64,000 nucleotides of DNA from the sequence record MW394391.1; one strand, given 5' to 3'. The position numbers and the translations under genes were made by a program. The stretch is from Klebsiella phage vB_KpM_FBKp24. The notes under the pieces are model-generated. The model was not told the DNA's origin. It worked only from the letters and a program-made list of their open reading frames with translations, and made no database searches. Below, piece after piece: positions 1 through 64,000 of this stretch (the first letter of the stretch is position 1; each line of letters starts with the position of its first letter).

Positions 1-180
1 GTCACCCAGTTCCCAAATATCGAACATGGGTGTCAGAACAGAGCGTGGCTCATCCGGGCAAACACTGAATGTTGCGTTACGGAAAGCGGCTTCTTTATCT
101 TCAGCGGCAATTAATAACACCGTCGCTTCTTTAGACTCAGGAAGATCGTAAAACTTCTCACTTGCCAGAAAAAGTTTCAT
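1..180 (-). CDS. hypothetical protein, N-terminal part (gene runs off left edge)
   Basis: ATG at 180..178 on minus strand overlapping upstream stop (TAATG); open frame to window edge; MKLFLASEKFYDLPESKEATVLLIAAEDKEAAF... Confidence 0.4.
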   Translation of the reverse strand, partial: MKLFLASEKFYDLPESKEATVLLIAAEDKEAAFRNATFSVCPDEPRSVLTPMFDIWELGD

Positions 181-455
181 TATCGTTCCCCTATTGCGCC
201 TAGTTCAGTTTTAACCCAACTAAAACAATATTTCCCTTCGTACTGTGTATTCATGAGCGCCTTAGGAGTGGTTTTGGTAGGATCAAAAACACAGACGAAG
301 ATACGATTGAAACGTTCTTCTCCCTTGTAGATAAATAACCCCTCGCGATTAAAAACTGCGGATACGAACCCTGGTAAAGTTTTAAGAAATTCTAATGCCT
401 TTTCTTGGTCTTTTTTAAGGTTCCCTGTTGAAAATTCCACATTAATTACTTTCAT
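180..455 (-). CDS. hypothetical protein (91 aa)
   Basis: ORF track; tightly packed in minus-strand operon, 14-nt overlap with next gene. Confidence 0.45.
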   Translation of the reverse strand: MKVINVEFSTGNLKKDQEKALEFLKTLPGFVSAVFNREGLFIYKGEERFNRIFVCVFDPTKTTPKALMNTQYEGKYCFSWVKTELGAIGER

Positions 456-1161
456 TATTATTCCCCTGTGCAGTTAGACCAAAATAATGACATTTACCTT
501 GCGCAGCAACTCGGTATTTCTTTGCGTGCGCTGCACCAAGCGCAGTGTAAAACTTGAGATTGCTGATGTAGTCAATATTCCTTTCCGTAAACTCTTCACG
601 TGTCTGCCCGAACCGAATACCGATCTCTTGGTACAACCCGTTAAAGATATCTTCATCGAGATAAGACATTGCGTAAAGTTGATCGGCGTCCCGAATAATG
701 CCGAATAAATAACGCATACCGGTACCACCGGGATACTGCGGAAAAGGGTCGTCGAAGTTATAATGCGTGAATCCAACTAATAAAGTGATCATCGCTTTAT
801 TAGCCGTAGGAAACTCACACCAGAAACCTAATTGCTCAAGTTGCTGTAAAGCGTGCTCGATATTTTTCCAGTCATCTTTCTCTCCCAAATGACAGAAATC
901 GTGAACTAACCCTGCAATGACGGCTGATTCAAAATCCTTCTCAGAGAGTCCGTAATTTGATGGCTCAAGATTAGAAAGAAGATAACTTGTTAATACACCA
1001 ACGCCAATTAAATGGTGCGTAGAATGATAAGGGCGGTCGACGTTGTGTTTTTCCACCCACTGCATCATTTTACCGTATCGATTAAAGAATTGTCGTCCCC
1101 AGATAGGGTTAAACTCTTCTAACGAATACGCTTCCCAGAAGTTTGAAAATTCACTATTCAT
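442..1161 (-). CDS. HD-domain phosphohydrolase (possible (deoxy)nucleotidase)
   Basis: H..HH(47)...VHDFCH(87)...IIRDADQL pattern typical of HD superfamily metal-dependent phosphohydrolases. Confidence 0.5.
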   Translation of the reverse strand: MNSEFSNFWEAYSLEEFNPIWGRQFFNRYGKMMQWVEKHNVDRPYHSTHHLIGVGVLTSYLLSNLEPSNYGLSEKDFESAVIAGLVHDFCHLGEKDDWKNIEHALQQLEQLGFWCEFPTANKAMITLLVGFTHYNFDDPFPQYPGGTGMRYLFGIIRDADQLYAMSYLDEDIFNGLYQEIGIRFGQTREEFTERNIDYISNLKFYTALGAAHAKKYRVAAQGKCHYFGLTAQGNNNESN

Positions 1162-1867
1162 TGCTAACCTCGTAGTAAGCCATATTGACCGCCTTTAACG
1201 TTTTAACGATCATTTCAGAATCAAATATGGTTTGGTTCCAGTTACGGTGAGTGGCGACGTAGAATTCGTGTTCCTCGGGCGTAAACTCAATATAGAAGCT
1301 GTGGTCAGCATCAACAAGGGCGGAAATTTTATTAGTGGCAGCACAGTAGAGAACTTTAGTACCCGCTAACTCAGAAATACGTTTAAGTTTATCCGGGTTA
1401 ATTAAAGGGTGTGCTAAAAACGACTCTACTGTCCCCTTAAACGGGAGAATATTCATTTCGCCGTTAGAGGAGTCCGTCGGTCCCAGGTATTTCCTCACCG
1501 CAATCTGACAATATTCTTCGACCTGATTACAATATACTTCCATCAACTCTTTCGGAACTTCGAAGAGTTTTTTCTCCAGGCGGTCGATTAATCCATTTGT
1601 CATAATCTCGTCGTTGCGAATCAAGACCATCGGAAACCATTTCTGCAATAAACAGAAGAATCGAGGGTCCACTCCATGATTCGTTAAATAACTAACGAAC
1701 TCGGTGGTTCCAATACCTGCTATCCAACCAAAAGGTTTATTAGTACCGGGAGGGATAAAGTCTTCGTCTGACCAAAAAGCGCGAAGATAATGTTGATCGC
1801 GACTGAGAGCCTGAACAAAGAAAGTAAATTCTGGTTTAAGATTTAAGAAACGTTCGATGAGCTGCAT
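1154..1867 (-). CDS. hypothetical protein (237 aa)
   Basis: ORF track, overlaps neighbours by a few nt (operon). Confidence 0.5.
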   Translation of the reverse strand: MQLIERFLNLKPEFTFFVQALSRDQHYLRAFWSDEDFIPPGTNKPFGWIAGIGTTEFVSYLTNHGVDPRFFCLLQKWFPMVLIRNDEIMTNGLIDRLEKKLFEVPKELMEVYCNQVEEYCQIAVRKYLGPTDSSNGEMNILPFKGTVESFLAHPLINPDKLKRISELAGTKVLYCAATNKISALVDADHSFYIEFTPEEHEFYVATHRNWNQTIFDSEMIVKTLKAVNMAYYEVSNE

Positions 1868-2355
1868 TAGTTATTCTCCAGATGGATACGAATTTTAAAA
1901 TCAACAAACGGTGTAATCTCTTGTCCATTGAGTAAGAGGGGCGTGGTGTAGTCAGTTATTATTCTAAACGCCCGTAACTCAAAACCAATGATTATGGTGA
2001 AATCAACCACCACACCTTCTCTGAATACAGAGAATGTTTCTCTAGGAACATTCCCTAACCCAGTACTACGGAGAATCATCTCGTTAGTACTTACGAATGT
2101 TGTAGTGATAGGTGAGTCGCTTTCCGGGTCTTTCCATAAACGACTCACCGAAAGGACTTCGATACTGGTAATTCTCTTGTTGTCTGGAACAATATTTTTC
2201 AGTTTGTGGATGCGGTCGTCTGAGATCGTTAAATCGAAGAAAGGGACATCAGCATTTTCAAGTTTTGGGTCGTTCAATAACCTTTGAGTTTCCTTTACTT
2301 TAGCACTATCGCTGAGATTACTAGCCATGATTCTTCGAATATCGTCAAGTAACAT
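1867..2355 (-). CDS. hypothetical protein (162 aa)
   Basis: ORF track; ATGA-type overlap with downstream gene; AGGAG RBS upstream. Confidence 0.5.
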   Translation of the reverse strand: MLLDDIRRIMASNLSDSAKVKETQRLLNDPKLENADVPFFDLTISDDRIHKLKNIVPDNKRITSIEVLSVSRLWKDPESDSPITTTFVSTNEMILRSTGLGNVPRETFSVFREGVVVDFTIIIGFELRAFRIITDYTTPLLLNGQEITPFVDFKIRIHLENN

Positions 2356-2382
2356 TTTGTTCTCCTTTAATTTTCCTCTACA

Positions 2383-2406
2383 TCTAAGTGATATAGACTT
2401 GAAAAC
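2383..2406 (-). promoter_or_regulatory. candidate phage early-type promoter motif (coding strand TTTTCAAGTCTATATCACTTAG)
   Basis: one of 5 near-identical intergenic motifs (2383,2946,13764,22031,51208) ~25-110 nt upstream of minus-strand start codons. Confidence 0.4.
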
Positions 2407-2434
2407 GAATCGAAAAAAAAAACAATACAGTAAC

Positions 2435-2464
2435 CTCTCCCTCTGGCCTAGGCCAGAGGGAGAG
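2435..2464 (-). terminator. intrinsic terminator hairpin (14-bp perfect stem) followed by T10 run on minus strand
   Basis: ctctccctctggcc-ta-ggccagagggagag; minus strand then reads TTTTTTTTTT. Confidence 0.7.
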
Positions 2465-2469
2465 TACGG

Positions 2470-2877
2470 TTAAAGTTGTACGCCTAACGCTGCCGCAACG
2501 ACGACCGCAACGAAGATCGAAAGAATACCGGAAAGGATATACCAGACAAACCACAGGCGGGAGTTACCGTTGCGATTCTGGCGCTTGTAAATGTAGACCG
2601 GTGCGATCAACCACCACCAGGCAGACGGAACGAAAGCGCCTTCTTTTTTCAGTGACTCACGGTCGTAGACGAACCACACGGTAAACAACACCAGCGAGAT
2701 CAGCCAGCCGATGGACGGCAGCGCGACCTGAATCGCAGTGAAGATCGGTTGTGAGAAAATGATGAAGAGCATGAAGAACGGCGTCATCAATTGAGGCAGG
2801 GTGCCTTTCTTGAAGAAGATGTGGCCGTTGTTATCGCGGAATTGATTATCGTTCAAATTGATGGTATCGGTAGACAT
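2470..2877 (-). CDS. small integral membrane protein (about 4 TM helices)
   Basis: hydrophobic stretches FFMLFIIFSQPIFTAIQVALPSIGWLISLVLFTVWFV, WWWLIAPVYIY, LWFVWYILSGILSIFVAVVVAAALGV. Confidence 0.55.
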   Translation of the reverse strand: MSTDTINLNDNQFRDNNGHIFFKKGTLPQLMTPFFMLFIIFSQPIFTAIQVALPSIGWLISLVLFTVWFVYDRESLKKEGAFVPSAWWWLIAPVYIYKRQNRNGNSRLWFVWYILSGILSIFVAVVVAAALGVQL

Positions 2878-2945
2878 ATATTGACTCGCTTATGTAAGTG
2901 TGTTTAAAGGGTAAATTTTAAGTTTACTATCTCAATTGCATAATA

Positions 2946-2965
2946 GGGATATAGATGTCAAATTT
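2946..2965 (-). promoter_or_regulatory. candidate early-type promoter motif (coding strand TTTGACATCTATATCCC)
   Basis: second instance of the CTATATC-containing motif, ~70 nt upstream of ATG at 2877. Confidence 0.35.
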
Positions 2966-3506
2966 GTTTGATATCGAGTTCGGGGATAGGCATTTCACGA
3001 AAGATACATTCGTTCTCTACTACTGCCCCTAAACCACCTTCCGCATAAACAGCCTTTAACCCGCGTTTCTGATACCGGCGTTTACCGATGGGGGTTTCTG
3101 ACATGCTGTCATTAGTGAAGAGAAGAAATATTCTTTTCCCATCAAAGTCAGTGTAGAGAGAATAGTCCGTTTCGACCCCTTCCTCTTCACCATCCTCGGC
3201 AAAGCAGAAATCAACAACACCCATTGATATTAACCAGAAGAGGCGCTTGTACTCCCCCAGAAGTTTCGTGTCATCGAGGAGTATTTCCCCGGGTTGGTTG
3301 ATCCTCTCCACGATACTTGCATCGATCAGTTCTGCGTTAGGTTCTTCGGGATCGTACAGATCAGAAAGTATATCCCATGCCCCATCTCTTCCAACGCTGA
3401 CAAAAAGAAACTGATCATTGTCTTCATCGTACATCACCTTGAGACAGTCTTTCTCGATCAGACTTAAAGCGGTACGATACTTTTCTAATAAAGATTCGTT
3501 TTCCAT
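2958..3506 (-). CDS. hypothetical protein (182 aa)
   Basis: ORF track. Confidence 0.5.
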   Translation of the reverse strand: MENESLLEKYRTALSLIEKDCLKVMYDEDNDQFLFVSVGRDGAWDILSDLYDPEEPNAELIDASIVERINQPGEILLDDTKLLGEYKRLFWLISMGVVDFCFAEDGEEEGVETDYSLYTDFDGKRIFLLFTNDSMSETPIGKRRYQKRGLKAVYAEGGLGAVVENECIFREMPIPELDIKQI

Positions 3507-3938
3507 TTAATTCACCTCAATTTGCATAAAGTTTTGTCTTGCGTTTACGTAGATATCAAGTTGGACATCATCCCGAGTACAGTAGTCAAAGAAATCAAAC
3601 TTTGACCCGAAGAAACGATACAAACTGGCCCAACCTCCGTAATTGTCAATATGCTGAGAAAATTGTTCAAAGACGGCAAAAACTCTATCCGGGTCATCAT
3701 TGGATTCTGTATCCTCCGCGCTGTCTATACAGCAAGGATCAATATACATCTGATACGCTTGCTCCGCAAAAGAATGATGAAGAATATCCCCGGCGTGTTT
3801 AGAGTCCGCATTTTCAGACGTACAAACCACCGCCCAGAAAAGTGCCGTCATGACATTTTCTCTGTCCTCTGTACGTTCAATTCTCCGCAGCCCGATTGCC
3901 AGTCTTTCCGGAATTTCAACTATGAAGGTCTTCTCCAA
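3507..3938 (-). CDS. hypothetical protein (143 aa)
   Basis: ORF track. Confidence 0.5.
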   Translation of the reverse strand: MEKTFIVEIPERLAIGLRRIERTEDRENVMTALFWAVVCTSENADSKHAGDILHHSFAEQAYQMYIDPCCIDSAEDTESNDDPDRVFAVFEQFSQHIDNYGGWASLYRFFGSKFDFFDYCTRDDVQLDIYVNARQNFMQIEVN

Positions 3939-5055
3939 TTTCTTTTACCCTCAGTACAAAATAGAAATGACCTTCCGTTGCGAGATTATGCGGATTGCCC
4001 TCTATAGTACAACCGTTCCATATCTGGAGGTCGTAATTACTTTCTTTCTCGATGATTTCCACTGGCTTTCCGTAATCAGAGAAAAAGTTAAACAAATTCT
4101 CTTTTACGTAAATCAGGAGTTTATCGCCGTCAAGGTCAACCCCCGGTTTCTTCAATTTTAGCTTAAGGATAAAGTCATTTTTATCCAATTCAAGAACCGC
4201 GTTGGCAACAAAATCTTGACCCTGCGTTAGATCAATTGTTGATTTTCCTTTCAACTCCTTGACAGTGATATTTTTCAGCACTGTCTCAGAAATGTAATCG
4301 GAAATTTTACGAGAGAAGAAACCGATGCTGTCAATATACTCTTTTTCTAGCTGTGTTTTCATTTCCTCGCTGAATGACAGGAGTTGTTTATAAACATCCG
4401 CTGGCGTTCCTTTTACCGAGAATTTATTTACATACGCCCCGGCAGAACAAAGAACGATTTCATCGATTCTTTTTTCCCTGTCGCGGAAAATGTCCCACGG
4501 AGAATAAAGAATAGTAAAACTCCGGTCCTCGCTGAGTTTTTCACTAAGCCACATCATCCAACCGCGCAAAAGTGTTTTACGGTTATCAGTATGGGAACAA
4601 TAACCGTATTGCGATCTGCTACTCGATGAAAAACCGTACATCTTGGTTTTAGCTTCCGTCAGGCACCTGACCTCATCATCCCAGTCGTCAATTTCAACCG
4701 CCGGTGCAATACGGTAAATTCCCATAAAGTCACGATGAAGAAAAACAGAAACAGAGTTGAGCGAACTACTTACACGCGCGATAACTGTATTTTCTCCCCT
4801 GACCAACATACTTTCCTTTCTTGATAACTCCCCCTGAAGATTTTTAAGGGTCTCGTCACCAGGTAGTAAAGATTGGATGAGATCTTTCTCTACTTCTTTT
4901 TTGGTCTTCAGCCAATATTCATCCGGATTTTCAATTTCAGCGGCGGGCCGTGAGGGGCCCTTTTCCTTTTTACCATGGTTGAAACCTTTATAAACACAGA
5001 AGAGAAGGATAGCGGTAAAAATACAGAACATGGAAATACCAAATGTATCGATCAT
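3916..5055 (-). CDS. membrane-anchored hypothetical protein (379 aa, N-terminal TM helix)
   Basis: N-terminus ISMFCIFTAILLFCVY hydrophobic, remainder soluble. Confidence 0.5.
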   Translation of the reverse strand: MIDTFGISMFCIFTAILLFCVYKGFNHGKKEKGPSRPAAEIENPDEYWLKTKKEVEKDLIQSLLPGDETLKNLQGELSRKESMLVRGENTVIARVSSSLNSVSVFLHRDFMGIYRIAPAVEIDDWDDEVRCLTEAKTKMYGFSSSSRSQYGYCSHTDNRKTLLRGWMMWLSEKLSEDRSFTILYSPWDIFRDREKRIDEIVLCSAGAYVNKFSVKGTPADVYKQLLSFSEEMKTQLEKEYIDSIGFFSRKISDYISETVLKNITVKELKGKSTIDLTQGQDFVANAVLELDKNDFILKLKLKKPGVDLDGDKLLIYVKENLFNFFSDYGKPVEIIEKESNYDLQIWNGCTIEGNPHNLATEGHFYFVLRVKEIGEDLHS

Positions 5056-5255
5056 TTTTTATTTTCCTTTGAGAATTCAACAAATTCTCCGGCAAATTGA
5101 ACCAGTTCAGCGCCATTAGGTTGCGTATCGGTATTCAGCATACCTGCAGCCACCAAGACGTCGTAAAGCGCTTCTGCTAACAGTTTGCGTTGATGGAAAA
5201 CTTCGTTCGGATCGGTATCAGGAAGATAGACTTTAGACATGTTTAATTTCTCCAT
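5052..5255 (-). CDS. hypothetical protein (67 aa)
   Basis: ORF track, 4-nt overlap with upstream gene. Confidence 0.4.
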   Translation of the reverse strand: MEKLNMSKVYLPDTDPNEVFHQRKLLAEALYDVLVAAGMLNTDTQPNGAELVQFAGEFVEFSKENKK

Positions 5256-5260
5256 TAGAG

Positions 5261-5665
5261 TTAGTGTTTGTTATTTACCACTACGGACGCCTTCTCAGGG
5301 TTGGAATCGTGCGCCACGATAATCTCCCCGATATCTTCACGGAAGACGTATTTCAATGTTGTCGATAACGCGTCATTGTGAATGATATCGATTACACCAC
5401 TTTTCTCGTTCTGAGTTTGAATGGTTAAGTCAATACTTTCCCATTCAACGATATCCAACTCACGGTTAGACGACATAAACCAAATGTTATCACCTACGCC
5501 GTCCTTTGTATCCGTGAAAACGGCCAAGTAACGTTCATTAGGGATAAGGTGAGTAAAGCGATCACTGGCAATCCAGAAAGGGATGAGCACATTACCAAAT
5601 CTCAACACGAGATTGGCTTGCTCGCCTTTGTCATTAACGGGAACTTCATCATTCTCTAGAATCAT
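5261..5665 (-). CDS. hypothetical protein (134 aa)
   Basis: ORF track. Confidence 0.5.
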   Translation of the reverse strand: MILENDEVPVNDKGEQANLVLRFGNVLIPFWIASDRFTHLIPNERYLAVFTDTKDGVGDNIWFMSSNRELDIVEWESIDLTIQTQNEKSGVIDIIHNDALSTTLKYVFREDIGEIIVAHDSNPEKASVVVNNKH

Positions 5666-5666
5666 A

Positions 5667-6602
5667 CTACTCCCCTCCGAAAGATTGCTGAATAGCTGTA
5701 CGTATATCGATAATTGGGAGAGGAATAATTGTATCCCAATCCAGCGCCGGGCGGGCAGCGATAAATGCGTTGCGGCGTCTCTGTAGTTCTTCCTTTAACA
5801 GGTCATCATCTTTAAAATAATACCCTTTCTCCAGAAGATCAAAGATTTCTATTTCGCCTACGCCGAATTCATCGACTAATTTCCAGTAAACCTCAAAGCC
5901 ATCATCGGTCAACCAACCCGGTGCTGTTCCGCCATGTTCTTCCCAGCCCAGTTCCCCTAATTGATAAGCCGTCCAATAATAGACAGGGTCAGGGACAATT
6001 TTATTTTTATTATTGAATCGTTCCCTGTAAGTCTCGTAAGAGGAACACCCTGGTTTTTCCATCCATTTCCGTAACGCGATATGAGTCATGTACTTTAACA
6101 TGAAGTAACGGATACGCGCAGAGGCGTCGATGCGGGAAAGTGAATCTGGATTTACAACTTCCTGCGCTACCGGGACGTAGGGATCAGCATCTTCAATTTG
6201 AATAAAGAGATGCGATTTCTCCAAAAACAACACTGTCAATCGACCAAGGTTGGTAAGTTTACCTTCTTTAGTAAGAATCTTTTGCTCCACTGCACGGTCA
6301 ATGAAAAATTCGATACCGCCAGCGAAACCGAAAAAGTCCGCAAAAGGAGAAAGGCCGGATACGGCCTTTATTTGCGCTAACCAGAAAACTTGTGTGTCGT
6401 GCGGCGTACCGCAGCCACAAAATCCAAGGGTATCGTAAAGAAAGAATTGTTCGGCGTCAGAAAAAACAGTCTTTACTCCGTTTAGAAGGATTGAGGTATC
6501 GCCGCGCCAGCTCTCCAATATTTCCATTGTAGGTTCGTCCAATAAAGGTATAATCGGATTTTGTTCTCTCATGCTACCGTATTTTATTTCAATAGTTTCC
6601 AT
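5667..6602 (-). CDS. hypothetical protein (311 aa)
   Basis: ORF track. Confidence 0.5.
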   Translation of the reverse strand: METIEIKYGSMREQNPIIPLLDEPTMEILESWRGDTSILLNGVKTVFSDAEQFFLYDTLGFCGCGTPHDTQVFWLAQIKAVSGLSPFADFFGFAGGIEFFIDRAVEQKILTKEGKLTNLGRLTVLFLEKSHLFIQIEDADPYVPVAQEVVNPDSLSRIDASARIRYFMLKYMTHIALRKWMEKPGCSSYETYRERFNNKNKIVPDPVYYWTAYQLGELGWEEHGGTAPGWLTDDGFEVYWKLVDEFGVGEIEIFDLLEKGYYFKDDDLLKEELQRRRNAFIAARPALDWDTIIPLPIIDIRTAIQQSFGGE

Positions 6603-6612
6603 GTTAGTTTCC

Positions 6613-6960
6613 TCAATGTAAATACTGTTGATTTGGTGGGGTAAAGTAAATGGTTACGGGGGGATCGTTATTAAAGATAACGTCTAGGTCCGCACTCGTG
6701 TCTGTATTTGAAACAACTTTAACCCAAGTAAATGTATAAGTTTCGTGCTTATTTAACGCGTTGAGAATGGAGGCCATTTCTGACTTTCCAATATTATCAA
6801 GGCAATAAAGAGGGTTGTAGATAATGTTAGTTTCCGTTTCTTTCCGTGGGTACATTAAGAGATATACTTTGCCCACTTCCATTCCAGCTGGGCCCTCTTT
6901 TACAGATGAGAAACGATAAACAAGATCTCTTCCGTGTAAACTGAAAATACTCTGATTCAC
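6613..6960 (-). CDS. hypothetical protein (115 aa)
   Basis: ORF track. Confidence 0.5.
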   Translation of the reverse strand: MNQSIFSLHGRDLVYRFSSVKEGPAGMEVGKVYLLMYPRKETETNIIYNPLYCLDNIGKSEMASILNALNKHETYTFTWVKVVSNTDTSADLDVIFNNDPPVTIYFTPPNQQYLH

Positions 6961-7000
6961 GTGCTCACCTTCCGTTTCAGATTAAGCGAATAGAAAATAA

Positions 7001-7028
7001 AAAAGGAGAGGCGAAAGCCTCTCCTTTT
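7001..7028 (-). terminator. intrinsic terminator hairpin aaaaggagaggc-gaaa-gcctctcctttt (A-run/T-run flanked, usable on both strands)
   Basis: perfect 8-bp GC-rich stem flanked by A and T runs, between two minus-strand genes. Confidence 0.65.
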
Positions 7029-7042
7029 ATTCAGCGATAGGG

Positions 7043-7555
7043 TCAATGAACAATCTTAATGAGAACTTCATTAATCGAACACAGAACCGAATCATCTTTA
7101 CGGTTATTGGCGTAAAAATACGCGTATTCATTCCCTTCGTCGTCAGGAAGTACCGTGAAGGAAATGTCAGCCGCAACCTCCAGCCCAGTATAGAACCAGC
7201 CCGTAGAAAGTTTCCCTGGGACCAAATCTACTCTTAAAGCCATAGGTATTAAACTGTCGTAACCACCTATCGCTTTAACTACAGTCACGCAATTTAGTCC
7301 GGGGACCAGGGTCTGGTTATTTCGATGTCGTTCAGAAATATCCCCTAAAGTATGAGAATGAGACTGATGTTGGAATAACGTATAAGTGGCAACGTCACAC
7401 GAGAAAGCCCCTTTATAGAGTTCATCGTTTTTTAACTCAACACCAGGCGGGAGCGGATAGATCTTCATCATAACCACACCTCCTGTATTAGAGAGCGAAC
7501 TGGTCTTCAGTAGCGACCTTATTTCTTCAACGGTCATTTCCTTTATTTCGGGCAT
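7043..7555 (-). CDS. hypothetical protein (170 aa)
   Basis: ORF track. Confidence 0.5.
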   Translation of the reverse strand: MPEIKEMTVEEIRSLLKTSSLSNTGGVVMMKIYPLPPGVELKNDELYKGAFSCDVATYTLFQHQSHSHTLGDISERHRNNQTLVPGLNCVTVVKAIGGYDSLIPMALRVDLVPGKLSTGWFYTGLEVAADISFTVLPDDEGNEYAYFYANNRKDDSVLCSINEVLIKIVH

Positions 7556-7571
7556 TTGTTTCTCTCTGTTT

Positions 7572-8021
7572 TTAATTAGCAGGCGGCGGGTTGTTTTTCA
7601 GCCGATTTGCTTCCATTACCGGTAAATTAGCCTCAGTTGGGACGTAGATAACCTGATTCTTGGTTTGCTGTAAACTGTCTACCCAAAGGTAACGTAGATA
7701 CGCTTCGTTATTCTTCAGGCTGTCACCGATGATCTTGTTGGCCCGTGCTACGCCGCCAGCACGAATGACTTCTGCTTCGGCTAAGCTTTTAGCTGACTCT
7801 TTCTTAGCCTCCGCCTCCTGCACAGCTATTTGACGGTCTTGAGTGGCCTTCATCAGCGCGGCCTTACCTGCCATACCCTGCTGCCATACGTTGTAATACG
7901 GGCAGCCTGCCATGAGTAGTACAATAAAAGCCACAACTCCGATTGCTACCCATTTACCTACTTTCTTCAACAATGCTTTCAGTGTCTCATTGTCGGTGTC
8001 GGTGTTATTGTAATAGCGCAT
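7572..8021 (-). CDS. membrane protein with SPFH/band-7-like C-terminal segment
   Basis: N-terminal TM (WVAIGVVAFIVLLMAG) then coiled-coil and ...AEVIRAGGVARANKIIGDSL..AYLRYLWVDSL... resembling HflK/C, QmcA C-terminal region. Confidence 0.3.
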   Translation of the reverse strand: MRYYNNTDTDNETLKALLKKVGKWVAIGVVAFIVLLMAGCPYYNVWQQGMAGKAALMKATQDRQIAVQEAEAKKESAKSLAEAEVIRAGGVARANKIIGDSLKNNEAYLRYLWVDSLQQTKNQVIYVPTEANLPVMEANRLKNNPPPAN

Positions 8022-8272
8022 TATTTTTCCTGTTTAGTTAAGGTTAGTGGTTCACGCGCCATAACTTCATTGACGGTTACTCTTAGACCGGACTGCGCAA
8101 GGATTGCAACCACCTCTTCGGCGCGTTCCGTGGATACGTCAGGTTCGCCGGCTATTTGATTGAGCGTTGTCTCAATGCAGTATTTATTCAGTAATTCTGA
8201 AATAAGTTTACCGATGGAGCTTTTACCCGTTCGTGCCGGGCCGATTATATTGATCGTAATTTCGTTTTTCAT
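8021..8272 (-). CDS. small P-loop (Walker A) protein, 83 aa
   Basis: IIGPARTGKSSIGK Walker A motif; too short for a complete kinase. Confidence 0.4.
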   Translation of the reverse strand: MKNEITINIIGPARTGKSSIGKLISELLNKYCIETTLNQIAGEPDVSTERAEEVVAILAQSGLRVTVNEVMAREPLTLTKQEK

Positions 8273-8299
8273 TTTGTTTTCCTGTTAGGTTAAACTAAA

Positions 8300-8989
8300 T
8301 CATTTATTGGTTTTGGTGATATACCATTTCCAAAGACCGTAGAACGCGTTCATCAAGAACACCGCCCATTGCGCAACCTGCGCCCATGAACCCGGTTGAT
8401 TAAGCGCCGGGATCACCCACAGATAAATCGTGACGCAGTTGATAATGATCCAGAGAATCCATTGCTCTGGCTGCTGCTTGATCATCATCCACATGGCGAT
8501 GAGCGATGCGACTAAGCAGAATGCGTCTAAGGCAGGAAACGGATCCTGCGTCGTTTTCAGGTATTCGGTCAGGCCATACCAGAAGATAACCCCAACAACC
8601 AGATATGTTATCACGTCACGTAAAGTGATCGTTTTAACCGCTACGTCAGCTTTGGCTGGAGTTTTGCCCAGGTCTTTCGTCCAGTAATAAATACCGATAA
8701 ACTGCATGGGAAGGTAAATAGCGTTCAACGCCGCATTCGCGTAGAGTCCGGTATTGTACGAAACAATACCGTAGGTAATTACACCAACGGTTCCCCAGTA
8801 GTAATTGGAGACACGACCTTTCGCTACCAGAATAACGCAGATCACGTTAGTCAGCGCCGCCGTAAATTCAAGTGGGCTGGCGCTCCAGCTACCAGCGCCC
8901 ACTAAGATCAACGCAATGATCAGCCAAAGGTATTCGACTTTCTTCCAGTGCGCAAAGTCAGTGAACGTTTTCAATACAAGTGTATTCAT
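8300..8989 (-). CDS. pnuC: nicotinamide riboside transporter PnuC
   Basis: 229 aa polytopic membrane protein; C-terminal WILWIIINCVTIYLWV... and overall layout match recalled E. coli PnuC. Confidence 0.8.
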   Translation of the reverse strand: MNTLVLKTFTDFAHWKKVEYLWLIIALILVGAGSWSASPLEFTAALTNVICVILVAKGRVSNYYWGTVGVITYGIVSYNTGLYANAALNAIYLPMQFIGIYYWTKDLGKTPAKADVAVKTITLRDVITYLVVGVIFWYGLTEYLKTTQDPFPALDAFCLVASLIAMWMMIKQQPEQWILWIIINCVTIYLWVIPALNQPGSWAQVAQWAVFLMNAFYGLWKWYITKTNK

Positions 8990-9151
8990 TTTGTGCTCGC
9001 TCGTTGATAGTTGAGAAAAATGGAAATATAACCTGCGCTATGAATATTGAGGTTATCGCCGAACATAGCGCGATAAAGGGGATAACTGTCTCCCAGTATC
9101 CTCTTTATTTTACGTTGCGTACGACGTTGATGGGTCATGTATCTATTCTCC
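8990..9151 (-). promoter_or_regulatory. 160-nt pnuC leader / nadR-pnuC intergenic region with inverted repeat GCGCTATG...CATAGCGC
   Basis: longest non-coding gap in the left arm; 8-bp inverted repeat 9036-9072; AT-rich TTATATTTCC element on coding strand. Confidence 0.25.
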
Positions 9152-10366
9152 TCAATCAGAAGACTTATGGTGACAGCGATCTTCGACACTATCTACCATC
9201 GCCTGAATCAAAGTAGTAATCGATCCGTCAGAAGGCGCGGTTTGGAACTTACCGGGCTCATCTTTCCGTACTGCGTCCCACCCCAGGAACCCTTCGTTAA
9301 ATGCCAGTAATTGATCTACGGCCGCACGGGCTTGATCTAAACGGCCTTTGTACGAGTCGCCAGTAATAAATACCGTACGCCCCCGAGGAGTTTGGTTTTT
9401 AAACTCCAGGAGCATTTGTTGGAATAACCCGTCAGTTTTCTCTCGATCCGGATTTAAACGCAAGCCGTCATCGACCCACGGGACTTCAGGAGACAGTATC
9501 AGAACGAGGTCGTAGTGTTCTTCGGCTGCGATGGCGGAGACGATAGGGTTAGGTTTACCTTCGTACAGACGATGGTAATACTCCGTGACGAAAGCGTTAG
9601 TATCGACGAAACAAAGTCGATTAGAGGTTCGTAACGCTTCCTCCTCCAACTCTTTGTGACGATACGCAATCAACGGGTAGTCAGAACTACGCAGTGTTAA
9701 CTCAGAGCCCGCTAAGACGGTTTCACAGTACGTACGGCCGTACTCTTCTACCCAGCTGGTGTTGTAGAGTTTAGCGAGGTTCTTGACGAGATTTGATTTA
9801 CCCGCGCTCTCGACACCCATGACGACAACCCGCAGACAATAGTCCTTACGGACAATACTGGGGAGATATTCCCAGTTGGCGTAAAGGTTATCACGTACTT
9901 TAGTGGCCGAGATAGGAACACGAGTACGTTCACTGTCAACGATGACGTGCTCAACAAAACCGAGGTGAGTTTTGTATTTCTCATCGTAATCCAGTTCGCT
10001 ACTGAAGATTGCGATAGATTGAGCTTGGCTGTGTTTAGCAGCCAGTTTCCCGGCCTCGCTGAAAATCTTTGCCCCTAATAAAGCGGCGTATTCCTGCCAG
10101 CCGTTAGGATATTCCGGCACCGAAGCTTCGTCGATGAAATCGATCGTAACGTGTTCGGTATCGGCGTAGGTTTGTTGCAACCAGCGCAGACGGTTTTTGA
10201 AGTTCAACACCTGCTGATCGCGGGGAGATTGTTTGTCCAACCAACGTTGGTCGTGAGATAATACCACGAGGACGTGTTTCGATTGGACAGCAGCTTCTGT
10301 AATTAGGTTGATGTGCCCCAAAGTCAGGGGTGCAAACTTACCGATGACGACGCCTAAATCAAACAT
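9152..10366 (-). CDS. nadR: NadR-like bifunctional NMN adenylyltransferase / ribosylnicotinamide kinase (no HTH domain)
   Basis: GKFAPLTLGH (H/T)xGH nucleotidyltransferase motif at residue 9; RLRWLQQTY; WEYLP...VVVMGVESAGKSNLV Walker A of RNK domain; collinear with recalled E. coli NadR residues ~60-410. Confidence 0.85.
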   Translation of the reverse strand: MFDLGVVIGKFAPLTLGHINLITEAAVQSKHVLVVLSHDQRWLDKQSPRDQQVLNFKNRLRWLQQTYADTEHVTIDFIDEASVPEYPNGWQEYAALLGAKIFSEAGKLAAKHSQAQSIAIFSSELDYDEKYKTHLGFVEHVIVDSERTRVPISATKVRDNLYANWEYLPSIVRKDYCLRVVVMGVESAGKSNLVKNLAKLYNTSWVEEYGRTYCETVLAGSELTLRSSDYPLIAYRHKELEEEALRTSNRLCFVDTNAFVTEYYHRLYEGKPNPIVSAIAAEEHYDLVLILSPEVPWVDDGLRLNPDREKTDGLFQQMLLEFKNQTPRGRTVFITGDSYKGRLDQARAAVDQLLAFNEGFLGWDAVRKDEPGKFQTAPSDGSITTLIQAMVDSVEDRCHHKSSD

Positions 10367-10385
10367 TGACTTTCACCTCTTAAAC

Positions 10386-10697
10386 TCAAGCGAAATGATG
10401 ATACAAACGATGTAAGTGGTAACCTTTGTAGTTCATCGCGGTGAAGCCTTGTTCGTTCTTTACCACGACTTTGGCTGCGTAATCCTCCATCAAAAGGAAA
10501 TCGCGCCCTGACTTAGAAAGAATATCTCCATCATAAACCGGACCATCAACAATCAACTGATTCATGGTGCCGATGACATGCCCGACATCTTTGCGTTCGA
10601 GTAACATCGTCACGGTTTTCTCTAACTCGGCCGCGTACGCCAGATCGCTTTCTTCTTCGTTATCAAGATTGCAGATTTCGATAATGGTGTTCAACAT
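10386..10697 (-). CDS. hypothetical protein (103 aa)
   Basis: ORF track. Confidence 0.5.
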   Translation of the reverse strand: MLNTIIEICNLDNEEESDLAYAAELEKTVTMLLERKDVGHVIGTMNQLIVDGPVYDGDILSKSGRDFLLMEDYAAKVVVKNEQGFTAMNYKGYHLHRLYHHFA

Positions 10698-10709
10698 TTT
10701 CTTTTCCTC

Positions 10710-11105
10710 TTATTCTTCAGTCCAGGGATGAATTTCCCAGTTACGTACTTTATACTTACGATTCTCAAATTGTCGGCTACGAATGTAAACATCGACCTTG
10801 AGGCTGGTTGCGGTTGGCACTAAAAATATAACGAGATGCGCAGGTTCATTTTGATAAACTTCCGCAATTGAAACAAACGCAGAGAAAGGGAGCGATTGCT
10901 TTTCTGCACGCCGGAAGTTATCGTACAGTAGTCGCACTGCGCGGCGAGCGAACAGTTGATCATGGTACCAGCTATGCCGAATACTTTTCCTTCCTGTCTT
11001 TAATTTCAAAAAGAACAGGCGTTTTTCCGCCCAAGGTAAAAGATAACCTACTCCCGTGAGTGCACCTGACCAGAACACCCACGATAGCGTTTTAAATAAA
11101 CCCAT
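10710..11105 (-). CDS. hypothetical protein with N-terminal TM (131 aa)
   Basis: ORF track; WVFWSGALTGVGYLL hydrophobic N-terminus. Confidence 0.45.
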   Translation of the reverse strand: MGLFKTLSWVFWSGALTGVGYLLPWAEKRLFFLKLKTGRKSIRHSWYHDQLFARRAVRLLYDNFRRAEKQSLPFSAFVSIAEVYQNEPAHLVIFLVPTATSLKVDVYIRSRQFENRKYKVRNWEIHPWTEE

Positions 11106-11113
11106 AATTCTCC

Positions 11114-11347
11114 TTAATTAACGGGCGGTTTCTTGAAAGGATTATAGATATTCAGATACCAGATTAACCCCACGAAGATACCGATACAGATAAAAGGCCA
11201 TGCGATACCGATCGTCAGCACCTTCCACATTTTCATCCGTAAAACTACCCGACGATATTTTGGATTAACAATAGGTTTCCAAACGATCATCAGGAAAACC
11301 GCCAACCAAATAGCGCCGCCAGAAAAAGCGAGTATTGCGAGGTCCAT
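11114..11347 (-). CDS. small membrane protein (77 aa, 2 TM)
   Basis: LAILAFSGGAIWLAVFLMIVW and VLTIGIAWPFICIGIFVGLIWYL. Confidence 0.45.
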   Translation of the reverse strand: MDLAILAFSGGAIWLAVFLMIVWKPIVNPKYRRVVLRMKMWKVLTIGIAWPFICIGIFVGLIWYLNIYNPFKKPPVN

Positions 11348-11356
11348 TTTCTCCTC

Positions 11357-11917
11357 CTAAAATGTATTGTTATTTGACGTCCAGTTTTTGTCTTCTGGGA
11401 ATTCAACGCCAACAAAAACTTCACTGACTAATGCTGGGATTATTTTAATTAAATCTTTTTCAATATTTTCCCAATGGGCGCAGTGTATAGCATGAAGTTT
11501 TTTGTAAGCAAGGCCACCCGAATTTGTCTTGATAATATTCAGTTCTTCTACTAAATCCCTGATCGGACAAATGTCGAACCATCCCTTTTTCGCACAGCGG
11601 TCAAACTCAAGTATTTCTTTTCGCGCTATGGTCCTTCTAAAGATATCGTCGCCTGGATCTGGCCAAGAAATGGCGCGGGTAATGGGGTGAAGATCGCGGA
11701 AAGTATCGATTGTTTTAAGGAAGAGTTCCTGGGATTTGTTCTTCCTGTTATTGACCCCTTGAAATGCGTTAATCGGTTTTTCGTCGTATTGAAGTAATGC
11801 GACTTGGTTGACCGGTTCTGTTTGTTCAGTCACCGGGCGAGAATTTACCGGGGGCGCAAGAAACAACTCCTTATCTTTTCCCGTTGCGATAACCACACCA
11901 AAAATTTTAATTAGCAT
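11357..11917 (-). CDS. hypothetical protein (186 aa)
   Basis: ORF track. Confidence 0.5.
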   Translation of the reverse strand: MLIKIFGVVIATGKDKELFLAPPVNSRPVTEQTEPVNQVALLQYDEKPINAFQGVNNRKNKSQELFLKTIDTFRDLHPITRAISWPDPGDDIFRRTIARKEILEFDRCAKKGWFDICPIRDLVEELNIIKTNSGGLAYKKLHAIHCAHWENIEKDLIKIIPALVSEVFVGVEFPEDKNWTSNNNTF

Positions 11918-12307
11918 TTATAACCCCTTTACTGAGAATTGCTTTAAACCATGACGATAATGAACCCGACTCTTAAGTCTACCACCCAAATCAACACATC
12001 GACGAAAACGTGCGTTTAACAGCGCCCTTCCGCAACGCCTCCCGCCAAAAAACTGAAATCCGGAATCAATCCCGTCAATATACTGTTTACCGATTTTAAT
12101 CAGAAACAAATGGTTTTTAGTAATCGAACTTCGTTTCAGTAAAGACCTTTGCTGCTTTAAACATTTCTTCAATGCCATATTTCCCTCCTTATTCCAAGGA
12201 ATTATAGAGCTTCTTACAGATTGCAAAGAATACCCTGAGAATAGCGCCGGAGATATACCACGCGCCGCCGTAACAAACAATGACAAAAATAAGAATTTTC
12301 CATTCAA
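11918..12307 (-). CDS. questionable ORF (R/G/K-rich, TTG start); region may instead hold smaller genes
   Basis: low-complexity basic translation typical of an off-frame read. Confidence 0.2.
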   Translation of the reverse strand: MNGKFLFLSLFVTAARGISPALFSGYSLQSVRSSIIPWNKEGNMALKKCLKQQRSLLKRSSITKNHLFLIKIGKQYIDGIDSGFQFFGGRRCGRALLNARFRRCVDLGGRLKSRVHYRHGLKQFSVKGL

Positions 12308-12314
12308 CGGGCAT
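12189..12314 (-). CDS. candidate 41-aa single-TM peptide (MPVEWKILIFVIVCYGGAWYISGAILRVFFAICKKLYNSLE)
   Basis: ATG at 12314 preceded by GGAGGTG RBS (6-nt spacer); not in ORF track (short). Confidence 0.3.
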   Translation of the reverse strand: MPVEWKILIFVIVCYGGAWYISGAILRVFFAICKKLYNSLE

Positions 12315-12347
12315 ATTACACCTCCGGTATTTAAGAAATAAAATAAA

Positions 12348-12375
12348 GAGAGGGAGGGAATTTTCCCTCCCTCTC
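12348..12375 (-). terminator. terminator hairpin gagagggaggg-loop-ccctccctctc
   Basis: 11-bp stem directly after stop of 12379..13014, T/A-rich trailing sequence. Confidence 0.55.
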
Positions 12376-12378
12376 CGG

Positions 12379-13014
12379 TCAGTATAAGTTTTCTGAGTAC
12401 AACTCGTCGTTAATGATAACAACATCGGGGCGCGTTGCGTTAATCTGCCCAGCGTGTTTCGCGATGATAAAGGCGTCTTCGCGATTCCAATAACGATCCC
12501 ATTGGTCGATAAAGCCTTGTCCTTCACCGTGCGGGAATTTAATCTCCGGTTCACCTGCTAGTTTCCGCAGACGCTTTATTTCGTCACCGATAAGGTGTTG
12601 AAGATTACTACCGTGGCGAGCGGAAGGGATAACGAGTTTTTCAACAGGTTTCATTCCACGTCCTTCCTGTAGAACTTCCCGCGTATTTACCTCACCCCAG
12701 ACATTAGCGGCAGAGACAATCCGAACCTGAACAAAAACCCCGGGTGAAGGTTCATGGACGCAGATCGCAGGAAGAGCAGATCTTTGTTCTTCCGATAGTA
12801 CCTCATTACCAGAATAACCTTTCTCTTTACGGAAATGAGATTCCGCAGTCTGTACTGAGGCTAGAATATCCTTTGCGAACGCTCGCGCTTCTTCGATGGT
12901 ATAATCCCGACCGTTCAGAAGCCCGCCAACATTAATGACTTTGTCCTCTTCAGTATCGTAATCGCGTACCGTTACTGAAGAGTAATCTCCCCGATGAGAA
13001 AGGTGAATGGTCAT
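12379..13014 (-). CDS. hypothetical protein (211 aa)
   Basis: ORF track. Confidence 0.5.
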   Translation of the reverse strand: MTIHLSHRGDYSSVTVRDYDTEEDKVINVGGLLNGRDYTIEEARAFAKDILASVQTAESHFRKEKGYSGNEVLSEEQRSALPAICVHEPSPGVFVQVRIVSAANVWGEVNTREVLQEGRGMKPVEKLVIPSARHGSNLQHLIGDEIKRLRKLAGEPEIKFPHGEGQGFIDQWDRYWNREDAFIIAKHAGQINATRPDVVIINDELYSENLY

Positions 13015-13304
13015 TTTTTATTTACCTCGCGGGTCAGTTGCCGAAAACTGAGTCTTTGCCCCAGTTTGATCGTACGGATGGGGAGTTCGATCGAACCGCA
13101 GGCGTTAGCCACAATCGTTCCCGTTGGTGTCCCTACGACCGCGGTGAACTCATCGGGTTCTTTTTCGATTAAGTTAGATGCGGCCAAAAAGAGTGCGTCA
13201 TTGCTCGCCATCAGGCGCAATTCGGACTCATTAATGATATCGCCGATATACGGATATTTTGTGTCCCCAATCGGCTGAGTTTTACTGACCTTTTTAGCGA
13301 TCAT
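13011..13304 (-). CDS. hypothetical protein (97 aa)
   Basis: ORF track; ATGA overlaps on both sides. Confidence 0.5.
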   Translation of the reverse strand: MIAKKVSKTQPIGDTKYPYIGDIINESELRLMASNDALFLAASNLIEKEPDEFTAVVGTPTGTIVANACGSIELPIRTIKLGQRLSFRQLTREVNKK

Positions 13305-13735
13305 TCTTTACCTCCGTCAATGACAGAGAACGGATTGGCTTTTTTCATCGGGGTAACGTTGTCCGTCGAAGTTACTGGATCAACTTCTTCTTTCCCTGTG
13401 ATCACAGGGTACGGCAGCGCTAAATTCTGGTCGCTGGTATCCGGGTTGAGGACAACGCGTACTTTATCCCATGAAAAGGTGTCGCTGGCTAATTTACCGC
13501 CGAATCGACCCTCGAAAAACAACCCTTCATCAAAAGATTGTAGCTGGCAGGAATGCGGAGAAATGTTGAGTACTAAATACTCGTACCCCTCGACGTCGGG
13601 TGTGGGTTTAATAAAGCTCCGTAAAATGGGGTTAGTACTGATACATTTACCATTAAGGGCAATAAAAATTCGGTTCCCTTGATCACAGTGCCATTTATAA
13701 GCTGCGTCGAAAAGTGCTTTGTTCAGTGAGGACAT
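13301..13735 (-). CDS. SspB-like protein (ClpXP adaptor substrate-binding domain homolog) lacking C-terminal ClpX-binding tail
   Basis: AAGGAG RBS; LVLNISPHS...EGRFGG...SVIDGGKE aligns with recalled E. coli SspB IVLNIAPRA...NARFGG...SVIDGDK; protein ends right after SVIDGG, no ...LRVVK tail. Confidence 0.5.
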   Translation of the reverse strand: MSSLNKALFDAAYKWHCDQGNRIFIALNGKCISTNPILRSFIKPTPDVEGYEYLVLNISPHSCQLQSFDEGLFFEGRFGGKLASDTFSWDKVRVVLNPDTSDQNLALPYPVITGKEEVDPVTSTDNVTPMKKANPFSVIDGGKE

Positions 13736-13759
13736 TTGATTCTCCTTGGATTGGTTTCA

Positions 13760-14251
13760 TTAGGGTGATATAGTCTTCAAAATGCTTCGAGTTTCTTCCC
13801 AGAATTGGACTAACCATTCCCCACTCTTAGGCGTCACTACTTTGACGTTGTCTTCCCAAACCCTCGCGCCCTTCTCCATTCGCCAGTCCCCAAAAACGTA
13901 GTAGTGCGTAAAGGGTAATTCTGACGCAATAAGCGCGTTGTATTGGTGGCGGTAAGCGTTGAGTTTTGCGAGATTGGCAGATTTAATAATCGAGAGAAAA
14001 TCTGGGTGCTGAATAATCTCTAATTTCTTACCGAACGCTTTGGCTTCATTCCCCCACAATCCGCGAAGGTATTGATGTTTGAAGCCTGTTTTCGCGTAGT
14101 ACCAAAACCCCTCCATACTTTCAAAGTTTCCGTATTCGGGATGCTCAAATGGCGTGCGAGGAAAATGCGAAAGAAAGAAGCCCAGTCGGTTCTTTGACTT
14201 GGAATAAATGTTGATGTGGTCGATGCCATCATTGTTTGGGTCGAAAGTCAT
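13760..14251 (-). CDS. NADAR/YbiA-like (DUF1768) domain protein
   Basis: INIYSKS...FLSHFP...FESMEGFWYYAKTGF vs recalled YbiA INFYSTS...FSNFA...TSEHYFQAQKF; start moved to ATG 14251 (AAGGTGG RBS) from ORF-track 14275. Confidence 0.45.
   Translation of the reverse strand: MTFDPNNDGIDHINIYSKSKNRLGFFLSHFPRTPFEHPEYGNFESMEGFWYYAKTGFKHQYLRGLWGNEAKAFGKKLEIIQHPDFLSIIKSANLAKLNAYRHQYNALIASELPFTHYYVFGDWRMEKGARVWEDNVKVVTPKSGEWLVQFWEETRSILKTISP
13764..13783 (-). promoter_or_regulatory. candidate early-type promoter motif (coding strand TTTTGAAGACTATATCACCC) just upstream of sspB-like gene
   Basis: third instance of CTATATCAC motif, ~25 nt upstream of ATG 13735. Confidence 0.35.
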
Positions 14252-14507
14252 CAGGTGCCACCTTATTGTACGCATAAGTTTTACGGAGGATATACTTTCT
14301 CATCGGTCCCCAATAATTATTTTCGATGCGATAGATTAAGTGTAATTGTTTGATGTTATAATCGAACCACCTCTCCGCTGTATCAAGAAATAAAAGAATA
14401 GGAGACATTAATTTACGCGCTTTAATAATTTTTCTTTTACTTGTCCACGTGACTTTAACCAAGACCTGGCTCAATAATGCATTCAAATCACTGTTGTCTA
14501 TCGCCAT
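14229..14507 (-). CDS. hypothetical basic protein (92 aa)
   Basis: ORF track; 3' end overlaps NADAR start by ~22 nt. Confidence 0.35.
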   Translation of the reverse strand: MAIDNSDLNALLSQVLVKVTWTSKRKIIKARKLMSPILLFLDTAERWFDYNIKQLHLIYRIENNYWGPMRKYILRKTYAYNKVAPDDFRPKQ

Positions 14508-14508
14508 T

Positions 14509-14736
14509 TCAGAACCCCGGGGTTGATATCCAAAACCAAACTTCTTCGTAAATACGAAAAAACGTTGGCCACAAGAGTAGAGCTGTTCCCACTACGCATA
14601 CGAGATTGATTATTTTCTTCTTTAGGGGTAATGGCCGAAATAAATCAACAATAGAGAACACCACCATAAGGGCAAAAATTAACGCAACAAAAAGTAAAAT
14701 CCACTCTCCAAAAATATTTTGCGGGTAAAGGTTCAT
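14509..14736 (-). CDS. small membrane protein (75 aa, 2 TM)
   Basis: GEWILLFVALIFALMVVFSIV and LVCVVGTALLLWPTFF. Confidence 0.4.
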   Translation of the reverse strand: MNLYPQNIFGEWILLFVALIFALMVVFSIVDLFRPLPLKKKIINLVCVVGTALLLWPTFFRIYEEVWFWISTPGF

Positions 14737-14746
14737 TTCTCTTTCC

Positions 14747-15154
14747 TTATCGCCAGTAAATGATCAGGTACCCTATTAGCGCTAGCGCTGTAATAGTAGA
14801 GGCTATGAACCTTTCATTACGCAAAAAACCACCTTTTGTTTTTACCGCTGAAAAGGGCGGTTTCCCCTCGTTGAGCCGTGTCACGATTGTCTCTACTTCG
14901 TGATAGTAGTTTTCATACCGTTCAGAGATCCCCTTCTCATCGTAGAGTAAGTCATCCATTTTATACCTTAACGGTAGAAAGTTACGTGACAGAATATAAC
15001 CGTCATTATCTTTTATTATCGCCCACTTCGGTTCAATGGAAGAACTGGTACGCGGGAACAGTTTAATATCAGGGTTTCGTTTTGTTGCGACGACATAAAA
15101 CTTAGGTTCTTTACTCTCCGTTATCTTTATATCCCCGCCAATTATTTCCACCAT
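14747..15154 (-). CDS. hypothetical protein with C-terminal TM (135 aa)
   Basis: ORF track; C-terminal ITALALIGYLIIYW. Confidence 0.45.
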   Translation of the reverse strand: MVEIIGGDIKITESKEPKFYVVATKRNPDIKLFPRTSSSIEPKWAIIKDNDGYILSRNFLPLRYKMDDLLYDEKGISERYENYYHEVETIVTRLNEGKPPFSAVKTKGGFLRNERFIASTITALALIGYLIIYWR

Positions 15155-15570
15155 ACTGTTATCCCCTGATGAATGAGAAAACCGACAGAAAAAAGAAAAC
15201 CCGCCGATAACATTCCCGCCACGACTTGTAATACCGGGTTTTGATTGAAAACTGCTTTAGCTTGATTCCATCGGGTGTTACCAAAGCCTATTTCAAAGCC
15301 AGCAATTACACGCTCATTTAAACGATTTGCTTCTTTTTCTGCACCTTCTTTAAAATGGTAAGCGAATAACTCATGGCACCCAAGCGCATCGACCATCTTT
15401 CCGTTATTTCCCGGATAGCACAAGGGAAGTTCATTGGAGGAAATAGGCGTACCGTTAATGTTCACGACAATCCAACTTCCCCGCGCTTCTGGGTGCTCAA
15501 TCACCCGAAAGAATTTTCTTTCGATATAATAAAACTGAGGGCCCGAAGGCCCTCTTTTATTTTTTGCCAA
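15142..15570 (-). CDS. hypothetical protein with C-terminal TM (142 aa)
   Basis: ORF track; C-terminal VVAGMLSAGFLFSVGFLI. Confidence 0.45.
   Translation of the reverse strand: MAKNKRGPSGPQFYYIERKFFRVIEHPEARGSWIVVNINGTPISSNELPLCYPGNNGKMVDALGCHELFAYHFKEGAEKEANRLNERVIAGFEIGFGNTRWNQAKAVFNQNPVLQVVAGMLSAGFLFSVGFLIHQGITVWWK
15537..15554 (-). terminator. short hairpin gagggcc-cgaa-ggccctc with flanking T/A runs
   Basis: between dut stop and next gene start. Confidence 0.4.
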
Positions 15571-15588
15571 AGGACAATCCCCTTTAGA

Positions 15589-16176
15589 TTACTTGACGCC
15601 AGAGGAACCCCAGCCGCTATCGCCGCGTTCAGAAGACGCGCTGAAAGACTTGACCTCTTTCAGCGCCAGATGCCATACAGGGACGACAACGAGCTGGCTG
15701 ATACGATCGCCCGGGTTGACGGTGAACGGAACGTCAGAGCGGTTCCAGAGCGGTATACCGATGGTTCCGGTGTAGTCACTGTCAATGACCCCGGTCAGGT
15801 TTCCGAGAACGATGCCGTTTTTGTACCCTAACCCAGAGCGCGGATGAGTATTCAGCATGAAGTTCGGGTTATTCAGGTGAATGGCCACACCGGAGGAGAT
15901 CATCTTACATTCGCCCGGGTTCAGTACCACTGGTGCATCGATGGCTGCGCGCAGATCGACTGCCGCAGAACCGGGGGTGGCGTAATCCAGTTTACCCCAT
16001 TCGTTTTCGTAACGCGGGTCATGGTAGATGATTTCAGCGGCAACGAAATTGCGCGGATCGAGTTCCCCGAGACGGACACGCTGGACTGCGTCGACAATGT
16101 TTTCTAATTGGGAGTGATGTACAATCCCGCCCGCGTCGGTATGAAAGTAACGCAGGACTTCATTTGGTTCAGACAT
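15589..16176 (-). CDS. dut: dUTP diphosphatase (dUTPase)
   Basis: all five dUTPase motifs: GSAAVDLRA, RSGLG, GVIDSDYTG, GDRISQLV, RGDSGWGSSG; start set to ATG 16176 (ORF-track 16212 is TTG). Confidence 0.85.
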   Translation of the reverse strand: MSEPNEVLRYFHTDAGGIVHHSQLENIVDAVQRVRLGELDPRNFVAAEIIYHDPRYENEWGKLDYATPGSAAVDLRAAIDAPVVLNPGECKMISSGVAIHLNNPNFMLNTHPRSGLGYKNGIVLGNLTGVIDSDYTGTIGIPLWNRSDVPFTVNPGDRISQLVVVPVWHLALKEVKSFSASSERGDSGWGSSGVK

Positions 16177-16244
16177 GTTAAACTCTCTTAGATTGTTGCG
16201 GTGATTATTCAAACAAAGTCTCCCTACCGTTGAAAAATATAGCC

Positions 16245-16268
16245 GGGAGAGGGAATTACCCCTCTCCC
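16245..16268 (-). terminator. terminator hairpin gggagaggg-aatta-ccctctccc after tailspike gene A
   Basis: 9-bp GC stem; separates tailspike block from dut. Confidence 0.55.
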
Positions 16269-16275
16269 TAAACTA

Positions 16276-18345
16276 CTATACGGTTTCGTAGTCGGTAATC
16301 TGACGACTGGTGTAAATGAACTTATACGGGTTGGGTTTGCTGTATTGTGCCACCGCCCCGACGGGGGTGTTGTACAGCTGAATTTCCCCAGAGCCGTATG
16401 ACGCGAAGGTTAACTTAGTGCCATTATCACTGGAACAACTGTAGAAGAACGACACTCCGCGTCCGTAGACGTTATTACCCACGGTGTCTTTACCGATGGC
16501 GTAAAGCGCGCCGCGAACGGTGTCGGTTACCTGGTTGCCACTCACCACGGATTCAAAATGAGCGACGTAAGTGTCCAGGCCGTACTCCTCGATCGGATAC
16601 CCGTCAACATTACGGTATGTAGACTGGAAACGAATCCCTGTGACGCCGGTAGTGACAAGAGAACCACGTTTGGCGCCCGTACCGTTACCAAAGTGATTTT
16701 CTATCGTACAACCAACCTCGAGGAATGTCCCTTTGACGCCTAACGAAATAGTTTGCCGATCCGCGCTGTGATGAGTCCCGTAAGTAAACCCATTGGCAAA
16801 TTTACAGTTTTGCACGAAGACTTCCGCGCCGTGGTTATTTAAGCACGCGCTGCCACAGGTTCCGGTAACGTTAATCCCTTTTGCCCAGAGTGATGGTTTC
16901 GCGTTCAGAATAATACTTTCCGCGCCGACCCCTATGTCAGTGTCGTTTATCGCAATGTTCTCAAGGTAAACACAACTGTTCCCGGTGACGTTCAACCCGC
17001 TCCCGGTCGCCACCACTTTAAGGTCGCTATCAGGTTTACGACTGTTCGATGTCTGTACCAGTATCGCAGACGAGGTAACACAGTAAGACCCCGGCGTAGC
17101 GACAACGGTACTTGGGCCATCAACCAAGGTTAACCGTTTAGGGAGTCCTTTGTCATCTAATACCCCGTAGTCAAGAACTCCGGCGACTGACAAATCGCTA
17201 GACAAGTACTGATAAACGGTGGTGCTATCGGAATACAGTGACCAGTTAGTGATCGAGAGATTACCCGTCAAGATAGGTTTGGTTGTCCCTTCACCGATAA
17301 TTGTCAGCGTTCGGTCAGCAATCGTTTTTCGTACGAAAAGCGAGGTAGTGTCTTTAATGATAATTGTACTGGCAGCCGGGGATTTATCCAGTGCCCCGTT
17401 AAGTGTTTTCAGCGGAGCAGAAGAAGTCCCCTCGTTATTGTCTGCGCCTAAATTGCCGTCGACATAGTAGGTGACACCAAACGGATAAAACCATTCTGCC
17501 AGATCCAGATCGGTACTGAATCGCATTAAACCTTGGGATAACGCCCCAGTGTATTGGAACTTATCCTTGAGCGAATCAAATACCGCGGGAAGTTTCGGAA
17601 CGCTGTTTAAACAATTGTTCGCGTTATCATACGAGGTTTCGTAAGACGGTCCCGTTAGTTCCAGTAATTGGCCGCTTCGGAATCGCGCGACGGTTGTTTC
17701 TGCTGTTAGTGCCGCAGACGTCAACGATTGAGTGCTGTCATTCCCCAGAACGATCCCGGTGTGACTAGCGGTAGGCAGGAAAGAGCCCTGTTTGCCCACC
17801 ACAAAATTCTCACCATTGATGCGACTCTTACCTGAAAGAGTAAAAGTTTTTCCATCGGACTGGTAGAGTTGATACGATGATCTTACCCAGTCGCGTATGG
17901 TGGACTCTTGTCCGAAGTACACTTCTAAAGATCCTGTGTACATCAATGAGGTTGAAACGGTTTTGACCGTGTATACCCCAATCGTGGTGGTAAGCGCGGT
18001 GGGATTGAAAGATTCACGTAAGATATCCGTCATGTCTAACTGAAGACCGTAATAACTATTCAGTCGATTGACGATATCCTCTGTGGTGAGTATCCCGGCG
18101 GTAGACATGAACACAATGGGCTCTGGAATGACTTTCGACAACGGCACTCGATTGTATTCGAAGATAGCCGAATCGCGATAATCTCCGCTGTCCGTTGCCA
18201 CGGCAGTGATGCGCGTATTAAACTCTCCACCTGTGATGGCAGTGAGGTTGATGAACTCCAGATCAGAGTCTTTGAAAAACGCGTCGTATTGCGTATTGAG
18301 CTGGCGTATCAGGAGCGCTTTGCTCTTTAAGGAAAAGTCGGTCAT
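16276..18345 (-). CDS. tailspike/depolymerase-like protein A (689 aa; beta-helix; no conserved N-terminal anchor)
   Basis: G/S/T/N-rich repetitive beta-helix sequence; paralogous to B (RFRSGQLLELTGPSYETSYDNANN vs RFRNNRLVEILGLNGETSYDNTGA; C-termini PYKFIYTS/PYQFIYTA). Confidence 0.7.
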   Translation of the reverse strand: MTDFSLKSKALLIRQLNTQYDAFFKDSDLEFINLTAITGGEFNTRITAVATDSGDYRDSAIFEYNRVPLSKVIPEPIVFMSTAGILTTEDIVNRLNSYYGLQLDMTDILRESFNPTALTTTIGVYTVKTVSTSLMYTGSLEVYFGQESTIRDWVRSSYQLYQSDGKTFTLSGKSRINGENFVVGKQGSFLPTASHTGIVLGNDSTQSLTSAALTAETTVARFRSGQLLELTGPSYETSYDNANNCLNSVPKLPAVFDSLKDKFQYTGALSQGLMRFSTDLDLAEWFYPFGVTYYVDGNLGADNNEGTSSAPLKTLNGALDKSPAASTIIIKDTTSLFVRKTIADRTLTIIGEGTTKPILTGNLSITNWSLYSDSTTVYQYLSSDLSVAGVLDYGVLDDKGLPKRLTLVDGPSTVVATPGSYCVTSSAILVQTSNSRKPDSDLKVVATGSGLNVTGNSCVYLENIAINDTDIGVGAESIILNAKPSLWAKGINVTGTCGSACLNNHGAEVFVQNCKFANGFTYGTHHSADRQTISLGVKGTFLEVGCTIENHFGNGTGAKRGSLVTTGVTGIRFQSTYRNVDGYPIEEYGLDTYVAHFESVVSGNQVTDTVRGALYAIGKDTVGNNVYGRGVSFFYSCSSDNGTKLTFASYGSGEIQLYNTPVGAVAQYSKPNPYKFIYTSRQITDYETV

Positions 18346-18360
18346 TTTAAAATGCCCCTG

Positions 18361-20400
18361 TTAAGCGGTATAAATAAACTGGTACGGCGTCAATACTTGC
18401 GTGGCCGGTTTCGATCCAATATCCGTGTCGAACAATGCAATCTTCCCTACCGAATTCGGTGTAAAGGAAAACGCGCTGTTGTCAGTTTTACAACTCCAGT
18501 ATTGTGCTGCTGCGCTATTAAGAGAGTTTGTCCCTACGCAGTAGTGCGAAAGGTTACCGAGTGTGTTCGTTACAGAAGTAGACTGGCACGCGATGTTAAG
18601 AGAGAACGTCCCTTCCCCGGAGTCACTGACATGATTACCGTCACAGGCGGTGTACGTCGAATTAATACGGAGGATTGTCCCGTAAGAAGCCAAACGCGAT
18701 GCTGAGGACGTATGATTTCCATCAAAGCCGCAATAGCTGACAGTAGCACGATTCTCAATAACCCAGTACTTAACATTCATGGACGGGAGTACACGGTCGG
18801 TAGAATAACGGAAACCACCGGCGAAACCAAACTGAGCGATGCAATTCTGATGCGCGACGTTATAACCATAACTCCCGAAAGACGGGTCTTTAAATGTCCA
18901 CCCAAAGGTGCACTGCGACATGTAAAGATAGCCGTATGCGCGAGGGACGGTCATGTCCGCAATGAAACCGTTGTAGGAGAGATCGAAGTTACATTTCTCC
19001 ATAAACACATTGGCACTATCAGCGACCGAACCCGACAGAGTTTTAGCAATCAGGTAAACATTCGTATCCGGCTTACGATTATCCGAGAGATGGACATAAA
19101 CTCGACCGTTGGTATTGTCAACGTAGAAAGAGTGCGGAGTATTCGCGCAATCCACCGCGGATGTTTTTGCTAATAGTCTCCCGTACCCGGTAACCGAAGA
19201 AACTGTTTTATCTACCAACGTGGCAATGTCAGTCGCTGACGTATACCAGGTATTCGCATCGTAACCCGACCAGTTAGTGGTTTGGCGACTGGAGGTAAAG
19301 ACAGGATTACTGTCTCCGTAGCCTACGATATCCACTGTCCGGTTACGGATTGTTTGCGTCCAACCTGAATCGGCGTCGTAGTAGGCATCGCTATAACCCT
19401 TAACACGAATCACGCGGGCGGCGGGTAACGCATTGAGCGCACGTTTAAATGTTTTAAACGCCGTCGCTGCGGTTGTACCGTCGTTAGTATCTACGCCGGT
19501 TTTGATATCGACATAATAGACAGTGCCTGTCGCGGCGCGTTTGGTTGTAACATCAAAAGTGAGGTTGTAGCTCAAAACACCCGCATTCAGTGACGCAGTG
19601 ATTCCTAAAGTTTCCGGGATCGCAGAAAGTTGAGATGGCACTACTGGCATTTTGGGCAATAGCGCGCCGGTATTATCGTAAGACGTTTCCCCATTTAATC
19701 CCAGTATCTCCACTAAACGGTTATTCCGAAAACGCGCTAAGAGTTTATTCGTCGTGCTTTTATAACTGTTACTCGGAATGACTTTACCGGTCGGTGACAA
19801 ATACAACGCAGTGATGCCGTTTCGTTGTGCAAGGCTTCTGGAGACATCGACAACTGTCTGGCCGTTAATTGTCCAGTGACCGCCCATGTAATTGATAGTA
19901 CTGTAATCCGCCGCGACCATAAATTGCAACGCATTAAAGTAACTATATACCGCGTCTTGCGTACCCAGATAGATAGTTACGTCACCCGTATAAACCAGAT
20001 GGTTATCAGCAATGCTAAGTGTAATTTTCCGTACACCAGGGGCCACGTCATCCGGGCGATAAGGACCGTCAACAATGTCAGTGCTGGTCAACGCCAGTTC
20101 ATATTTTTGGTTGATGTAAGGAATAAGGTCAACGAGACGTGAAAGCGCGAGGTCTTCCAATTGGCAATACGGTCGCGCTAAAAGCTTCTTGAAGCTCAGG
20201 CGGTTATATTGTACAGCAACCCCTAAGGATTGCAAAGAAGAACCGTTGGAGAGCGTTATGGAAGTATTCAGTCCATTAATCACGGTTGTGTTAGTAGCGG
20301 GCGTCCCTAACGAGATTGTGGAGATCGTATAGTTCGTACCGTTCGCTTCATTAATCAGATCGATCGCGATCTGTTTTGGGGTCTGTTTCAGATCAACCAT
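18361..20400 (-). CDS. tailspike/depolymerase-like protein B (679 aa; paralog of A)
   Basis: see A; 15-nt gap to A implies co-transcription B->A. Confidence 0.7.
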   Translation of the reverse strand: MVDLKQTPKQIAIDLINEANGTNYTISTISLGTPATNTTVINGLNTSITLSNGSSLQSLGVAVQYNRLSFKKLLARPYCQLEDLALSRLVDLIPYINQKYELALTSTDIVDGPYRPDDVAPGVRKITLSIADNHLVYTGDVTIYLGTQDAVYSYFNALQFMVAADYSTINYMGGHWTINGQTVVDVSRSLAQRNGITALYLSPTGKVIPSNSYKSTTNKLLARFRNNRLVEILGLNGETSYDNTGALLPKMPVVPSQLSAIPETLGITASLNAGVLSYNLTFDVTTKRAATGTVYYVDIKTGVDTNDGTTAATAFKTFKRALNALPAARVIRVKGYSDAYYDADSGWTQTIRNRTVDIVGYGDSNPVFTSSRQTTNWSGYDANTWYTSATDIATLVDKTVSSVTGYGRLLAKTSAVDCANTPHSFYVDNTNGRVYVHLSDNRKPDTNVYLIAKTLSGSVADSANVFMEKCNFDLSYNGFIADMTVPRAYGYLYMSQCTFGWTFKDPSFGSYGYNVAHQNCIAQFGFAGGFRYSTDRVLPSMNVKYWVIENRATVSYCGFDGNHTSSASRLASYGTILRINSTYTACDGNHVSDSGEGTFSLNIACQSTSVTNTLGNLSHYCVGTNSLNSAAAQYWSCKTDNSAFSFTPNSVGKIALFDTDIGSKPATQVLTPYQFIYTA

Positions 20401-20437
20401 TTCAATTCTTCCCTCAATTTACGGGGCGTGAGAAGTG

Positions 20438-20455
20438 CATTCATAGAAAGGTTTT
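20438..20455 (-). promoter_or_regulatory. candidate late-type promoter motif (coding strand AAAACCTTTCTATGAATG)
   Basis: TTTCTATGA element ~40 nt upstream of ATG 20400, after terminator hairpin. Confidence 0.3.
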
Positions 20456-20492
20456 AGGGGTAAAAAGAAAAAATGGCGACAGGTGAAAATAA

Positions 20493-20520
20493 GGAGAAGA
20501 GAGCAAAAGCTCTCTTCTCC
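20493..20520 (-). terminator. terminator hairpin ggagaagagagc-aaaa-gctctcttctcc
   Basis: 12-bp perfect stem between acidic-protein gene and tailspike B. Confidence 0.6.
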
Positions 20521-20531
20521 TTTAATTTACA

Positions 20532-20933
20532 TTATTCGTCGTCTTCGAAGTCTTCCGGTCCAGATTGGTAGTCGTCGTCTTCGTCGTCTTCGTCAAAATC
20601 ATCGAGGTCTTCTTCATCGAGAAGATCCGGATCGGTCTCTTCGAGGTACCAGTCGTTATCGGCCAGTAACGCATTGAAAGAATCGCTACCCGCTTCGATT
20701 AACGCTTCGGTGACGGCCCCGGAATCGTTTTCGGTAACACTCACAACGGTGAGGTCTTCCCCGTCAACGCTTTTGTCGGCGACGTCCGGTTTGTACAACT
20801 CGAATCCTATCTGAGTGTTAACTGTTTCCAACGTCTCAGAAAGATCCAGCGGATCGACGGGTCGGCCATTTTTATCAGTGACTTCGAACGTTTCTTCTTC
20901 GGTATTGAATTTCAGGATTGTGCGGTGGGTCAT
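20532..20933 (-). CDS. highly acidic protein (133 aa; ~45 D/E vs ~7 K/R) - candidate DNA-mimic/anti-restriction-type protein
   Basis: C-terminal tail ETDPDLLDEEDLDDFDEDDEDDDYQSGPEDFEDDE. Confidence 0.5.
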   Translation of the reverse strand: MTHRTILKFNTEEETFEVTDKNGRPVDPLDLSETLETVNTQIGFELYKPDVADKSVDGEDLTVVSVTENDSGAVTEALIEAGSDSFNALLADNDWYLEETDPDLLDEEDLDDFDEDDEDDDYQSGPEDFEDDE

Positions 20934-21259
20934 TTCCAGTCCTCTTGTTTACGTTTAAGGAAAAGTGCATCGATTACCTTGAGATCAATGGCGATCACTT
21001 CGGTATCGGCATGGGGTTGTAAAAAGTAAAGCGATAGGGTTTCGGTGTCCGTCAATTTTCCAACGACATTAAAAAGAACACCATTAACCATTCCACTAAC
21101 GCCGGTTTTCAGGTTTAGGGCAACGATTAATTGTCGTCCTAATAGGTCACAATTATTTCCAGGGTATTCATTTTTTAACTTAAATAAAACACGGGAAATC
21201 TTTTCTTGCCATTTCGGGATGACAAGCTGTAAGAGTTCGGTTCGAGTGAGAGCTAACAT
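20930..21259 (-). CDS. hypothetical protein (109 aa)
   Basis: ORF track; ATGA overlap with acidic-protein gene. Confidence 0.5.
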   Translation of the reverse strand: MLALTRTELLQLVIPKWQEKISRVLFKLKNEYPGNNCDLLGRQLIVALNLKTGVSGMVNGVLFNVVGKLTDTETLSLYFLQPHADTEVIAIDLKVIDALFLKRKQEDWK

Positions 21260-21373
21260 ATTTTTACCTGGTGTGATTTTTCTTCATAATAACTTTGCGT
21301 TATTTTTGATGTTTTTAGGTCGGGAAAAAATGAAGGGTTATTGGTATGTGAACACCAAAAACTAACAAGGTAA

Positions 21374-21595
21374 ATGACAAAGATGAGTCTCGCAATTATT
21401 CCTACTACAGCACAAAAGATCGTGGAAATTACTCGTAGCAAAATCGACCCAAATGCAGTAACGCTAATTTTTGAAGACGGTAAAGACGAAACCTTTTTGG
21501 ACTGGTTTGTTCAGAAACACAAACCCGCAGTAGGTCGTTTCTTGGCGAAAGATGTGGAAGGATTTACGCACGTCATCGACAGTATTGAAGCTTAA
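21374..21595 (+). CDS. hypothetical protein (73 aa), only plus-strand gene within the 36-kb minus-strand block
   Basis: balanced composition, followed by bidirectional hairpin terminator; divergent from 20930..21259. Confidence 0.45.
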   Translation: MTKMSLAIIPTTAQKIVEITRSKIDPNAVTLIFEDGKDETFLDWFVQKHKPAVGRFLAKDVEGFTHVIDSIEA

Positions 21596-21607
21596 AACAA
21601 GATACAG

Positions 21608-21637
21608 ATTGGTGAGGGGTTAATTCCCCTCACCAAT
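21608..21637. terminator. bidirectional terminator hairpin attggtgagggg-ttaatt-cccctcaccaat
   Basis: 12-bp perfect stem between convergent genes. Confidence 0.65.
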
Positions 21638-21940
21638 CTACTCTATGTTTGTATTTAAAACGTCTTGCTCGGAATAGAACTTATCTTCTACTACGCTGTC
21701 AAACGCCATAGAACGCATCAGGAGCGATTCAACTGGTCTATGGTAATAAACCTTATTATCCCAGGGAGGAAGCAAATTAGAGAGCAATAAGGCGGCTTCC
21801 GTGACCAACGGTAAATTGTCATCGGGTACAAAAGAAAGTGCTTCGTCCAATGCTTCGAGCAAAACATGGCGGGGGGTAAACATTACGTAATCGTCCTTAT
21901 TAAAAAAGAATAAGGTGAGGACCGAAGTCCTCACGCTCAT
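21638..21940 (-). CDS. hypothetical protein (100 aa)
   Basis: ORF track. Confidence 0.5.
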   Translation of the reverse strand: MSVRTSVLTLFFFNKDDYVMFTPRHVLLEALDEALSFVPDDNLPLVTEAALLLSNLLPPWDNKVYYHRPVESLLMRSMAFDSVVEDKFYSEQDVLNTNIE

Positions 21941-22030
21941 TTGTCTTCACTGAATGTCTCGTCATTAACCGGCACTGTGAATAACAGTTAATTAAGAGTT
22001 TCCGAGGGTGTCTTATTTCCTCATCACACT

Positions 22031-22051
22031 AGTGATATAGATGTGAAAAAA
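22031..22051 (-). promoter_or_regulatory. candidate early-type promoter motif (coding strand TTTTTTCACATCTATATCACT)
   Basis: fourth instance of CTATATCAC motif, ~90 nt upstream of ATG 21940. Confidence 0.35.
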
Positions 22052-22059
22052 GGTGGGGA

Positions 22060-23856
22060 TTAAGAAAGGTATGCGTAAATCTGGCGATTTTTAGCGTCTA
22101 TACCAGTAAGGTTGACAGTGATCGTGGTACCATCGGTGGAAATACCCACTGTGAAACTGACTCCCGTAGGTGTGCTACTACTATCACCCCAACGATTAGT
22201 AGGATAGGTTTTAAGATTGCCGAGATCGGTGATTAATGTCGGGTTAGTCGTCTCCCACCCCATGAGTAACGGGACTCTTAGGTATTCTAAGTTGCCAGCT
22301 GAGCCATCTCTTGATTCGATATTGAGATTGTAGACATTAGGAATTTGATATTTAGTTAATGCAGTCCGGGTGAATGAAAATGAGGCAGTGCCCCCGGCGT
22401 TTAATGTAATGTTTACGGGGCTACCGATAGAAACGCGACCATTCCTAATTTGAAATACGCCTACTGTACAAGCATTTGAGATACCGTGGTTGCCGAAATA
22501 CGTTTTACTAGCGGCAATAGCGGTTTCTTTAACAAAACCAAGATAACCGCCACTGAAATAAGAACCAGTAACAACAGTTACCATCGACGAACCATTTCCG
22601 GTCGTAATGATATCGTATTCCGGAGTTGCTGTCCCTGTGCCATCGTCATTCACCCCTCTTGTAGTTCTGATTCCGGTGAGTACCAAGACGGAGTCGTCAG
22701 ATTGGAGAATATTACATTGTTCGGTTGTCCCCGCCGTACCTTTACTACCATTACGCTGAATTGAGCAGGTAGAACAAGTGATTGAGGATCCCCCCATCAC
22801 CGCCAAACCTGCTTTTCCGTTCCTATCAATCAGCTCACCGGTGTATGTGTTACCTACCGACTGGTAAAGATAGATACCTTCTCCATCGTTCCACTCGATT
22901 CTCACACCCACAAACGCATTATTATTTGCGCCAGTCAGTAAAGAGATTGCCCGACCGGTATTGGCGTTAAAAGTTGTGTCCATTAATCTGGAGTCAATTA
23001 AATTGTTAGCGCCGAGATTACACCCGTGAATGTTACACCCTCTAGCGTACAAGGTACCTACGTAGTTAGATTTACCTAAGCCTATAGCCCAACGATAAAT
23101 ACCACAACGCTCAAATCGACAACCGTTAAGTTGACCGCTACCCTGCATCAAATTGACCGATTTATCTCTCCCGTCAAAATTGATACCGACGAAATTATGT
23201 CGCCCGGTGAAAGCGAATAAGTAACTCGCCCCCGCGCCCAGTCTTATAACTGTCCCGGTATTATCGAAACTACTGTTTGATGGTGTGGTATAGGGTCGAT
23301 AGCAACTCCCGTAAATACAGAACCCCATAGGTATGGTCACGGTACCTGCATGAACATAAACCCCGACTACCGGCGGATATACTAGATACTTTTCCCCGGC
23401 GTCAATTGCGGCTTTCAATGCATAATCAACGTTGACTTCTACACCAACAGTACTCTTAATGAGCAGTTGATCTTCTTTCGTCATATACGAAAGAATGTTA
23501 GAGGATAAAAGATCAGTGACCTTCGCATTCCCTATCTCACTTATTGAATCCATTTCCTCGTTTAAATCGCGGAGATTGAGGTACTTATTTAATGCATAGA
23601 CACCATTATCAGTTACCACTTGCAAAACGTTCTGCGATGACAGCGTCACTGTGGTTATGGTACCTGTTAAACCCCCAAGATCGAAGAACTGATTGCTTTC
23701 TTCATGAAATAGTACGCTTTCCGTACCTGATGGAATAACTGCACCAACTTCGGCTTTGATAATGTTACTTTCGTCGACCCCGTATAACTGAGCGTTTACT
23801 TGATTCTGTACCTTTAACCCTGTTGATCCGGAAGGTTGTACTAAACGATCTAACAT
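22060..23856 (-). CDS. tailspike/depolymerase-like protein C (598 aa; beta-helix; N-terminus QPSGSTG-type shared with F)
   Basis: repetitive G/N/T-rich beta-helix sequence (NxxGxxIxG repeats); N-terminus MLDRLVQPSGSTGLKVQNQ similar to F MQTNFIQPGGSTSVQSSG. Confidence 0.65.
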   Translation of the reverse strand: MLDRLVQPSGSTGLKVQNQVNAQLYGVDESNIIKAEVGAVIPSGTESVLFHEESNQFFDLGGLTGTITTVTLSSQNVLQVVTDNGVYALNKYLNLRDLNEEMDSISEIGNAKVTDLLSSNILSYMTKEDQLLIKSTVGVEVNVDYALKAAIDAGEKYLVYPPVVGVYVHAGTVTIPMGFCIYGSCYRPYTTPSNSSFDNTGTVIRLGAGASYLFAFTGRHNFVGINFDGRDKSVNLMQGSGQLNGCRFERCGIYRWAIGLGKSNYVGTLYARGCNIHGCNLGANNLIDSRLMDTTFNANTGRAISLLTGANNNAFVGVRIEWNDGEGIYLYQSVGNTYTGELIDRNGKAGLAVMGGSSITCSTCSIQRNGSKGTAGTTEQCNILQSDDSVLVLTGIRTTRGVNDDGTGTATPEYDIITTGNGSSMVTVVTGSYFSGGYLGFVKETAIAASKTYFGNHGISNACTVGVFQIRNGRVSIGSPVNITLNAGGTASFSFTRTALTKYQIPNVYNLNIESRDGSAGNLEYLRVPLLMGWETTNPTLITDLGNLKTYPTNRWGDSSSTPTGVSFTVGISTDGTTITVNLTGIDAKNRQIYAYLS

Positions 23857-23869
23857 GTTATTTCCTCTT

Positions 23870-23891
23870 AAAAGGGGAATAAACCCCTTTT
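23870..23891 (-). terminator. hairpin aaaagggg-aataa-cccctttt between tailspikes D and C (attenuator/terminator)
   Basis: 8-bp stem, T-run after on both strands. Confidence 0.45.
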
Positions 23892-23901
23892 TATTAAAAG
23901 T

Positions 23902-26649
23902 TTAACTATTCCCACCAATCAGAAGATCCATGATGGACGTGAAGCACCACCAGTTCAGTTCTTCTTTATTCAGACCGTAGCGGGTTTCGCCTTCTTCCGA
24001 TTTATCAGCAATGAAGCAGCTATACTCTTTCCAGTCTAAGTCGTACTTTTCCATTATTTCAATGGCAGCTTGGACAGTAGGGCCAGAGTGAAGTTTACCC
24101 TCGTCTCCTTTTGGACACGCTTCTTCTTTCCATCTCCAAACGGAGGGTAGCTGCGCAATCTCAGCAAACGCATGTGTTTCTTTACTCGTGCGAACTCTGA
24201 GATCGTCTTTCAACGTAGCATCAGAAGTAGAGGAAACTCCGTTTGTGGCGTATACTGTAGTAAAACGGAAACTACTCGCACCCATGGCATGGGTATTATC
24301 CGCTTTTGGCTGCATCCCGCTGGAGTTAATAACAAAACCAATACTATTAGAAATGGCATTGAGATAGAGTCGACCTACCGAATCGGCGGTCATACTTGCC
24401 ATCACGGTGGTCTGATCACCAGAGGTGTAGAAATAAACACCTTTAGTGGTAGTATTAGTTGAGTTGATGCCAATGTTGATATCACTGGCTGTTGTTACAC
24501 TACCACCACTACTGATCGTACTTCCAGAAGAGATTTTACCCAGCGCAGAAATATCGCCCGCATTAGAGAACGTAATGTAGTCCGTCGGCGTAGTAGCGCC
24601 GGTGATGTCGTTAATGTACGAGAAAATAAGTACACCATTATCATCTACACGATTAGTCCATTCGCGAGAAAGTAGCGTTGTATTGCTGATAGTGGAGCGA
24701 GTACTGAAAGCTTTGAATGTGAAGTCATTCAGAATACACTGATTAAACTGGAACGAACGAATACGGGCAGTGGCAGTGCTGTAGTCGACGATAATATCGA
24801 CATTACGGTTATAACTACTTAACGCAGCGTACGCCGTATTGAAGTAACAGCGATCGAAACCGATATTCATCGTTCCTTGGGTGATTTGTACCAGTTTACC
24901 GTTCGTATCGCTATATGTACCTTGGGCGTTATTAGTGGCTAAACGGCAGGAAGAGAACAGTACGTTGAACGTATTTTCCAAATATGCTACCGGAACAGGC
25001 GTTACGGTCTCATTACCGTTCTGGCTAAACACAACGCCATAGAAGGCACAGTGCGCAGCATAAATCATGCTAAGACATTTTGCATTTCGGTTATGCGTCT
25101 CGACGTGTCCGCCAAACCAGTTAATCGCATGATGGGGGTAAGACTTACTCAGCCCAATAATTCTCACCATGGTGCAGTTATTGGCAGTTGCTGTTTCTAC
25201 TGCGCAGTTAATGAATGTTAATTGGTTTGAATCGTCTCCGGTTGCGCCATTGTTTCCGGCACCAGAGTAAACAGAAATTTCAATACCCGCAGAAGCCTGC
25301 GTAGTATCTTTCATATCTGTCGTACTTTGAATATTTAAACCGATAAAGATGCTGTCGAAGGTCAATTCGGATACAAGACCTTTCGCAAAACCGTATGTTC
25401 CAACGTTAGTCAATAAACAGCGTTGTGCAGGCAACCAAGTTGTTGCATCACCAAGAACAATTCCGCGGTTATAGTTCGAGTTAGCTCGAAAACCGATGTT
25501 CTCCATAATCACGCGACAACGAGTGACCTTTAACGCATCAATATTGTCGGCGGCAGTTTGAATAATTGAAGCTGACATACCGTCGCCAACAATACGTAAA
25601 CAAGTCTGGAAAGTTGTCCCAGTTCCCGTTCCTTGCATGGTCACAGTCAGGCCAGACTTAATGGGGTAAACACCACCGGGGAAATATAGTGTAATACCAA
25701 CAAAATATGAAGAAGATGTCACTGATTTAACTGGTCGGTATTTTACCGCATCATTAATAGCGGCTTGTATCGCGGGTGCCCAGTCCCAAGTCTCCGGATC
25801 ATCAGGATCGGTTTTATTGGTGATTAACCCTGCGTATTCCCAAATGTTTTTAACCTGGGCGCTAAAGAAATCATTAAGCGTTTGGATCTTGGTACTAAGT
25901 GGTGTCCCTCTTCCGAATGCTAGGGCTTTAGTTATATTTGGATCGATCATTTCCCCTTTTGTGAAACGATCGTTTAGTTCGAGCTGGATGTTTTTGCCCG
26001 TTAAGGTACCGATATTACTCGCGCCGTTCGGTCCGGTGTACGTAGCCAGAAACGCTTCGTTAACTTTCTCTACGTCGTCACTGCCGAAACAGATCGCTAC
26101 TACGGTTTGATTTTCTTTTACTGGAGTAGCGAGTTTAAAACTCAACGTATTGTCGGCAACTAATTCAAATCCAACGTCTTTGAATTGACGCAAACCATCA
26201 ACGTAAACTTCCTGGACTGAGATATTCCCAGTCAGCGGAACAGTAAAAGTTTGCTCTCCGCCGTTACTCAGTCCACCGTTATAAACCCACTGAACAATCG
26301 CTCCTTTATCTTTCAGAGCTTTGTTCAATAGAGCGTAGGTCCCGTAGGTAATTTGTTCGCCGTCGCTATTAAGCAGAGGGGTGACGCCCGACCCGGCATT
26401 CACCCACCCTTGTACGTGTTCTTTCGTAGCGTCGGTATAAACGAAAAAGGTATCGCCACTGACTGTGTTAGCGAGGCCGCTGGCAGTATCACTATAGGCG
26501 TTTTCAAACAGAATACTTTCACGCAATTTTTTGAGCGTGACTTTATAAGTATCATTCTCTTCTTTGACTTGTGCGATGGGAATAAACCCATTCTCAGAGG
26601 CTACCGACAATGCCGGTAATTCGGTAATTTTTAAACTAGACTTATCCAT
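23902..26649 (-). CDS. tailspike protein D (915 aa) with conserved N-terminal anchor domain and C-terminal intramolecular-chaperone (peptidase S74-like) domain
   Basis: N-terminus MDKSSLKITELPAL...LKKLRESILFENAY (anchor family); C-terminus ...STSDATLKDDLR... resembles SD.xLK autocleavage/chaperone motif of endosialidase and T5 L-shaped tail fibre. Confidence 0.7.
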   Translation of the reverse strand: MDKSSLKITELPALSVASENGFIPIAQVKEENDTYKVTLKKLRESILFENAYSDTASGLANTVSGDTFFVYTDATKEHVQGWVNAGSGVTPLLNSDGEQITYGTYALLNKALKDKGAIVQWVYNGGLSNGGEQTFTVPLTGNISVQEVYVDGLRQFKDVGFELVADNTLSFKLATPVKENQTVVAICFGSDDVEKVNEAFLATYTGPNGASNIGTLTGKNIQLELNDRFTKGEMIDPNITKALAFGRGTPLSTKIQTLNDFFSAQVKNIWEYAGLITNKTDPDDPETWDWAPAIQAAINDAVKYRPVKSVTSSSYFVGITLYFPGGVYPIKSGLTVTMQGTGTGTTFQTCLRIVGDGMSASIIQTAADNIDALKVTRCRVIMENIGFRANSNYNRGIVLGDATTWLPAQRCLLTNVGTYGFAKGLVSELTFDSIFIGLNIQSTTDMKDTTQASAGIEISVYSGAGNNGATGDDSNQLTFINCAVETATANNCTMVRIIGLSKSYPHHAINWFGGHVETHNRNAKCLSMIYAAHCAFYGVVFSQNGNETVTPVPVAYLENTFNVLFSSCRLATNNAQGTYSDTNGKLVQITQGTMNIGFDRCYFNTAYAALSSYNRNVDIIVDYSTATARIRSFQFNQCILNDFTFKAFSTRSTISNTTLLSREWTNRVDDNGVLIFSYINDITGATTPTDYITFSNAGDISALGKISSGSTISSGGSVTTASDINIGINSTNTTTKGVYFYTSGDQTTVMASMTADSVGRLYLNAISNSIGFVINSSGMQPKADNTHAMGASSFRFTTVYATNGVSSTSDATLKDDLRVRTSKETHAFAEIAQLPSVWRWKEEACPKGDEGKLHSGPTVQAAIEIMEKYDLDWKEYSCFIADKSEEGETRYGLNKEELNWWCFTSIMDLLIGGNS

Positions 26650-26692
26650 TTCGGTACCTGTATAGTCTGGGTAAATAAGAGGGTATCTAGAT

Positions 26693-26709
26693 CGTCATAA
26701 AAACACAAG
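26693..26709 (-). promoter_or_regulatory. candidate late-type promoter motif (coding strand CTTGTGTTTTTATGACG)
   Basis: TTTTTATGAC element after terminator hairpin 26708-26731, ~45 nt upstream of ATG 26649. Confidence 0.35.
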
Positions 26710-26731
26710 AGCAGGGCCAATTGGCCCTGCT
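26708..26731 (-). terminator. terminator hairpin gagcagggcc-aatt-ggccctgctc
   Basis: 10-bp perfect stem. Confidence 0.55.
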
Positions 26732-26756
26732 CGTTATAGACAAATTATAAAACAAT

Positions 26757-26951
26757 TCAACTACCAGAATTGTCCTCGTTAGTCCTGTCTTCTAAAAGAA
26801 AAGAATCATCCAAACCCTTTTCTGATAGGAACCCAAGAGCAGCTTCTTGATAGTTTTCTACTTCTTCGAAGGAAACAATAGCCTCTCCTAGTTCAATCCT
26901 TGAAAGAAAATAGACGTTATCCCGAGCTGTATCTTTGTAAATATAAATCAT
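26757..26951 (-). CDS. small acidic protein (64 aa) translationally coupled to tailspike E (TGATG overlap); possible tail-fibre assembly factor
   Basis: ATG 26951 overlaps stop of E; ORF-track version 26757..26990 starts further upstream. Confidence 0.35.
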   Translation of the reverse strand: MIYIYKDTARDNVYFLSRIELGEAIVSFEEVENYQEAALGFLSEKGLDDSFLLEDRTNEDNSGS

Positions 26952-28936
26952 CACAAATACCCTAAAGTCGGATGTTGATCGGAAAACCAAACTGCGGGCA
27001 GTTTAACTTGAATGGTACCAACAAACCCGGTAAAGTTAAGTCCGGCGTACCCATATTGAGATGTCCCAGTATCGCAAGACAACATGTAAGTACCCATGTA
27101 ATTATCCGCGGTGAGGGTAATACCTGTTTTTGTCAGTGAGTTTAAAATATCCTGCTGTGGACCTAGGGCATAGCCACTATAGTTTTCACTCATTGACACC
27201 ACGTTAGTCGTGGCATTATTAGTAAAAGACTGAGATGAGACTAAACGACATACGCCACGTACGTAAACATTGCCGGTAGTTGCGGAGCCAGCTTTGACCG
27301 AACAGGATACATGAAATTTCTGTTGGCTATTACTGTTATTAATCGGCGTACCCCAGAGAAGGTTAACTGAGTTAGTTGTACTTGTGGCAGTGATTGTCAC
27401 CGGGATCAAACCGTCAGAGTCTGCATCTGCTGCAGAACCGTAGACAATAGTTGAGCCGTTAGCAACTACGTACCACTGCCCAATTGCTCTGGCGGTAGGT
27501 AAGGCCGCACCCGCGGTACCGTTAAATAATAACCCAGCGCTATTCAAAATGTAACCGTCAGTAGTATCGTAGGACGGCAAAAAGCGATAGGTTTGTCCAC
27601 GTAACGGGTAACGTATTCTGATTTTGATCAGGTTAGTGGGATCGTACGCCTTATAACTCCCATAAGCACTATTAACGTGTGGGCCATAGCAGAAAATATT
27701 TACGTTGTCAAGGTCGATAGCGGTGCGTGTAGTGGTCGCATAACCGATCGTTCTGACGCCACGATAAGGGTCGTTAACAAACGCGTACATGTAGATGTTT
27801 CCGCCGATCATTTTAAAGTTATTTTCGCCCGCGCCGGTTGTGCGAGATGGGCAGTTGGCTAAATAACGGAAACCCTCGACGTGACATTCAACCAACGTAT
27901 CTTGACCGATGTTCACTGGCGAATAAAAGACAACATCGTTTGTATTGTAGTCGAAGCTACAACCAAAATATTTAAACATGTGAACAGTGTCGTTTCGGTA
28001 AACTCCGCCCAAATAGTTATCGCCGATGAGACAGTTAACAAAACGCATGTTCTCGCCGGAGTTAATGCAGTTTGTGCCGGCGTCAGTTACTACGCCGTAC
28101 GCATTTCGATAAAAGTCACAATTCTCCACAACATCCAAATACGTATCGGTAGAACCGATTCTAATTCCGCCGTAAAATTGTGCAACTTTCACACCTGTAA
28201 TTTTTACTTCCCTTACATGGACATAACCACCAGACGGGTAAGTGGTGTTCCCAAGAGAAATACCGTGGAAGGTCGTTTTGTCGTATCCAGGACCTAAAAT
28301 AAAAAGTGCATTAGTGTCCAACACTTCGGTGTAGCTGGCAGAACTCCCTGCATTATTAGTAAATGGATTGGCTGCAGATCGGGTAAGTCCTGTAAACTCG
28401 CCAGTTATCTCTACGCCGTTCCCGGTAGTAAAGGCGCTAAAATCCCATGTCTGGTTAGTGTCGACAACGATAGAAACAAACGGTGGGACCCGTACTGTCG
28501 CTGTCATTTTATAAACTGTTTCGCCGGTGGCGTTATCTAATGGCGGTACACGCAGACGATAAGTCCCGTTTGCGATATAACCTCTAGCGATAACAATTTT
28601 AACAATGTCAGTAGTTATCTTATTAATACACTGAGAGAGATTATTTAAAGAAGCAGAAAACCCGGCCATCCATACGTTAATAGGTTTTGTTGTATCGAGG
28701 AGCCAGTTAGCTCCTTTGGCCGTTTTAAATACGCTGTAGTCGTTATCTGCGACTGTAGAACTTGCTCTGTATGTCATTATTTCATTTACGTCAGGCCCGT
28801 CAACGACCGCTCGTTTTAATAGAACGCGCTGACCGTCAAACCAAGGTTCTAAAGACCGTAACTCAGTTACGGACCCTACGGTCAAAAGAGAATATTCGCC
28901 GTTACTCCCTCGTGGCTTATTGAAATCAGTAAGCAT
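26951..28936 (-). CDS. tailspike/depolymerase-like protein E (661 aa; no anchor; paralog of F)
   Basis: LRSLEPWFDGQRVLLKRAV motif shared with F/J/K/G; C-terminus GFVGTIQVKLPAVWF similar to F GLVGTIYVKAPVHWF. Confidence 0.65.
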   Translation of the reverse strand: MLTDFNKPRGSNGEYSLLTVGSVTELRSLEPWFDGQRVLLKRAVVDGPDVNEIMTYRASSTVADNDYSVFKTAKGANWLLDTTKPINVWMAGFSASLNNLSQCINKITTDIVKIVIARGYIANGTYRLRVPPLDNATGETVYKMTATVRVPPFVSIVVDTNQTWDFSAFTTGNGVEITGEFTGLTRSAANPFTNNAGSSASYTEVLDTNALFILGPGYDKTTFHGISLGNTTYPSGGYVHVREVKITGVKVAQFYGGIRIGSTDTYLDVVENCDFYRNAYGVVTDAGTNCINSGENMRFVNCLIGDNYLGGVYRNDTVHMFKYFGCSFDYNTNDVVFYSPVNIGQDTLVECHVEGFRYLANCPSRTTGAGENNFKMIGGNIYMYAFVNDPYRGVRTIGYATTTRTAIDLDNVNIFCYGPHVNSAYGSYKAYDPTNLIKIRIRYPLRGQTYRFLPSYDTTDGYILNSAGLLFNGTAGAALPTARAIGQWYVVANGSTIVYGSAADADSDGLIPVTITATSTTNSVNLLWGTPINNSNSQQKFHVSCSVKAGSATTGNVYVRGVCRLVSSQSFTNNATTNVVSMSENYSGYALGPQQDILNSLTKTGITLTADNYMGTYMLSCDTGTSQYGYAGLNFTGFVGTIQVKLPAVWFSDQHPTLGYL

Positions 28937-28960
28937 TGTAACACCTCAAAATTGAAAGAC

Positions 28961-28977
28961 GAAGTCATAGAAAAATC
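28961..28977 (-). promoter_or_regulatory. candidate late-type promoter motif (coding strand GATTTTTCTATGACTTC)
   Basis: TTTTTCTATGAC ~25 nt upstream of ATG 28936, adjacent to hairpin. Confidence 0.35.
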
Positions 28978-29003
28978 GGAGGAGACACTTGGTCTCCTCC
29001 GAT
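28975..29003 (-). terminator. terminator hairpin atcggaggagac-loop-gtctcctccgat
   Basis: 12-bp perfect stem between tailspikes F and E. Confidence 0.55.
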
Positions 29004-29010
29004 TAATTTA

Positions 29011-31278
29011 CTACTCGTTAATAAACCAATGTACGGGGGCTTTAACGTAAATAGTTCCTACTAACCCAGTGAAGTTAATAGAAACTCCTATTTGATCCGA
29101 ATATGCAGCCTTTCTTACCGACATTGGGAATGCAATATACCCTACGTCAGTTAAACCGGTTAATGTTTTCTTCTTATTAAAGTGAGAATCTACCCCAACA
29201 GACGTACCTTGTGTGTTGGCTAACTGTGAACGAGTCTCTGTGATTGTGGCCACGCTACCAGAAACAGTACCTGTATAAGTTGGCGTATCGTAGTACTTAA
29301 TGTAGTTATACAAGTAAAGTCCTGATACGTAGTCACTCCCTAATCTTACCGAAATTGCGGAGGCAAAAAGAGGGTTAAAGTTGTTTGCTGAATCAAATCT
29401 TTTTAAGCATTCAAGAGTAATAACATTACTTGCTAGAGTAGAAGTGATTTTAATCGTTGCGAGCCCATCTTCATCCAGCGTAGCGAGTTTGGTAATGGTT
29501 ACACCGGTTCCAGTAAAACTAAACTTATGTTGAGTTCGACTATCGGTTTGGTTGTTGAAATCAGTATCTGTTGCCACTGTATCCCATTTCCAGCGCCACC
29601 CCATCAAAGATTGTTGATAATCACTCAAAACAGGAGTAGTGGCGCGAAGGGAACCGGATGGTGCTAATGTATTGTATCCGCCCTTAACAACGCAAACAAA
29701 CTGGTCCCCGGTATTATCTCCGTAACCAGCAACGGTTCCCTGGCCTGTGAGGGAGTAATAAGGAGCCCAATAGTAATCCGATAAAGACCATGCGCACTCA
29801 TTGAAGGTTACCCCGAGGTCTTTCGTTGGGCAGGAAATCATTTGGCGTGCGTGGTTCGCTCTAAAAGTGTCAGAGTAATAAGGAGAGGTGTACTGGTTAG
29901 GGTAGAGGTAGACGCCATTGAACATGAAAATGTTTCGAATGTTCCATGTGTTACCTGGATAGATCTGAGTGAGCTGAGGTTGATTTACCAACATATTACC
30001 AAAGCCTTCGATCCATCCTCTTTCCATCGTGACACGGGTATTAGAGGAATAAAGTGAGCATCTAAAAACATCCCCTGCCGTGTAGTCCAAACTCGTGTCA
30101 ATGATACTAACTATCGCGCCCTTATCAAACCAGAAATGAGCGGTATCGTTATTCCCAATAACCCCGTTAATGAATACTATCTTTTCACCGGAGTTAACAA
30201 TAGTTTGGTTAGTTTCGAACCACACCCCGATTTGGTTATTTGCAATATTGAAATCAGAAAAAGTATTGCAATAAAAGTTAATGTAGTTGATACGCAGACC
30301 GTACTTAAATCCTTCCACCCTGAAATTCTTGACATTAAGATCCCTGACAGACATCGGGAGCGTTCCATAGGTGGCAATTCTAATACCCGCGGCGTTACTT
30401 GTTGACTTTCCTGGGCCTAAAATAAAGAAAGACCCGCCATTAGCGTTAAAGAAATTCGACCCCTGAGTATCGACGAAATTACTATCCGGCATCTGGCCAG
30501 CTGCAACACCGGTGATACCTTCATTCGTGATAACGATCGCGTCATCATTTGTTAGAGAAGTGACTAAATAAATATTCCCATAAGAGACTAAAGAAAAGAA
30601 CGAGGGGATTTTAACTTGTTTCTCTAGCACGTATTTATCGGAAAACTGAGGAAAGAAAATCTGAGTGCTAACACCGAAAGTATTCTTGTTAGCGGAAATT
30701 TTGGCGGTAGTAAAATCAACAATTTTTTGGATTGCGGCTCCTGTACCCGTACCGTCGCTTTTCACTCCGGCCAAACGAATATCTACCCCTTTAGAGACAT
30801 CAACTTTCCAACGGGCACCTTTGGGAGTCACCATAATTGAGAAGTCATTATCAGCGGAAGCAACGTCGCTAGAATCATAATTGGCAATAATATTGATTAG
30901 CGGACCGCCTTGTACAGCACGCTCTAAAATAATTTTTTGCCCTGCGTACCACGGCTCAAATTTTCGCAGATCGGCGATAGTCGCGACAGATACTGTTGTC
31001 AGTGTAGATGGAAACGCCAGAACAGTAAAAGAACCTGCGTTCGTAGTTACCGTGGCTGTGGTTCCGGTAACAGAAACGCCACTCACAACTCCGGTGATAG
31101 CGGTAGTATTAAAAATCTCTTTTGATTCTGGAAGAATAGCAAAAGAGTAATTTGTCAGGTCGTTACCGACTTCCAGTGAACTGATAGACGTTTGCGGGAT
31201 GTTCAATAACTGAGAAAGAACCTCGCCGCTTGATTGTACGGATGTACTTCCACCCGGCTGAATAAAATTAGTTTGCAT
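29011..31278 (-). CDS. tailspike/depolymerase-like protein F (755 aa; no KISEL anchor; QPGGST N-terminus)
   Basis: start set to ATG 31278 (M6 of ORF-track translation; track start 31293 is TTG), AGGA RBS 7 nt upstream. Confidence 0.65.
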   Translation of the reverse strand: MQTNFIQPGGSTSVQSSGEVLSQLLNIPQTSISSLEVGNDLTNYSFAILPESKEIFNTTAITGVVSGVSVTGTTATVTTNAGSFTVLAFPSTLTTVSVATIADLRKFEPWYAGQKIILERAVQGGPLINIIANYDSSDVASADNDFSIMVTPKGARWKVDVSKGVDIRLAGVKSDGTGTGAAIQKIVDFTTAKISANKNTFGVSTQIFFPQFSDKYVLEKQVKIPSFFSLVSYGNIYLVTSLTNDDAIVITNEGITGVAAGQMPDSNFVDTQGSNFFNANGGSFFILGPGKSTSNAAGIRIATYGTLPMSVRDLNVKNFRVEGFKYGLRINYINFYCNTFSDFNIANNQIGVWFETNQTIVNSGEKIVFINGVIGNNDTAHFWFDKGAIVSIIDTSLDYTAGDVFRCSLYSSNTRVTMERGWIEGFGNMLVNQPQLTQIYPGNTWNIRNIFMFNGVYLYPNQYTSPYYSDTFRANHARQMISCPTKDLGVTFNECAWSLSDYYWAPYYSLTGQGTVAGYGDNTGDQFVCVVKGGYNTLAPSGSLRATTPVLSDYQQSLMGWRWKWDTVATDTDFNNQTDSRTQHKFSFTGTGVTITKLATLDEDGLATIKITSTLASNVITLECLKRFDSANNFNPLFASAISVRLGSDYVSGLYLYNYIKYYDTPTYTGTVSGSVATITETRSQLANTQGTSVGVDSHFNKKKTLTGLTDVGYIAFPMSVRKAAYSDQIGVSINFTGLVGTIYVKAPVHWFINE

Positions 31279-31303
31279 TTTAGGTCCTATCAAAACGTGA
31301 AAA

Positions 31304-31329
31304 GCGAAGGAGGAGAAACTCTCCTTCGC
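31304..31329 (-). terminator. terminator hairpin gcgaaggaggag-aaact-ctccttcgc
   Basis: 9-12 bp stem followed by T-rich sequence on minus strand. Confidence 0.5.
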
Positions 31330-31345
31330 TTATTTTCTTACATTA

Positions 31346-31639
31346 TCAGGATTGACCGTTAATACCAAAACTAGCAGATAGTTCTTTCTCTGCTTGTTCT
31401 AATATTTCTTCCCCTGATTGGCTTTCAGTAACGATTTTGAAAGTTACTGCCCCTTGAGAAAACCCTTCTATATCCACCGTAAAGAAAATCTCGGCGATAT
31501 CTCCTATATATTTTCCCCCGTAATTAATACTTGTAGCCGTATACGTGGCTTCTAGGGATTTTAAAGAAGGTGTAGATGAAGATCCAATTTCATCAATTTT
31601 CTCTTTCGTATAAAATTCTTTGACTACAGTAAAGCTCAT
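31346..31639 (-). CDS. hypothetical protein (97 aa) immediately downstream of tailspike G
   Basis: AAGAGGA RBS; possible fibre accessory protein. Confidence 0.45.
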   Translation of the reverse strand: MSFTVVKEFYTKEKIDEIGSSSTPSLKSLEATYTATSINYGGKYIGDIAEIFFTVDIEGFSQGAVTFKIVTESQSGEEILEQAEKELSASFGINGQS

Positions 31640-31650
31640 CTTCAGTCCTC

Positions 31651-34302
31651 TTATATTTGGGTTATTTCTATCTCGATACCGTAGATATTACCTGCCACTG
31701 GGGTATCGGTGTTTTGAGAAGTACCTCGGTAAAGTGCAGGTGGGATAATAATATCAAAACATTGACCGTTATTAGCTGAGAAATATCCTGCCTGCAGACC
31801 GCTGAATGTTTGCGCGAATATTGTGTTTGTAGTAAAGCTTGACAGCGCCGATAACGTGGTAGTGTAAACGCTATTATTGACCGTAGTTTCAGCTTTGAGC
31901 TTCTCTAGTTCCACTACGGAAGCAACGTAACTTTGTCCCTGAGTACTGACAATATAAGAACGACTGTTAACGTGGTTAGCGCCATTAACTCTTAATTCGA
32001 CTTTAAACGTACTATTGACGGGCAAATTCGAAAATCTTATAATGCCATTGGAGGTTTCGGACGTTGACCCTGACGTTAACTTAGTGCGATAGCATATTCT
32101 AGCGCCCTTCAACTGAATAGGCGCTCTGGCACCGTAGGGAGAGACGCCATAGGTAGATCTTCCATACGTGTAAGTCGAACCGTCACTAGTAGGGTATGCT
32201 AAATTATCCCAAACGTTGTAACTATTAGTTCCGCCTGCAGATGGAACAATAACAGAACCATCGGTATAACCATATTGGTTGTCGTCATTTTCCCAACGAA
32301 CGTCGACTAATGCGTTTGTACTCTCGGTTACGAAAGTCCTTACTAAATCGCCGAAATTACCTTGTTTCACTCCGTCAAATCGAGTATGGACCGTACTCTC
32401 TACAAAACCAGAATATGCTCTGACATAAAAGATTATTTGCGGATCATTAGTATATGTCGTCCCTACCCATCCACCAACGTCAAATGTCGAGGAATACATA
32501 AACGCACGATCGGCACTATTACCACCGCCCAAGACAACTGCGCGACTTGACTTACCGACGGCAGAGCCAAAGTTAAAATAGTATCTCTTAACTGTTGTAC
32601 CGTAGAAACTTTGCCAGGCTGATTTTGAATAAAAGAGAATACCCTGCAAACAATGACGTATGTTTAAGTTATCTGCATAGAAGTTTTCTGTCCAAGAAAT
32701 CTCGTTGCAGACAACGACAGCGGCAGATAAAATGTAACCATGTGCGTGGAAATTAACTAGTTCGTTACCCCAGCCATCGGCGAATCTCGCAAAATGTAAG
32801 GGGTTAACTTTGTCCTCACAAAATGCGTAGATCCCCGAAATCTTACCGGGGTTCCAGCAAGGGGCACCTGCGTTCGTGTTAAAGAATTTTATCCCGTACG
32901 TTTCCCCGCTTGTGGCATATTTGTGATTTATTTTTACCGTGTCCATCCCTGTTCCATCACCACCTCGAATATGTAACGGGTAGTTAGTAACATCGATAGA
33001 AACGCTGCCGTAAAAGGTATACATTGTATTATTTGGCGGGATAATAATAAGAGGTATACCACCATCTCTTGAACATTTAACCGCGTTCTTTAACGGAGTT
33101 GTAATGTCACTACCTTCAGTAACTCCGTACTCTGAAAGATTAATTTCCCTTTTCTCCCTGATTCTCTCCCAGTAATACCCATTCCCAGCCGCGACTGTGC
33201 CTCCGTCATCGGTCCCTGTCCCTATATGCCCAATGAATTGACCCCCGCCCGAAGTACTCCCAGTGTAATACCCCTTCAGGTTTACTTTCTCGCCTTCAAA
33301 ATTAGGTCTTCTGTTTCTGAGATCATCGAAGGAGTTTACGCCGTAGAACCCCTGAACTACTTGCTCCAGGCTTACGCCGTAAGAAGTATTCACTTTGGTA
33401 GCGCCAGTTGTTTGGCCTAGCGTTAAGAGAACCTCAGCCGGCGTCCCTGATACCTGTGCGGTAATAATCGAGCGAGAACCACCGAGTAAGACTTCAACAA
33501 CGTCGTTCGCTTTCAGCGCTTTCGAAAGATTAATTTTCAGCCCGGTGCTGTCTACTTCGTAGTGTTTATTCAGAACTTGTTTTGAGCCGTTGATGTAAAT
33601 GGCAGGAACCGTACTGAACGTCCACGACGGGGTAAGCGATGTTTCCCCGCCCACTGCTGCGCCGTCGTTATATAACCACGTTACGTTGACGTAGTCAGTA
33701 ATCCCGGGTTCCACAGGCGTCACAGGAGTACCTGGGTATGGTCTGACGTAGAAGACAACGAAAGCACCGGCGGTTAATGCGCCTTTTAATTTTACTTTGT
33801 TCGATAACCGATCGAACGTATAGTTCAACCCTTTGAACTGATGTCCGCCATTCAAGAACATCTCTGAGACATCAAAACAGTCGAACGGTAACGCGATCTC
33901 TGTCTCGCCGCCGTTAGCAGAACCGTTGTTATACAGGTAGCTAACGTATGACGTATAGGAGCCGAATTTACCATCAGCCATCATTTTCCCGGTGCCGTAG
34001 ATAACCGGTGTATTGTCTTTATAAAGGGCTGTGGCAGAAGCACCGTTGACGTTAGTAAACGCAGCGACGTAGAATTGGCTCTCGTCGGTATAGACGTAGA
34101 AGATTTCATCTTTGACGGTGGCCGCAATACCTTCTGCGAGGGTTTCGTAAGCGTTTTCAAAGAGAAGGTTAGCGCGAAGATTATTTAGGGTGGTGCGGTA
34201 TGTTTCCTTTTCAGCGCCCGCTACTGCCACTGGCAATAGAGCAGATTCTGGAACAATACCCTTACTCGAAAGTTCGGAAATTTTTCTTGTGTTATTGGCC
34301 AT
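31651..34302 (-). CDS. tailspike protein G (883 aa) with conserved N-terminal anchor domain
   Basis: start set to ATG 34302 (MANNTRKISELSS... aligns with MSNETQKISEL of K and MSNDTQKISEL of L); ORF-track start 34347 lies inside the TATGAC promoter-like motif. Confidence 0.7.
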   Translation of the reverse strand: MANNTRKISELSSKGIVPESALLPVAVAGAEKETYRTTLNNLRANLLFENAYETLAEGIAATVKDEIFYVYTDESQFYVAAFTNVNGASATALYKDNTPVIYGTGKMMADGKFGSYTSYVSYLYNNGSANGGETEIALPFDCFDVSEMFLNGGHQFKGLNYTFDRLSNKVKLKGALTAGAFVVFYVRPYPGTPVTPVEPGITDYVNVTWLYNDGAAVGGETSLTPSWTFSTVPAIYINGSKQVLNKHYEVDSTGLKINLSKALKANDVVEVLLGGSRSIITAQVSGTPAEVLLTLGQTTGATKVNTSYGVSLEQVVQGFYGVNSFDDLRNRRPNFEGEKVNLKGYYTGSTSGGGQFIGHIGTGTDDGGTVAAGNGYYWERIREKREINLSEYGVTEGSDITTPLKNAVKCSRDGGIPLIIIPPNNTMYTFYGSVSIDVTNYPLHIRGGDGTGMDTVKINHKYATSGETYGIKFFNTNAGAPCWNPGKISGIYAFCEDKVNPLHFARFADGWGNELVNFHAHGYILSAAVVVCNEISWTENFYADNLNIRHCLQGILFYSKSAWQSFYGTTVKRYYFNFGSAVGKSSRAVVLGGGNSADRAFMYSSTFDVGGWVGTTYTNDPQIIFYVRAYSGFVESTVHTRFDGVKQGNFGDLVRTFVTESTNALVDVRWENDDNQYGYTDGSVIVPSAGGTNSYNVWDNLAYPTSDGSTYTYGRSTYGVSPYGARAPIQLKGARICYRTKLTSGSTSETSNGIIRFSNLPVNSTFKVELRVNGANHVNSRSYIVSTQGQSYVASVVELEKLKAETTVNNSVYTTTLSALSSFTTNTIFAQTFSGLQAGYFSANNGQCFDIIIPPALYRGTSQNTDTPVAGNIYGIEIEITQI

Positions 34303-34340
34303 TGCAAGAAACCTCATTGTCGGCAATAGGGCTGTAAAAA

Positions 34341-34358
34341 TAGTCATAGGAAAACAAA
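34341..34358 (-). promoter_or_regulatory. candidate late-type promoter motif (coding strand TTTGTTTTCCTATGACTA)
   Basis: follows hairpin 34359-34386; ~40 nt upstream of ATG 34302. Confidence 0.4.
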
Positions 34359-34386
34359 TAGAGAGGGGCCGAAAAGCCCCTCTCTA
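34359..34386 (-). terminator. terminator hairpin tagagaggggc-cgaaaa-gcccctctcta
   Basis: 11-bp stem, member of GAGAGGGG..CCCCTCTC family. Confidence 0.55.
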
Positions 34387-34469
34387 TGATTATTGTTACA
34401 CACGTTATCACAAAGTTGAATTGTAATCAAAGCTTACAATTACCACAAATGTTTTCGCTTCCCTGTAAA

Positions 34470-36698
34470 TTAAATTAAGCTTTTCGCAATAACAGTAGGC
34501 GGCACATTAGCAATAGCTGCTGCAGTTACTGTCGCGGATGCGACGATATCGAGAATACCCGCGCCTGTTGTCGCATCAAACCTGACTACACGGTAAGTTC
34601 CGGTCGCGCCTGCGATGGAAATAAAAGCACCTTCGTAGAGTCCGTTTGGGTTTTGGAAAGTTACTGACCGACTACCACTGGTGGTGGTTACTGTACCGGA
34701 TATTGTATCTAACGTTCCCGAAAGTACAACTCTGTATTCGTTCCAGCGAGTCGCACTAGGCACCGTCGTTCGCACGATACTTCCCTGAATGTGGGTACCG
34801 CTGATAAGACCGGGGGCGCCAGTTAAGTCAGTTACCGTCTTATCTGGTCCGCGATAACCACCGTTATTGGTGCCAAAATAAATACCGCCATCCCCTACGT
34901 TGTTAGCGAAGAAGCTGTCAGGGTGAATAATATTCACGTTCACAAAACGCCCGTCGGTAGAAGTCCCAGTACGGTATTGATAAGGAGCAACGTTGTTAAC
35001 CATGTAGACAATTAAATCTGACATGTTAGCGCGAATCCAGAAGAAAGACCCTGCCGTAAAGCCAGAAAGTACGGATTTATTCCAATTACTTCCTCTATTG
35101 TTTGTCCAGCGCCAACGACCGGCTTTACTTGGAGTATAAGTGATTGTACTAGGGGTGTTATTCACCATTACAGCCCCGGACGAACCTTCGTCAAAATCAT
35201 TATTATCAAGAACAAAGATATTATCTACTTGTTGGAGATTGATCCAGTAACGCGCGTTGGTCGAACCTAATCGTTGATTTTTAAAGGTATTAGAACGAAC
35301 ATAAAGATTACTAATCCTTTGCCCTTCTCCACTAGTTACTTGGTTAATACCGCCGTAACAATTATCTGAAATATTATTTTCAAAATAAATATTATCATAG
35401 GTACAAGTACCTGTGTTCCAAGAACGAATGCGTAATGGACAGGTTTCAATATTACCTTCATTAGTGGAATAAATATTGAAAAACTGATTACCCTGAATAA
35501 CTATGTTTTTGATGTAAGCGCCGTTAGGGGAATTGTCGTCATTTGTCAAATAAACACCTGACTGTATCGAAGTATCGACCAAGTTATTTTTAATAATCAC
35601 ATTTTGCACGTACGTATACAACTTAAACGCGGCCTGTGTGTTTGAAACTTTGTTATCGCTGATCAGAGCATTGTTTACTGGATAATTAGGGTCGAAACTT
35701 CCGCATGAGATTGCGTCATCCCCCACTCGTTCCACTTTATTATTCTGTGCAGTGATGTCGGTTGTGCGATAAAAATGAATTCCATCAGTACCGGCCTTCA
35801 CCGTGTTACCGCCAATATGATCGTGAACGTAACAGTTACGTACAGTGACATTTTTAGAATAATCGAATTGAATACCGTAACCGATAGCATTGGCTTCGTC
35901 AACAAACTCAATCACACCATCGCCAGAGTTAGAAATATACAACGACTTAGGGCCAATTGTCCCAGTGTAACTATTGTAGTTAGGGCGGGTTATTTTAAAA
36001 TGACCAAAGTAGTGTCGGTACTTTGTTACGCTGACTGATTCCGAACCAATCCTAATTCCTTGTCCTAGATGGTTAATTCTGAACTCGGTCAGACTCATAC
36101 CGGCCCCTCTGAAAATGACTCCCTGAGTAGGGACTATGACTGGGGCGTCAAGACGATAGATACCTGGTTTTTGCTGGTAAATGACCTTACCGGAATTGAA
36201 AGCAGCAGTAACAGCGGAGCTACTATCAGTATTCCCGCTAGGGTCCGCACCATATTGTTCCAACGTCGCATATCCCAAAACATCCTCAAGATACCCTTTA
36301 TCTTGCAAAGGAATAATTTTAGTCCCGCCGACCTCACTAACGAGCGCAGCCGATGTTATCTTCCTACTTGTCGGTAATCTTACCTGATTATTGTCATATC
36401 CTAATACTGGGTTAGCAACGCCCGACACATTCTGATATTGCAACACCCACAGTTTTGCAACTGTTTCATAGACGAAGAAGACATCGCCCGACACAGTAGC
36501 ATCTAGTCCAGCGTCTACAGATAAGAAAGCGTTATCAAAGCCCAGAGTTTGGCGAAGATCGTTGATCTTAGTTGCTTTGGTAAATGCGACGCCTGCATCG
36601 GTCTTTGCGTTAATAGGGACGACGTCATTTTCTTTAATGACGCCTGCATCACCTAGTTCAGAAATTTTGATTCCAATGGAATCTGGCAATTTAGGCAT
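34470..36698 (-). CDS. tailspike protein H (742 aa) with N-terminal anchor domain and beta-helix
   Basis: MPKLPDSIGIKISELGDAG...INDLRQTLGFDNAF anchor; many N/G-rich beta-helix rungs. Confidence 0.7.
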   Translation of the reverse strand: MPKLPDSIGIKISELGDAGVIKENDVVPINAKTDAGVAFTKATKINDLRQTLGFDNAFLSVDAGLDATVSGDVFFVYETVAKLWVLQYQNVSGVANPVLGYDNNQVRLPTSRKITSAALVSEVGGTKIIPLQDKGYLEDVLGYATLEQYGADPSGNTDSSSAVTAAFNSGKVIYQQKPGIYRLDAPVIVPTQGVIFRGAGMSLTEFRINHLGQGIRIGSESVSVTKYRHYFGHFKITRPNYNSYTGTIGPKSLYISNSGDGVIEFVDEANAIGYGIQFDYSKNVTVRNCYVHDHIGGNTVKAGTDGIHFYRTTDITAQNNKVERVGDDAISCGSFDPNYPVNNALISDNKVSNTQAAFKLYTYVQNVIIKNNLVDTSIQSGVYLTNDDNSPNGAYIKNIVIQGNQFFNIYSTNEGNIETCPLRIRSWNTGTCTYDNIYFENNISDNCYGGINQVTSGEGQRISNLYVRSNTFKNQRLGSTNARYWINLQQVDNIFVLDNNDFDEGSSGAVMVNNTPSTITYTPSKAGRWRWTNNRGSNWNKSVLSGFTAGSFFWIRANMSDLIVYMVNNVAPYQYRTGTSTDGRFVNVNIIHPDSFFANNVGDGGIYFGTNNGGYRGPDKTVTDLTGAPGLISGTHIQGSIVRTTVPSATRWNEYRVVLSGTLDTISGTVTTTSGSRSVTFQNPNGLYEGAFISIAGATGTYRVVRFDATTGAGILDIVASATVTAAAIANVPPTVIAKSLI

Positions 36699-36728
36699 TT
36701 TTCCACCCTCAGGGTTAAAAGAAAGTTA

Positions 36729-36743
36729 ATCATACGAAACAAA
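36729..36743 (-). promoter_or_regulatory. candidate late-type promoter motif (coding strand TTTGTTTCGTATGAT)
   Basis: after hairpin 36746-36769, ~30 nt upstream of ATG 36698; near-identical to motifs at 39154 and 43832. Confidence 0.4.
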
Positions 36744-36745
36744 AC

Positions 36746-36769
36746 TGAGAGGGGCGTAAACCCCTCTCA
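36746..36769 (-). terminator. hairpin tgagagggg-cgtaaa-cccctctca in the divergent region
   Basis: 9-bp stem, same family. Confidence 0.45.
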
Positions 36770-36871
36770 ACGTATGTTTAATAATGTTTCACTTGCAATG
36801 ACAGAACAGCGGTTGATAAATCGTGGGAGTATAACCAATCTTAATCACGGTCACGATAGTCAATGCTATGA

Positions 36872-36886
36872 TACGATTGACTATTA
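36872..36886 (+). promoter_or_regulatory. candidate late-type promoter motif (GCTATGATACG) upstream of tailspike I
   Basis: TATGAT ~25 nt upstream of ATG 36908 in 210-nt divergent intergenic region. Confidence 0.25.
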
Positions 36887-36907
36887 GAGACAATATAAGG
36901 TAAAATT

Positions 36908-39121
36908 ATGGCCAGTGAGATCTATGTAAAGCTCAGTGAAATGGATCGCCCATCAAAACCGGTAAACGATTCCGATCTGGTTTTTATTGCACAAAATGAA
37001 TCAGGGGTTGTTGAGTCTAAAGCGGCGGCCATCTCTGATCTGCGCGCGCTTCTTAATTTTGAAAATGCTTACACTACCACCACACTAGGTTTAGCCGATA
37101 CTGAAGCTAACCAAATCTTCTACGTTTTTGTCGATGCAACAAAAACGACAGTAAAATCTTATATTAATCGTAACGGCATCGCGGAGGCTATCCTTAACGC
37201 GGACGGCACTTTAAAAATCAATTACACTCTCGTCGGAATCGACGCTATTCAGAAAGAAATTAATTCCGTTTATTCCACGGGTGGGTCCAATAGCGTCGGT
37301 CATGTAAGAACAGAGATTGAGTCAAATTCAGCTAGTGTGGCAAAAACGCTGAACGGGCTCCCGGTTAACATTTGGGAATTTTCTAATTTAGTGACTAAAA
37401 AAGACAACCCGAATGATCCCTCTACTTGGGACTGGTCGCCAGCTGTAAGCGCAGCTATTGATAAGTGTATTTATCAAAAGCAAATTAATATCTCCAACGC
37501 ACAAAGATATTGTTCAGGTTGGCTCTTCTTCCCACCGGGAAAATATAGATTAGACAGTAAAATTGTCAAAGATTTAAGTTCTATTACGTACGAGACAGGT
37601 AAACCCCGTTTTAGGATTATGGGCCAAGGGGCTTACATTTCTTCTAATGTTAATAAGGATTATTTGTTAACGTTTACTGGTGGTAGATTGGAAATGGACG
37701 GAATAACGTTCATTAAAGAACCGGGTATTTTTGCTTACTACATTAAACTCGGAAGTGAAGTGACTGCTAACTCAATGGCCGTTGGCGGGAGATTCTCTAA
37801 TCTTAACTTCATGTCGCCCACTAAAGCGATAACCTTCGGTCAGTGTTACGATGCAGTATTTGATTGCATCTACATGACTGGGTTTGTTGCAGTTGACGAT
37901 AGCGATACAAATAACCCTGCGACGGGGATTCATATCTTACCTCAAGCCACGGACAACTCCAACAACATCGTGTTCATCAGACCACACATTGAAACGTCGT
38001 ACACTAAAAACTACATAGCTATTAAAGTAGATCCAACTTCTACCTCCAGTACACACCACAACATTAAATTTGAAGGCGGTCATATTGAGACGCACTTCTA
38101 CGGAGCGAAGTGGTTTAGTTTAGGCGGCGGTACTCAGTTTAATTTCGACACTGTAGTTTTTACAGACAACGGGTCAGGTGGTACGGATACTGCGGGCACT
38201 TACGAATTAGGGTACATCAACCAAGGGATTGTTAAATTTACCGGTTGTACTTTCCAAACACTAAGAAAATCTAGTGTTGCGTATGACAGTTCGATTCACA
38301 CTTCAATGATAAGGTTCGGATCTAGCACTAACACTGGTCGAATTTTCGACAGTTGCTATTTCTCATCGGCATTTTCCGAAGTCTCTGGTAACGGCACGAT
38401 CGCTCCGATTTTTGATGTCAGTGCAAGTACCCAGGGTAAAAGAGCGTACCAACTTATTAACTGCGCAATTAATAATTTTACCAGAAGAATATCAAGTGGT
38501 TTAATTCTTAATGATCTTAAAGTTGCGACAAGGAAATATATTGTCGATGTTGATAGTGACAACAATAGCGCCCTATCTATTTACTACACTAACACCGATG
38601 GATCTTTCAATCCAACTACTCCGATCCTTTCGGTGGCGCAAGATGGAACAATAAGTGGCTACCTCATTAAAACTACGGCTTCAATTTCAAGCGGAAATAT
38701 TCTCCAAATTGGGAATAACAATACTACTGCTGGCGATCGAAGACTGGATTTCTACCCGTACGGCAACACTACTTTAGGAGGTAGAATTTTACTTGGTAAC
38801 ACCGGACCGATGACTTTTACTAGTTATTTATCCGGTATGAACTTTGTTGCTAACGGAGGCGCTAGTCAGTTTAATTTCATGGGGTCAGTAGTACCGAATA
38901 GCAACGCGAACTATGACTTTGGTTCCGCAGCGCTTTCGTGGAAGAACGCTTACTTTACCGGGACTATAACTGTCAACGGTAATCCCGTAGGAGTTAAAGT
39001 AGCGGTACCTTCCTCGGCTACTTCGGCGGGTAGCGTTGGTCAATGGGCGGCTGATACAAATTATCTTTACGTTTGCATCGCCACAAATACTTGGGTGCGG
39101 TCAGCATTGACTACCTGGTAA
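36908..39121 (+). CDS. tailspike protein I (737 aa) with anchor-type N-terminus
   Basis: ...AAISDLRALLNFENAYTTT...IFYVFVDATKTTVKSYINRNG matches anchor family; beta-helix repeats. Confidence 0.7.
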   Translation: MASEIYVKLSEMDRPSKPVNDSDLVFIAQNESGVVESKAAAISDLRALLNFENAYTTTTLGLADTEANQIFYVFVDATKTTVKSYINRNGIAEAILNADGTLKINYTLVGIDAIQKEINSVYSTGGSNSVGHVRTEIESNSASVAKTLNGLPVNIWEFSNLVTKKDNPNDPSTWDWSPAVSAAIDKCIYQKQINISNAQRYCSGWLFFPPGKYRLDSKIVKDLSSITYETGKPRFRIMGQGAYISSNVNKDYLLTFTGGRLEMDGITFIKEPGIFAYYIKLGSEVTANSMAVGGRFSNLNFMSPTKAITFGQCYDAVFDCIYMTGFVAVDDSDTNNPATGIHILPQATDNSNNIVFIRPHIETSYTKNYIAIKVDPTSTSSTHHNIKFEGGHIETHFYGAKWFSLGGGTQFNFDTVVFTDNGSGGTDTAGTYELGYINQGIVKFTGCTFQTLRKSSVAYDSSIHTSMIRFGSSTNTGRIFDSCYFSSAFSEVSGNGTIAPIFDVSASTQGKRAYQLINCAINNFTRRISSGLILNDLKVATRKYIVDVDSDNNSALSIYYTNTDGSFNPTTPILSVAQDGTISGYLIKTTASISSGNILQIGNNNTTAGDRRLDFYPYGNTTLGGRILLGNTGPMTFTSYLSGMNFVANGGASQFNFMGSVVPNSNANYDFGSAALSWKNAYFTGTITVNGNPVGVKVAVPSSATSAGSVGQWAADTNYLYVCIATNTWVRSALTTW

Positions 39122-39126
39122 CTCAT

Positions 39127-39153
39127 AGAGGAGGGCGAAATCGCCCTCCTCTA
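39127..39153 (+). terminator. terminator hairpin tagaggagggcg-aaat-cgccctcctcta + T run
   Basis: 12-bp stem followed by TATTTTGTTT. Confidence 0.6.
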
Positions 39154-39170
39154 TTTTGTTTCGTATGACC
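39154..39170 (+). promoter_or_regulatory. candidate late-type promoter motif TTTTGTTTCGTATGACC
   Basis: ~30 nt upstream of ATG 39199; identical core to 43832 (TTGTTTCGTATGACC). Confidence 0.4.
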
Positions 39171-39198
39171 ATTTTCAAATAATAACCGGAGCCAGATA

Positions 39199-41454
39199 AT
39201 GTCCGATATTTTTTCTCAAAAGATCTCTGAGTTACAGTCCAGTACAGGGCCGAGTGAAAACGCCTATTTCCCTCTTTCTGAAGCCAATAACGACTTCTCA
39301 GAGAAGGTGAGTATCACTACCTTAAGGGAAACTATTGGTTTTGAGAATGCTTTCCCTACCGTCGCTATTGCGTTACTGGCGACTAAAGAAAGCGACGTCT
39401 TCTTCGTTTATGAGGACGATAAAAAAGAAAACGTTTTGGGTTATGTCAATCAGGGTAACGGGAGTTATTCTGCCTTGATGACTGACAGTAACACTCAGCT
39501 GCGCTATGCTACAAGTAGCTTTGTTGTTAATAGTTTATTCTTTTTGCGGGGCGCGGAGAGTTTCGAAGAACTTAGAACAATTAAGCCATGGTACGAAGGA
39601 CAACGCATTAAACTTAAGAGTTACTACGTTAACGGTTTAACGGGTGGCGGTGAGTTTGTTGCGCGATTAACAGGCGGTGTAGATGACGGCGGTTTTATCG
39701 CGGCGGGAGAAGGGTATTATTGGGAACGTGCTGGCGATGAAATCTCACTTAACAATTACGGGGTCTATTATCAGGATATAAATGCAAACGGGAAAATTAA
39801 TTTCTCTAACGCCGTTCAATCTGCAATTAATAGGGCCAAAAATAAAAAGCTTCCGCTTATTACTAATTTCCCATCTGAAAACCATTACGTTAAAGGTGGG
39901 ATTTACCTCGAATCAGGTATTGATATTACAGGAATAAAATCGATCGAGGGGGCGTTACCCATTATCATCGATTCTTCCATTTTTACGGGTCTGAACGCTA
40001 TCGGTTACCCCGGTATAACATGGGTCCTGTTAAATATTAATGGCTCTTTAGGTACGGACGGTATGATATTCGGTACCAGTGTAGGTAATCAGACCCTTGA
40101 TACAATAGCGATAAGGGATCTTAATCCCAGATCAAAACCTTTAGGCGGGCAATTACACACTTTTTCTGGTACCACAATTAACGGTGCGCTTTGTGCTACC
40201 GGTTTTGATGGCCCTGGTGTTTATCTCTCAAACTGTTACGATTCTAATATTCAAGATATTCGGGCCATCGAATCAGGGAATATTTCTTGGTGGTCCATTT
40301 CGATAGATTCATATCCCAAAGACAGTACTTCTTCGCTGGACACCTCCAATCATTTAGTGATTGGGAGTATTGAACCTCACGATTGCCATGAACGAATTTT
40401 GAATGTCAACGCCTCCGCTTCCTCGGTCGACCATATACATGAAGAAGCGAGCTATGTAACGGACACAACTACTTGGGGTTCGGCTACGGTTTCTAGTAAC
40501 GGTTTTGGGTGGACGAACACGCTTCTGGCTGGTTGGTGTTCTCGCTTTGGTGTGGTAAGGGTTCTACCGAAGAGCACTAATACAGGAAAGCATGTAACGA
40601 CGGTAGTCTCAGATCAAATTTCTATCGATACTTTTCAGACAGAAGGGAACCTCGGCCTCCATTTCACTTATACAAACCCCGTGAAAGGTTCTTCGTACGG
40701 AACAATTGAAGTAGGTACCGATCTTTATATTACGACCAATGTTCCGGGTTCGATAGGTCATTGTTTAGTAAAAGGCGCTAATTCCGTCGTCACTCAGCTC
40801 AGTAAGAAACTTAATGTTAGATCAATGATGATCACGGGGTCTTCTTCATCACTTGTTGACTCTGGTGGCGTATACGGGAACTTAGAGGCTATTGTCGCAA
40901 CTATCGATAGCGGCGTAGTCAGTAAAGGTTCTATAACCACCTTAACGTCTACAGGAAGTACTTCCCTCTCTAACATCGGTATTGTTACTCTCACTTTAAA
41001 CGGGACACGGACAACGGTCAAAGATTGTTACATCAGTGGTGTTTCTAGTTTTTCTGGGGATGGAGTTGTATCAGGGACTACACTTGTTGGAGCAAGCAGT
41101 TTTTCTGGATCGTTTACTTGTTTCGGTATCAAAACAAACGCGAATTTATCTATCAGTAACACCTCTGCGCAGACATATAACTTCTCTTTACGTGATTCGT
41201 TTATTAATGGGCAACTTTCAATAACGAACTACGTTAAAGTGAACATCGACTTCGTCAGGGTCATTAATCTTTACATTTCCATTACTAGCGGATTCTTACT
41301 TCTTTCAAATATCCAAATGACCGGGTCATTAACGGGGAATGTAATAAGTTCAACCAACGTCCCGGCTTTGGGTTCTTCGACGACTGACCCTACTAATGGA
41401 AATAGTTACATTTTCCAATCTGGGGGTTGGAAAATGATAAATATAACTGCATAG
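39199..41454 (+). CDS. tailspike protein J (751 aa) with N-terminal anchor domain
   Basis: MSDIFSQKISELQSS...LRETIGFENAF; LRTIKPWYEGQRIKLKSYYVNGLTGGGEF beta-helix entry motif. Confidence 0.7.
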   Translation: MSDIFSQKISELQSSTGPSENAYFPLSEANNDFSEKVSITTLRETIGFENAFPTVAIALLATKESDVFFVYEDDKKENVLGYVNQGNGSYSALMTDSNTQLRYATSSFVVNSLFFLRGAESFEELRTIKPWYEGQRIKLKSYYVNGLTGGGEFVARLTGGVDDGGFIAAGEGYYWERAGDEISLNNYGVYYQDINANGKINFSNAVQSAINRAKNKKLPLITNFPSENHYVKGGIYLESGIDITGIKSIEGALPIIIDSSIFTGLNAIGYPGITWVLLNINGSLGTDGMIFGTSVGNQTLDTIAIRDLNPRSKPLGGQLHTFSGTTINGALCATGFDGPGVYLSNCYDSNIQDIRAIESGNISWWSISIDSYPKDSTSSLDTSNHLVIGSIEPHDCHERILNVNASASSVDHIHEEASYVTDTTTWGSATVSSNGFGWTNTLLAGWCSRFGVVRVLPKSTNTGKHVTTVVSDQISIDTFQTEGNLGLHFTYTNPVKGSSYGTIEVGTDLYITTNVPGSIGHCLVKGANSVVTQLSKKLNVRSMMITGSSSSLVDSGGVYGNLEAIVATIDSGVVSKGSITTLTSTGSTSLSNIGIVTLTLNGTRTTVKDCYISGVSSFSGDGVVSGTTLVGASSFSGSFTCFGIKTNANLSISNTSAQTYNFSLRDSFINGQLSITNYVKVNIDFVRVINLYISITSGFLLLSNIQMTGSLTGNVISSTNVPALGSSTTDPTNGNSYIFQSGGWKMINITA

Positions 41455-41460
41455 TTAAAA

Positions 41461-41490
41461 ACTCAGTCCTAAAAAGGACTGAGTTTTTTA
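41461..41490 (+). terminator. terminator hairpin actcagtcct-aaaa-aggactgagt + TTTTTT
   Basis: 10-bp stem + T6. Confidence 0.65.
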
Positions 41491-41497
41491 TATGACC
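41484..41497 (+). promoter_or_regulatory. candidate late-type promoter motif TTTTTTATATGACC
   Basis: ~22 nt upstream of ATG 41520. Confidence 0.35.
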
Positions 41498-41519
41498 ACC
41501 TCCATTCAGGATTAAAGAC

Positions 41520-43559
41520 ATGTCTAATGAAACACAGAAAATTAGCGAGTTGAACCCTGCTACTACGCTGACTGAACACACTCTGTTCCCCGTGGTCTCT
41601 GAACAGACGGAGACCAGTAACACAGATATCTCGACACTGCGTTCAGTCTTGTTGTTCGACAAAGCTTTCAACTCAATCGCAGAAGGTACAGATGGAACGG
41701 AGAAAGGAGAGTCTTATTTTGTTTACACGGATGCAACCAAAACCGCGGTACAGGGTTACGTCAACCAAGGTGGGGGTTCTTACACGCCACTTGTAGATAT
41801 CAATGGCGTCGCAGTCCGGTATATCTCCGGGCAGACGCTACGAGGGTTAGATTATTTTACTAACGGCGTAGATTCCTTCGCTAAGTTACGGACACTATCG
41901 CCTCTATACGCTGGGCAACGCGTAAAGTTGAAAAGTTGGGTAGCGGGTGGAAAAACAGGTGGTGGGGAATTTATCGCCGGAATCGGATCGGCGACGGATG
42001 ACAACGGCACGATTGCCGCCGGGAATGGATTCTACTGGCAACGGATTATTTCCGATCGGTTGTCTTTTGAGGATTTCGGTGCGGTCGGGGATGGTGTACT
42101 GGACGATACCAGTAACATTCAAAAAGCGGTCAACTACTGTGCTAAGAACGGCATTGCACTAACGTGTTTAGGGAAAGTCTACGCAGTCAGTACCGTAAAT
42201 TTCCCAACCGATTTAGTGATCGATATGTGTAACGCGGTACTTTTGTCGTTACCCTCTGTTACGACGGGTTATACCTTAACAATCAGCGGTTATTTGTCTC
42301 CTGCGGCTAATCCAGGAAAATTTGATAATATTCGTGTTCAGCGTACCTTAATTAATACTCATCAGCCCGACACTAACAGCGTCGTAGACGGCGTGTCATT
42401 TGGAGTTGATGCGCACAATATTTCCTTCTATAATCTCAAGGTCTCTGGGTTTAGGGACGGAGTTTGTTTTAACGGGAAAAGTGCTTATCTCATTCGTTTA
42501 TACAGCCCGATCATTGGGCAGTGTTGGCGCCGAGGGATGGCCTTTTATGCGAATACTGATTCCAATGAAAACGTGACCATTTACGGCGGCGTGATTGCGG
42601 ATTGTTGTAATTTCACTTTCGACGGTACTGGGGTCTACTTATCAGGGAGTGCCTCAAGTATTGATGTCAGGTTCTTTGGGACCAGTTTTGATTATTGCGA
42701 CATCTCAGTTGATCTTTATCAATCTAACGTCGAGCTTCACGGTTGTCACTTGGAAAACAATAATAACAACCCCCATATTCGACTTTCGTACACCTCAACC
42801 AAAAACCAACCCTATCTGATCATGAAAGGGGGAACAATGGGAGGCGGACCGAACGCGAACTCGTGGAGCGGTATTCCGATAGAAAATAGTACGGGTCGTC
42901 CTTACCTCGTCTTCATTACCAACACTGGCGGTGCCCACGTTGACATTGATGGAACTGACACCAGTAAATACATGACAGGAGTCAGGAGAACTACCGAGAT
43001 CGTAGGTGTAGAGGGCGATAACTACCAGTTGATCGGGACCTTAAGGGTGAGGAACAAAATGACCTCTGGGAACATGGATAACGCCAGTCGCCCCATGCGA
43101 CCTTGTAGTGCCCTTAACGTGATTCTGATCAACCAATATCAAACTGCCGCATGGACACCGAGTTACACTAACGCTGACCTCACTTATACGATTGATACTA
43201 CGAATTACTCTAACCCTAATTCACCGCACTCACGAAAAATTACACAAGGAAGCGTACGTAATGTCTCTTACTGGCAGGACGTGACACTGCGCGGCGGAGA
43301 TATTTTCCACGCGGAGGCCGAAATCAAAATCACATCATTGACGGCTGGTTACGTCGCGCTTAGAGTGGATTTTTACGACTCTGCCGGGAACGTAATACAA
43401 TCGTCAATCAAATCCGTATCTGCGGTGACGGCTGATTGGAATAACGTGTGGGTCTGGTTACGCGCACCAAACGGTACAGTCAAGGCAAAAGTTCAAGAGT
43501 ACTTAAACGGTTTTGTCGGAACGGCGTATTTCACCAATGAACACGTTTGGATTTCTTAA
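41520..43559 (+). CDS. tailspike protein K (679 aa) with N-terminal anchor domain
   Basis: MSNETQKISELNPATT...LRSVLLFDKAFNS; KLRTLSPLYAGQRVKLKSWVAGGKTGGGEF. Confidence 0.7.
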   Translation: MSNETQKISELNPATTLTEHTLFPVVSEQTETSNTDISTLRSVLLFDKAFNSIAEGTDGTEKGESYFVYTDATKTAVQGYVNQGGGSYTPLVDINGVAVRYISGQTLRGLDYFTNGVDSFAKLRTLSPLYAGQRVKLKSWVAGGKTGGGEFIAGIGSATDDNGTIAAGNGFYWQRIISDRLSFEDFGAVGDGVLDDTSNIQKAVNYCAKNGIALTCLGKVYAVSTVNFPTDLVIDMCNAVLLSLPSVTTGYTLTISGYLSPAANPGKFDNIRVQRTLINTHQPDTNSVVDGVSFGVDAHNISFYNLKVSGFRDGVCFNGKSAYLIRLYSPIIGQCWRRGMAFYANTDSNENVTIYGGVIADCCNFTFDGTGVYLSGSASSIDVRFFGTSFDYCDISVDLYQSNVELHGCHLENNNNNPHIRLSYTSTKNQPYLIMKGGTMGGGPNANSWSGIPIENSTGRPYLVFITNTGGAHVDIDGTDTSKYMTGVRRTTEIVGVEGDNYQLIGTLRVRNKMTSGNMDNASRPMRPCSALNVILINQYQTAAWTPSYTNADLTYTIDTTNYSNPNSPHSRKITQGSVRNVSYWQDVTLRGGDIFHAEAEIKITSLTAGYVALRVDFYDSAGNVIQSSIKSVSAVTADWNNVWVWLRAPNGTVKAKVQEYLNGFVGTAYFTNEHVWIS

Positions 43560-43573
43560 GAAGGAACTCACTA

Positions 43574-43794
43574 TGTTTCAAGTAGGCGACACCGTTCGCA
43601 TCCTTTCTTGTCAAACTCGAGAAGACTTAGTCGGGAAAGAAACGACCATCAGTGCACTGGACGCTAAACTGGAAGATTTGGCTTGGGCAGATATCTACGG
43701 AATGGATCAATATATTTCGGTGGTCATCGATACCGATGCACGATTTATTGCGGCTCAACTGGAACTCGTAGCCAGTGACATTGAAGGCTCTTAA
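43574..43794 (+). CDS. small protein (74 aa) between tailspikes K and L
   Basis: AAGGA RBS before ATG 43574 (MFQVGDTVRIL...); ORF-track version starts at 43513. Confidence 0.45.
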
Positions 43795-43802
43795 GCTATA
43801 GG

Positions 43803-43830
43803 CAATGAGGGGACCTAGGTCCCCTCATTG
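43803..43830 (+). terminator. terminator hairpin caatgaggggacc-ta-ggtcccctcattg
   Basis: 13-bp perfect stem. Confidence 0.6.
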
Positions 43831-43831
43831 C

Positions 43832-43847
43832 CTTGTTTCGTATGACC
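43832..43847 (+). promoter_or_regulatory. candidate late-type promoter motif CTTGTTTCGTATGACC
   Basis: ~27 nt upstream of ATG 43874. Confidence 0.4.
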
Positions 43848-43873
43848 GGTTAGCTTTCTTCAGGAAAACAAAT

Positions 43874-45868
43874 ATGTCTAATGATACTCAAAAAATTTCG
43901 GAATTAGGGAGTGCGACTAGCATCCCTGAGAACTCAATGGTCCCTATAGTGACGGCTCCTACCGAAACGAATCAGATCACTCTTTCTTCGTTGCGCTCAG
44001 TATTAAATTTCGAAAGTGCTTTTGATACTATCGAATTAGGATTGGCCGGAACAAAAAAGAACGAACCCTTCTTCGTTTACACTGATGATACGCGGTCGTT
44101 TGTTAACGGGTATATCAACCAAGGAGGTGACACTTTTGCATCGCTTCTCGATAAGGACGGTAAGCAAATCAATAATGTTGTTTACAGTAAAATCATTGGG
44201 AGCGTTTATCGTGGATTTGTTACCGGGCTCTGTCAGAACGCTGGGTTTGCAAACGATAACATTGTCGTCTTAAAGAAAGGGTTAGTGCTCTCGGGAATCA
44301 TGGTAGTCATCGACACTACTTCGCTCCGTTTTTATTTCAGCAACAATTCGACACTCACTGTTGACCATTGGACGCAGAGCGGCGATGACCTTGTGGCGAC
44401 GGATTCCTCAGGGAATAACGTTATACTAGTAGACGGTTGGTCACAGTTATTAACGGGCGGTACTCTCCCTGTTGACGTAAGAAGCGAGACTATTGATTTC
44501 TGGGAAAGAATTAAAACCAACGGGCAATTTGATCTGACAGCTAGGCCAAACGACCCGAAAGGAATTGCAGGTATCGTTTTTGGCGGTAAGAATAACAAAG
44601 GTGCGTTGGTTATTGACCAGCGAGGTCGTCTCCAAACCTATGCGATTAAAAATGGTGTCATGTCGGCGGCCAGAATGGCCATCCCTGTAACGGAACCTTA
44701 CGGTTATGGCACCGGGTCACGGTTAGGAAGTATCACTCGCTTCCCGGTCAGTGGCGCGGAAGACGATAGTCTCTCTTCTTCTATTATTTTTCTACCTCAA
44801 GCAGATGGATCGGCGAAAGCATATTTGGCGGGGCCAGGACTATATACAAACTTTGCTGCGCCTTTTCCTGATGCCGTAAAACGCGTAGCTAAAGAGATTG
44901 TTACAGCCGACCTTTTACCAAGTGCTTTATTGAATTCTTCTACAAACCCAACCGATTGGCTCAGCACAGAGTCTTGGGTTAAATTAGTGACGGTCAATGA
45001 CAATATTCAGGGTTCAGTATTCAGCGGTATTTATTCCGGTGGGGCGGGTTTATCAGAAGCTGTATGTGCTTACTTGATTGAGTTCCAATCGAAACCGTCG
45101 AACGTGACCACGGTCAACGCAAACACACTGCGCTACTACCTTAGAATTACGTCGCTCCGTTCTCGGGGAGATCTGCGTTACAACTCAGGAACGGTACGTT
45201 TTGGGGTGGTGCGAGATGCTACGGCTAATACTTCGACACTTTATGCGCGCTTAGCGGTTCGTTCTGAGAACTCTTCCCTTATCCCTTTGCGCGCTGATCC
45301 GCCTGGTTCCGATGGCGTCGCGAAAGTAACCATCAATACTGTATTAAACAGCTATGTTACGGTTGAGCCAGCCGGGATCGTATATCTTCCCGTTACGGAG
45401 TCGCTGACTACCAACGTCGCTGTTCAGCTCAATAATGGGACGTATGCTCAGACACGCGGAGCGGTGATTCGATTGACGAATAATCTTTCAGCCAACACCC
45501 GAGGATCCTTCGTTACCTCGGGGGAATTCGCCGCAAACGATACTTTATCTGCTATCAACCGGGGCTACGCCGGGCTAGGAGCAGTGACGGCTGCCCGAGT
45601 ATCAACAGGGAAATATACGATCACAGGAGCCTCTACAGGAACTTCCTCGGTTTCTTGGAAAATTACGTCACCATTTGGATCGTTTGGCTCCGGTATTCAG
45701 AATTTGGTGGCGGTAATCGAATCAGATGTTTCTAATGTCATTACCGTAGGCGTGAGAAAAATTCTTTATACCGCGGATACTACTACAGGCGCGGTCACGA
45801 CATCATTAGGGGATTATGTTGACATCCCAGTTGACACTTGGATCGATATTCATACTACGCTCAACTGA
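43874..45868 (+). CDS. tailspike protein L (664 aa) with N-terminal anchor domain
   Basis: start set to ATG 43874 (MSNDTQKISELGSAT...), AGGAAAACAAAT upstream; ORF-track start 43805 lies inside the terminator hairpin. Confidence 0.7.
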   Translation: MSNDTQKISELGSATSIPENSMVPIVTAPTETNQITLSSLRSVLNFESAFDTIELGLAGTKKNEPFFVYTDDTRSFVNGYINQGGDTFASLLDKDGKQINNVVYSKIIGSVYRGFVTGLCQNAGFANDNIVVLKKGLVLSGIMVVIDTTSLRFYFSNNSTLTVDHWTQSGDDLVATDSSGNNVILVDGWSQLLTGGTLPVDVRSETIDFWERIKTNGQFDLTARPNDPKGIAGIVFGGKNNKGALVIDQRGRLQTYAIKNGVMSAARMAIPVTEPYGYGTGSRLGSITRFPVSGAEDDSLSSSIIFLPQADGSAKAYLAGPGLYTNFAAPFPDAVKRVAKEIVTADLLPSALLNSSTNPTDWLSTESWVKLVTVNDNIQGSVFSGIYSGGAGLSEAVCAYLIEFQSKPSNVTTVNANTLRYYLRITSLRSRGDLRYNSGTVRFGVVRDATANTSTLYARLAVRSENSSLIPLRADPPGSDGVAKVTINTVLNSYVTVEPAGIVYLPVTESLTTNVAVQLNNGTYAQTRGAVIRLTNNLSANTRGSFVTSGEFAANDTLSAINRGYAGLGAVTAARVSTGKYTITGASTGTSSVSWKITSPFGSFGSGIQNLVAVIESDVSNVITVGVRKILYTADTTTGAVTTSLGDYVDIPVDTWIDIHTTLN

Positions 45869-45879
45869 TTGAGGTTTAA

Positions 45880-47541
45880 ATGAACTATTATTACATTGAT
45901 TCTTCCGCTACAGTTAACGGCGTTGGGACAAAAGGTAACCCCTTTAATTCGATTCAGTCAGCCATTGACGCCAACTTAACTCATCCTCTAACACTATACC
46001 TTAAAGCAGGTCAAACCTACGAACTAGCGTATTATAATCGTACCACTGCCAGTTTCTTTAACAATAAAACAGGCGTCCAGTCCGTCATTACTCGATACGG
46101 TACTGGTGCCAAGCCAATTCTCACCAGTAATAACGATACAATTATCATTGATGCGTACGCGTGCCAGATAAAATTTGAGAATATTCGCATTTCCCCAAAA
46201 CCAGGGTCAGAAAGAACCGCCATCTATCTTAACCTGATCCCGATAGGCGATAGTGCCAATAACAACATTTGTAACTTAACGCTAAACAAGGTTGATTTTA
46301 TTGGCACCCCTGAATCAATAGGGGGGATGAACGGGATTAACCGCGTGTTCTGTTTAAACAGTTTGGTCGATTATGCCGGTCTCAGTAATATTGCGCATAA
46401 ACTCTTAATCAGTAACTGTACATTTGACAACGTTAACGCTGGCGTTCAGTTGAGAGGTAACCCTGATCTCTCAGACAAAACGACCTATCACGGTGACCAG
46501 AAGAAAAGTTATGGTTTTAGAGTGATTAATTGCTCGTTTACGAATATCATTAACTCGGCGGTGTTCATCGGGTGGGCGGCAAGTAAAAATCAATCGAGAG
46601 ATGTCATTGGTGATGATATGGCGACAGGTGTAGACGGTTTGTACTATTCCAGTTACCGTTACAACGTCTACAATACATCAACGGGTGCGTCTCAAGCAGA
46701 CGTCCCAGTCTGGTTCTCTGGAACGCGTTATCTGACATTACAGAATTTCGAAATTCATGGCGCCGGCCCGGCTTACCCCGACCGTCAAACCATTGACTTT
46801 GATTATCATTGTCACTATTGCGTGGCGCGTTACGGGTACACCTCAAACAACGCACGTGGTTCAATGATTATCCAAGGACCTTTCAGTAACAGCTGGTACA
46901 GTTCTAAAGGATACACACCATTGTCCAATGATGCGTATACTTTGTACTATACGCTTGGTTTTGGGTCGATTGGCAACGTCATTGAATACGTTATTTCTTT
47001 CAACGACGGGGTAGGGAGAACGACCAGTACTGCTGATAAATATTGGCAGAAAACTTCTGCGTTCCGATACGTTTATGATAACGTAGTGCGTAACTGTGTC
47101 TTTATTGATACCGTGACCACGGCGAACGATAACGTGATTGCCATTAACCCACAGACAGACGACAGTTTAACTGCGCTGAGCCTGACTTTGGACAGTAACA
47201 TTTTCTACTATGCTAACAAGACCGCCACGGAATTAGTCACTCCTGCTTCGATGACTAACTTCCCGACCATGATGTCTAAATTCAAATTGAAAAATAATAT
47301 TTTCTTTTCTGAAAAATGGGCAGGTGCAACGCCGACTTCAACGGGACTGATCGAAGAAGGGAATCTCTTTACTAACCCTGCTTTTTTACAAGGGTTGTCG
47401 AACAGTTCTTTTGCGGGCTTGAAAGAAGCGTTGTTGGCTATCAAATTGAAAATGACTAGTCCTTGTATTGGGAGTGGCTCATCAAACAATAACCCAGACT
47501 TTATCGGTAAAGTTGGGAACAACATCGGATCAATTCAATAA
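45880..47541 (+). CDS. beta-helix (pectate-lyase-like) depolymerase-type protein M (553 aa) without anchor domain
   Basis: N-terminus MNYYYIDSSATVNGVGTKGNPFNSIQSAID; NCTFDNVNAGVQLRGN, INCSFTNIINSAVFIG parallel beta-helix rungs; 11-nt gap after L. Confidence 0.65.
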   Translation: MNYYYIDSSATVNGVGTKGNPFNSIQSAIDANLTHPLTLYLKAGQTYELAYYNRTTASFFNNKTGVQSVITRYGTGAKPILTSNNDTIIIDAYACQIKFENIRISPKPGSERTAIYLNLIPIGDSANNNICNLTLNKVDFIGTPESIGGMNGINRVFCLNSLVDYAGLSNIAHKLLISNCTFDNVNAGVQLRGNPDLSDKTTYHGDQKKSYGFRVINCSFTNIINSAVFIGWAASKNQSRDVIGDDMATGVDGLYYSSYRYNVYNTSTGASQADVPVWFSGTRYLTLQNFEIHGAGPAYPDRQTIDFDYHCHYCVARYGYTSNNARGSMIIQGPFSNSWYSSKGYTPLSNDAYTLYYTLGFGSIGNVIEYVISFNDGVGRTTSTADKYWQKTSAFRYVYDNVVRNCVFIDTVTTANDNVIAINPQTDDSLTALSLTLDSNIFYYANKTATELVTPASMTNFPTMMSKFKLKNNIFFSEKWAGATPTSTGLIEEGNLFTNPAFLQGLSNSSFAGLKEALLAIKLKMTSPCIGSGSSNNNPDFIGKVGNNIGSIQ

Positions 47542-47553
47542 CGCACCAAACAC

Positions 47554-47581
47554 AGACAGAGGGGCATGAGCCCCTCTGTCT
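47554..47581. terminator. bidirectional terminator hairpin agacagaggggc-atga-gcccctctgtct between convergent genes
   Basis: 12-bp perfect stem. Confidence 0.65.
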
Positions 47582-47592
47582 GTTTATATCTT

Positions 47593-48159
47593 TTATTCGT
47601 CGGCTTGTTCAACCAGAATGAATTTGCTGTCTTCGGTATTAATCGCTTTACCGCTCTCAGTAAGCAGTGAACCGCGAGGAATTTTGCTACCGCCACTACA
47701 GGTAACATCCAGATTACCAGACCAAACATGGCTGTTATAAGTTGTACCGGCTTTAGTCTGAATCGTCACCACCGCCGTTTCACCGGTCGGAATGAACGGT
47801 AAATAATCTGACGCATTAGCGATATCTTCAACGTCGATGTACAGGCTGTATTTTGCCTTGATCAGCGGTAAAAGATCCGCAATCGTCGACGCGGTCTCTG
47901 GTAGCACAAGAGTCGGGCCGACGGATGACATCAGTTTGTTCAGTTCGATGCGAGTGTAGGTAAAGGTCTTGCTACCCGTCACCGGGGAACGGCCTGTAAC
48001 GAGTACAGAGATACGATCTTCGGTACCCGGTACAGTTGAACCGGTGATGTTACCGAAGCTCAGATAACTCGCGTTAAGCGGCGTGGTGAGGTTATTCTGC
48101 TGACTGATCAGATCAGCGAGAATCTCAAATTTGGGACGACCGAATAAATCGACGTACAT
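47593..48159 (-). CDS. hypothetical (possibly structural) protein, 188 aa
   Basis: start set to ATG 48159 (GGAG RBS); ORF-track start 48204 is GTG. Confidence 0.45.
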   Translation of the reverse strand: MYVDLFGRPKFEILADLISQQNNLTTPLNASYLSFGNITGSTVPGTEDRISVLVTGRSPVTGSKTFTYTRIELNKLMSSVGPTLVLPETASTIADLLPLIKAKYSLYIDVEDIANASDYLPFIPTGETAVVTIQTKAGTTYNSHVWSGNLDVTCSGGSKIPRGSLLTESGKAINTEDSKFILVEQADE

Positions 48160-48209
48160 GGGGTATACTCCATCTGATAATTGTAAGCTTACACAATAAT
48201 GCACGCTGC

Positions 48210-48617
48210 CTACCAGACAGGTTCCCCACGATCAATGAAACGAATCCTCTCTTTCTTACAGAGTTTCGCTAGAATATCCTTGAGTAAGTGGCGGTGACAA
48301 AAACAATCGTGTCCGCAATAACAAGCCAAACAAATACGCCCTTGGTTGATCAACCATATCCAGGGTTCAGGATCTCTCTTAAATCGTTCGCGAGTTAATT
48401 TATAGTATATCTCGACGTATTCCGCTTGATTCACAATTCCTTGTTTATACGGCCAGAGGAGTTCGGGTGTTGGGGCAAATATTTTCTCACCTGACTTTAG
48501 CGTGGTGTCAACAAATAAAATATCTAATCCTTCCCATTTCCGCCAATCAGGGATTCTCCCAGTCCAAACCTCTAGCTGTTTAAAATCATGAAACATTTTT
48601 CCTCCAAATTGAAGCAA
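48210..48617 (-). CDS. hypothetical Cys/His-rich protein (135 aa; CLACYCGHDCFCHRH motif)
   Basis: possible metal-binding cluster CxCxxHxCxCHxH. Confidence 0.45.
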   Translation of the reverse strand: MLQFGGKMFHDFKQLEVWTGRIPDWRKWEGLDILFVDTTLKSGEKIFAPTPELLWPYKQGIVNQAEYVEIYYKLTRERFKRDPEPWIWLINQGRICLACYCGHDCFCHRHLLKDILAKLCKKERIRFIDRGEPVW

Positions 48618-48659
48618 AAAAAAAACAGTTTACGGATCCTTTTCCCTAGACCCGAAGGT

Positions 48660-49184
48660 CTAGGAATTGTTGATATCAAGCCACAAAAGAAAACGTTTGA
48701 TTTTTTTATCAGCGTTATGATCAAGCGGGTAATCGTCCTTGTAGGTATCGCTGAGTCTAACCTCGAAGAAATCAGGGTCTCTACCTAGCGGATAAAGGAA
48801 ATGTAAAACATACCGCTGTTTGCCATAAGCATCAAGAAACGTCCAGAGCGCAAATCGTTGGAAAGGGTATTCAGTCACCGTCAATTGTAATTTATCAAGT
48901 AGGCGATAGAGTTCCTTAATCCCAATATCTAAGGCTTCGATGGAGATTACTTGAATGGGGACTTCTAATTGAGACGAAAACTTAAACCCTCTGGTTCGAT
49001 ATTCTTTAATCGGCATGTTTAAATAATCTTTGAGTAATTTCCTGGCGTGTCTCTTATACCAGATATCAGGATGCCACTGACTTGGATCACTCATGAGTTT
49101 ACCGAATTCAAGGTGTTCTATTTCATAAGCCGCGAGTTTTTCTACTGCGATAAAAAACTCTTTCTTGCTGACACTGAGTCGCAT
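48660..49184 (-). CDS. hypothetical protein (174 aa)
   Basis: ORF track. Confidence 0.5.
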   Translation of the reverse strand: MRLSVSKKEFFIAVEKLAAYEIEHLEFGKLMSDPSQWHPDIWYKRHARKLLKDYLNMPIKEYRTRGFKFSSQLEVPIQVISIEALDIGIKELYRLLDKLQLTVTEYPFQRFALWTFLDAYGKQRYVLHFLYPLGRDPDFFEVRLSDTYKDDYPLDHNADKKIKRFLLWLDINNS

Positions 49185-49238
49185 TGACGCTCTCCTTAAA
49201 ATAAAAAAGGAGAGGAGCCAATGCCCCTCTCACTGTAT

Positions 49239-49799
49239 TTACGCCCGCAGGCTCTTAGCCCATTCATCATTGATACCGGCAGCCTGCGCCGTTTTACGGT
49301 TGACGTATTCGGTCATATCCGGATCGTGACGAGTCACGAGGAAATGAAGCGCACGAATACCACCCAACCAGAAGTCAGTGTCCAGGAATTTATATTCACA
49401 CGCCGGGTGAATAACAACGAATTCCCAGCACTCGTGCTCGTCGCCTTCAGCGGTGGTGATATTACGGTATTGAACTTGACCGCTGACGTCGTTCAAATAA
49501 CGCTCTACGGCTACTTGCGATAAGGCATGGCCAGTGGGCACTTCAAAACCCAGGCCGAGGAACAGCGAATGCGTCAGGCTCATTTTGGCGATACGGTCGA
49601 CGTACTCTTCATGCAGCTCCAGGATCTTTTCTTTCGGCAGAGGCGCTTCGCCGTCTTTCATAGTTTCCGGATAGGTAGCGTCCACCGGAACGAAGTCCTC
49701 ATTCTTGAAATCATTCAGGAGCTCTTGACTTACTTCTGCACCAATACTTTTTGCCGCGGCGACTGCTTCGTTTACAATGGTGTTTTCCATGCTACTCAA
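49239..49799 (-). CDS. hypothetical acidic protein (186 aa)
   Basis: ORF track. Confidence 0.5.
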   Translation of the reverse strand: MSSMENTIVNEAVAAAKSIGAEVSQELLNDFKNEDFVPVDATYPETMKDGEAPLPKEKILELHEEYVDRIAKMSLTHSLFLGLGFEVPTGHALSQVAVERYLNDVSGQVQYRNITTAEGDEHECWEFVVIHPACEYKFLDTDFWLGGIRALHFLVTRHDPDMTEYVNRKTAQAAGINDEWAKSLRA

Positions 49800-49820
49800 T
49801 ACCTAATTTTGATAAAAGAA

Positions 49821-49844
49821 AAAAGCGGGGAAATCCCCGCTTTT
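49821..49844 (-). terminator. hairpin aaaagcgggg-aaat-ccccgctttt
   Basis: 10-bp stem with A/T flanks. Confidence 0.55.
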
Positions 49845-49882
49845 GTTTTACGGTTACTTAAGAATACTGCGTCGATTATTTA

Positions 49883-50344
49883 TTAATCGAACAGCTCTTT
49901 AGTTTTGCTGTAAATTTCGCGACGGACCAGCTCGTGGTCGGCGTGCTCTTTACGACGATACGCGATAGTGACGGACGGATCTTTCATAGTGCCATCGGCC
50001 TTTTTGCCGGTCGGCGGCGTGTAGTTGGCAGCAATGCCAGTTTCGCCGGTGCGGATGATACCCCAGACGCGTTTGTTATCGCGGTGCTCTTTCAGATGTT
50101 CGATCGCTTTCGGGCCGATGTTGTGCAGCACGGCGGTCGCGTACAGACTTTCGTAACGCTGGACAGCTTCGATGCTGTCTTTGATTTCAGCCGGCGCATT
50201 TTCCATGAAGGTGTCAACACCTTCTTTTTGGGAGATAGTGCCGTGTTCGGTGATAAACAGGTTATCGCCAATTTTACCGGAGAGGTCGATAACCTCTTTG
50301 GAGATTTCAGCAACGACTTCTTTCTTTTCTTTTACTTCAGACAT
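49883..50344 (-). CDS. hypothetical protein (153 aa)
   Basis: ORF track; GAGGA RBS. Confidence 0.5.
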   Translation of the reverse strand: MSEVKEKKEVVAEISKEVIDLSGKIGDNLFITEHGTISQKEGVDTFMENAPAEIKDSIEAVQRYESLYATAVLHNIGPKAIEHLKEHRDNKRVWGIIRTGETGIAANYTPPTGKKADGTMKDPSVTIAYRRKEHADHELVRREIYSKTKELFD

Positions 50345-50504
50345 GTGTACATCCTCAATTGAGTGTTTTTTCGATGAGATAAAATAACTGCAGTTTTTAC
50401 TACTTCACTGTCGACTGACGATCAACCCAGAGCGACGGAATGATTTAACTTTACAGACAGAAGAGTTTGATTCGTATCAGAGTGACTACTTAGCTTAAGA
50501 TACA

Positions 50505-51155
50505 TTAATCAAACTCCGGGTATTTTGTTAGTATATTCTCAACAACACGGAGATCTTTATAGAGATCGACCGGAGCAGGTAGTTGTTCATTGGAGTCGAG
50601 AATATCTTCGTAATTAGCCGAGATAGTATACTGAAGAAAAATCTCTTTCAAATGTTTCTTCACCATTTCGCTACCTATCCGTAAGGTACTTACGGAGTAG
50701 AATAACTTCATCACATCCAAGTAAATAAATTTAAACTGTCGGGGTGAGTTGTCAAAGATTGCTGAGTCTGCGACATCGATTAATAACTCTTTAGCGTCAG
50801 ACGCCTTTTTCAGTATTGTTTCACGTAAGAGTTTTTCATCCACCTCTTCCGGTATTTGCGTTTCAACCATTTCGCGAAGAATAGAAAAAACCGGTGCGAG
50901 TTTAAAGATTAACGAAAGATCCTTTTTGTCTTTATCATACGCTATCAGCGGGACAGTGACCCTTTCGTCGGTCATGAGATTATATTCAGTGTATTGAAAA
51001 TAATCTCCTAGGGGGTCTTGTATTTCCAAAATAGCGGTATGTAGCAGTTCGGAGAAAATCACATTCTGGTTCTTAACACTGGTTTCTATCAGCGCCTCGA
51101 TGACGGCAATTTTTTCTAGCAGGGTTTCGCGGTCAATGATTTTTTCACCAAACAT
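50505..51155 (-). CDS. hypothetical protein (216 aa)
   Basis: ORF track; AAGGAG RBS. Confidence 0.5.
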   Translation of the reverse strand: MFGEKIIDRETLLEKIAVIEALIETSVKNQNVIFSELLHTAILEIQDPLGDYFQYTEYNLMTDERVTVPLIAYDKDKKDLSLIFKLAPVFSILREMVETQIPEEVDEKLLRETILKKASDAKELLIDVADSAIFDNSPRQFKFIYLDVMKLFYSVSTLRIGSEMVKKHLKEIFLQYTISANYEDILDSNEQLPAPVDLYKDLRVVENILTKYPEFD

Positions 51156-51207
51156 ATTTTATCTCCTTTAGATTAAGAGGGAAAGTTTTTCTTTCCCTTG
51201 TACACTA

Positions 51208-51227
51208 AAGTGATATATATCTTAAAT
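51208..51227 (-). promoter_or_regulatory. candidate early-type promoter motif (coding strand ATTTAAGATATATATCACTT)
   Basis: fifth instance of TATATCAC motif, ~55 nt upstream of ATG 51155. Confidence 0.3.
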
Positions 51228-51958
51228 TAGTTTGAAACGGCTCCGAGACACTCAAAGAGATAACCCGACATGAATTCTGCCGATGACGGATTGGTGTATT
51301 GACCGCCGACATTATCCGAACGACGAATGGCAGAATAAATGTCAGCGAAGGCGGTAGCTTTTGCATCGTCAAATACGACCTTCAGAAGCCCTCTACGGGT
51401 CGCAGCATAAAAGTCAGCCGCTTCTACTGCCTCAGCGACAAAATCGCTGACAAAGCTTTCTTGGTCGTTATATTGGTCAACTACCAGCGGATGTGCATTT
51501 TTCAACAGGACGTAAAACTCCCTGCCGATGGAACTCATTATTTCCGTGCGCTGATCGACTTGAGTTTGAAATGACTTATACAGTTCGTTACTGTACGAGG
51601 TCACCCAGTTGGTACCGATCTGCCGAGCCTCTTCACGGAACTTGGTTTCTGGGCTGAGGTAATACCCGATCCCTTCGGTCAACGTCAAGTAGCTCAACGC
51701 ATTGGGTTGATTAAAGTCAACGTTCAAGTGAAGAACGTTACCTTCTACTCTATAAGTCTGAACGTCAGGGTCGCTGACAATCGAAATGTCTTCCAGTTGG
51801 TATTTCTCACTGATTGCGTGCATTGCATAAACAAACACTTGACCAGGAGTAAAAATCCCTTCGATCGTTTCTTTCACAGTTTGTGCTAATGCGATATTGA
51901 ATTGATTCGCATTTGAGTTAATGCCTTTCAGACCGTTTAACAGGCTGGATGCTTGCAT
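51227..51958 (-). CDS. hypothetical protein (243 aa)
   Basis: ORF track. Confidence 0.5.
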   Translation of the reverse strand: MQASSLLNGLKGINSNANQFNIALAQTVKETIEGIFTPGQVFVYAMHAISEKYQLEDISIVSDPDVQTYRVEGNVLHLNVDFNQPNALSYLTLTEGIGYYLSPETKFREEARQIGTNWVTSYSNELYKSFQTQVDQRTEIMSSIGREFYVLLKNAHPLVVDQYNDQESFVSDFVAEAVEAADFYAATRRGLLKVVFDDAKATAFADIYSAIRRSDNVGGQYTNPSSAEFMSGYLFECLGAVSN

Positions 51959-52052
51959 CGTGGTATTCCTCTGCGGGCGGAGTGAGTATCTTTACATATT
52001 AGAAAACGCACTGTAAAGTTTAAAAGATTACGTACTGCTAGTTATAGAGCAT

Positions 52053-52078
52053 AGAGAGAGGGGTAAAACCCCTCTCTC
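52053..52078 (-). terminator. hairpin agagagagggg-taaaa-cccctctctc
   Basis: 10-11 bp stem, GAGAGGGG family. Confidence 0.5.
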
Positions 52079-52084
52079 CTTTGG

Positions 52085-52246
52085 TTAGTGTCGTTGCTTT
52101 TCGTCGGTGACTGTCGGGAGGTTTACTCCTTTATACTTGCATTCTTTAAAGACATTACGCAAGAATCGCTGACGTGTCTCTTCACGTTGTTTTTCAACGC
52201 GTTCATCGCCAGGGTATCTGGCAATATAGCATGGACGTTTAACCAT
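52085..52246 (-). CDS. candidate small basic protein (53 aa; MVKRPCYIARYPGDERVEKQREETRQRFLRNVFKECKYKGVNLPTVTDEKQRH)
   Basis: AAAGGTGA RBS 4 nt before ATG 52246; below ORF-track size cutoff. Confidence 0.3.
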   Translation of the reverse strand: MVKRPCYIARYPGDERVEKQREETRQRFLRNVFKECKYKGVNLPTVTDEKQRH

Positions 52247-52284
52247 AGTTTCACCTTTAGTTTTCGTGGGCTTTACCGGCCCGG

Positions 52285-52974
52285 TTAGACTGTGGGGTTA
52301 CTTTTGTTCGCTATCCACTGACTTGTAAGTGTTTTGAGTGCATTGCCGTTGTCGACATACGTACTCAAATTACTGTTGTCAGTGTATACTACATTACGGT
52401 CCTCGCTATTGGTAGTAGCGGAGACAATGACTAAATTTCCCTTGACCAATGGATTGGCCGTCAAAATAGTACGAAGCGTGTAACCCACGATTTCGATAAG
52501 ATCAGACAACTGCTTGTAACGGTACTGTCCATCATTGGTCGTGTCCTCTTCGTAATCTTTACGGAAGGATTCGAATAAATAGTAACCTACCCATAACGGT
52601 GCCACCGCATAGATACTCGGATTGAAAACGTTATCAATCCGTGGCAGGAGACTATACTGATACAGCGTCGTCACGCCATAACCCAGATTTGCCAGTGTGT
52701 TAAGAACATAGTTATCTGGGAGGGCGTTGATCTTGGCTTCAATACCCGAAGCGCTATTCGGGAGTGCAACCTTTAAATGCGCAATAAGTTTTGCACGAAT
52801 ATCGGTTTCACGTAAATTGATTGGCCAAGATAAAAGTGGGACCTGTTTAAACGGTTTGTTGACACCTGCGAAATCCCCAACGACAGGGGTGACTACCCAA
52901 GGCGTTAAAAGATTGACCGATTGGACAATCGCAGGTAAAGTACTGTCATCGTAAATTCCAACGGATGTCGGCAT
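52285..52974 (-). CDS. hypothetical (likely virion/tail) protein (229 aa)
   Basis: preceded by hairpin and TATG-containing late-type motif. Confidence 0.5.
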   Translation of the reverse strand: MPTSVGIYDDSTLPAIVQSVNLLTPWVVTPVVGDFAGVNKPFKQVPLLSWPINLRETDIRAKLIAHLKVALPNSASGIEAKINALPDNYVLNTLANLGYGVTTLYQYSLLPRIDNVFNPSIYAVAPLWVGYYLFESFRKDYEEDTTNDGQYRYKQLSDLIEIVGYTLRTILTANPLVKGNLVIVSATTNSEDRNVVYTDNSNLSTYVDNGNALKTLTSQWIANKSNPTV

Positions 52975-53023
52975 TACATTCCCCTCTTCGTAATAAATAT
53001 AACTTATATTAAATCGGATTTAA

Positions 53024-53043
53024 CCGTTACATAGAGTAACAAG
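53024..53043 (-). promoter_or_regulatory. candidate late-type promoter motif (coding strand CTTGTTACTCTATGTAACGG)
   Basis: TTGTTnC..TATG.AAC similar to tailspike-gene motifs, ~50 nt upstream of ATG 52974. Confidence 0.3.
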
Positions 53044-53050
53044 ATAAAAT

Positions 53051-53078
53051 AAAAAGAGGAGCAAATGCTCCTCTTTTT
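53051..53078 (-). terminator. terminator hairpin aaaaagaggagc-aaat-gctcctcttttt
   Basis: 12-bp stem with A/T runs both sides. Confidence 0.6.
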
Positions 53079-53079
53079 A

Positions 53080-53826
53080 TTACCATTTAGAGACAAGACC
53101 CGTTTTACCAGAAATAAACGGAGTACGATCCATCTGACGAATAGCATCAACCGTGGCTTTGAAACTCGACTCCACGGAGACCAAACTTTGGTCATTGGCC
53201 ATACTGCGAATAATCGCTGGTTGTACCGGGACAATCAGTGCCGACTCGCAAGACGGTGACATGTATTTGTTTGCGCAAGACAAACCGGGTTCGTTTACGA
53301 GATCCCAGGTAATAATGTTATCGACGTATTTACGAACCTTACCGCCAACCACTCTGTCGGTCGCCATACTGCGAATACTGAACGCCAGATTCTCGTCTGG
53401 GTTAGACATGATTTTCTCAAAATCTTCACGTCTGGCTCCCGTAGAACAAATCTCACCCATGATGGCGCAAATGCGCTGACCGTTAGGCAGAACGAAATTC
53501 GGCACAACCCAAACCTTGCGGATATGAAATGCCCAGTTACGTTCATCAATGGTGTGGATACGTTGAATGAATTTACGATAGTCGGCGTAATCGTATTCTT
53601 TGGGGTGACCCCATTCGCCGCGTAAATACCCTTCTCTCACGCGTTTCTGGAAAAGACCATTCTCCGCTAATATACGCTCAACACGTTGCTGGTCATATAC
53701 CGCACCAATACTGTTGTCGAACTCTAACGCCCCTAAAATAACTTCAAGGTAGTTGTTGTCCAGACGTTTAATATTCCCTACTCGGTTTACACCTTTCAGT
53801 GCTGTTACCTCAAATGACATCCCCAT
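53080..53826 (-). CDS. prohead maturation protease, T4 gp21-like (peptidase U9 family)
   Basis: ILGALEFDNSIGAVYDQQRVE...REGYLRGEWGHP resembles recalled T4 gp21 ITGIFSRADVKNANGRVYPKE...EKGELLGELDHP. Confidence 0.5.
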   Translation of the reverse strand: MGMSFEVTALKGVNRVGNIKRLDNNYLEVILGALEFDNSIGAVYDQQRVERILAENGLFQKRVREGYLRGEWGHPKEYDYADYRKFIQRIHTIDERNWAFHIRKVWVVPNFVLPNGQRICAIMGEICSTGARREDFEKIMSNPDENLAFSIRSMATDRVVGGKVRKYVDNIITWDLVNEPGLSCANKYMSPSCESALIVPVQPAIIRSMANDQSLVSVESSFKATVDAIRQMDRTPFISGKTGLVSKW

Positions 53827-53829
53827 GGC

Positions 53830-54558
53830 TTACCACCGCACAATATTAGAATGATTCATGAACTCATACGATAGCAGACCCGCCTTACGTTCTTTGGCCT
53901 GATTGAATTCGCTTTCCGATAGCGGGAACATTTCAACCTGACTTTGATCGAAAGGTTCTTCTTTATACTTTTCCAGGGCAGGGATAATCATTCGATAAAA
54001 CCCTCTTTTCAGATCGAAGAAGGGTGAGAATTTTACCGATGGGCTGTCAACCTGAATCAGTATTCGGGTTTCAATGGCTTTACTGTAGTCGTCTTTGATG
54101 ACTCTGAGTTCATCGATGAAACACTTTCCGACAACACGGGAGGGGTATCGTTGATCTTCAGTGTCGACGTTGACAAGCCATCTTTCTTCTGACCACTCTG
54201 CCATAGGGCAGATGACTTTCGTCGGACGGAGCGAACCTTCAACGGACAACGCATAAATCGTATACCCTCCTAACCATTCGTCCTTGCCCGCGCAATGTGC
54301 TTTACTGTCCATGAAATCCCGCAACGCCACGCCATAACCCCGTAAGCAATCAATGATTGTAATCCCGGTACAAACCCGTTTGACGGATTCATCTTCTCCG
54401 TTCATGGTTCGTTGGATCTCCCGAGGAATAAAAACCGGGATATTGGGATTAGGAGAGATATGGTAAAGTGTGCGGTGATGAGTATCGACTTCGAGCTCAT
54501 TAACGGCGTGCTCTTGTTGTTTACTGATGAAACTTTGAAGTCTCTCGTATGGGCTCAT
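53830..54558 (-). CDS. hypothetical protein (242 aa)
   Basis: ORF track. Confidence 0.5.
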   Translation of the reverse strand: MSPYERLQSFISKQQEHAVNELEVDTHHRTLYHISPNPNIPVFIPREIQRTMNGEDESVKRVCTGITIIDCLRGYGVALRDFMDSKAHCAGKDEWLGGYTIYALSVEGSLRPTKVICPMAEWSEERWLVNVDTEDQRYPSRVVGKCFIDELRVIKDDYSKAIETRILIQVDSPSVKFSPFFDLKRGFYRMIIPALEKYKEEPFDQSQVEMFPLSESEFNQAKERKAGLLSYEFMNHSNIVRW

Positions 54559-54559
54559 G

Positions 54560-55285
54560 TTACGCCCTCAGTAAACGTTCGATCGGTTGGGTTACTTCGT
54601 TCGGGTTAACAATAGCCGAATCCAGACCATCTCCGGTATAACTCCCCGAAATTTTCGCAGTGGTATCGGAAGACCCATCCACAACGTTACGTAAAGGTAT
54701 CCAGGTGAACGGCGTAGTACGCAGCTCACTGTAGCTGTGGATATGCTCACGTAAAGGAACTTTACGGTTACTTTCAATACGGGCTAACTGGGCGATGATC
54801 ATTTCACCGATAGTCGGTGTCGCAACCAACTTTGTTCCCGTATACTCTTCGGTTTCCGCAAAGAAGCTACCTAACGTAATGTAGTTGTAAAAGAACGGAA
54901 TCCTTCCTCGTGCTAAGATCTCTTCGAACAGGTAATAAAGAAGACCGTTGTCTTTTACCAAATCGATGCTTTTAACCACCGTGCTACCGGGACGGAAATA
55001 AAAGTCATAATAGCTTCGTCCAGCATATTCGAGTTGACGAATTTCCGTCGGTGTAATTTCCATCATACTCGGGGTGGTAGCAACCGCAAAATCACCCGCT
55101 TCGCTACAGATAGCAAAGAAGCCGATGATCATAATGCGTTTGCCCATACTGATTAACTGCTTCGCGCGAAAGGACTCTTGGATCACAATCCGGCAGCCGG
55201 TCGTGGTGACCAGACTGCCGTTTGGGAGTTCACGTAAAGTCGCTTGCAGCGCATCGGCATTGTGTTTCCACTGCGCGATATTCAC
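54560..55285 (-). CDS. hypothetical protein (241 aa)
   Basis: ORF track. Confidence 0.5.
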   Translation of the reverse strand: MNIAQWKHNADALQATLRELPNGSLVTTTGCRIVIQESFRAKQLISMGKRIMIIGFFAICSEAGDFAVATTPSMMEITPTEIRQLEYAGRSYYDFYFRPGSTVVKSIDLVKDNGLLYYLFEEILARGRIPFFYNYITLGSFFAETEEYTGTKLVATPTIGEMIIAQLARIESNRKVPLREHIHSYSELRTTPFTWIPLRNVVDGSSDTTAKISGSYTGDGLDSAIVNPNEVTQPIERLLRA

Positions 55286-55296
55286 TGTTCGACTCC

Positions 55297-56829
55297 TTAG
55301 TACACGGTGGCGTCATCCTGTTCGATAATACCCACTTTCTCTGCCTGTTTAAAAGTCAGGACATCGAAGTTAGCCACAAGCCATTTTGCCAGATAACGGA
55401 TGGCCGCAGTATAGGCAGCAGTCGTGCCGTCCTGATCGGAATCCTGCATTTCACTTTCTACGATATCGATAATGTCTTCGGCATCGATGAACGTGAAGAT
55501 GTGCTGGCAGACTTTCTGTTTGACCAATTCGAACAGATTGGGATCGTTGTCGATGTTCCAATTCGCGTAGAACTTACCGGACTTCAGATCTTCCATCACT
55601 TTGTTCAGTGCCGCTTCTTTACTGAACCCGCTTGGCAGTTGATCTTCATTGAGATTGTTCAGCGCTTGCGCCAGTTCCGGTACGAAACAGTTCGAAAGAC
55701 GTTTCAGGAACGTGTCATGGGAATAACGTTGACGCTGAATCTCAAGCGCCTGCCAACGTTTCAGGTTTTGCTGGTCGTTGGCAATAAACTGACCCAGTAA
55801 ACGTTGACCACCGCGCGGGTCTAACACGCCACCGATCACGCTTTCTGGCGTCAGTCCCTGAGAAAGTCCCTGGCGATATACCGGACCGAATACCACAATT
55901 TCCGCGTCTTCTGCAGAGGTAGCTACTTGGCTTTTTCCGGTGAAACGAATGATCATCTGACCGCGGCGGTTACAACCACTTAGCCAGCCCAGACCATTTT
56001 TGATCAGATAGCCGTATTGCAGCTTCATCGCATTGATCGCCGCCTCGTACTCGGGTAAAGTCATACCCGTACCCGGGAGCGGGTCTTGTGACATACTGTC
56101 AACCAGGAAATAGACCACGATGCCCAGATCGGTCAGAGAAGCATCACTGAATTTCCCTTCGCAACGTTGACCGTCTTTTTGTTGGACGAGTTCTGAAACG
56201 AAGCGAGTCACTGGGCAGATTGGGGTAATCGCACAGTTGCGGAAGAGGACGTTGTAAATGGAGACAATCGTATCGGCGCCATATTTTGCGATCGCGTCGG
56301 CCAATGCGTCGTCCAGTTCACTCACGCCAGTTTTCATCCCGTCAATTAAATCTACGTCCGTTTTTTCCGGGGCGTTTTTAATACGGGTAAAAAGAGGTGC
56401 GTTGGGTTTGAACTGGGCAAACGTATCAACTACGTAAGGGTCGTAAATGATCGGTGCAGGATCGTATTGCGTAATAGTGAACTCTTTTGGTTCTACGCCT
56501 TTCATCCTGTCCAGAATTTTACCCGTTACATCAGTGATCAGTGGTACTACCGTGTTGCGGACATACCCGATCTGACGCAGCAATGCGCCGCCAACAACTT
56601 CAACCGCGCCAGCGACTGCACCTTCATGCGGTTCAACCATCCCGATGGTACGTTGGGAGTTATCAAACAACACCTGGTCATACGCTTCCAGTGAAGGTTT
56701 GTGACTCTGGAAGAACGGGAGCGATTCAGCAACCGGGCTGAATAACAGAGACCCGGTGCGCGGGAAAAGGAATAACCCTTCGTTACTGACTACCGTCTTC
56801 GCGAGGGCAATAGACTTTTTGTTTAACAT
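55297..56829 (-). CDS. hypothetical protein (510 aa) in RNAP operon
   Basis: ORF track; TGATG coupling to upstream 63-aa gene. Confidence 0.5.
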   Translation of the reverse strand: MLNKKSIALAKTVVSNEGLFLFPRTGSLLFSPVAESLPFFQSHKPSLEAYDQVLFDNSQRTIGMVEPHEGAVAGAVEVVGGALLRQIGYVRNTVVPLITDVTGKILDRMKGVEPKEFTITQYDPAPIIYDPYVVDTFAQFKPNAPLFTRIKNAPEKTDVDLIDGMKTGVSELDDALADAIAKYGADTIVSIYNVLFRNCAITPICPVTRFVSELVQQKDGQRCEGKFSDASLTDLGIVVYFLVDSMSQDPLPGTGMTLPEYEAAINAMKLQYGYLIKNGLGWLSGCNRRGQMIIRFTGKSQVATSAEDAEIVVFGPVYRQGLSQGLTPESVIGGVLDPRGGQRLLGQFIANDQQNLKRWQALEIQRQRYSHDTFLKRLSNCFVPELAQALNNLNEDQLPSGFSKEAALNKVMEDLKSGKFYANWNIDNDPNLFELVKQKVCQHIFTFIDAEDIIDIVESEMQDSDQDGTTAAYTAAIRYLAKWLVANFDVLTFKQAEKVGIIEQDDATVY

Positions 56830-57020
56830 CAGACAATCCCCTCTTGTACACGGCGGGCGGCGATAGCAGCGCCAATAGCGGCGGCCAGATCTTCTTCGAT
56901 GTTCGCACCGTCTGGAATTCTGAGATCTTCGCTGCGCGCATTCAGCATGACGCGGCGGCCCACCTCAAGAATATTCGCAACGCTGGTTTGCGCAATTTCT
57001 TGCAAGCCTTCATTATTCAT
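56829..57020 (-). CDS. small protein (63 aa) between RNAP beta-like gene and 510-aa gene
   Basis: ORF track; AAGAAG before ATG. Confidence 0.4.
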   Translation of the reverse strand: MNNEGLQEIAQTSVANILEVGRRVMLNARSEDLRIPDGANIEEDLAAAIGAAIAARRVQEGIV

Positions 57021-57064
57021 CTTCTTAACCTTATTTTACAAAGCGCTTTGGAAAGTAACGGGTG

Positions 57065-57091
57065 ACGAGGGGAGTACGTTTCTCCCCTCGT
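57065..57091 (-). terminator. hairpin acgaggggag-tacgttt-ctcccctcgt after beta-like gene (no T tract on minus strand; weak terminator/processing site)
   Basis: 10-bp stem; trailing minus-strand sequence CACCCGTTAC not U-rich. Confidence 0.3.
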
Positions 57092-57100
57092 TGTACACAA

Positions 57101-60100
57101 CTATTCGCTATCGTACGCTTTCAGCATTTCCTGCTGAATGTTTTCAATAAGAATGTTGCCCATCCCCAGAAGTAAAGCGGAGTTTACAATACGTGCGTTA
57201 ATTGCACGGTAGGAAAATTGTAAATCAATATCCCACGGTTGACCGCCTGGTAAGACTGGTGTTGTCGTCCGACAGATTCCTTTATAGACACCACTCACTA
57301 CGGACTTCTTCTGGTTACCAACAACTAACTTATCGCCATCGCCCATACCGCGCTGATGGGTAATGTAGATACGAATCGCCATCATATCAATCTCTAATGG
57401 CATCCCGTCAATACGGCTTGGGGTAAAGACCTGACCCGTTAAGGCGGTTTCGGTCCCCAATAACTTAGCATTCTTTGCCCGAATGCTGTCATACTTGTCA
57501 GCGATCTTACGCACCGAATCCGACATATCTTCTTTTTCACCGAAATAGAAGACCTCGATCTTTTCAACCTTACCAACGTGTTTTGCACGTGGTGCCGGGT
57601 TACCTAAACGTTTCAACGTTTCCATTGTCGATTCGTCAAAGTAGTCGAAGGTTGCGGAAACTTCGTCCTCTATAAAAGCCAGCGTGTCTTCATTATCGAC
57701 GTGCTGTCCTTCACTGACCAAGTTACGGATGGCCTGATTGAAGTTCACCATCAGCACACGAGTGTGCGTTACCAAGGTAGTCATCTTTTGCGATAAGCGT
57801 TCCGAAATCAAACTGGCATCTTCGAACGTGTTATTGTTCTCGACCAGCGCAATGTTCGTTGTTACGCCATTCTTAAAAGCGACCTGAGTAGGTTCACGCC
57901 AATCTCGCGCAAAGAATCCAGGGTGGTAAGCTACGACATGGTCTTTATCTACCTTTGCCCCAACCTCAAGATCGCATACAACTTCATGCGGCTCAGTGTG
58001 GCCGGTGACGATACCAAATTTACGCCCTAACTCAATCTGGTCTTCGCCAAGTTCAGGGTCGTCGTACTTGATCACAACATGCCCTTTGGTTTTTTCGGTG
58101 ATTGTCCCCGGACCTTTCGCCACAGAAGAGAAAAGGTCATCGGTACGCTGCGCCATCATTAACTCGTACCCTGTCCGGATATAACCCAAATCGTCTCCGA
58201 CGGAATAGCGTTTATGGCTGCTCTGTATACCGATAAAGTTTACGCGCTTAGGGTCGTCGTATGTTGAAAAAGGCGAGACCAGTGCACTTGTAGATAGTAC
58301 GTTACTGAACCCTTTCTCTTTGCTGAGATCAGTCTCAGTCCGTGCCGTCCCGCGCAGACTTGTCAGGTTAGGGTTAGCCGATAAGTAACAGTTAATCCCA
58401 ACGTCGCCGTTATCCACCGAGGATTCAGAACGTATTCCGATGTCACTAGGATGGAAGGCACGTGTACGACGAGTCATGGATCGTTTTCCGCGACCACCCG
58501 TACCAGAGTAAGTCAAGTTCTCTTTCTCTTTAAGGTTCTGTATCGGGTTGGAATCCTCTACCAAGGAAACAGAAGGGTCTTTCTGAATCGCTGAAAGGAT
58601 TTCAAACGGCGGGAAATCCAACTGCGCCCTTGAACTCAAATTACTCGAGCTTTGTCTTCTCACGGCCTCAGCGAACGTTCTGTAGACCGCACCCGCCATC
58701 CTTTCATAGCCTTTGAAGAGTGAGCCCTGTGAACTCAGGTCACTTGGGTATTCATCGGTTGCAAGATAGAAGGCGGCTTTTTTCAGTAGCGGAATAAACT
58801 CGGTCGGTTCATTCATCGCCTCCAGGTTTTCTTCAGCGATAGGGTCAATGAACAGCGCTTTCAGGTTACTGAACTCGTACAGATATCTTCCTGATAGCTG
58901 CATGTCAGACAGTAAAGCGTTATAGTTGTCTTGGTTGTCGAGTTCCGCGACCGAATAGTTTTTCAGTGCGTTTTTCCACAATTGGAGAGAGCTATAAATC
59001 AAAACATCCGGATGAGTAATACGAGGGATCCGCCAAATCTCATCGGCAAAAACGATTTCAAATGTATTTTGATCCGGTTGAACTCGAGCGCCCTTCGTTC
59101 TACGTTGGGGTTTAATCTCCATCTTATCAACGAACTGAGTGAAACCCTCAAGATACATTAAGACGATGGCCAACGGGAACTCTTGTCCTAATATTGAAAT
59201 TGTGACAAGTTCATTAGGGCGGTTTACAGGGTCTGCACCAAAGAGTTTTGAGATATGACCCAATCTCTCTGGACCGACCTGAAGATAACCCTCTCTGTCC
59301 ATGGTAACGGTAGACCTGCCTCGTTTACCTACCGGGATATTTCCTTGCCCATTCCAATCCGGAAAATTCTTCCCAATGTTCGGATAGTCAAAGAAAAAGT
59401 TCATTCCCGCTGCGTCAAACGAAATGACTTCCTTCGCTATTGCCGAATAGGTACGGGGAACGGGTTGTGAATCCGTGAATGAATTTCCGTAAACGATCTC
59501 GGCCATCAATGGTGGATTAGAAAGCGCCGCAACGTTCATAGCGTCTTTTAACCATTCACCGTAATCGTGGCGACGTTTATCGCTACGGTCTACGAAGAGC
59601 TTTCCGTAGTAAGTTGAGAGCGCGACTGTGGATGGAGAAATTTTGCGGATCGGTTTATCGAAACGCAGTTTACGCATAAAGTATTTGATACCGCCAACTT
59701 TATACTTACCATTTTTATCCACTACCGGAAGCTGGAAACGCACTGTCGAAGGTGCACCTTTTACCGGGGAGATCTTCACGGTGTAATCGTAAAGGTCATT
59801 CAGCGCATCGACCTGACGTTCGACTTTGAAGTCAGTGATGGCGTATCCGGCCTTCTGGAATCCGAGCACCAGATTGATCACATCTTTCTGCATGACTTCT
59901 TCGACATACTTTCGATCGTAATCGATCAACGTACTCTTGAGCATACTTTTATCTTTGACGTGAGCAATATCAACCACTTCTTTCGGTTTAAAGTCCCAGA
60001 CAATTTCCTTCGGAATTTGCCGATACTCATCTAACGATATTTCCTCGTTAAAAGGAGAAGGGATCGTCTTGTAACTTTCCGCCAATCTGAGATGGCGTTT

Positions 60101-61579
60101 ATATTCACCTTGGGTTATTAAGCCTTTGGAAAGAAGCGTCTCAGCCTGGATCCGTATCCCAGAAATTAGCGGGTCTTCTACCTTATCTTCCAGAGGTGGC
60201 TCTATAACCGTCTCAGCGTCAACGTCAGGGGCTGAAACTAAACGCAAGGCCCTAGGGGCTTCAGTTGTCTCGATCTCTTCTGTCAGACTTTTAAATGCGT
60301 CTACGATCTGAGTACGGATTCCTGGTTGCCCCGCGTTAATTTTATCCCGAATTTCTTTTACCGTAACGGTTTTCTTCGGAATACCAGTCGGTGTTTCGTC
60401 TTCCGCGACAACCGTCTCAATTACAACGTCGTCTTCAACCGTCTCGCTAACTTCCAGAATCTCGCTTTCACCCGTGTTCTCATCCGGGATGGTTTCTTCG
60501 ATTGTGGCCTGTTCCTGAACACCCGTCAGTAATTTCAACGCCGTGAGATGCTGGAGCATTAACCGAGAGACCTGGGCGTATGCATCACCCTTCGGGTTTT
60601 CGTTGGATTTTGTCCAACGACTTAGACGCCCGAGGTTAAGTACTGTAAATTTCCCCATCCGTAAAAAGACAAAGTTGATCTTGTCGTAGTGGTCAGAGGG
60701 AATAATATTTAACAGGGATTCTTCCCGCTTCTCGGAAAGCCATTGCCAAAGATCTTGAATGAAAAGTGAGTCGTCATTCTGGAAATAACCCAAACGAATA
60801 CGATTCATCTCTTCCAACGCTAACCCGGAATGCTCTATAAAGCTGGAGTCCGTTTCAAACCCTAACGCTGATTCGTCGAAAGATTCTCTCGCTACATCAC
60901 CTGGGAACTCGGATGAAATCCCTGGGAAATGCAGATCGAAAACGTCGCTGTATGTTTGTACCAGTGATTTATTACGGTGTTGATTCTGATACGCGTTTAA
61001 CAGCGGTACCCCGCCATCTTCTACGGAGATATTCAGCTGCATCTTAGTAGGCATCTCATCAGGCACATTGACGAGAATGAATTGATGGCGGTCAGAATGT
61101 TCTGCGTAGTATTTCGCCTGAGTATAAAGCGTAGAGAGCAAATTCTGGAAACGCCAGAATCTCGCCATCGGCAACGGAAGATAACGCCATTGCATCGGGA
61201 TCAACGAGTAGTTTGCAAGGATCGCAGTATTCCTGTCATCCAGAGCGCGATTGATATCAGTTACTCGACGAAAACCACGGCGCTTTTGTATCCAAGTCCG
61301 TTTAAGGTTGGAAACATTAAACGCACCTTTACGGCGAGGGGAACCAATAAAGCTGGTCATCTCCGTAATGTTGTCCGCATAAGGGCGGGTACGTTCCCGT
61401 TGGAACGCGAAGAATGTTTCATCTGGACCGAGGTCAATCGCGTTAGTCGGGAGGTAATGAAGAATACTATTTTTTGGTAACGCGAAGTTTTCAATGTTAA
61501 AAGCACGGGGGTTCGATAATGTCGTACGATTACGAATTCCGTACGACATGTAAAATTGTTGGTACTGAATGTTGCTCAT
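57101..61579 (-). CDS. multisubunit RNA polymerase beta-like subunit (1492 aa)
   Basis: [23 protein letters not shown] vs bacterial beta [37 protein letters not shown] vs [29 protein letters not shown] vs [37 protein letters not shown] vs [26 protein letters not shown]; protein ends ~40 aa after this motif. Confidence 0.8.
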   Translation of the reverse strand: [1492 protein letters not shown]

Positions 61580-61595
61580 TACAGTGAAACTCCTG

Positions 61596-63227
61596 TTATG
61601 CGTCGCCAGTGATATTACGTAAAACTAACTGTACGTTGTCAACGTCAGCGCTCTTAGAGAGTGTGCCACGTGAAGATAGATACCACTCTTTGCGACTCTT
61701 TAATCTATTAAATTCCGCCAGGGAATCAGAAGCGTAAATGGCTGTGAAGGTACAACGGTCACCGTCGAAGTCGGCCCCTAAGGGATTGAGGTAACTCACT
61801 CCTATCCCCATCGAGTTAACGTATTCTACTGACTTAGTTTGGTCAGGGAATTCAAAGCAAATATAGTCTTCGCCCAATCTTCGCCAGTCGTGACCAAGTT
61901 CAGGTTTCACGCTAGAAACAATGGTCGGTTTACAGTAAATATTTGCTATGAAGGTTGAACCTTGCCCTGTGACAGGGTAACGAGTTACAACACCCGCCAG
62001 TTTTCCCCATTCCCGATATCCCGATAAGTAATAAAGGGAGGTCATGTTGATAGGGCTCACGAATCGCTTATCGAAACCCGCCGGGAGTTCATTAATGTCG
62101 GAGAAGAATCGGAAACCTTCCTCGCCCCAATAAAGAAGACCGAGATAAAAGCCATCTACCATGATCGGCTTACTGCGGAACGCAGGGGTTTTGTACCGGG
62201 TTATTTGTGCGTCAAGACCGTCACGGGTCGTCCAGCGTTCAATCGCCTCCGGTGAGGGTTGAACATATTCTGCTCGCAGCGTTTTTGGGTTAGTCAGTCG
62301 GATTTCATCTTCGCTATTACCAGAGAAGACTTCACCTAACCAGCCCGACCGTAAGAAGTAACGTGTTTTCGGCAACACCGCTTTGATCGTCTGGTAAAGA
62401 CCTAACTGAACATGGTTGACCCCAGGCGTATTCGTTTCACCGATTCGACCCCCGGTAATTTTCATCGGTGAAATGACGTTCGCCGTACCGTTGAGTATTT
62501 TACGAGAAGCCCATTTGGCTGCAGCGAAACCCTTTTTACCTTTAATCATGTTAAAGATACTTTCAAAGATTTCGTTGAACTGACGCTGGAGCTGTAAACG
62601 ACTGTTGTTGATTACGGGGTCTTCGGAAGGTTCTCTTCCCGTGTCAAGACTACTTGAAATAGAAATGATTGAGCGATAATATTTATTAATTTCATCTTCA
62701 CTGGTTCTACCGGTGGGCTCAACCATTAAATCCCGTAGCCCGGCTGGCATGACAAGTACTTTATCGACGAGGGCGTTTTCTTTGTTTTTGTTAATCAGTT
62801 TAACTCGGAGATTACGAATTTCCGAATCCCCTTCCTCGATCTTCAGTTCAGGGAAGTGACGAACAAAGAAAGCGAAACCCGTATCGCCCTCCATTTCGTT
62901 GCTGGGTTCGAAATCAAAGGTTTCTGTGTTAAAGACCGCGTAACGTCTACCCTCTAAAATATCCAGGTATAAGCGTTTTAAAGAACCTAGGCGCTTATAA
63001 ATGAGGGGGTGGAAAATTCGCGTGTTAAGATTAATGTAACTGAATCGACCGTCTCGTTCGGGAGAACCGAGGGGACCAAAAGTTTCAATAGAAAATAACC
63101 CATCCTTATGGAAGTTCCGCGTGCCCGTTTCAAATATTTCTGTTGTAACAGTCGGGCGCATACTCCGAATCAATTGCGGGGTTAGTTCCATGAGGAAGAT
63201 ATTGAAAGGAATATCATTGGTACGCAT
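61596..63227 (-). CDS. multisubunit RNA polymerase beta-prime N-terminal-like subunit (543 aa) with catalytic DFDGD motif
   Basis: VVTRYPVTGQGSTFIANIY...YLNPLGADFDGDRCTF vs bacterial LLNRAPTLHRLGIQAF...YNADFDGDQMAVH; AGGAG RBS; 16-nt gap to beta-like gene. Confidence 0.8.
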   Translation of the reverse strand: MRTNDIPFNIFLMELTPQLIRSMRPTVTTEIFETGTRNFHKDGLFSIETFGPLGSPERDGRFSYINLNTRIFHPLIYKRLGSLKRLYLDILEGRRYAVFNTETFDFEPSNEMEGDTGFAFFVRHFPELKIEEGDSEIRNLRVKLINKNKENALVDKVLVMPAGLRDLMVEPTGRTSEDEINKYYRSIISISSSLDTGREPSEDPVINNSRLQLQRQFNEIFESIFNMIKGKKGFAAAKWASRKILNGTANVISPMKITGGRIGETNTPGVNHVQLGLYQTIKAVLPKTRYFLRSGWLGEVFSGNSEDEIRLTNPKTLRAEYVQPSPEAIERWTTRDGLDAQITRYKTPAFRSKPIMVDGFYLGLLYWGEEGFRFFSDINELPAGFDKRFVSPINMTSLYYLSGYREWGKLAGVVTRYPVTGQGSTFIANIYCKPTIVSSVKPELGHDWRRLGEDYICFEFPDQTKSVEYVNSMGIGVSYLNPLGADFDGDRCTFTAIYASDSLAEFNRLKSRKEWYLSSRGTLSKSADVDNVQLVLRNITGDA

Positions 63228-63273
63228 TGTTTAAATCCTGTTAACAGATGATTAACCTTTTTAAGGGAACAAA

Positions 63274-64000
63274 ATGGCCAAAAGAGAAAAAATAGATCTT
63301 GATCGTTTTGACGATTTTGATCTCGAAGATAACTGGGGTATGGACAGAGAACCTACTCCGGCGCGCGACGGTAGCGGGAAGCGCGAAGCGGTTAAAAAAG
63401 CAGGGAAGACCGTATTACGGGAAATGGGGAAAACTACCTTCACCACGCAGATGGCGAAAACCATTCTGAAAGAGGCGATGCCGCGTTCCTTTACGACAAC
63501 CCTGGATAATATCGACCGCGGTCTCATCGACACCCGTGCACTCTATGCTGAGGTCCGGCGTGATGCCTCCCCGATGGTCAGGGAGATGAAGGCATTAGGT
63601 AGAACGGTCAACCGTTTAGTGCCTACACCATACCAAAAGAAAATTGACGCGTACCTCAGTCGTCAGAGTGCCACTGATAACTCTGGGAAACAACTCGCAG
63701 CACTGAATATCGAAGATGCGGCGGTTCTACAATCCCTGGCACAAGTTTTCAACCAGGAAGAAAGTAAAACTAAACAAGAGAGTACGGACGAGCTCACTGA
63801 GAAATTAACGGATCAGAAATACAAAGTGAAGCTGGGTACCGCTATTGCGAGTATTCAGAATTTACTGGCGAAGCAAACTGCTTATCAATTTGGTGCACAA
63901 CGTGCATTTCAAAAGAAAAGTATGGAGCTTCAAATAAGACAGCTGATGGTCTCACGGGCTCATTTGGATGTCGCTCAAAAATCCGCGATTGAAACGTCGA
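63274..64000 (+). CDS. hypothetical protein, 5' part (>=242 aa, continues past window end)
   Basis: ATG 63274 after AAGGGA; open frame to end: MAKREKIDLDRFDDFDLEDNWGMDREP...; divergent from RNAP genes. Confidence 0.5.
   Translation, partial: MAKREKIDLDRFDDFDLEDNWGMDREPTPARDGSGKREAVKKAGKTVLREMGKTTFTTQMAKTILKEAMPRSFTTTLDNIDRGLIDTRALYAEVRRDASPMVREMKALGRTVNRLVPTPYQKKIDAYLSRQSATDNSGKQLAALNIEDAAVLQSLAQVFNQEESKTKQESTDELTEKLTDQKYKVKLGTAIASIQNLLAKQTAYQFGAQRAFQKKSMELQIRQLMVSRAHLDVAQKSAIETS

What the first reader, a model, noticed from the sequence alone, without database searches (positions are those of the whole stretch)
57101..63227. Phage-encoded multisubunit RNA polymerase: near-complete beta (1492 aa) plus split beta-prime N-terminal piece
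Two adjacent minus-strand genes carry the hallmark catalytic motifs of cellular-type two-barrel RNAPs. The 543-aa protein has GADFDGDRCTF (beta-prime NADFDGD) preceded by the R-P-T-G lid/rudder region. The 1492-aa protein has the beta GDK..G..K..V.S lysine motif, the FEDASLISER block (beta GYNFEDSILVSER) and the GTGGRGKR...R.FHPS..G block (beta [23 protein letters not shown]). Gene order is beta-prime-N then beta. The beta protein is one long polypeptide that stops ~40 residues after the DPBB lysine motif, so the beta C-terminal clamp region (GEMEVWALEAYGA) and the beta-prime C-terminal half must be encoded elsewhere. In phiKZ/AR9-type phages, as far as I recall, beta itself is split in two. 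This suggests a distinct architecture of a virion-packaged or non-virion phage RNAP.
Basis: partly seen in the sequence, partly recalled or inferred. Interest (0 to 1): 0.7.

Follow-up and report, generated by a model that had tools for sequence, protein, structure and literature searches.

The report
Jumbo-phage virion RNA polymerase genes
These two genes encode the standard β′-N and β-N subunits of the virion-packaged multisubunit RNA polymerase found in all phiKZ-like jumbo phages, so the finding is real but already well known and its layout is not unusual.

Summary
The two minus-strand ORFs (61596-63227, 543 aa; 57101-61579, 1492 aa) and all the quoted motifs are present. They are full-length orthologues of phiKZ gp180 (β′N) and gp178 (βN, 1451 aa), and of SPN3US gp240 and gp241, which are subunits of the virion RNA polymerase (vRNAP) of phiKZ-like jumbo phages. 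The window is 98.7% identical to Klebsiella phage vB_KpM_Centimanus, where both genes are already annotated as RNA polymerase. AlphaFold models match bacterial and phage β′ (E 3.5e-16) and β (E 7e-28).

The "distinct architecture" reading is wrong. The roughly 1450-aa form is the family norm (median 1452 aa). Its size comes from a non-RNAP N-terminal region of about 480 aa. β is split here just as in phiKZ, shortly after the two catalytic-barrel lysines. The 223-aa βC (gp149 orthologue) lies about 13 kb beyond the window end in Centimanus, and β′M (gp80 orthologue) about 80 kb away.

Both genes lack the introns that interrupt their homologues in phiKZ, PhiPA3 and Serratia phages. Verdict: already known, low interest.

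The parts
61596..63227 (-). vRNAP β′N subunit, 543 aa (orthologue of phiKZ gp180 and SPN3US gp240). It holds the β′ N-terminal regions and the double-psi barrel DPBB-A with the Mg-binding DFDGD.
   Evidence: phrog_2986 at E 1e-185, full length. 35% identity to gp180 over residues 1-486, E 2e-101. Pfam Rpb1_1 weak, below cut-off. AR9 nvRNAP β′N 7s01_d at E 8e-6 by sequence. AF2 pLDDT 83, Foldseek top hits AR9 β′N, cyanobacterial RpoC1 and bacterial β′, E down to 3.5e-16.
61758..61772 (-). Codons for DFDGD (residues 486-490), the catalytic Mg2+ triad. This is also the site where phiKZ gp180 is interrupted by a group I intron carrying gp179; the gene is uninterrupted here.
   Evidence: Invariant D486, D488, G489, D490. 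The annotated phiKZ gp180 ends at ...LGAD, and exon 2 (FDGDTVSF...) lies after gp179. Rfam Intron_gpI scores 92 bits at L002:5423-5744.
57101..61579 (-). vRNAP βN subunit, 1492 aa (orthologue of phiKZ gp178 and SPN3US gp241).
   Evidence: phrog_3148 at E=0, covering residues 4-1491 of the protein and positions 2-1422 of the 1424-position profile. 30% identity to gp178 across 8-1489. 99% identical to the Centimanus 'RNA polymerase beta subunit'.
60530..61579 (-). βN N-terminal domain (residues 1-350). It is conserved within the family and has no detectable RNAP homology. The literature proposes it as the head-targeting part.
   Evidence: Conservation profile. No hit to PDB by profile, nor to phiKZ gp68. 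PMC5105663: an N-terminal domain of about 400 residues without β homology, hypothesised to target the complex into the head.
60143..60529 (-). Acidic, poorly conserved linker (residues 351-479).
   Evidence: Residues 351-400 contain 16 D/E and 0 K/R; identity to homologues is 0.12-0.14 and alignment occupancy about 0.7.
57104..60142 (-). β-homologous body (residues 480-1492), from the β lobes through the fork (GTGGRGKR..FHPS), FEDASLISER and DPBB-B (GDK...K).
   Evidence: AF2 pLDDT 88.3, pTM 0.84. Foldseek: bacterial β chains at E 7e-28, TM about 0.5, about 1100-1300 aligned columns. HMMER alignment to Mycobacterium β 430-477 and 578-909.
57290..57343 (-). Codons for GDGDKLVVGNQKKSVVSG (residues 1413-1430), the DPBB-B lysines K1417 and K1425. 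The protein ends 62 residues later, which is the β split site.
   Evidence: invariant K938 and K946 of the fragment. PMC8287921 describes the two conserved DPBB lysines (K386, K394) of the phiKZ nvRNAP βN-like subunit gp71-73.
58253..58258 (-). Codons D1108-D1109 (YDD|PKR), the recurrent insertion site of HNH-endonuclease introns in relatives. It is intron-free here.
   Evidence: Homologues P0127, P0130-P0132 and P0176 end at or just after ...TYDD. The PhiPA3 gp210 intron follows the same two Asp, phiKZ D1072. The Serratia phage 2050HW and Totoro gene is split by an endonuclease.
56829..57020 (-). 63-aa ORF at the position of phiKZ gp177.1 (65 aa). Function unknown.
   Evidence: no PHROG hit.
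55297..56829 (-). 510-aa head protein at the position of phiKZ gp177 and SPN3US gp243. It belongs to the head gene block but is not an RNAP subunit.
   Evidence: phrog_3841 at E 1e-62. Weak colinear similarity to gp177, E 0.005. Synteny.
54560..55285 (-). vRNAP β′C subunit, 241 aa (orthologue of phiKZ gp176 and SPN3US gp244).
   Evidence: 30% identity over the full length to gp176, E 3e-45. phrog_2926 at E 7e-72. The literature assigns gp244/gp176 as β′C (PMC5105663, PMC7618050). My own profile tests against RNAP were inconclusive.
53080..53826 (-). Prohead maturation protease (phiKZ gp175 orthologue), the last gene of the block.
   Evidence: phrog_3014 at E 1e-69. tblastn with gp175 at E 2e-19.
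53048..53081 (-). Terminator-like hairpin (15-bp stem followed by a T-run) immediately after the protease gene. It is the likely end of the transcription unit.
   Evidence: This is a pattern match only, and the overall number of such matches in the region is not above shuffles.

Best explanation
The two genes encode the β′N (543 aa) and βN (1492 aa) subunits of the five-polypeptide virion RNA polymerase (vRNAP) of a phiKZ-like Klebsiella jumbo phage. A third subunit, β′C (241 aa, 54560-55285), lies two genes downstream in the same minus-strand head-morphogenesis block, which ends with the prohead protease. The remaining subunits, βC (gp149-like, about 223 aa) and β′M (gp80-like, about 455 aa), are encoded elsewhere in the genome.

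Shown here: β′N supplies the DFDGD Mg2+-binding double-psi barrel, and βN supplies the second barrel with the two conserved lysines. Together these form a cellular-type two-barrel active site.

Taken from experiments on the orthologues in phiKZ, SPN3US and Goslar, and inferred for this phage: the five subunits are made late and assemble before being incorporated into the prohead. Incorporation depends on βN, whose non-RNAP N-terminal region is the proposed targeting module. The complex is ejected with the DNA and transcribes early phage genes independently of host RNAP, without α or ω subunits and without a known sigma factor.
For: Full-length PHROG matches. Orthology to phiKZ gp180, gp178, gp176 and gp175, with the gene order gp181(divergent)/gp180/gp178/gp177.1/gp177/gp176/gp175 conserved. 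98.7% nt identity to Centimanus, where both genes are annotated as RNAP. Invariant DxDGD and two invariant Lys. AF2 and Foldseek matches to β′ and β at probability 1.0. βC and β′M orthologues found in Centimanus at 37280-37951 and 103690-105057. A separate nvRNAP gene pair at 135529-139769, orthologous to gp74 and gp71-73, shows that the window pair is the virion set; gp71, gp73 and gp74 do not hit the window. Literature: phiKZ vRNAP = gp178, gp149, gp180, gp80, gp176 (PMC8287921, PMC7618050). SPN3US five-subunit vRNAP with sizes 519, 1401, 222, 431 and 240 aa, all lost from virions when βN, βC or β′C is knocked out (PMC5105663, PMC5694885). Review of vRNAP architecture (PMC7598289). Co-immunoprecipitation of gp178, gp80 and gp149 with tagged gp180, and packaging of the tagged subunit into virions (PMC10612078).
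Against: There is no direct evidence for this particular phage: no virion proteomics, no activity data. The β′C assignment rests on orthology plus published genetics and proteomics. My profile comparisons with RNAP β′ were not significant. Pfam models do not reach their cut-offs for either protein, which reflects extreme divergence. The rest of this phage's genome was not available, so βC and β′M were located only in the 93-99% identical relative.
Confidence: 0.95

Rival explanations
1. One reading: a new RNAP architecture in which β is one nearly complete polypeptide, unlike the split β of phiKZ and AR9.
For: The ORF is long (1492 aa) and contains most of the conserved β blocks.
Against: phiKZ gp178 is 1451 aa and colinear over the whole length. 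The homologue median is 1452 aa. About 480 N-terminal residues are not β (PMC5105663). The C-terminal split after the lysine motif is the same as in phiKZ, and a gp149-type βC exists in the nearest relative.
Confidence: 0.02
2. The pair belongs to the non-virion RNAP (middle and late transcription inside the phage nucleus) rather than the virion enzyme.
For: Both enzymes are built from split β and β′ pieces carrying the same motifs. The best solved-structure match of β′N is an nvRNAP subunit (AR9), but only because no vRNAP structure turned up in either PDB search.
Against: Best and full-length matches are to gp178 and gp180, which phiKZ annotates as 'structural head protein'. phiKZ nvRNAP subunits gp71, gp73 and gp74 give no hit in the window but hit a separate Centimanus locus. 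The genes sit in the head-protein and protease block, as in phiKZ and SPN3US (PMC5694885).
Confidence: 0.02
3. The genes are decayed or exapted RNAP relics that now serve only as structural or ejection proteins, without polymerase activity.
For: Extreme divergence from cellular RNAP (12-14% identity in the structural alignments). Pfam matches are below threshold.
Against: All catalytic residues are invariant across the family. The ORFs are intact. The folds are confidently predicted as β and β′. The orthologous enzyme is essential and responsible for early transcription in phiKZ and SPN3US (PMC5105663, PMC7598289).
Confidence: 0.01

Closest known systems
phiKZ virion RNAP subunits gp180 (β′N), gp178 (βN) and gp176 (β′C)
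   Same: Same subunit boundaries, lengths (gp178 1451 vs 1492 aa; gp176 242 vs 241 aa), motifs, and neighbourhood: a divergent giant tail gene, then β′N, βN, a small ORF, the gp177-like gene, β′C and the protease. Identity is 30-35% over the full length.
   Different: phiKZ gp180 is interrupted inside DFDGD by a group I intron carrying gp179; the window gene is continuous. The window also has an extra 242-aa ORF (53830-54558) between β′C and the protease.
Salmonella phage SPN3US vRNAP (gp240 β′N 519 aa, gp241 βN 1401 aa, gp244 β′C 240 aa, gp218 βC 222 aa, gp42 β′M 431 aa)
   Same: Five-polypeptide layout and subunit sizes. βN has a non-RNAP N-terminal region of about 400 aa. β′N, βN, the gp243-like gene, β′C and the protease are syntenic (PMC5105663, PMC5694885).
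   Different: In the tblastn search, SPN3US-type phages (SPFM4, SPAsTU and others) align only from residue about 260 onward at about 30% identity, so the first part of the N-terminal domain is more diverged or absent there.
Klebsiella phage vB_KpM_Centimanus CENTIMANUS_00019 and 00020 (OZ240615.1)
   Same: 98.7% nt identity and 99% aa identity; same genes and order; already annotated 'RNA polymerase beta subunit'.
   Different: The window differs from Centimanus elsewhere: 93-95% identity in other parts, and the tail-fibre/depolymerase region at window 22-47 kb matches only in patches. The deposited annotation calls β′N a 'beta subunit' and β′C a 'virion structural protein'.
phiKZ and AR9 non-virion RNAPs (PDB 7S00/7S01; phiKZ nvRNAP structure described in PMC8287921)
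   Same: Split β and β′, no α or ω, the same two-barrel active site. β′ is split after DPBB-A as in cyanobacteria (PMC7598289). AR9 β′N is the closest solved structure to the 543-aa protein.
   Different: A different paralogous set. nvRNAP βN is much shorter (394+295 aa in phiKZ; 757 aa in Centimanus). The review states that the β split sites of vRNAP and nvRNAP lie at different positions. nvRNAP has a promoter-specificity subunit (gp68); vRNAP has five rather than four core pieces and is packaged in the capsid.
Bacterial RNAP β and β′ (RpoB, RpoC)
   Same: Overall fold and catalytic motifs.
   Different: 12-14% identity. Each subunit is broken into 2-3 polypeptides. There is an extra N-terminal region of about 480 aa on βN, and no α, ω or σ partners.

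Membership tests
phiKZ-type vRNAP βN (gp178 / SPN3US gp241 / phrog_3148) | Full-length colinear homology to family members | tested here: met
   phrog_3148 at E=0 covering 4-1491. gp178 aligned 7-1442 with 8-1489. 191 phage records cover at least 80% of the query.
phiKZ-type vRNAP βN (gp178 / SPN3US gp241 / phrog_3148) | β double-psi barrel with two conserved lysines, and a β-like fold of the body | tested here: met
   K1417 and K1425 invariant. AF2 model pLDDT 88; Foldseek to bacterial β at E 7e-28.
phiKZ-type vRNAP βN (gp178 / SPN3US gp241 / phrog_3148) | Polypeptide ends shortly after DPBB-B, with a separate small βC (gp149-like) elsewhere | tested here: met
   The protein ends 62 aa after the motif. 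The gp149 orthologue CENTIMANUS_00031 (223 aa) is in the nearest relative. This phage's own genome beyond the window was not available.
phiKZ-type vRNAP βN (gp178 / SPN3US gp241 / phrog_3148) | Long N-terminal region without RNAP homology | tested here: met
   Residues 1-479: a conserved domain plus an acidic linker. No PDB or Pfam hit.
phiKZ-type vRNAP β′N (gp180 / SPN3US gp240 / phrog_2986) | Full-length homology; DxDGD barrel near the C-terminus; split right after DPBB-A | tested here: met
   phrog_2986 at E 1e-185. gp180 at 35% identity. DFDGD at 486-490 of 543. Foldseek to AR9 β′N, cyanobacterial RpoC1 and bacterial β′.
phiKZ-type vRNAP β′C (gp176 / SPN3US gp244 / phrog_2926) | Orthology to gp176/gp244 and position between the gp177-like gene and the protease | tested here: met
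   E 3e-45 over the full length to gp176. phrog_2926 at E 7e-72. Synteny.
phiKZ-type vRNAP β′C (gp176 / SPN3US gp244 / phrog_2926) | Detectable homology to the C-terminal conserved region of β′ | tested here: inconclusive
   A 61-sequence profile gave no RNAP hit in PDB. hhalign against Centimanus nvRNAP β′C gave E 0.015, probability 3%, aligned to its C-terminal part, and nothing against phiKZ gp74. The published match was equally weak (E 0.05, PMC5105663).
Virion-packaged enzyme (as opposed to nvRNAP) | Physical presence in the capsid and ejection with the DNA | not testable with these tools
   Inferred from orthologues detected in phiKZ, SPN3US and Goslar virions ('structural head protein'; PMC5694885; bioRxiv 10.64898/2026.04.21.720040).
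phiKZ-type non-virion RNAP (gp71-73, gp74, gp55, gp123, gp68) | Closest homology to nvRNAP subunits | tested here: not met
   gp71, gp73 and gp74 give no tblastn hit in the window at E 1e-2. They hit Centimanus 135529-139769 instead.
Cellular-type two-barrel multisubunit RNAP | Pfam RpoB/RpoC domain models above the gathering threshold | tested here: not met
   Only Rpb1_1 at 25.7 bits against a cut-off of 39.7 for β′N, and nothing for βN. Homology is nonetheless established by structure and motifs.

The most novel reading that the evidence does not exclude
The only open element is the family-conserved, non-RNAP N-terminal module of βN (residues 1-350 plus the acidic linker 351-479). It has no detectable relative among solved structures. 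It could be more than a capsid-targeting tag, for example the promoter-specificity or DNA-loading element of a vRNAP for which no sigma-like factor is known, or a device for unfolding and ejection through the tail. Nothing here tests this, and it applies to the whole family, not to this window in particular.
Probability: 0.15. Interest if true: 0.45.

Novelty: already known. Interest (0 to 1): 0.08.

Why it matters
It matters little as a discovery. The vRNAP of phiKZ-like jumbo phages has been described since the 2000s, and this exact gene pair is deposited and annotated in a 98.7%-identical phage. The practical value is in annotation. The gene labelled 'beta subunit' at 61596-63227 is really β′N. 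The 'virion structural protein' at 54560-55285 is the β′C subunit. Both large genes are the intron-free alleles of sites that homing-endonuclease introns target in related phages.

Tried and rejected
1. Pfam on both proteins gave only a sub-threshold Rpb1_1 hit. This reflects divergence and is not evidence against RNAP.

2. The first whole-protein word-indexed search of the 1492-aa protein returned only 13 hits, probably because the low-complexity linker saturated the candidate list. I repeated it with residues 480-1492 and got 151 hits.

3. I tried to prove the β′C identity of the 241-aa ORF independently. A profile search against PDB sequences gave only spurious PPR and Csm2 hits. hhalign against nvRNAP β′C from Centimanus and phiKZ gave E 0.015 and 0.24.

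4. I tried to assign the βN N-terminal domain. A profile search against PDB gave nothing below E 0.9. hhalign against the phiKZ nvRNAP specificity subunit gp68 gave nothing.

5. The 242-aa ORF 53830-54558 is not similar to the adjacent protease by BLASTP (E 31), so the comparison gives no support for its being a diverged protease paralogue.

6. Rfam and tRNA scans of the whole window found nothing, so no intron RNA is hidden in these genes.

7. Sigma-70 promoter and terminator scans were not above shuffles. Only the hairpin after the protease gene looks meaningful.

8. I did not fetch Centimanus 141-255 kb, so gp55-, gp68-, gp123-like and chimallin genes were not located.


Full report
**Observation.** The window contains two adjacent minus-strand ORFs exactly as reported: 61596-63227 (543 aa) and 57101-61579 (1492 aa), 16 nt apart. 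Every quoted motif is present:
- In the 543-aa protein: PAGLRD 161-166, TRYPVTG 415-421, and DFDGD 486-490.
- In the 1492-aa protein: GTGGRGKR 1026-1033, FHPS 1042-1045, FEDASLISER 1252-1261, and GDGDKLVVGNQKKSVVSG 1413-1430.

HMMER aligns these blocks with the corresponding blocks of mycobacterial β. The N-terminal half of the 543-aa protein aligns with the β′N subunit of the AR9 non-virion RNAP, 7S00/7S01. One small correction: the long protein ends 62 residues after the lysine motif, not about 40.

**Identity.**
- PHROG profiles match both proteins end to end: phrog_3148 at E=0 and phrog_2986 at E 1e-185. Pfam does not reach threshold, which shows how diverged the family is.
- The DNA is 98.7% identical to Klebsiella phage vB_KpM_Centimanus (OZ240615.1, 299.7 kb), where both genes are already annotated as RNA polymerase. 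The long protein is 99% identical to the deposited one.
- tblastn finds the long protein in 311 jumbo-phage records, including phiKZ PHIKZ178.
- Pairwise, phiKZ gp178 (1451 aa) aligns over residues 7-1442 with 8-1489 of the window protein at 30% identity. gp180 aligns over 1-490 with 1-486 at 35% identity.
- The neighbourhood matches phiKZ gene for gene: a divergently transcribed giant tail gene (gp181), then β′N, βN, a roughly 63-aa ORF (gp177.1), a roughly 510-aa head protein (gp177), a 241-aa protein (gp176) and the prohead protease (gp175).

**Test of the stated refutation criterion.** I built alignments from database homologues: 920 hits for β′N and 151 for the β body.
- β′N model: AlphaFold2 pLDDT 83.1. 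Foldseek against the PDB returns only RNAP β′ chains, led by AR9 nvRNAP β′N (E 3.5e-16), then cyanobacterial RpoC1 and bacterial β′.
- βN residues 480-1492: pLDDT 88.3, pTM 0.84. Foldseek returns only bacterial β chains, at E 7e-28, TM about 0.5, over about 1100-1300 aligned columns.
- D486, D488, G489 and D490 are invariant, as are K1417 and K1425.

The RNAP assignment therefore stands.

**Why the "distinct architecture" reading fails.**
- The long form is the norm. phiKZ gp178 is 1451 aa, SPN3US gp241 is 1401 aa (PMC5105663), and the median of 121 homologues is 1452 aa.
- The length does not come from a complete β. Residues 1-350 form a family-specific domain and 351-479 an acidic variable linker. 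Only 480-1492 is β-like. This agrees with the published note that the first roughly 400 residues of SPN3US gp241 have no β homology and may target the complex to the head (PMC5105663).
- β is split here as in phiKZ. The missing C-terminal part is a separate 223-aa protein, CENTIMANUS_00031 at 37280-37951, about 13 kb beyond the window end. It is the orthologue of phiKZ gp149.
- The middle piece of β′ (the phiKZ gp80 orthologue, 35% identity, E 2e-58) is CENTIMANUS_00088 at 103690-105057.
- A distinct nvRNAP gene pair, orthologous to gp74 and to an uninterrupted gp71-73, lies at 135529-139769. It does not match the window, so the window pair is the virion set.

**A third subunit in the window.** The literature defines the vRNAP core as five polypeptides: N-β′, Mid-β′, C-β′, N-β and C-β (PMC7598289). 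For phiKZ these are gp180, gp80, gp176, gp178 and gp149 (PMC7618050). The 241-aa ORF at 54560-55285 is the full-length orthologue of gp176 (30% identity, E 3e-45; phrog_2926) and so of SPN3US gp244, the genetically and proteomically identified β′C (PMC5105663). My own attempts to show RNAP homology for it were inconclusive, as were the published ones. This assignment rests on orthology plus published experiments.

**Mechanism.**
- Shown here: the two catalytic barrels and their residues, the subunit boundaries, and the genomic context in a head-morphogenesis block that ends with the protease and a terminator-like hairpin at 53048-53081.
- Inferred from experiments on orthologues:
  - All five subunits assemble before incorporation into the prohead, and all are lost if βN, βC or β′C is missing (PMC5105663, PMC5694885).
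  - Tagged gp180 co-precipitates gp178, gp80 and gp149 and is packaged into virions (PMC10612078).
  - The enzyme is ejected with the DNA and transcribes early genes independently of host RNAP (PMC7598289, PMC7618050).
  - In chimalliviruses this happens inside the early-infection vesicle (bioRxiv 10.64898/2026.04.21.720040).
  - Proteolytic removal of the βN N-terminus by the prohead protease occurs in 201φ2-1 but not in SPN3US (PMC5694885). It is unknown for this phage.

**Introns.**
- phiKZ's annotated gp180 stops at ...LGAD, inside DFDGD. The rest (FDGDTVSF...) follows gp179 and a group I intron core that Rfam detects at 92 bits.
- Several database homologues of β′N likewise end at ...LG[AG]D. 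Several homologues of βN end at ...TYDD. That is the site where the PhiPA3 gp210 homing-endonuclease intron sits and where gp210 cuts phiKZ gp178 (bioRxiv 10.1101/2023.09.30.560319).
- Serratia phages 2050HW and Totoro have an endonuclease gene within the βN gene region.
- The window genes are continuous at both sites, and Rfam finds no intron in the window.

**Verdict.** The RNAP and virion-packaged interpretation is right. The claim of a novel architecture is wrong. This is an already known, already annotated system, and the only unresolved question, the role of the βN N-terminal module, applies to the whole family rather than to this window.

Noticed in passing
window 54560-55285 (-): This 241-aa ORF, annotated in the relative only as 'virion structural protein', is the orthologue of phiKZ gp176 and SPN3US gp244. 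That makes it the fifth (β′C) vRNAP subunit, and the window holds three of the five subunits.
   Followed up: yes
window 61758-61772 and 58253-58258 (-); L002:4354-5983: Both vRNAP genes are intron-free at the two sites (GAD|FDGD and YDD|PKR) where homologues are interrupted by group I introns or HNH endonuclease genes. Examples are phiKZ gp179 with its intron (Rfam 92 bits), PhiPA3 gp210, Serratia phages 2050HW and Totoro, and several truncated metagenomic homologues.
   Followed up: yes
window 53830-54558 (-): A 242-aa ORF of unknown function (phrog_5043) sits between β′C and the prohead protease. phiKZ has no gene at that position. It shows no similarity to the protease by BLASTP.
   Followed up: partly
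window 53048-53081 (-): A 15-bp-stem hairpin followed by a T-run lies immediately after the protease stop codon. It is a plausible terminator closing the roughly 10-kb minus-strand block that starts at β′N.
   Followed up: partly
window about 22069-47547: This stretch matches Centimanus only in short patches at 94-95% identity, whereas the flanks are colinear. In Centimanus the corresponding region carries tail fibre, tail spike and EPS depolymerase genes, so it is probably a swapped host-range cassette.
   Followed up: no
window 60143-60529 (-) (βN residues 351-479): A strongly acidic, poorly conserved linker (16 D/E and no K/R in residues 351-400) separates the conserved N-terminal domain from the β body. 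Its low complexity probably explains why the first whole-protein database search returned only 13 hits.
   Followed up: partly
window about 8300-10400; L003:17600-19962: By colinearity with Centimanus, the window carries pnuC and nadR (NAD salvage) genes. There is an indel of about 300 nt relative to Centimanus between them (window 8990-9327 against L003 18290-18923).
   Followed up: no
L007:30026-30109 (Centimanus 121400-121483, outside the window): The relative's annotation lists a 'tRNA-Stop(tta)', a suppressor-like tRNA, within its tRNA cluster. The window itself has no tRNA genes.
   Followed up: no
L001:21743-23374 (CENTIMANUS_00020) and PHROG 2986: The β′N protein is labelled 'RNA polymerase beta subunit' in PHROGs and hence in the deposited genome. 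This is a naming error (β′, not β) that propagates through automated annotation.
   Followed up: yes
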